Shown: one piece after another, positions 1-11,168 of the stretch
How positions within the stretch are numbered: the stretch's first letter is position 1
Layout of the letters: every line of letters begins with the position of its first letter
DNA from: Candidatus Heimdallarchaeota archaeon
GTDB taxonomy: Archaea; Asgardarchaeota; Heimdallarchaeia; Heimdallarchaeales; Heimdallarchaeaceae
DNA: 11,168 nt
Direction of reading: 5' to 3'
NCBI GenBank assembly: GCA_016839945.1
Contig: JAEOTE010000050.1
Location: 1 to 11,168 of the forward strand
Translations under genes and position numbers: made by a program
Notes under the pieces: model-generated
Database searches by the model: none
The model's input: the letters and a program-made list of their open reading frames with translations, nothing else
What the model was told of the DNA's origin: nothing

Positions 1-401
1 ATTATACTCTTAACTATAGGGTTATTTGGCATTCTAACTCCTACTGTATTCAGGTTTGAAGTAACGATGTTAGGGACATCAGAATTCTTTTCGACAACAA
101 TTGTTAGAGGACCAGGCCAGAATTCTTCAACTAATTTAAAGAACTTGGGTTTAATATTTTTAGCAACATCGTAAATCTGTTCTTGACTTGAAACGAGAAC
201 ATTTATTGGTTTGTCAAGAGATCTGGTTTTAATAGAATAAATATTCTCCACTGCTTCTGGAATGAAAACATCACATCCAATACCATAAATTGTATCTGTA
301 GGAAAAGCTACAATTCCACCATCTTGAATATAATCTACTGCAGTTCTTATTTTGTTTAAATTAAGCTGGATAGGATTTACAGTCAATATCTCTGTTTCCA
401 A
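1..401 (-). CDS. sua5: Threonylcarbamoyl-AMP synthase (Sua5/YrdC/TsaC family), 3' end runs off the window
   Basis: Not in the ORF track. Manual translation from TTG at 401: METEILTVNPIQLNLNKIRTAVDYIQDGGIVAFPTDTIYGIGCD...IYSIKTRSLDKPINV...FWPGPLTIVV...TVGVRMPNNP. Carries the YrdC-domain motifs VAFPTxTxYG, KxRxxxKP, WPGPLT and GVRMP. SD-like GGTG at 410-407. Confidence 0.95.
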   Translation of the reverse strand, partial: METEILTVNPIQLNLNKIRTAVDYIQDGGIVAFPTDTIYGIGCDVFIPEAVENIYSIKTRSLDKPINVLVSSQEQIYDVAKNIKPKFFKLVEEFWPGPLTIVVEKNSDVPNIVTSNLNTVGVRMPNNPIVKSI

Positions 402-523
402 AATAACACCATCTTTTTCTCTTACAAATATGATTCTTTATGATAATCCTTAAACATTGTGCTAAAAAATTTTTTTTGACTAATGCTAAAACTTAATTTT
501 ATAAAATCTAAATTTTCTTGAGA

Positions 524-1297
524 ATGATGAAAAGTGGCTATAGGGGAACTATCTTAATAACTGCTCCTGGAAGCGGAATAGGAAAAAGTATTGTAGAGAA
601 TCTTTTATTGCAAAACTACAAAATTCTAGCAATTGGTGGAGAAAATAGTAAAAAGTATGTAAAAAAGCTATATCCACAGAATAAGAACATAGACTTTCTA
701 GATTGTGATTATTCATCAGAGGAGAGCGTTGTTAAAACCTTCGAAAAATTGCGTAAATTAACACCAAAAATAGATGGAATGATTCATTTAGCAGGAGGTA
801 GTTTAGTTAGTAAGAAAATTGAAGATTTAAGTTTCAAAGATTACAGAAGAGTTATGTCTCTTAATCTAGATTCTTCTTTCTTAATCAGTCGAGAAACTTT
901 CAAATGGATGAAAGAAACCGGAGGAGGAAATATAATCCTATTTGGTTCAACAACTGGATTAAGACCTTCAAATAAAAAACTACCCTATGGTGTTGCTAAA
1001 GCTGGAATACACGCAATGGTTTTATCAATGGCACTTGAAGGATCAGAGTATAAAATAATAACTAATGGGATAGCTCCTGGATACGTTCTTACAGATAGAC
1101 ATGTTGATGAAATCAAAGAAAAAGCTTTGAAGTCAAATGAAAAATTTGATGATATTTTACTTAAAATAAATGAAAAAAATCCTCTTAAACAATCACTTGA
1201 ACCTCAAGAAATCTTTCCACTAATTGAACTTCTTCTTGAAACAAAACATATTCAGGGACAAATAATACGAATAGATTCAGGACAGATTCTTGGATAA
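524..1297 (+). CDS. Short-chain dehydrogenase/reductase (FabG-like SDR)
   Basis: Rossmann motif ITAPGSGIG (variant of TGxxxGIG), catalytic Ser region FGST, YGVAK (YxxxK), NGIAPG, and C-terminal GQIIRIDSG. The track starts at TTG 518. ATG 524 or 527 is more likely given the TATA-like TTTATAAA at 498-505. Substrate unknown. Confidence 0.9.
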   Translation: MMKSGYRGTILITAPGSGIGKSIVENLLLQNYKILAIGGENSKKYVKKLYPQNKNIDFLDCDYSSEESVVKTFEKLRKLTPKIDGMIHLAGGSLVSKKIEDLSFKDYRRVMSLNLDSSFLISRETFKWMKETGGGNIILFGSTTGLRPSNKKLPYGVAKAGIHAMVLSMALEGSEYKIITNGIAPGYVLTDRHVDEIKEKALKSNEKFDDILLKINEKNPLKQSLEPQEIFPLIELLLETKHIQGQIIRIDSGQILG

Positions 1298-1300
1298 ATT

Positions 1301-2212
1301 TTATTTGGGATTTCTTCCACATACTGGACATGACAATCCATATTTGAAGAAAGTTTCATGGTCTTTTTTGCATTCTAATTCCTCTTCATCGAATATTTGT
1401 CTACCAGTAAGTTCTTCTATTCGTTCTTTGAATTCATCTCGATTCAACCATTCATTATCTATCATTTCTCTTGTATAGGGGGCAAAAACAAGATAAGAGA
1501 AAAGAATAGGTAACTCTCCTTCCTTTGCATCTTCATCTTGGTAATTATCTTTACTTTCTTCTAGAAGTTCAGTAATAACGCGAAGTATTTTTAACATATC
1601 TCTTGTGTTAAACCTGTAAATAACACCAGGTAGAATATTGAAATGAGATAATTTCAAAGGATTCAGCCAGTTAGTGTACCAATTTTTTATTTCTTCAGTT
1701 TCTTCGGTAACTAGAACTCGATCCTTATTCATCATAGCTGCATAATGAGATAAAATACCCCTAATTTTTAGTAAATTAAAGAAAGTAAATTCTTTGTGTG
1801 GAGAAGCAAAACCAACATCTTGAAGACCATCATATATTCTTCGATATTCAGTGTAATATACTTCAGGAACACGAAAAACTTTTTGAGTTATTTTTCTACC
1901 TTTCTCATTATATCCAATTAAATTCTCAGTTTCGAGTACATCAACTTCTTTTGATTGTAATATCTTCAAATTGTGATAAACTGAACTTAGATGCATATTA
2001 AGAACTGTAGCAATATCTGCTGCAGTAATTCCTATTATTTCATTACCATCAATACTCACATAGGTTCTTTGAGCAAACATTGCATCAAGGATTATAGCCC
2101 AACAATCAATAGCTGTTGTATATCTCCTGTCTTGAGCTAGTTTGAAGATTCTATCCATATACCAGTTGGATTCTTCTAGCTCTTCGACATCTGCTTCTAT
2201 TTTAGAGGTCAT
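1301..2212 (-). CDS. Putative winged-HTH (ArsR-like) transcriptional regulator with C-terminal Zn-binding motif
   Basis: ~300-aa ORF with HTH-like ITAADIATVLNMHLSSVYHNLKIL followed by a wing-like GRKITQKVFRV, and C-terminal C-x3-H-x9-C-x2-C (CKKDH...CPVCG). ATG 2212 preferred over TTG 2221 because the minus-strand TATA box begins 28 nt upstream. Convergent with the SDR, 3-nt gap. Confidence 0.65.
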   Translation of the reverse strand: MTSKIEADVEELEESNWYMDRIFKLAQDRRYTTAIDCWAIILDAMFAQRTYVSIDGNEIIGITAADIATVLNMHLSSVYHNLKILQSKEVDVLETENLIGYNEKGRKITQKVFRVPEVYYTEYRRIYDGLQDVGFASPHKEFTFFNLLKIRGILSHYAAMMNKDRVLVTEETEEIKNWYTNWLNPLKLSHFNILPGVIYRFNTRDMLKILRVITELLEESKDNYQDEDAKEGELPILFSYLVFAPYTREMIDNEWLNRDEFKERIEELTGRQIFDEEELECKKDHETFFKYGLSCPVCGRNPK

Positions 2213-2230
2213 TGGTTGCAATCCTTGAGT

Positions 2231-2245
2231 ATTTATATAATCTTC
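2231..2245 (-). promoter_or_regulatory. Archaeal BRE/TATA promoter of the wHTH gene (probably leaderless)
   Basis: Minus strand reads GAAGA-TTATATAAAT; first T at 2240 is 28 nt upstream of ATG 2212. Confidence 0.55.
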
Positions 2246-2590
2246 AGTATAATTGTAAGACTGTACTTAAATAATTTTTCCTCATATAGTCCAATCCAAT
2301 TTTATACTGTTTTAACCTCTTAAATTATAGTTAAAATACTCATAAGTGTTTCTTTTTTCTTTGTTCAACTAGAAAAAACAACAAAACAATTCAATCTTTA
2401 ATATTCTGTGTGTATTTGAGCATCCAAATAACAACAAGTGTAAGTATAACCGTAGATAATAGAAAAAGGAACGTGTATAAAACTGCTTGTGAAATTGGAT
2501 CCAATATTATCAATTTGTTAGAAGTATATGTGATTTATATCTCTTTCCTTCTCCCTCTTGATGTTTGGGCACAAATCTTAAAAACCTAGA

Positions 2591-2605
2591 AATAGGGGGT
2601 CTATA
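2591..2605. promoter_or_regulatory. Candidate ThiR operator upstream of thiR
   Basis: AATAGGGGGTCTATA, 13/15 identical to the reverse complement of the palindrome at 3543-3557. Lies 22 nt upstream of the thiR ATG and just downstream of TATA-like CTTAAAAA (2577-2584). Confidence 0.6.
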
Positions 2606-2627
2606 TAGATAACATATCAGTGATTAA

Positions 2628-3539
2628 ATGAGATTCCCTTGTGAGTTTATAGCATCGACTTTTTTACCTGGTTTGAGAATCAGGATTGCACATCAATTAA
2701 AGGAAAGAGGAAAGTCGCAAAACGCGATTTCAATACTTTTAGGAGTGAAACAACCAGTAATTGCGTCTTATCTTCAGAAAACGATTTCAGATACAGGTGA
2801 CAAAAAATTTAATCATCATCTTGATGCTCTATCAGAAACCATATCAAATATGCTTTTGTCTCAAGAGAAATTAGAGGACACAATGAGAACTATTTGTACT
2901 AAATGTAAATCTTTACGTGTAAGGGGACCTATATGCTCCTTTCATAAATCAATACTACCAGAAATTGCTGACTATGATGATTGTGATATCTGTTCCGGTT
3001 TTGATAGTCTTCCTTCCTTGGAGAAGAGATCACAAGTCCTCTTATCTTTAAAGGAAATATTCGCTGAATTGGAAAAAATTGAAGGGTTCTATGATTGGAT
3101 TCCAGAGATAGGATCACAATTAGCTTCTTGTGAAGATGATGCAAAGGAACTAGATGACGTAGCTAGTTTTCCTGGTAGAATAATCAAAGTAAAGGGAAAT
3201 ATAATAACAGTGAGTCCTCCTGAATTTGGTTCTTCAAAAACAATGTCTTCACTCTTACTTTGGATAAGAAAATCCCAACCTGAAACAAAATGGATTATAG
3301 GAATCAAGAACAAACCAAAGCTAGAGAAGATTCTGAAAAATATAAACATTAGATTCCAAGAAATAAATGAACTTGATAAGAAATGGGACGAGTGTTTAGC
3401 AGAAATAAGAAAAACTGAAAATATTACTGAGATAAAAGGAATACTCGATAAAGGAAGCTTAGGATATGAATCTATTGCCTATCTGTTTGCTAATAATGAA
3501 TTGGACCTACTTAACTTAATAAAACAAATTTCAAAGTAG
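2628..3539 (+). CDS. thiR: ThiR-type transcriptional regulator (N-terminal HTH + Cys/His linker + ThiN thiamine-phosphate-synthase-like domain)
   Basis: N-terminus MRFPCE..FLPGLR..IA..L...G.SQ..I..LLGV.QP.I..YL (archaeal HTH), Cys/His cluster CTKC..C..H..CDIC, and ThiN-like motifs IPEIGS, DVASFPGRI, PPEFGSS, DKGSLGYE. Located directly upstream of a thiamine ABC transporter. Confidence 0.85.
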   Translation: MRFPCEFIASTFLPGLRIRIAHQLKERGKSQNAISILLGVKQPVIASYLQKTISDTGDKKFNHHLDALSETISNMLLSQEKLEDTMRTICTKCKSLRVRGPICSFHKSILPEIADYDDCDICSGFDSLPSLEKRSQVLLSLKEIFAELEKIEGFYDWIPEIGSQLASCEDDAKELDDVASFPGRIIKVKGNIITVSPPEFGSSKTMSSLLLWIRKSQPETKWIIGIKNKPKLEKILKNINIRFQEINELDKKWDECLAEIRKTENITEIKGILDKGSLGYESIAYLFANNELDLLNLIKQISK

Positions 3540-3542
3540 AAT

Positions 3543-3557
3543 TATAGGCCCCCTATA
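3543..3557. promoter_or_regulatory. Candidate ThiR operator upstream of thiB
   Basis: Perfect inverted repeat TATAGG-CCC-CCTATA in the 67-bp thiR-thiB spacer. GC-rich core stands out in AT-rich DNA. TATA-like TTTAAAT follows at 3572-3578. Confidence 0.65.
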
Positions 3558-3606
3558 TAGTAATGCTAAGATTTAAATTCATTTTTGCTATAAAATTAAT
3601 GATAAT

Positions 3607-4824
3607 ATGAAAAAATTGTGGATTATGAGTGTAGTATTTGGTCTACTGCTTTTTTCTTGTTTCTATGAAATTAATGTGTTCACAATTAACGCGGATAATT
3701 ATGAACTAGTTATTTATACATATGAGTCTCTATTAGCAGATCCAGGTTATGACTTTGTGGAGGGATTTGCTAATCATAGTGGAATTGCTAAAGAAGACAT
3801 TCATCTTGTTCTTCTCGAAGATGCAAATTCTATTGTTACACAAGCAGCTTTAGAAAAAAATAATCCAGTTGCAGATGTTTTGATAGGATTAGATAATGTA
3901 CTAATTCACAAAGCAAAAGAAGAAGGGATTCTCGAACCTTACAATTCACCTGAATTGGTTAATGTCTCCAGCGACCTTATATCTAATTTAGATCCAATGA
4001 AACACATTCTTCCCTATGATTATGGAATAATTGCTTTATGGTATGATAACAGTAGAATAAACTCAACATCAAATCCTGAATTAGATACTCTAAAATTACA
4101 AGATATAATTGATGAGAATCTTGATGAGATTCTAATAGTTGAGGATCCAACACTTAGTTCTCCAGGACTAGGTTTTCTACTTTGGACCATAGCAGTATAT
4201 GGTGATCCATCAGTAAATTTTGATGGTCTACTAAAAGATGATTGGAGAAATTGGTGGAAATCAGCATCAAAAAATCTTCGAATTGCACCAAGCTGGGGAG
4301 CTGCTTTTGACATTTATTACACTGAAGAAGAAAACCGTCCAATGATGGTTTCTTATGGAACAAGTCCAGCGTATGATGTTTGTCACCCACTTTGGGGAGT
4401 AGGATCAGGTAGTGATCCACCCTCTACTGCAATTGTCTCTCATGAAAATGGTACTGAAAATGCTTGGTTACAAATAGAAGGACTTGGACTAGTTAAGAAT
4501 GCTCCTAATCAAGCAAATGCACAATCGTTTATAGATTGGTTCCTTAGTGCTGAACTTCAAGATAACATACCAACAAATAACTGGATGTATCCAGCGAATG
4601 TACATGCAAACATCTCAAGTTGTTTTATGGATTCTGCGATTAATCCTGCTGATGTAAATATCTTGAATGATCTCATTACACCTACTATGTTGGAAGAAAA
4701 TCTGGATATGTGGAAGAATGATTGGGAAACTGAAATTGCTTCTTTCAGCTCAATATTTCTAATAATACTAACATTGAGTTTCTCAGCAATAACATACATA
4801 TTCCTGCGAAAAAAAAGAGAATAG
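3607..4824 (+). CDS. thiB: Thiamine ABC transporter substrate-binding protein (ThiB/TbpA)
   Basis: ThiB-type motifs YTYES, ADVLIGLDN, PYDYG, SSPGLGFLLWT, MVSYGTSPAY, QIEG, NWMYP. N-terminal signal peptide; C-terminal hydrophobic helix plus RKKRE. Confidence 0.9.
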   Translation: MKKLWIMSVVFGLLLFSCFYEINVFTINADNYELVIYTYESLLADPGYDFVEGFANHSGIAKEDIHLVLLEDANSIVTQAALEKNNPVADVLIGLDNVLIHKAKEEGILEPYNSPELVNVSSDLISNLDPMKHILPYDYGIIALWYDNSRINSTSNPELDTLKLQDIIDENLDEILIVEDPTLSSPGLGFLLWTIAVYGDPSVNFDGLLKDDWRNWWKSASKNLRIAPSWGAAFDIYYTEEENRPMMVSYGTSPAYDVCHPLWGVGSGSDPPSTAIVSHENGTENAWLQIEGLGLVKNAPNQANAQSFIDWFLSAELQDNIPTNNWMYPANVHANISSCFMDSAINPADVNILNDLITPTMLEENLDMWKNDWETEIASFSSIFLIILTLSFSAITYIFLRKKRE

Positions 4825-4848
4825 AATTACCAAAGGCAGATAGAGGAA

Positions 4849-6597
4849 ATGATGTCAAGAACTGTTAGGAAGGAAACAAATATAGAAGAAATTGCTAATA
4901 AATTCATAATCATTTTAGCTATTATTGCTTTAGGTTCTTTCCTATTATCTCTTTTTTATGTTCCATTGATACAAATTCTGCGATTTGCTTTCTCATCAGA
5001 ATCAAAATTTACATTTGCGATATTTTCATCTACAATAACAGATACTCTTAATCTAAAATTCATCGGATTCACTTTCGCTCAAGCTCTGCTATCAACTGTA
5101 ATTTGTTTATTCATTGGTTTACCCGCAGGATTTTTCTTCGCTAAATATGAATTTAAAGGTAAAAAGCTTGTTCTGAATCTTTTAACAATTCCTTTTGTAC
5201 TCCCTCCTATCGTTGTCTTACTTGGTTTTATTGTCTCTTATGGAGAAGGGGGATGGATAAATTCTATTTGGAAAGGAATGACAGGAACAGATAACGTTCT
5301 CATAAGTATTTTTGGAACATTCGAAGGAATAGTTTTAGCTCATATTTTTTACAATTTATCTGTAATCATAAGAATGACAATACCTGCATGGCAAAGTCTT
5401 GATTTAGAGCAAGTGGAAGTTTCAAGGACACTAGGAGCTAGTGAATGGAAGATTTTTTGGAAAATTATTTTTCCTCAAATTGTTAATTATCTAATTTCTT
5501 CTGCTCTATTAGTTTTCATTTACACATTTAACAGCTTTGCAATAGTGCTTTATCTGGGTGAAGTAAGGTTTCAGACTCTAGAGGTGAGAATATTCAAAAT
5601 GATGAAAGCATCTCTTAATTTTTCAGGAGGAGCTTCACTTGCTTTTCTTCAACTAATTTTGAATACTATAATCATTATATTGTACTTACTTTTTGAGAGA
5701 AAAACGAGACAGATGGCTATTGGAAAAGAGAGAGGTCTTCAGAAAGAAAAAATATCATTCTCTAGATATAATTGGAAGAAGAATCTCTCAATAATAGGGT
5801 TAATCTTATTTATGTTGATTATAGGCGTTTTCACATTTGCTCCAATTCTTGCTGTAATAATAGTTTCATTCACTCCGTTTTCATCAGAAGTATCTCCCTT
5901 CTTTGGGTATATGCAGCTGTTTTCATTCGAATATAGTCCTCTTCTAAATAATTCTCCTCTAAGGTTGTTACTGAATACTTTACTTTTTGCTTTTGCGGCA
6001 ACACTAATAACTTTGACTCTTTCTTTGATGATTGTTTTTGTTCTCAAGAATAGATATCAGAGTTTAAAGAAATATCAAAGATCAATATCTGAAAGTTTTA
6101 TTTCTTATATGATCATTCTACCAATGGCAACTTCATCAATAACTCTTGCTTTGGGATTATTCCTACTCTTCAACAATACTTCTTTGTATCTTAATGCTGT
6201 GTGGTTTTTTATAATTATGGCACATGTTTTAATTAGTGTACCATTTGCAACCAGATCAATAATGGCAGCTTATAACAGAATAGATGTTGAATTATTAAAC
6301 GTAGCTTCTACGTTAGGAGCTTCAAGACTACGGGTGTTCAGAAAAATAGAGTTACCTCTTATCTTGAGAGGAATAATTGTTGGTGGAATCTTCTCATTTG
6401 CTATTAGTTTAGGGGAATTTGGTGCAACAAACTTTTTAGTAAGAGGAGCATATGGAACTTTATCAATTGGTATATCTAAATTACTCCTGACTCAAACTTT
6501 GCAATTGCCAGCTACTATGGCAAGTATCTTGATAATTGTAACCATAATATGTTTCTTAGCAATACAAAAACTTGGAGATGTCGAATTAAAGGTGTAA
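4849..6597 (+). CDS. thiP: Thiamine ABC transporter permease (ThiP, duplicated TM domain)
   Basis: 582-aa hydrophobic protein with two EAA-like loops (EVSRTLGAS, NVASTLGAS), FTFAQALLST, PFVLP, AHIFYN, SLGEFGAT. GAGG at 4843-4846 may favour the second ATG (4852). Confidence 0.9.
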   Translation: MMSRTVRKETNIEEIANKFIIILAIIALGSFLLSLFYVPLIQILRFAFSSESKFTFAIFSSTITDTLNLKFIGFTFAQALLSTVICLFIGLPAGFFFAKYEFKGKKLVLNLLTIPFVLPPIVVLLGFIVSYGEGGWINSIWKGMTGTDNVLISIFGTFEGIVLAHIFYNLSVIIRMTIPAWQSLDLEQVEVSRTLGASEWKIFWKIIFPQIVNYLISSALLVFIYTFNSFAIVLYLGEVRFQTLEVRIFKMMKASLNFSGGASLAFLQLILNTIIIILYLLFERKTRQMAIGKERGLQKEKISFSRYNWKKNLSIIGLILFMLIIGVFTFAPILAVIIVSFTPFSSEVSPFFGYMQLFSFEYSPLLNNSPLRLLLNTLLFAFAATLITLTLSLMIVFVLKNRYQSLKKYQRSISESFISYMIILPMATSSITLALGLFLLFNNTSLYLNAVWFFIIMAHVLISVPFATRSIMAAYNRIDVELLNVASTLGASRLRVFRKIELPLILRGIIVGGIFSFAISLGEFGATNFLVRGAYGTLSIGISKLLLTQTLQLPATMASILIIVTIICFLAIQKLGDVELKV

Positions 6598-6599
6598 AT

Positions 6600-7688
6600 A
6601 TGACAAAATTAGAACTAAAAGAAATATCCATGAAATATGAAAGAAAATACATTCTAGAAGATCTAATTCTAGAGGTGAACCATGGAGAGCTTTTGGTTCT
6701 ATTAGGTGAAAGTGGTTGCGGGAAGACTTCTCTCTTAAAGATAATTGCAGGGATTATCAAACCTGAAAAAGGAGATATTCTAATGGATGGTGAGAACATC
6801 ACACATCTTGCTCCACAGAAAAGAAAAATTGGATACGTTCCTCAAGCACAAGTTTTATTTCCTCACATGAAAATCAGGGAAAATATTTCTTTTGGTCTTG
6901 AAGCTCATAGATTTGACAAACAAGAAATAGAAGATAAAATCAAATGGGTAGCAGAACTGACTCAAATAGAAGATTTACTAGATAGATATCCAAGTGAGAT
7001 TAGTGGAGGACAAAAACAACGTGTTGCACTAGGTAGAGCTATGGCAATAGAACCACGTCTTCTGCTTTTGGATGAACCTCTATCATCAATTGATGCTTCT
7101 GGAAGAGAATCGCTAGCACTTACTATAAGAAGAATTCAAAAAGAGACAGAAACAACAACCCTTTATGTCACACACAATCAGGAAGAAGCTCGATTAATCT
7201 GCGACAGAGTAGCTTTAATGTATGATGGTAAAATACAACAAATTGGCAAAGTAATAGAGATTGATAAAAATCCTTTGAATCTTATAATTGCAAAGATTAT
7301 GGGGTCTGTTAACATTTGGTCAATAGAATTTATAGAGAAAAAAGATAAACATTCAATTATAACAACTCCAATAGGAAGCTTTCAACTACCTTATGAAATC
7401 ATAAAACATAAGCCAACAGGAATAAAAATCCCAGCAGAGGTTATTGAACTTTCATTTGATATAGGAAGCACAGACCACCGTTCGGATACATCAAATTTTA
7501 TTTTGAATGGAAAGATAAAATCCATTGTTGAAAAAGATGAAGAAACTCATCGAATTATTATAGATTTATCAGAAACAGTTTCTGAATATATTAAAGTTGA
7601 TTGTAAAAAAGAACTCATTAAAAAGGAACTTAAACCAAACCAAGAAGTTATTTTACATATTGATCCCTTGGAGGTTATTTTAATTTGA
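6600..7688 (+). CDS. thiQ: ABC transporter ATP-binding subunit of the thiamine importer (ThiQ/PotA-like, C-terminal TOBE-like extension)
   Basis: Walker A GESGCGKT, Q-loop VPQ, signature ISGGQKQR, Walker B LLLLDEP, H-loop VTH. Start moved from 6549 to ATG 6600, 2 nt after the thiP stop, with GGTG at 6591-6594. Confidence 0.9.
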   Translation: MTKLELKEISMKYERKYILEDLILEVNHGELLVLLGESGCGKTSLLKIIAGIIKPEKGDILMDGENITHLAPQKRKIGYVPQAQVLFPHMKIRENISFGLEAHRFDKQEIEDKIKWVAELTQIEDLLDRYPSEISGGQKQRVALGRAMAIEPRLLLLDEPLSSIDASGRESLALTIRRIQKETETTTLYVTHNQEEARLICDRVALMYDGKIQQIGKVIEIDKNPLNLIIAKIMGSVNIWSIEFIEKKDKHSIITTPIGSFQLPYEIIKHKPTGIKIPAEVIELSFDIGSTDHRSDTSNFILNGKIKSIVEKDEETHRIIIDLSETVSEYIKVDCKKELIKKELKPNQEVILHIDPLEVILI

Positions 7689-8500
7689 TATCTGATTCAA
7701 TTAAGAATGAGATAAATTTAGCAATAATTGAGAAGTTTAATCTTAATCAAGAACCTAGTTGGAACTATATTGATAGAGGATATATTAACGAGAAATTTGA
7801 GATTGCAGGAGAAAATAAAGAACCTCTTGCAATATGTAAGATATTTACAGAGGAAGAAAAAATATATCGAGCTGAACAAAGATATAAACGAGAGGAATTT
7901 GCTTTAGAAATATATGGAGGTAAAATAGCTCCTGATATTATCTGGAAAAACGATTCTGAGATTATTGTATATAGTTATATTGTTGGACAAGAGCTTCTTC
8001 ACCTTGAGATTAATAATGAAACAGAAACGAAAATAAAGAAAGTAATTGATCATATTCATAAAATTGCAAGAAACGATATTAAAGTAAGAAAAGAAGAAGT
8101 AACAAACTTCTATCAAGAAATAATTAGTGAATACAAAAAATCTGAAATTGGATACCCATCAAAACTGATTGAAGAATTAGAAGATCTTACTATCAAACAA
8201 AAAGAAGTATTAGACCAATTCCAAGAGAAACTAACATATGTTCATGGAGATTTAATTCCTCCAAATTTCATATTCGATGGAAAACAATTTATTCTAATTG
8301 ATTGGGAGTTTTTCAGACCTGAGTTAACTTTTTTTGATTATAAATACTTTAACTACTACGCTAAAGCTCACAAAATGCCAATAGAGCTGAAAATAGATCA
8401 GACGGTTCAAAATTTATATTTTAGATTGATTGATGTTTTGGAGAAACTCTGGAGATATGGATATTTACAAAGGAAAAACGAAATCCACTATGAAATTTAA
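7685..8500 (+). CDS. APH/choline-kinase-fold phosphotransferase; candidate thiamine kinase (ThiK-like)
   Basis: GYIN loop, ICKIF (ATP-binding Lys), REEFAL, Brenner motif HGDLIPPN, and LIDWEF. TTG start overlaps the thiQ stop (TTGA) with GGAGGT at 7670-7675. The fold is confident; the substrate is inferred from context only. Confidence 0.8.
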   Translation: MISDSIKNEINLAIIEKFNLNQEPSWNYIDRGYINEKFEIAGENKEPLAICKIFTEEEKIYRAEQRYKREEFALEIYGGKIAPDIIWKNDSEIIVYSYIVGQELLHLEINNETETKIKKVIDHIHKIARNDIKVRKEEVTNFYQEIISEYKKSEIGYPSKLIEELEDLTIKQKEVLDQFQEKLTYVHGDLIPPNFIFDGKQFILIDWEFFRPELTFFDYKYFNYYAKAHKMPIELKIDQTVQNLYFRLIDVLEKLWRYGYLQRKNEIHYEI

Positions 8501-8716
8501 AAAAGAAAATGAAGATATAAGAAGAATATGATTTTGAAAATTGATTTAAACCCATCCATAAGTTTAAAAGCGCACTAAATAGCTTAAGAATAGCGTATAA
8601 TAGTTGAGTTCTAAATTGAGTAGCAGTAGTATAGTAATAGTAATCGAGTTAGATGAATATCTTCTTCTTCTTATTTAGTTATAAATTATTATATTCAAAA
8701 AATAAAGGTGAAAATA

Positions 8717-8872
8717 TTGGGATATAGACGATATGATGACAGTCCAAGAGAAATGCATGACATAAAATGCTCAGAATGCGGACAAGATGCACAAGTGCCT
8801 TTCAAGCCTGATGGTGAAAGACCAGTGTACTGCAGAGATTGTTATCAAAAACAAAGAAGATCAAGATATTAG
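8717..8872 (+). CDS. Small CxxC-x17-CxxC zinc-ribbon domain protein (51 aa)
   Basis: Not in the ORF track. MGYRRYDDSPREMHDIKCSECGQDAQVPFKPDGERPVYCRDCYQKQRRSRY*, with CSEC-x17-CRDC and the family's VPFKP..RPVYC signature. SD AGGTGA at 8706-8711 before TTG. Confidence 0.9.
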   Translation: MGYRRYDDSPREMHDIKCSECGQDAQVPFKPDGERPVYCRDCYQKQRRSRY

Positions 8873-8879
8873 TAAAAGT

Positions 8880-8930
8880 TTGTAATGATTTTTAATTACA
8901 ATCTTCCTATTTTTTCTTTCATATTTTTTG
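8880..8930 (+). terminator. Probable terminator of the CxxC-x17-CxxC gene
   Basis: Inverted repeat TTGTAAT (8880-8886)/ATTACAA (8895-8901) followed by T-rich TCTTCCTATTTTTTCTTTC...TTTTTT. Confidence 0.5.
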
Positions 8931-8977
8931 TAAGAAATGAAGCTTTAAAACTAAATTTTCATATGTTTACATATAAG

Positions 8978-9121
8978 ATGGCTTCTTGTAGGATTAGAAT
9001 TCACAGGATAATATCCTGGTTGATGGTTGTATTCTTTCTTGCAACAATCATTCATATACCCCAGGATTATAGACCTCTAAATTCTCCTGAGTATTATACA
9101 ACTTTCTGGATATGTCTTTAA
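8978..9121 (+). pseudogene. Possible small membrane protein or truncated gene remnant
   Basis: MASCRIRIHRIISWLMVVFFLATII resembles the first TM helix of a membrane protein, then the ORF ends after 47 aa. TATA-like TTTAAAA at 8944-8950. Confidence 0.3.
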
Positions 9122-9139
9122 CAAAAAAAGAAAAAAAAA

Positions 9140-9412
9140 TTAGAAAAATGAACCTTTGTGTAATAGAAAATCGCAAATAGCTTTATTCTTTTGATTATTG
9201 ATATTTTTCTTGTGATGATAATTATAATAAATTTCCATATTATACAGTTGAGACGATGAAATCTTGGAGCTAAAGAGATTTTCTGCTAGATGATCTAAGA
9301 GAGAAACTAATGTTTCTTCTTCAGTAGAATTAAGGTTCATAAATCCTTTTAGTGAATTATACTCATTGAAGATACTATTCTTCAGGTTTTCTTTCTTGAT
9401 TATTGTTGTCAT
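9140..9412 (-). CDS. Hypothetical protein (90 aa)
   Basis: ATG start with ATATAAAA beginning 28 nt upstream (9440) and a minus-strand U-tract right after the stop (9139-9123). No recognisable domain. Confidence 0.55.
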   Translation of the reverse strand: MTTIIKKENLKNSIFNEYNSLKGFMNLNSTEEETLVSLLDHLAENLFSSKISSSQLYNMEIYYNYHHKKNINNQKNKAICDFLLHKGSFF

Positions 9413-9511
9413 GAGCTATGATTATTTCTTCTTTTTATATGGATTAGTCGATGAAAAAGAATTATCTAGAATACCAGAAAAACTGAATAAATGAACTAGC
9501 AAAATTATTGT

Positions 9512-9535
9512 AAAAGAAAAGAAAAGAAAAGAAAG
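9512..9535 (-). terminator. U-rich terminator / (CTTTT)n tract after the GNAT-like gene
   Basis: (AAAAG)x4+AAAG on the + strand directly abutting the stop codon at 9536-9538; reads as repeated U4 runs in the transcript. Confidence 0.55.
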
Positions 9536-10429
9536 TTAAATTTCTTTCATAAGTACATCATATTGTCCTACTTTTTCAAAACCTAGAGTTACAATATCTT
9601 TTGCTTCCTCTTGATCAGTAGGATTATTTGGGTTAAGATAAACTATAGTTCTTTCAAATCCTTTTTCTTTACTAATACCTATTAAGTCTGAAAGAACATG
9701 CTTCTTATATTCAGAATTTATCCCACAGAAAACAGGTAATTGTGTAAGATTAGGTTTTTGTGATTTTATTAAACAACCATAAGCTAAAATTTCTCCATCT
9801 TTTTTAACAGTTCGCTGTGCTAAGATATTTGGATTTTCCATTAGATTATTCATCATAGTTTGAATCCTTTCTGGAGTGAGTTGTTCATAAGCTTCATCAA
9901 ACATCTTGATGATATATTCGATTTCTTTTTCATGATTATATTCATCAACAATTTCCTCAGTCTCGAATTTCTTGAATTTATCTGGAGATAATAAATAAGT
10001 TTCAGCTACAGATCGTGAATATTCAAAACCTTTCTTCTTTGCTAATTCGTATGTGTTACCATTAAGGTTGTTTTGAGGTGATTCTATTCTTTTAACTTCC
10101 TTCTTTTTAAGAACTTTCAATAGCTCATCATAGAGTAAGTCATAAGCTTCTTCATGACCAGGTAAAGCAAAAGCAAGTCTTGTTTGACTTATTTTTATTT
10201 TCTCCTCTTCATCATCTCTAATGGTAGCACCAATATATCCAACCATCTTATCATCTTTGAAACAATAAAGTCTTGTTTCAGGATCAAAATCATCACGAGA
10301 ATAAACTTGCTTAACTTGTTCAACATTTGATTGAGTATAAGCTAACCATTCTTTTGCTAAAGTAGAACCAATATTGACTTGGTCTTCAATGAAGTCTTCA
10401 TTATATCCTTTTATTATATAATCTGACAT
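9536..10429 (-). CDS. GNAT-fold N-acetyltransferase-like protein (probably tandem domains)
   Basis: YCFKDDKMVGYI and KKDGEILAYG beta-hairpins, ALPGHE, LKKKEVKRI / SKEKGFERTI, and KKGFEY / TLGFEK ends, giving two GNAT-like repeats. ATG 10429 has TTATAAAT beginning 28 nt upstream (10457). Confidence 0.7.
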   Translation of the reverse strand: MSDYIIKGYNEDFIEDQVNIGSTLAKEWLAYTQSNVEQVKQVYSRDDFDPETRLYCFKDDKMVGYIGATIRDDEEEKIKISQTRLAFALPGHEEAYDLLYDELLKVLKKKEVKRIESPQNNLNGNTYELAKKKGFEYSRSVAETYLLSPDKFKKFETEEIVDEYNHEKEIEYIIKMFDEAYEQLTPERIQTMMNNLMENPNILAQRTVKKDGEILAYGCLIKSQKPNLTQLPVFCGINSEYKKHVLSDLIGISKEKGFERTIVYLNPNNPTDQEEAKDIVTLGFEKVGQYDVLMKEI

Positions 10430-10479
10430 ACGCAATGAAATATTGAAACATTTATAATTTTTACTAAGATGAGATTTTT

Positions 10480-11168
10480 TTATGTTTTTTCTATTTTTGT
10501 TTCCTTATTAGGCGTCGTTTGTTTCTCCATTTCTTTCGCATTTATATACGACAATATTGATACACTCCCTAGTAGTATTACTATCCCAATTATCTGTAAG
10601 ATAGCTAAAGTTCTGTTATCAGAAACACCAAATCCTAAGAAAAAGTAATTTACTACAATTGCTAATAGAGGAAAGGCTAATTCAGCTATACCTGCAATAG
10701 CTGCTTTTGATCTTTTCAATCCAAAATAATAAAGTGCTAGTGGAAGTACTCCTCCAGTAAAGATAGCAGCATATAGAATACAAACACCTCCATACCACTG
10801 CCAATCTAAAGGTACAAAACCTCCAGCGTCTGAATTAAAGTATCCAAAAACGTTCATTTTTGTCCCTAGCAAATTGAAATATTCTGCTTTGAAAGTTAAC
10901 AATGGAATATTTAAGAAAATAAGAAAGAGAAAACCTCCTATATATCTAAACAATGTTAAATTCCAATAGTCAACTTTTTCCGTTAGAATTCTTCCAAAGA
11001 CTGTTGAACCCCCCCAGAATACAGCTGCTAGAAGAGAGCATAAAACAGCAACAATAGCATATGTACCTAGTGTTTTAGAAATTCCCCACTTATCAATTAT
11101 ATCGGGAATCACCATTAAAATAATACCAGATAAAGCAAAGAAGAGAGTGATATAGAACCTATATGATA
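10480..11168 (-). CDS. EamA/DMT family transporter, 5' end outside the window
   Basis: Frame stays open to the window edge (SYRFYITLFFALSGIILMVIP...). EamA-type motifs AAVFWGGSTVFGR, TLFRY, LYYFGLKRSKA..A.IAELAFP, QIIG..ILLG. Confidence 0.85.
   Translation of the reverse strand, partial: SYRFYITLFFALSGIILMVIPDIIDKWGISKTLGTYAIVAVLCSLLAAVFWGGSTVFGRILTEKVDYWNLTLFRYIGGFLFLIFLNIPLLTFKAEYFNLLGTKMNVFGYFNSDAGGFVPLDWQWYGGVCILYAAIFTGGVLPLALYYFGLKRSKAAIAGIAELAFPLLAIVVNYFFLGFGVSDNRTLAILQIIGIVILLGSVSILSYINAKEMEKQTTPNKETKIEKT

Follow-up and report, generated by a model that had tools for sequence, protein, structure and literature searches.

We report that the 11,168-nucleotide stretch of Heimdallarchaeal DNA analysed here (the window) likely carries the locus by which an Asgard archaeon, apparently a B1 auxotroph, salvages thiamine (vitamin B1); in it, a kinase would convert thiamine to thiamine monophosphate (TMP) and a ThiR-type regulator would provide feedback. 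The module is real, coherent and moderately novel, and the interpretation given in a preliminary description of this DNA, which saw an import, phosphorylation and sensing module in the order thiR-thiB-thiP-thiQ-kinase, is supported overall: synteny is conserved, thiL is present and a thiamine pyrophosphokinase is absent, all as predicted there.

Layout of the locus and its operator-like sites

The locus consists of five co-oriented open reading frames (ORFs) on the forward strand of the window, accompanied by putative regulatory elements:

2591..2609, forward strand: ThiR operator-like site 1, AATAG-N5-CTATA, then TAG, 19 to 37 nt before the thiR ATG
2628..3539, forward strand: thiR, with an N-terminal HTH, a Cys/His cluster (C90, C93, C103, H106, C119, C122) and a C-terminal ThiN domain (aa 141–299)
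3543..3561, forward strand: ThiR operator-like site 2, TATAG-GCCCC-CTATA, then TAG, upstream of thiB
3565..3578, forward strand: GCTAAGATTTAAA element, probable BRE/TATA box of the thiB promoter, nearly invariant in the thiB-upstream alignment
3607..4824, forward strand: thiB, substrate-binding protein of the thiamine type, with a signal/lipobox-like segment at the N-terminus and a membrane anchor at the C-terminus
4849..6597, forward strand: thiP, fused two-domain ABC permease with two BPD_transp_1 stretches
6600..7688, forward strand: thiQ, ABC ATPase (PF00005, 126 bits) with a C-terminal extension, of PotA/WtpC/MalK-like length
7670..7675, forward strand: GGAGGT, Shine-Dalgarno-like, within thiQ and serving the kinase gene
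7685..8500, forward strand: kinase gene, encoding a small-molecule kinase of the APH/choline-kinase fold, a candidate archaeal thiamine kinase

The intergenic distances first given for these genes (67, 24, 2 and −4 nt) agree with the ORF coordinates when thiQ is taken to start at the ATG at 6600, where we set it on account of the preceding AGGTG; the mechanical ORF list places this start at 6549. The last gene pair overlaps by 4 nt, with the kinase start codon (TTG, 7685) overlapping the TGA stop codon of thiQ and the GGAGGT lying 9 nt upstream of the TTG. Profile searches bore out the domain assignments of all five genes and detected no biosynthetic thi gene among the window ORFs, as had been claimed, and a TPP riboswitch was found neither in the window nor in the rest of the genome. 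An SDR gene and orf306, located upstream, were considered as further parts of the module and set aside, being conserved at the genus level only and missing from the g4 and g5 loci.

The twin operator-like sites were confirmed as two near-identical palindromes, upstream of thiR and of thiB, that lie far beyond chance expectation. In 13 orthologous loci, site 1 is kept at −39/−41 of the thiR start, and site 2 at −66/−68 of the thiB start, likewise in 13 loci. When the whole 3.0 Mb genome was scanned with a matrix made from 22 orthologous sites, excluding those of the window itself, site 2 ranked first (score 31.3) and site 1 second (20.4); the third-best match (C20:14239, score 16.2) lies within an ORF and was dismissed as an operator. 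Rather than forming one transcription unit, the genes probably fall into two, thiR and thiBPQ-kinase, and each of these has an operator of its own. Site 2 directly precedes the putative TATA box, a position that in archaea can also mean activation.

Regulator, transporter and kinase

The ThiN domain of the thiR product matches PF10120 with 110 bits over model positions 2–164 of 165 and resembles 2PHP and 2PB9 by fold (Foldseek, E about 1e-9). No Pfam model matches the N-terminal region, for which helices are predicted at residues 6–26, 31–38 and 42–50, and whose profile (residues 1–135) matches the archaeal HTH regulator 8HNP (E 5e-4) and, more weakly, the HTH proteins Tfx, HipB and HigA (E 0.006–0.6). 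The Cys-rich linker between the two parts is modelled with low confidence (pLDDT below 50). In all 14 of 14 orthologues, a threonine (Thr205 in the window's protein) replaces the histidine of the EFGAS-x-H motif of solved ThiN domains, which come from ThiDN proteins, and this substitution argues for a catalytically inactive ThiN domain; some HTH-ThiN proteins elsewhere in the class retain the histidine. ThiR reportedly requires TMP for DNA binding and has a non-catalytic ThiN domain, the Haloferax protein is said to be catalytically inactive, and non-catalytic ThiN domains of ThiR are said to have a shorter helix and to lack a Met near the active-site His. For this lineage, both the ligand of ThiR (TMP) and the sign of the regulation are inferred.

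Of the transporter components, ThiB scores above the cut-off of TIGR01254 (180.6 bits vs 93.4) and below that of the narrower equivalog TIGR01276 (112.7 vs 317), and its closest solved relative is E. coli TbpA (2QRY), matched over the full length with an E of 3.5e-30. ThiP aligns end to end with ThiP models, yet stays under the equivalog cut-offs (TIGR01253, 144 vs 395), and ThiQ does not reach that of TIGR01277 (170 bits vs 245); both the permease and the ATPase score equally high or higher against models of phosphonate, polyamine and tungstate transporters. ThiP and ThiQ are here family relatives, not equivalogs, and their architecture, a fused double permease with one ATPase, fits a ThiBPQ system.

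The kinase scores above the Pfam gathering thresholds of PF01633 (37.7 bits vs 29) and PF01636 (32.2 bits vs 23.2), and an alignment of its orthologues reveals the invariant kinase residues K52, E70, H187-G-D189-x4-N194 and D206-W-E208. Its model, with a pLDDT of 93.5, finds LicA choline kinase and macrolide and aminoglycoside phosphotransferases as best Foldseek matches; a profile comparison with the sequences of solved structures returned nothing useful. Against the ThiK equivalog models (TIGR02721 / NF007620), the kinase attains 17.9 bits vs a cut-off of 299, the best E of any family member to these models is 6e-11, and identity to E. coli ThiK is 16% (hhalign probability 51%). In NCBIfam, ThiK models are matched by 16 of 17 kinase family members, which places them in the two most consistent matches; in a library of 1.84 billion proteins, most of the proteins next in similarity to the family likewise count ThiK models among their best matches. 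Since GntI-like and Bud32-like models score about as well as ThiK on the family, the substrate cannot be read from the sequence alone. The family is small and has a sharp edge: 13 clusters lie at E<=1e-30, after which the scores of full-length matches fall from 173 to 62 bits. Judged by these comparisons, the kinase belongs to a small Asgard family and is not an orthologue of bacterial ThiK. Its substrate is most likely thiamine, to which it would add the first phosphate to give TMP.

Thiamine pathway and gene neighbourhoods in related genomes

An inventory of the thiamine pathway supports the suggestion that this is a B1-scavenging, possibly auxotrophic archaeon. ThiL is present (216 bits vs a cut-off of 184), thiamine pyrophosphokinase has no match, and there is no match to ThiC, ThiD or ThiE in the genome, which at 3.0 Mb is 88% complete, so that absences in this genome alone fall short of proof. 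A genome search identified the ThiN domain of ThiR as the only one, and no catalytic ThiN was found in the genome. Several apparent matches were rejected: those to Thi4 cover the N-terminal part of the model only (positions 3–84 of 235) and represent no true Thi4, the 'ThiM' match is the NAD(P)HX dehydratase Nnr (YjeF), leaving no ThiM, and weak TPK_catalytic matches in relatives, considered as a hidden pyrophosphokinase, are MptE beside PTPS. The genome encodes nine TPP-binding enzyme domains, so the cofactor TPP is needed; by this inventory, the archaeon is apparently auxotrophic for B1. Among the 31 genomes of the family, which include two single-contig genomes, no ThiE exceeds the cut-off and 30 have no true ThiD match; in the remaining one (G004), a partial match to the ThiD family exceeds the cut-off. 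Across the class, ThiC is absent from 83 of 83 genomes and ThiL was detected in 76 of the 83.

Synteny is conserved over about 20 related loci. The full order thiR-thiB-thiP-thiQ-kinase occurs in about 13 complete loci, and thiQ and the kinase gene are adjacent in 20 loci, in which kinase identity falls as low as 36%. Orthologous loci share the coordinate of the thiQ/kinase junction, with the 4-nt overlap in G005 and G006. In a sister family, we found a second kinase subfamily (22% identity, hhalign probability 96.5%), present in 19 of 22 genomes of that family and in no other family. Its gene immediately precedes thiB and lies opposite thiR, a gene order unlike that of the window, and this position beside thiB provides independent support for a link between kinase and importer. 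The proposal of a feedback loop contained in one locus is supported here; however, such an arrangement is not obligatory, because in genus g2 the kinase gene lies apart from thiBPQ, among toxin-antitoxin genes and without the operator. Three further families of the class (f3, f4 and f7) have ThiR and ThiL, with thiBPQ seen beside thiR in f3 and f4, and searches with these kinase queries found neither subfamily in any of the three, so that another route to TMP must exist in these relatives.

We considered whether the kinase might act on an unrelated small molecule, such as choline or ethanolamine, an antibiotic or another hydroxylated metabolite, and have no thiamine role in the operon. The kinase scores higher against the Pfam Choline_kinase and APH models than against those of ThiK, the best folds are those of LicA and of the macrolide and aminoglycoside phosphotransferases, and the kinase stands alone in genus g2; nevertheless, this reading is unlikely, given that the thiQ/kinase junction is retained to 36% identity in four genera, that another family has a divergent second subfamily whose link to thiBPQ and thiR, in another gene order, is independent, and that without the kinase the genome has no visible route from thiamine to TMP for ThiL. 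It is very unlikely that the transporter carries a different solute, of the 2-aminoethylphosphonate, polyamine, iron or oxyanion type, on which the kinase would then act. Specificity is set by the binding protein, which passes the thiamine-binding-protein subfamily cut-off and whose sole strong solved relative is TbpA, matched over its full length; the fused two-domain permease can be aligned with ThiP models over the full length, and a ThiN-domain regulator heads the locus with its site at both promoters. These points weigh against the highest scores of the permease and ATPase, which are to PhnU/PhnT2, ModB, WtpC and PotA models, and against the failure to reach any ThiP or ThiQ equivalog cut-off.

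We see a very slim chance that the HTH-ThiN protein has kept TMP synthase activity, with the kinase supplying a phosphorylated precursor (hydroxyethylthiazole or hydroxymethylpyrimidine) from the transporter. Although the ThiN domain is complete and some HTH-ThiN proteins of the class keep the histidine, the motif position is threonine in every orthologue, there is no ThiD to provide HMP-PP and no ThiM, and making both substrates is beyond one APH-fold kinase; the Haloferax ThiR, moreover, is reportedly inactive. A regulatory role of the kinase-fold protein, as a protein kinase or an ATPase modulating the importer or ThiR, appears just as improbable: weak RIO1 and Bud32 model matches would be in line with it, and the C-terminal extension of the ATPase could be a target, but over its whole length the protein matches small-molecule kinases by fold, its closest neighbours in the global library are again small-molecule kinases, of the ThiK/GntI-like kind, and the missing metabolic step would stay unfilled.

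Proposed mechanism and comparison with known systems

In the salvage mechanism that we favour, surface-anchored ThiB would capture thiamine, ThiP and ThiQ would import it, and the kinase, translationally coupled to thiQ, would phosphorylate its hydroxyethyl group to yield TMP, which the unlinked ThiL would convert to TPP. At abundant thiamine phosphate, ThiR, with its HTH and His-less ThiN domain, would bind TATAG-N5-CTATA at the thiR and thiB promoters and repress both. Most of the ThiR ligand within the cell would come from the kinase, given that a TMP synthase could not be detected, and the result would be a negative feedback loop confined to one locus. The earlier proposal had the kinase trap imported thiamine; trapping as such is needless behind an ABC importer, and the reaction is better described as the activation step that must come first, before ThiL can act. 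The importer may, as in E. coli, also take up TMP and TPP directly, and the kinase would then be dispensable for those forms.

Extending this to relatives, we lean towards the view that two divergent, lineage-specific APH-fold kinase families, one behind thiQ and one ahead of the sister family's thiB, supply the thiamine kinase activity so far missing in Heimdall-type Asgard archaea, which class-wide would be ThiC-less pyrimidine B1 auxotrophs. Each kinase would make TMP, the ligand of ThiR, and would itself be under the control of this repressor, closing a loop of uptake, activation and sensing; a metal or redox signal may also enter through the Cys/His cluster conserved in Asgard ThiR. Our literature search found no description of an archaeal thiamine kinase, nor of thiamine metabolism in Heimdallarchaeia. 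The locus offers a concrete candidate for the missing archaeal B1 salvage step, thiamine to TMP, where ThiL is present and pyrophosphokinase absent, and would extend the ThiR regulatory system, with a defined predicted operator, to Asgard archaea. Heimdall-type archaea are the prokaryotes closest to eukaryotes, and their predicted reliance on external thiamine bears on cultivation media and on syntrophic dependence on partners. As the regulator, the importer and the reaction types are all known, the advance is incremental rather than conceptual.

The regulator shares with known archaeal ThiR systems its HTH and ThiN architecture, the predicted control of a thiamine transporter, and a palindromic operator before thiamine genes including its own, in a genome without a TPP riboswitch. 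It differs in its Asgard host, in a regulon that appears limited to uptake and kinase genes, and possibly in the operator consensus TATAG-N5-CTATA and the conserved Cys/His cluster between the HTH and ThiN domains. To our knowledge, Asgard archaea were not among the lineages of the 2017 ThiR analyses. In P. furiosus, PF0601 is cited as a predicted regulator of thiamin transport (PMC10746257).

With enterobacterial ThiK/YcfN (EC 2.7.1.89), the kinase has in common the superfamily fold, the catalytic motifs, the predicted reaction and the downstream partner ThiL, and, as in genomes with ThiK, ThiL is present and pyrophosphokinase is not; in contrast to E. coli thiK, which is unlinked to thiBPQ, the Heimdall kinase gene is translationally coupled to thiQ. 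Like the E. coli thiamine/TMP/TPP importer ThiBPQ (TbpA-ThiP-ThiQ), the transporter comprises a full-length TbpA homologue, a fused double permease and a single ATPase gene. Unlike it, the Heimdall system has a membrane-anchored binding protein, an ATPase with a C-terminal extension of roughly 130 residues, ThiP, ThiQ and narrow ThiB scores below the equivalog cut-offs, and a protein regulator in place of a riboswitch. Membrane-anchored binding proteins are usual in archaea.

A further parallel is found in operons that pair a vitamin transporter with a kinase, such as those of pnuT and a thiamine kinase gene, a case of 'metabolic trapping' (PMC5749112). These operons likewise co-locate and co-regulate the genes for a transporter and the first phosphorylating enzyme, whereas Pnu proteins are facilitators that need trapping and the Heimdall importer is ATP-driven. 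The partner enzyme in the Heimdall locus would be an APH-fold, monophosphate-forming kinase that makes TMP.

Layout of the locus and its proposed control

The five genes of the proposed thiamine module lie on contig C18 of a 3.0-Mb genome (186 contigs, 88% complete, about 31% G+C), co-oriented and closely packed as the preliminary description had it: open reading frame (ORF) coordinates give spacings of 67, 24 and 2 nt and a 4-nt overlap of the last pair.

Features of the window (coordinates, strand, description)
518-1297, +, SDR upstream of the operon, a conserved neighbour
1301-2221, -, 306-residue protein divergent from thiR, no Pfam or NCBIfam match
2628-3539, +, thiR, ORF encoding HTH and ThiN domains
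3607-4824, +, thiB, ORF of the thiamine-binding-protein subfamily
4849-6597, +, thiP, ORF encoding a fused double permease
6600-7688, +, thiQ, ORF encoding an ABC ATPase, its start (6600) preceded by AGGTG
7685-8500, +, kinase, ORF of the choline-kinase/APH superfamily
8717-8872, +, 51-codon ORF below ORF-list length, with an AAGGTGA ribosome-binding site
10480-11115, -, EamA-family transporter downstream of the operon, a conserved neighbour

The kinase gene starts at a TTG codon (7685) that overlaps the stop codon of thiQ (TTGA), and GGAGGT lies 9 nt ahead of it. The 306-residue protein, which contains an HTH-like segment and has CPVCG at its C terminus, is 57–72% identical among genus-level loci and was not found in the loci fetched around the kinase in two other genera (g4 and g5). 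The 51-codon ORF encodes a CxxC...CxxC zinc-ribbon-like peptide. The EamA transporter and SDR adjoin the operon at variable distances in most genus-level loci, and no evidence was found linking either to thiamine.

Among the importer components, ThiB clears its subfamily model (TIGR01254, cut-off 93.4) with 180.6 bits and matches E. coli TbpA along its entire length (2QRY, E 3.5e-30); it carries a signal-like N-terminal segment and a C-terminal membrane anchor. The fused double permease aligned end to end with ThiP models, with scores under their cut-offs, and ThiQ bears a C-terminal extension.

By its sequence, the first gene has ThiR architecture. Its product contains a full ThiN domain (residues 141–299; PF10120, 110 bits), modelled with a fold resembling solved ThiN domains (2PHP and 2PB9). 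The N-terminal 135 residues gave no Pfam match; a profile of this region matched the archaeal HTH regulator 8HNP (E 5e-4) and, more weakly, the HTH proteins Tfx, HipB and HigA (E 0.006–0.6), and the predicted helices are compatible with an HTH. Thr205, invariant among 14 orthologues, aligns with the histidine of the EFGAS-x-H motif in two solved ThiN domains, both from ThiDN proteins; this histidine is kept in a true ThiDN of the same class. Between the HTH and ThiN domains, where the structure model is of low confidence, residues 90–122 (window 2895–2996) form a Cys/His cluster (C90-x2-C93 ... C103-x2-H106 ... C119-x2-C122) with a possible role in zinc binding or redox sensing; within the class, ThiR of families f1, f3, f4, f5 and f7 retains it, as does one Promethearchaeota protein.

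In aligned upstream regions, the sequence TATAG-GCCCC-CTATA, with TAG after it, is conserved at -66/-68 of thiB and is directly followed by a nearly invariant GCTAAGATTTAAA, which looks like the BRE/TATA box of a thiB promoter. Ahead of thiR there is a related site at -39/-41, after which comes a GGTGA ribosome-binding site. Since thiB is thus preceded by its own operator-like site and promoter-like element, the locus is suggested to comprise two transcription units. The twin operator-like sites described earlier were recovered by a matrix derived from 22 sites of orthologous loci, the window's own being left out: they rank first and second genome-wide (31.3 and 20.4). Because these two sites alone top the ranking, the ThiR regulon is predicted to be limited to this locus. 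The third-best match (16.2) is located within an ORF, and thiL has no such site. Both sites, with their TATA-like arms, abut or overlap promoter-like sequence, and ThiR may block TBP/TFB binding or act upstream of both.

The candidate kinase and its genomic context

The fifth gene encodes a candidate thiamine kinase, its sequence alone being insufficient to assign a substrate. It scores 37.7 bits against PF01633 and 32.2 bits against PF01636 (choline-kinase/APH), and K52, E70, H187-G-D189-x4-N194 and D206-W-E208 are invariant across 17 family members; aromatic residues abound in their C-terminal lobe. AlphaFold modelled the protein with high confidence (pLDDT 93.5), and the best structural matches of the model were LicA choline kinase (TM ~0.65) and macrolide and aminoglycoside phosphotransferases. 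Orthology to bacterial ThiK was ruled out (TIGR02721, 17.9 bits, cut-off 299), and hhalign to E. coli ThiK gave 16% identity and 51% probability; the ThiK model is one of two NCBIfam models matching 16 of the 17 members. A search of 1.84 billion representatives yielded only 13 clusters at E<=1e-30 to the kinase profile, beyond which full-length scores drop from 173 to 62 bits and the next proteins are mostly sub-threshold ThiK/GntI-like kinases, which argues for a small family with a sharp boundary, placed near ThiK within the superfamily.

The expected conservation of kinase synteny was borne out when 185,579 species genomes were scanned: 22 archaeal loci encode the kinase. The complete thiR-thiB-thiP-thiQ-kinase order is present in about 13, and additional loci cut by contig ends show identical order as far as the contig reaches. 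The thiQ-kinase adjacency, with its junction coordinate unchanged, is found in 18 of the loci, and two more genera keep it at 36–37% kinase identity, with thiR either not linked or beyond the region covered. Genus g2 departs from this pattern: there thiR and thiBPQ lie side by side in divergent orientation, and the kinase, which has no operator, sits elsewhere among VapBC and HepT/MNT toxin-antitoxin genes. These pairs flank the detached kinase, suggesting rearrangement around mobile modules; they comprise RHH-PIN, VapB-PIN and MNT-HepT (L016:211-2039 and L043:5458-6185).

Within the class, the kinase occurs only in family f1 (25/30 genomes), and where no match was found the locus is mostly unassembled or broken at a contig end. 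In the sister family f5, a different APH-fold kinase of 318 residues is encoded immediately upstream of thiB (the two copies compared are 67% identical to each other); it is related to the window family at 96.5% hhalign probability and 22% identity. This subfamily is present in 19/22 f5 genomes and in no other family of the class, and by coordinates it lies ~1–1.5 kb or less from thiR in at least 14 genomes. That two divergent subfamilies have the same partners, in two gene orders, is the strongest reason to think that the vitamin being imported is what the kinase acts on. In a closed f5 genome, an IS605 OrfB/TnpB-like gene (L048:7196-8416, -; G057) lies between thiR and the kinase-thiBPQ unit.

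Thiamine supply and the proposed circuit

The genome inventory proposed earlier gave the anticipated pattern, with ThiL present (216 bits, cut-off 184) and no match to thiamine pyrophosphokinase, ThiE, ThiC or ThiD in the 88% complete genome. Thi4 matches were confined to the N-terminal region of the model (positions 3–84 of 235) in much longer ORFs, and the sole ThiM match proved to be the NAD(P)HX dehydratase Nnr. Apart from the one in the window, the genome has no ThiN domain, and a TPP riboswitch, already described as absent from the window, was found neither there nor in the whole genome. Nine TPP-binding domains are encoded, and the cofactor is therefore needed.

Because a single incomplete genome is weak proof, relatives were also scanned. 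ThiC was not found in any of the 83 genomes scanned across the class; in all 31 family genomes, two of them single-contig, ThiD and ThiE are essentially lacking, with one partial ThiD-family match (G004); and ThiL is present in 76 of the 83. No pyrophosphokinase match exceeded the cut-off among the relatives scanned. Weak TPK_catalytic matches across the family correspond to the pterin enzyme MptE, whose gene adjoins PTPS in a relative.

Source of weak false TPK_catalytic matches
G000:C97:26590-27336, -, MptE-like 6-hydroxymethylpterin diphosphokinase

On this inventory, the lineage looks like a thiamine auxotroph needing a thiamine-to-TMP step. Loss of TMP synthase is not class-wide, since family f6 retains a bona fide ThiD-ThiN fusion (L052:17-1114, +, G069; 188 and 186 bits) besides a ThiR-type protein. 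Families f3, f4 and f7, in which neither kinase subfamily was found, must have another route to TMP. TMP or TPP may also be imported directly.

In the proposed circuit, thiamine would be captured by ThiB, imported through ThiPQ and converted to TMP by the candidate kinase, from which ThiL would produce TPP. The kinase step matters because ThiL accepts TMP as its sole substrate form. Thiamine phosphate is reportedly the ThiR ligand, with repression as the reported sign; the loaded regulator would repress both thiR itself and thiBPQ-kinase. No TMP synthase was detected, so this ligand would come mainly from the kinase. The import-phosphorylate-sense interpretation is supported to the limit of computation.

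ThiR of P. furiosus is a predicted thiamin-transport regulator (PMC10746257). The earlier suggestion that the kinase feeds ThiL is supported, but the trapping role also ascribed to it is not required: trapping has been proposed for Pnu facilitators (PMC5749112) and is dispensable here because the importer is ATP-driven.

Follow-up and report, generated by a model that had tools for sequence, protein, structure and literature searches.

A predicted thiamine kinase of the APH/choline-kinase fold encoded beside a thiamine importer in Heimdallarchaeaceae

Results

Organization of the thi Locus

The window, the whole stretch of 11,168 nucleotides that was analyzed, comes from a genome of the archaeal family Heimdallarchaeaceae and carries the gene order thiR-thiB-thiP-thiQ-kinase, with the kinase gene last. 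The features of the locus are given below by position in the window and strand.

2589–2607, no strand: second, weaker operator-like site before thiR (matrix score 14.1 bits, fourth-ranked site genome-wide)
2628–3539, plus strand: thiR, regulator that joins an N-terminal DNA-binding region to a ThiN-like sensor domain (PF10120, 110 bits)
3541–3559, no strand: candidate ThiR operator, palindrome TATAG-N5-CTATA, before thiB (matrix)
3607–4824, plus strand: thiB, thiamine-binding protein whose C-terminus carries a hydrophobic anchor (TIGR01254; 2QRY)
4849–6597, plus strand: thiP, fused two-domain ABC permease (HMM)
6600–7688, plus strand: thiQ, ABC ATPase, likely start ATG at 6600 rather than 6549 (HMM)
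7670–7675, plus strand: SD-like GGAGGT within the last thiQ codons, 9 nt before the kinase start
7685–7688, plus strand: TTGA start/stop overlap of 4 nt, kinase TTG and thiQ TGA
7685–8500, plus strand: candidate thiamine kinase of the APH/choline-kinase fold, 271 aa (ORF, Pfam, alignment, AlphaFold model)
7838–7840, plus strand: Lys52, invariant ATP-binding lysine, paired with Glu70 by fold analogy (alignment; role by analogy with the fold)
8243–8266, plus strand: Brenner phosphotransferase motif HGDLIPPN, residues 187–194, with Asp189 as presumed catalytic base and Asn194 as presumed metal ligand
8297–8308, plus strand: IDWE metal-binding motif (Asp206, Glu208), residues 205–208, of the choline-kinase/ThiK type (alignment)

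The ThiB protein passes TIGR01254 (180.6, cut-off 93.4), and its best match in the PDB is E. coli TbpA (2QRY, E = 3.5e-30), far above iron binders and with the TbpA motif blocks kept. In the ThiN domain of ThiR, the Arg of GRII is retained and GSSKT replaces the GASEH/GASDH of ThiN structures. The palindrome before thiB recurs across the class. A matrix built from 26 sites in other genomes, the window's own site being outside the training set, ranks the 3541–3559 site first in 3.0 Mb (24.3 bits, the next at 15.1). The locus thus combines an HTH-ThiN regulator with a conserved palindrome upstream, as in a ThiR regulon; the palindrome is probably the ThiR operator, through which ThiR would control the operon, and the weaker site before thiR possibly serves autoregulation. 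The matrix scan found no operator before the other APH genes of the source genome, and no TPP riboswitch was found with Rfam. No terminators came from a scan with a bacterial model, which is unsuited to archaea.

The arrangement resembles the ThiR regulon described for archaea, which includes thiBPQ (Rodionov et al. 2017, J Bacteriol, PMID 27920295; as cited in PMC10746257 and PMC12029414). The two have in common the HTH-ThiN regulator, the importer, the palindromic operator, and the lack of a TPP riboswitch, and the present locus differs in the addition of a terminal kinase.

Divergent from thiR lies an ORF of 306 aa (window 1301–2221, minus strand) with a C-terminal CPVC and no Pfam or NCBIfam match, and it keeps this orientation in the same-genus loci examined that reach that far (57–72% identity). 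An SDR gene (window 518–1297, plus strand) is kept with it in a Sua5-SDR-orf306-thiR block; an SDR, OarX, has been proposed to act in thiamin salvage (PMC11223231).

The Kinase Gene and Its Junction with thiQ

The kinase ORF starts with TTG, has zero internal stops, and is intact. The sequence-only reading had noted the 4-nt TTGA overlap with thiQ and a strong SD inside thiQ, and both are present as described. The overlap frame is retained at 23/23 thiQ/kinase junctions examined in relatives, which as kin are not independent. An SD-like word precedes 16 of the 17 non-ATG kinase starts at such junctions versus 0 of the 6 ATG starts, and the thiQ Glu codon that helps to form it is GAG in 18/18 junctions (again from kin that are not independent), against a genome-wide GAG share of 20.6%. 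Overlap, SD, and codon choice together exceed chance. The pattern of overlap and SD fits a kinase whose translation would be coupled to that of thiQ; a search of the assembly for the 16S 3′ end found none.

In two relatives (L003 in G001 and L019 in G021), the thiQ stop is TAA and the first codon of the conserved N-terminus of the kinase is CTA or TTA (then ATC), each preceded by a strong SD-like word, and in two further relatives the kinase start is CTG. These codons suggest non-canonical initiation, which may proceed through coupling. The G001 database protein P0027 is called about 50 aa short. Downstream of the kinase gene, the window holds a small zinc-finger-type ORF with a CxxC-x17-CxxC pattern (8708–8872, plus strand, about 45–54 aa). 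In some relatives only (L054:6152-7144, L057:5473-6696, L058:5450-6673), the next gene after the kinase gene, in the same orientation and no more than about 40 nt away, encodes a Zn-dependent alcohol dehydrogenase; the window lacks this gene.

Fold, Catalytic Residues, and Family Membership

The assignment of an APH/choline-kinase fold with intact HGDLxxxN and IDWE motifs, made earlier from the sequence, is upheld by profile and model alike. The protein passes the Pfam models Choline_kinase (PF01633; 37.7 bits, cut-off 29) and APH (PF01636; 32.2 bits, cut-off 23.2), and its AlphaFold model (pLDDT 93, pTM 0.90) matches such enzymes. The top structural match of the model is the Plasmodium choline kinase 6YXS (Z 19.2, rmsd 3.7, 264 aligned), APH(3′)-Ia matches with Z 18.3, and LicA, at Z 17.5, gives the best TM-score (0.65). 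Invariant in 26 homologues are K52, E70, H187-G-D189, N194, and D206-W-E208, plus Y221, Y224, Y225, and W256; the Lys/Glu pair, HxDxxxxN, and DxE of the bilobed superfamily are therefore all in place. The roles of Asp189 and Asn194 we take from what is known of APH and choline kinases. The model and its structural matches point to an active-looking small-molecule kinase, with a fold that does not indicate the substrate.

A PDB search with the single kinase sequence gave zero matches, a search with the family profile gave only a weak match (corramycin phosphotransferase), and the ESM Atlas matches are generic APH/choline-kinase clusters only. The family is small and closed, with 13 representatives at E ≤ 1e-30 followed by a drop to about 60 bits, and its database homologues carry the names Heimdallarchaeota or Heimdallarchaeaceae. 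The NCBI automatic name for homologues is of the aminoglycoside phosphotransferase type. The expectation that this would be the sole annotation did not hold; some homologues bear the JGI label "thiamine kinase-like enzyme," which we regard as a generic family label and not as evidence. Two close homologues, P0005 (L200), labelled "Thorarchaeota" yet placed by GTDB in the window's genus, and P0250, labelled "Zixibacteria," seem to be Heimdallarchaeia sequences that were given a wrong label or bin.

Conservation of the Linkage in Heimdallarchaeaceae

The kinase gene directly follows thiQ in 24/26 kinase-bearing genomes of the family, including two single-contig genomes; these are all 20 kinase-bearing genomes of the same genus plus G065, G109, G120, and G232. 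It is detached from the locus only in G043 and G180 (genus g10), with no operator there. Five further same-genus genomes have no kinase match, and in these the contig ends within the operon or there is no thiB match. In GCA_054001415.1 the locus is rearranged, and the kinase orthologue forms a divergon with thiB behind one 216-aa ORF, with a 17.6-bit operator between the kinase side and thiB. The recurrent linkage to thi genes that had been proposed as a check is therefore found, both within the family and in other Heimdallarchaeia families.

APH-family genes number about 10 per genome. Given this base rate, chance does not account for kinase genes recurring beside thi genes in four or five layouts, although kin are not independent. 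The closest homologues from outside that were checked (P0043, P0044, P0046) have unrelated gene neighborhoods, so generic APH proteins do not share the linkage to thi genes.

The Thiamine Pathway in the Source Genome and Its Relatives

The source genome encodes nine TPP-enzyme domains and a ThiL scoring 216 bits (cut-off 184). ThiL is found in 28/31 family genomes, over the cut-off in 27, and TPK over its cut-off in 0/31; the weak TPK_catalytic matches in the family that were tested proved to be MptE. ThiC is found in 0/83 genomes of the class, and ThiD, ThiE, and Thi4 were not found in G000, G065, and G109. The ThiM-like match in G000 is an NAD(P)HX dehydratase, and no true ThiM was found. 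The sole ThiN domain found is that of ThiR, without the His of GASxH, which we take to be catalytic in ThiN. The source genome is 88% complete, and the single-contig relatives G065 and G109 show the same gene absences. The gene thiL (L045, G000:C62:69809-70720) lies directly upstream of the enolase gene on the same strand.

The established routes of thiamine salvage are TPK, or ThiK followed by ThiL (bioRxiv 10.1101/2020.03.04.976639; PMC3020362), and the ThiL of P. aeruginosa does not phosphorylate thiamine (bioRxiv 10.1101/2020.03.04.976639). ThiL together with a thiamine importer and no TPK, the gene complement of ThiK-type salvage, is what the source genome shows. The proposal that the kinase fills a thiamine-to-TMP gap thus addresses a real gap, with ThiL present and TPK and the de novo genes not found.

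Among 301 Asgard genomes, TPK occurs in only 4, always beside thiB and divergent from it. These four genomes have no ThiL match at E ≤ 1e-42, the best matches in the two checked scoring 95 and 76 bits. The slot beside thiB is accordingly held by TPK in genomes without a clear ThiL and, among ThiL-bearing families, by an APH-fold kinase in three. The neighbor of thiB/thiP in f22 and f24 is a gene of the AIRS fold that is probably thiL (L117:11183-12184, L119:4426-5517).

Comparison with ThiK and TPK

ThiK of E. coli and Salmonella (YcfN, b1106; EC 2.7.1.89) is, like the kinase described here, a protein of about 270 aa with the APH/choline-kinase fold and a DWE motif, and it would share with it the proposed reaction and the partnership with ThiL in a two-step salvage. 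However, the two are only about 16% identical in a profile alignment, the kinase has HGDL where ThiK has HMDV, and E. coli thiK sits between lpoB and nagZ and not in a thi operon, whereas the kinase gene lies inside a ThiR-type import operon. Against the ThiK HMM (TIGR02721/NF007620), the kinase scores 17.9 bits and its best relative 66.5, with a cut-off of 299.45. An HHalign probability of 54 makes its similarity to ThiK no better than that to other APH-fold enzymes. In a tree, E. coli ThiK takes a long branch without a supported position, and a constraint forcing it together with the kinase family is not rejected (p-AU 0.745). By HMM, then, the kinase is not a member of the ThiK family, and its relation to ThiK is either one of analogy or one of very remote homology.

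TPK (ThiN of Bacillus; TIGR01378) takes the equivalent place next to thiBPQ, in gene order and in metabolism, in the four Asgard genomes, but with an unrelated fold and a one-step pyrophosphorylation that is found there without a clear ThiL. The salvage set given for haloarchaea comprises ThiDN, ThiE, ThiL, ThiM, and TenA and names no thiamine kinase (PMC12029414). In keeping with the statement in the sequence-only reading that no ThiK-type enzyme is known to have been characterized in archaea, no characterized archaeal thiamine kinase was found in the literature searched, the key ThiR papers being outside that scope.

Discussion

Proposed Function of the Kinase

We consider it likely that the kinase is an ATP-dependent thiamine kinase that converts thiamine to TMP and feeds ThiL in a thiamine auxotroph. 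The reaction would be Mg-ATP-dependent (thiamine + ATP → TMP + ADP). When thiamine phosphates are scarce, ThiR would leave the TATAG-N5-CTATA operator of a presumably co-transcribed set of genes, ThiBPQ would bring thiamine in, the translationally coupled kinase would phosphorylate the hydroxyethyl OH and so trap the vitamin, and the unlinked ThiL would convert TMP to TPP. By analogy with the fold, K52 and E70 would hold ATP, N194 and D206 would hold Mg, and D189 would activate the hydroxyethyl OH; more speculatively, W207, F209, Y221, Y224, Y225, and W256 could form an aromatic pocket that, helped by the conserved E253, receives the thiazolium cation. ThiR binding, the kinase substrate, and the activity are thus predictions drawn from gene content and fold.

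Linkage and operator would fit equally well if the enzyme acted on a thiamine congener or damaged vitamer (oxythiamine, oxidized or ring-opened thiamine) imported by ThiBPQ, in proofreading or detoxification, or if it transferred pyrophosphate or acted on TMP, and kinase-less families do manage with thiBPQ and ThiL. However, the APH/choline-kinase fold transfers single γ-phosphates, ThiL already covers the step from TMP to TPP, and the exchange of the slot with TPK points to plain thiamine activation. A phosphorylated antivitamin would moreover pass to ThiL, which accepts oxythiamine monophosphate (bioRxiv 10.1101/2020.03.04.976639), so that phosphorylation would not detoxify it. We regard this group of readings as improbable.

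Similarity in profile and structure could instead suggest a kinase of the choline/ethanolamine type that acts on lipid head groups or osmolytes and is carried as a passenger in the operon. The Pfam Choline_kinase score exceeds that of APH, choline kinases (LicA 4R77/4R7B; Plasmodium 6YXS; PF01633) are the best structural matches (Z 17.5–19.2) and have DWE in common with the kinase, the Plasmodium enzyme is top by structure and LicA by TM-score, and the profile of the related Hodarchaeales kinases matches LicA with E = 1.7e-15. A LicA-type enzyme, however, would bring the W-x-x-W cage and a lic context, whereas the LEKLW of the kinase has one Trp and its context is thi. In an indirect alignment via the Hodarchaeales profile, W256 aligns with the second C-terminal Trp of LicA and the conserved Glu253 takes the place of the first. 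Identity to the choline kinases is 14–19%. The importer is moreover a TbpA-type thiamine binder, no lic or lipid genes adjoin the kinase gene in Heimdallarchaeaceae, the thi linkage survives several rearrangements, and ThiK itself shares the fold, all of which makes the passenger reading quite improbable.

The thiamine kinase assignment also has to be set against a hydroxyethylthiazole or HMP kinase that would substitute for ThiM or ThiD, with the ThiN domain of ThiR doing the coupling, an alternative that the sequence-only reading had allowed. ThiM and ThiD were indeed not found, the thiazole alcohol bears the same hydroxyethyl group, and ThiR retains the ThiN Arg; yet coupling requires HMP-PP and a TMP synthase, neither ThiD nor ThiE was found, the only ThiN domain lacks the GASxH His, and the importer serves intact thiamine. 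Since nothing downstream here could use the products, this alternative is disfavored and very improbable. The aminoglycoside or antibiotic phosphotransferase of the NCBI automatic names, for which PF01636 and APH structures at Z 16–18 could be cited, is scarcely credible for a protein that matches no NCBIfam APH equivalog model and has been retained vertically in a vitamin operon across Heimdallarchaeaceae.

The kinase would then carry out a known reaction by means of a new, lineage-specific family, which we put forward as a well-supported functional prediction. The literature covered names no enzyme for archaeal salvage of free thiamine, and the kinase offers a concrete, testable candidate family. 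Heimdallarchaeia, a class often placed nearest to eukaryotes, are thiamine auxotrophs (ThiC in 0/83 genomes) that would use a kinase and ThiL, not the eukaryotic TPK, which has consequences for culture media (B1 supply) and for models of syntrophy. A candidate ThiR operator is also supplied for the lineage, and the misleading label "aminoglycoside phosphotransferase" is corrected. As the chemistry is already known from E. coli ThiK, the advance is a moderate one.

Kinases beside thi Genes in Other Heimdallarchaeia

Two other Heimdallarchaeia families have distantly related kinases (20–27% identity) that adjoin thiB or thiR in other layouts. A remote homologue in Hodarchaeales (HHalign probability 99, 20% identity) adjoins thiB, thiQ, or thiR in 16/16 informative genomes. 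There are two layouts: the kinase gene either precedes thiB or lies past thiQ in convergent orientation. In the loci inspected, it points away from thiR. In f6, a kinase gene (HHalign probability 92) directly precedes thiB in 8/8 informative genomes, of genus g15, and at loci L086-L089 and L100-L104 thiB, straight after the APH kinase gene, is without adjacent thiP or thiQ. The Hodarchaeales and f6 kinase genes have no operator directly upstream. The three proteins have approximate lengths of 270 aa (Heimdallarchaeaceae), 310 aa (Hodarchaeales), and 355 aa (f6).

Each thi-linked kinase clade is fully supported in the tree, and constraints holding the three clades together (p-AU 0.58) or two of them (0.74) are not rejected. 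We raise only tentatively the scenario that APH-fold enzymes became thiamine kinases in Heimdallarchaeia on as many as three independent occasions, with no ThiK orthologue among them, and that a sister Asgard lineage replaced kinase and ThiL by a eukaryote-like TPK. If this were true, the kinases would be the first of their type in archaea to act on thiamine, and one salvage step near the eukaryotic root would have been filled repeatedly by non-orthologous enzymes.

Families without the Kinase

In f11 (76 genomes, probably Thorarchaeia), ThiB is found in 63/76 and ThiL in 65/76, with no ThiC and no TPK; inspection of 10 thi loci showed no kinase, and the other APH genes examined have no operator in front of them. 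Families f3, f4, and f7 have thiBPQ without an adjacent kinase, and in several Asgard families thiBPQ and ThiL occur with no kinase gene alongside. The genes beside thiB in kinase-less families encode not kinases but a methyltransferase, a Ras-type GTPase, a GNAT, or unknown membrane proteins. The kinase step is thus not universal, and uptake of TMP or TPP may suffice in f11, f3, f4, and f7. Importers of the ThiBPQ type also transport phosphorylated forms (PMC12029414), so TMP/TPP may sustain the kinase-less lineages, or an unlinked enzyme may serve them. As these lineages manage, the kinase probably extends the range of usable substrates and is not a strict requirement. Where thiR and thiB diverge at the f11 loci L120-L129, the interval separating them holds another palindrome, TATAAC-N3/4-GTT(G/A)TA, which is a candidate lineage-specific operator.
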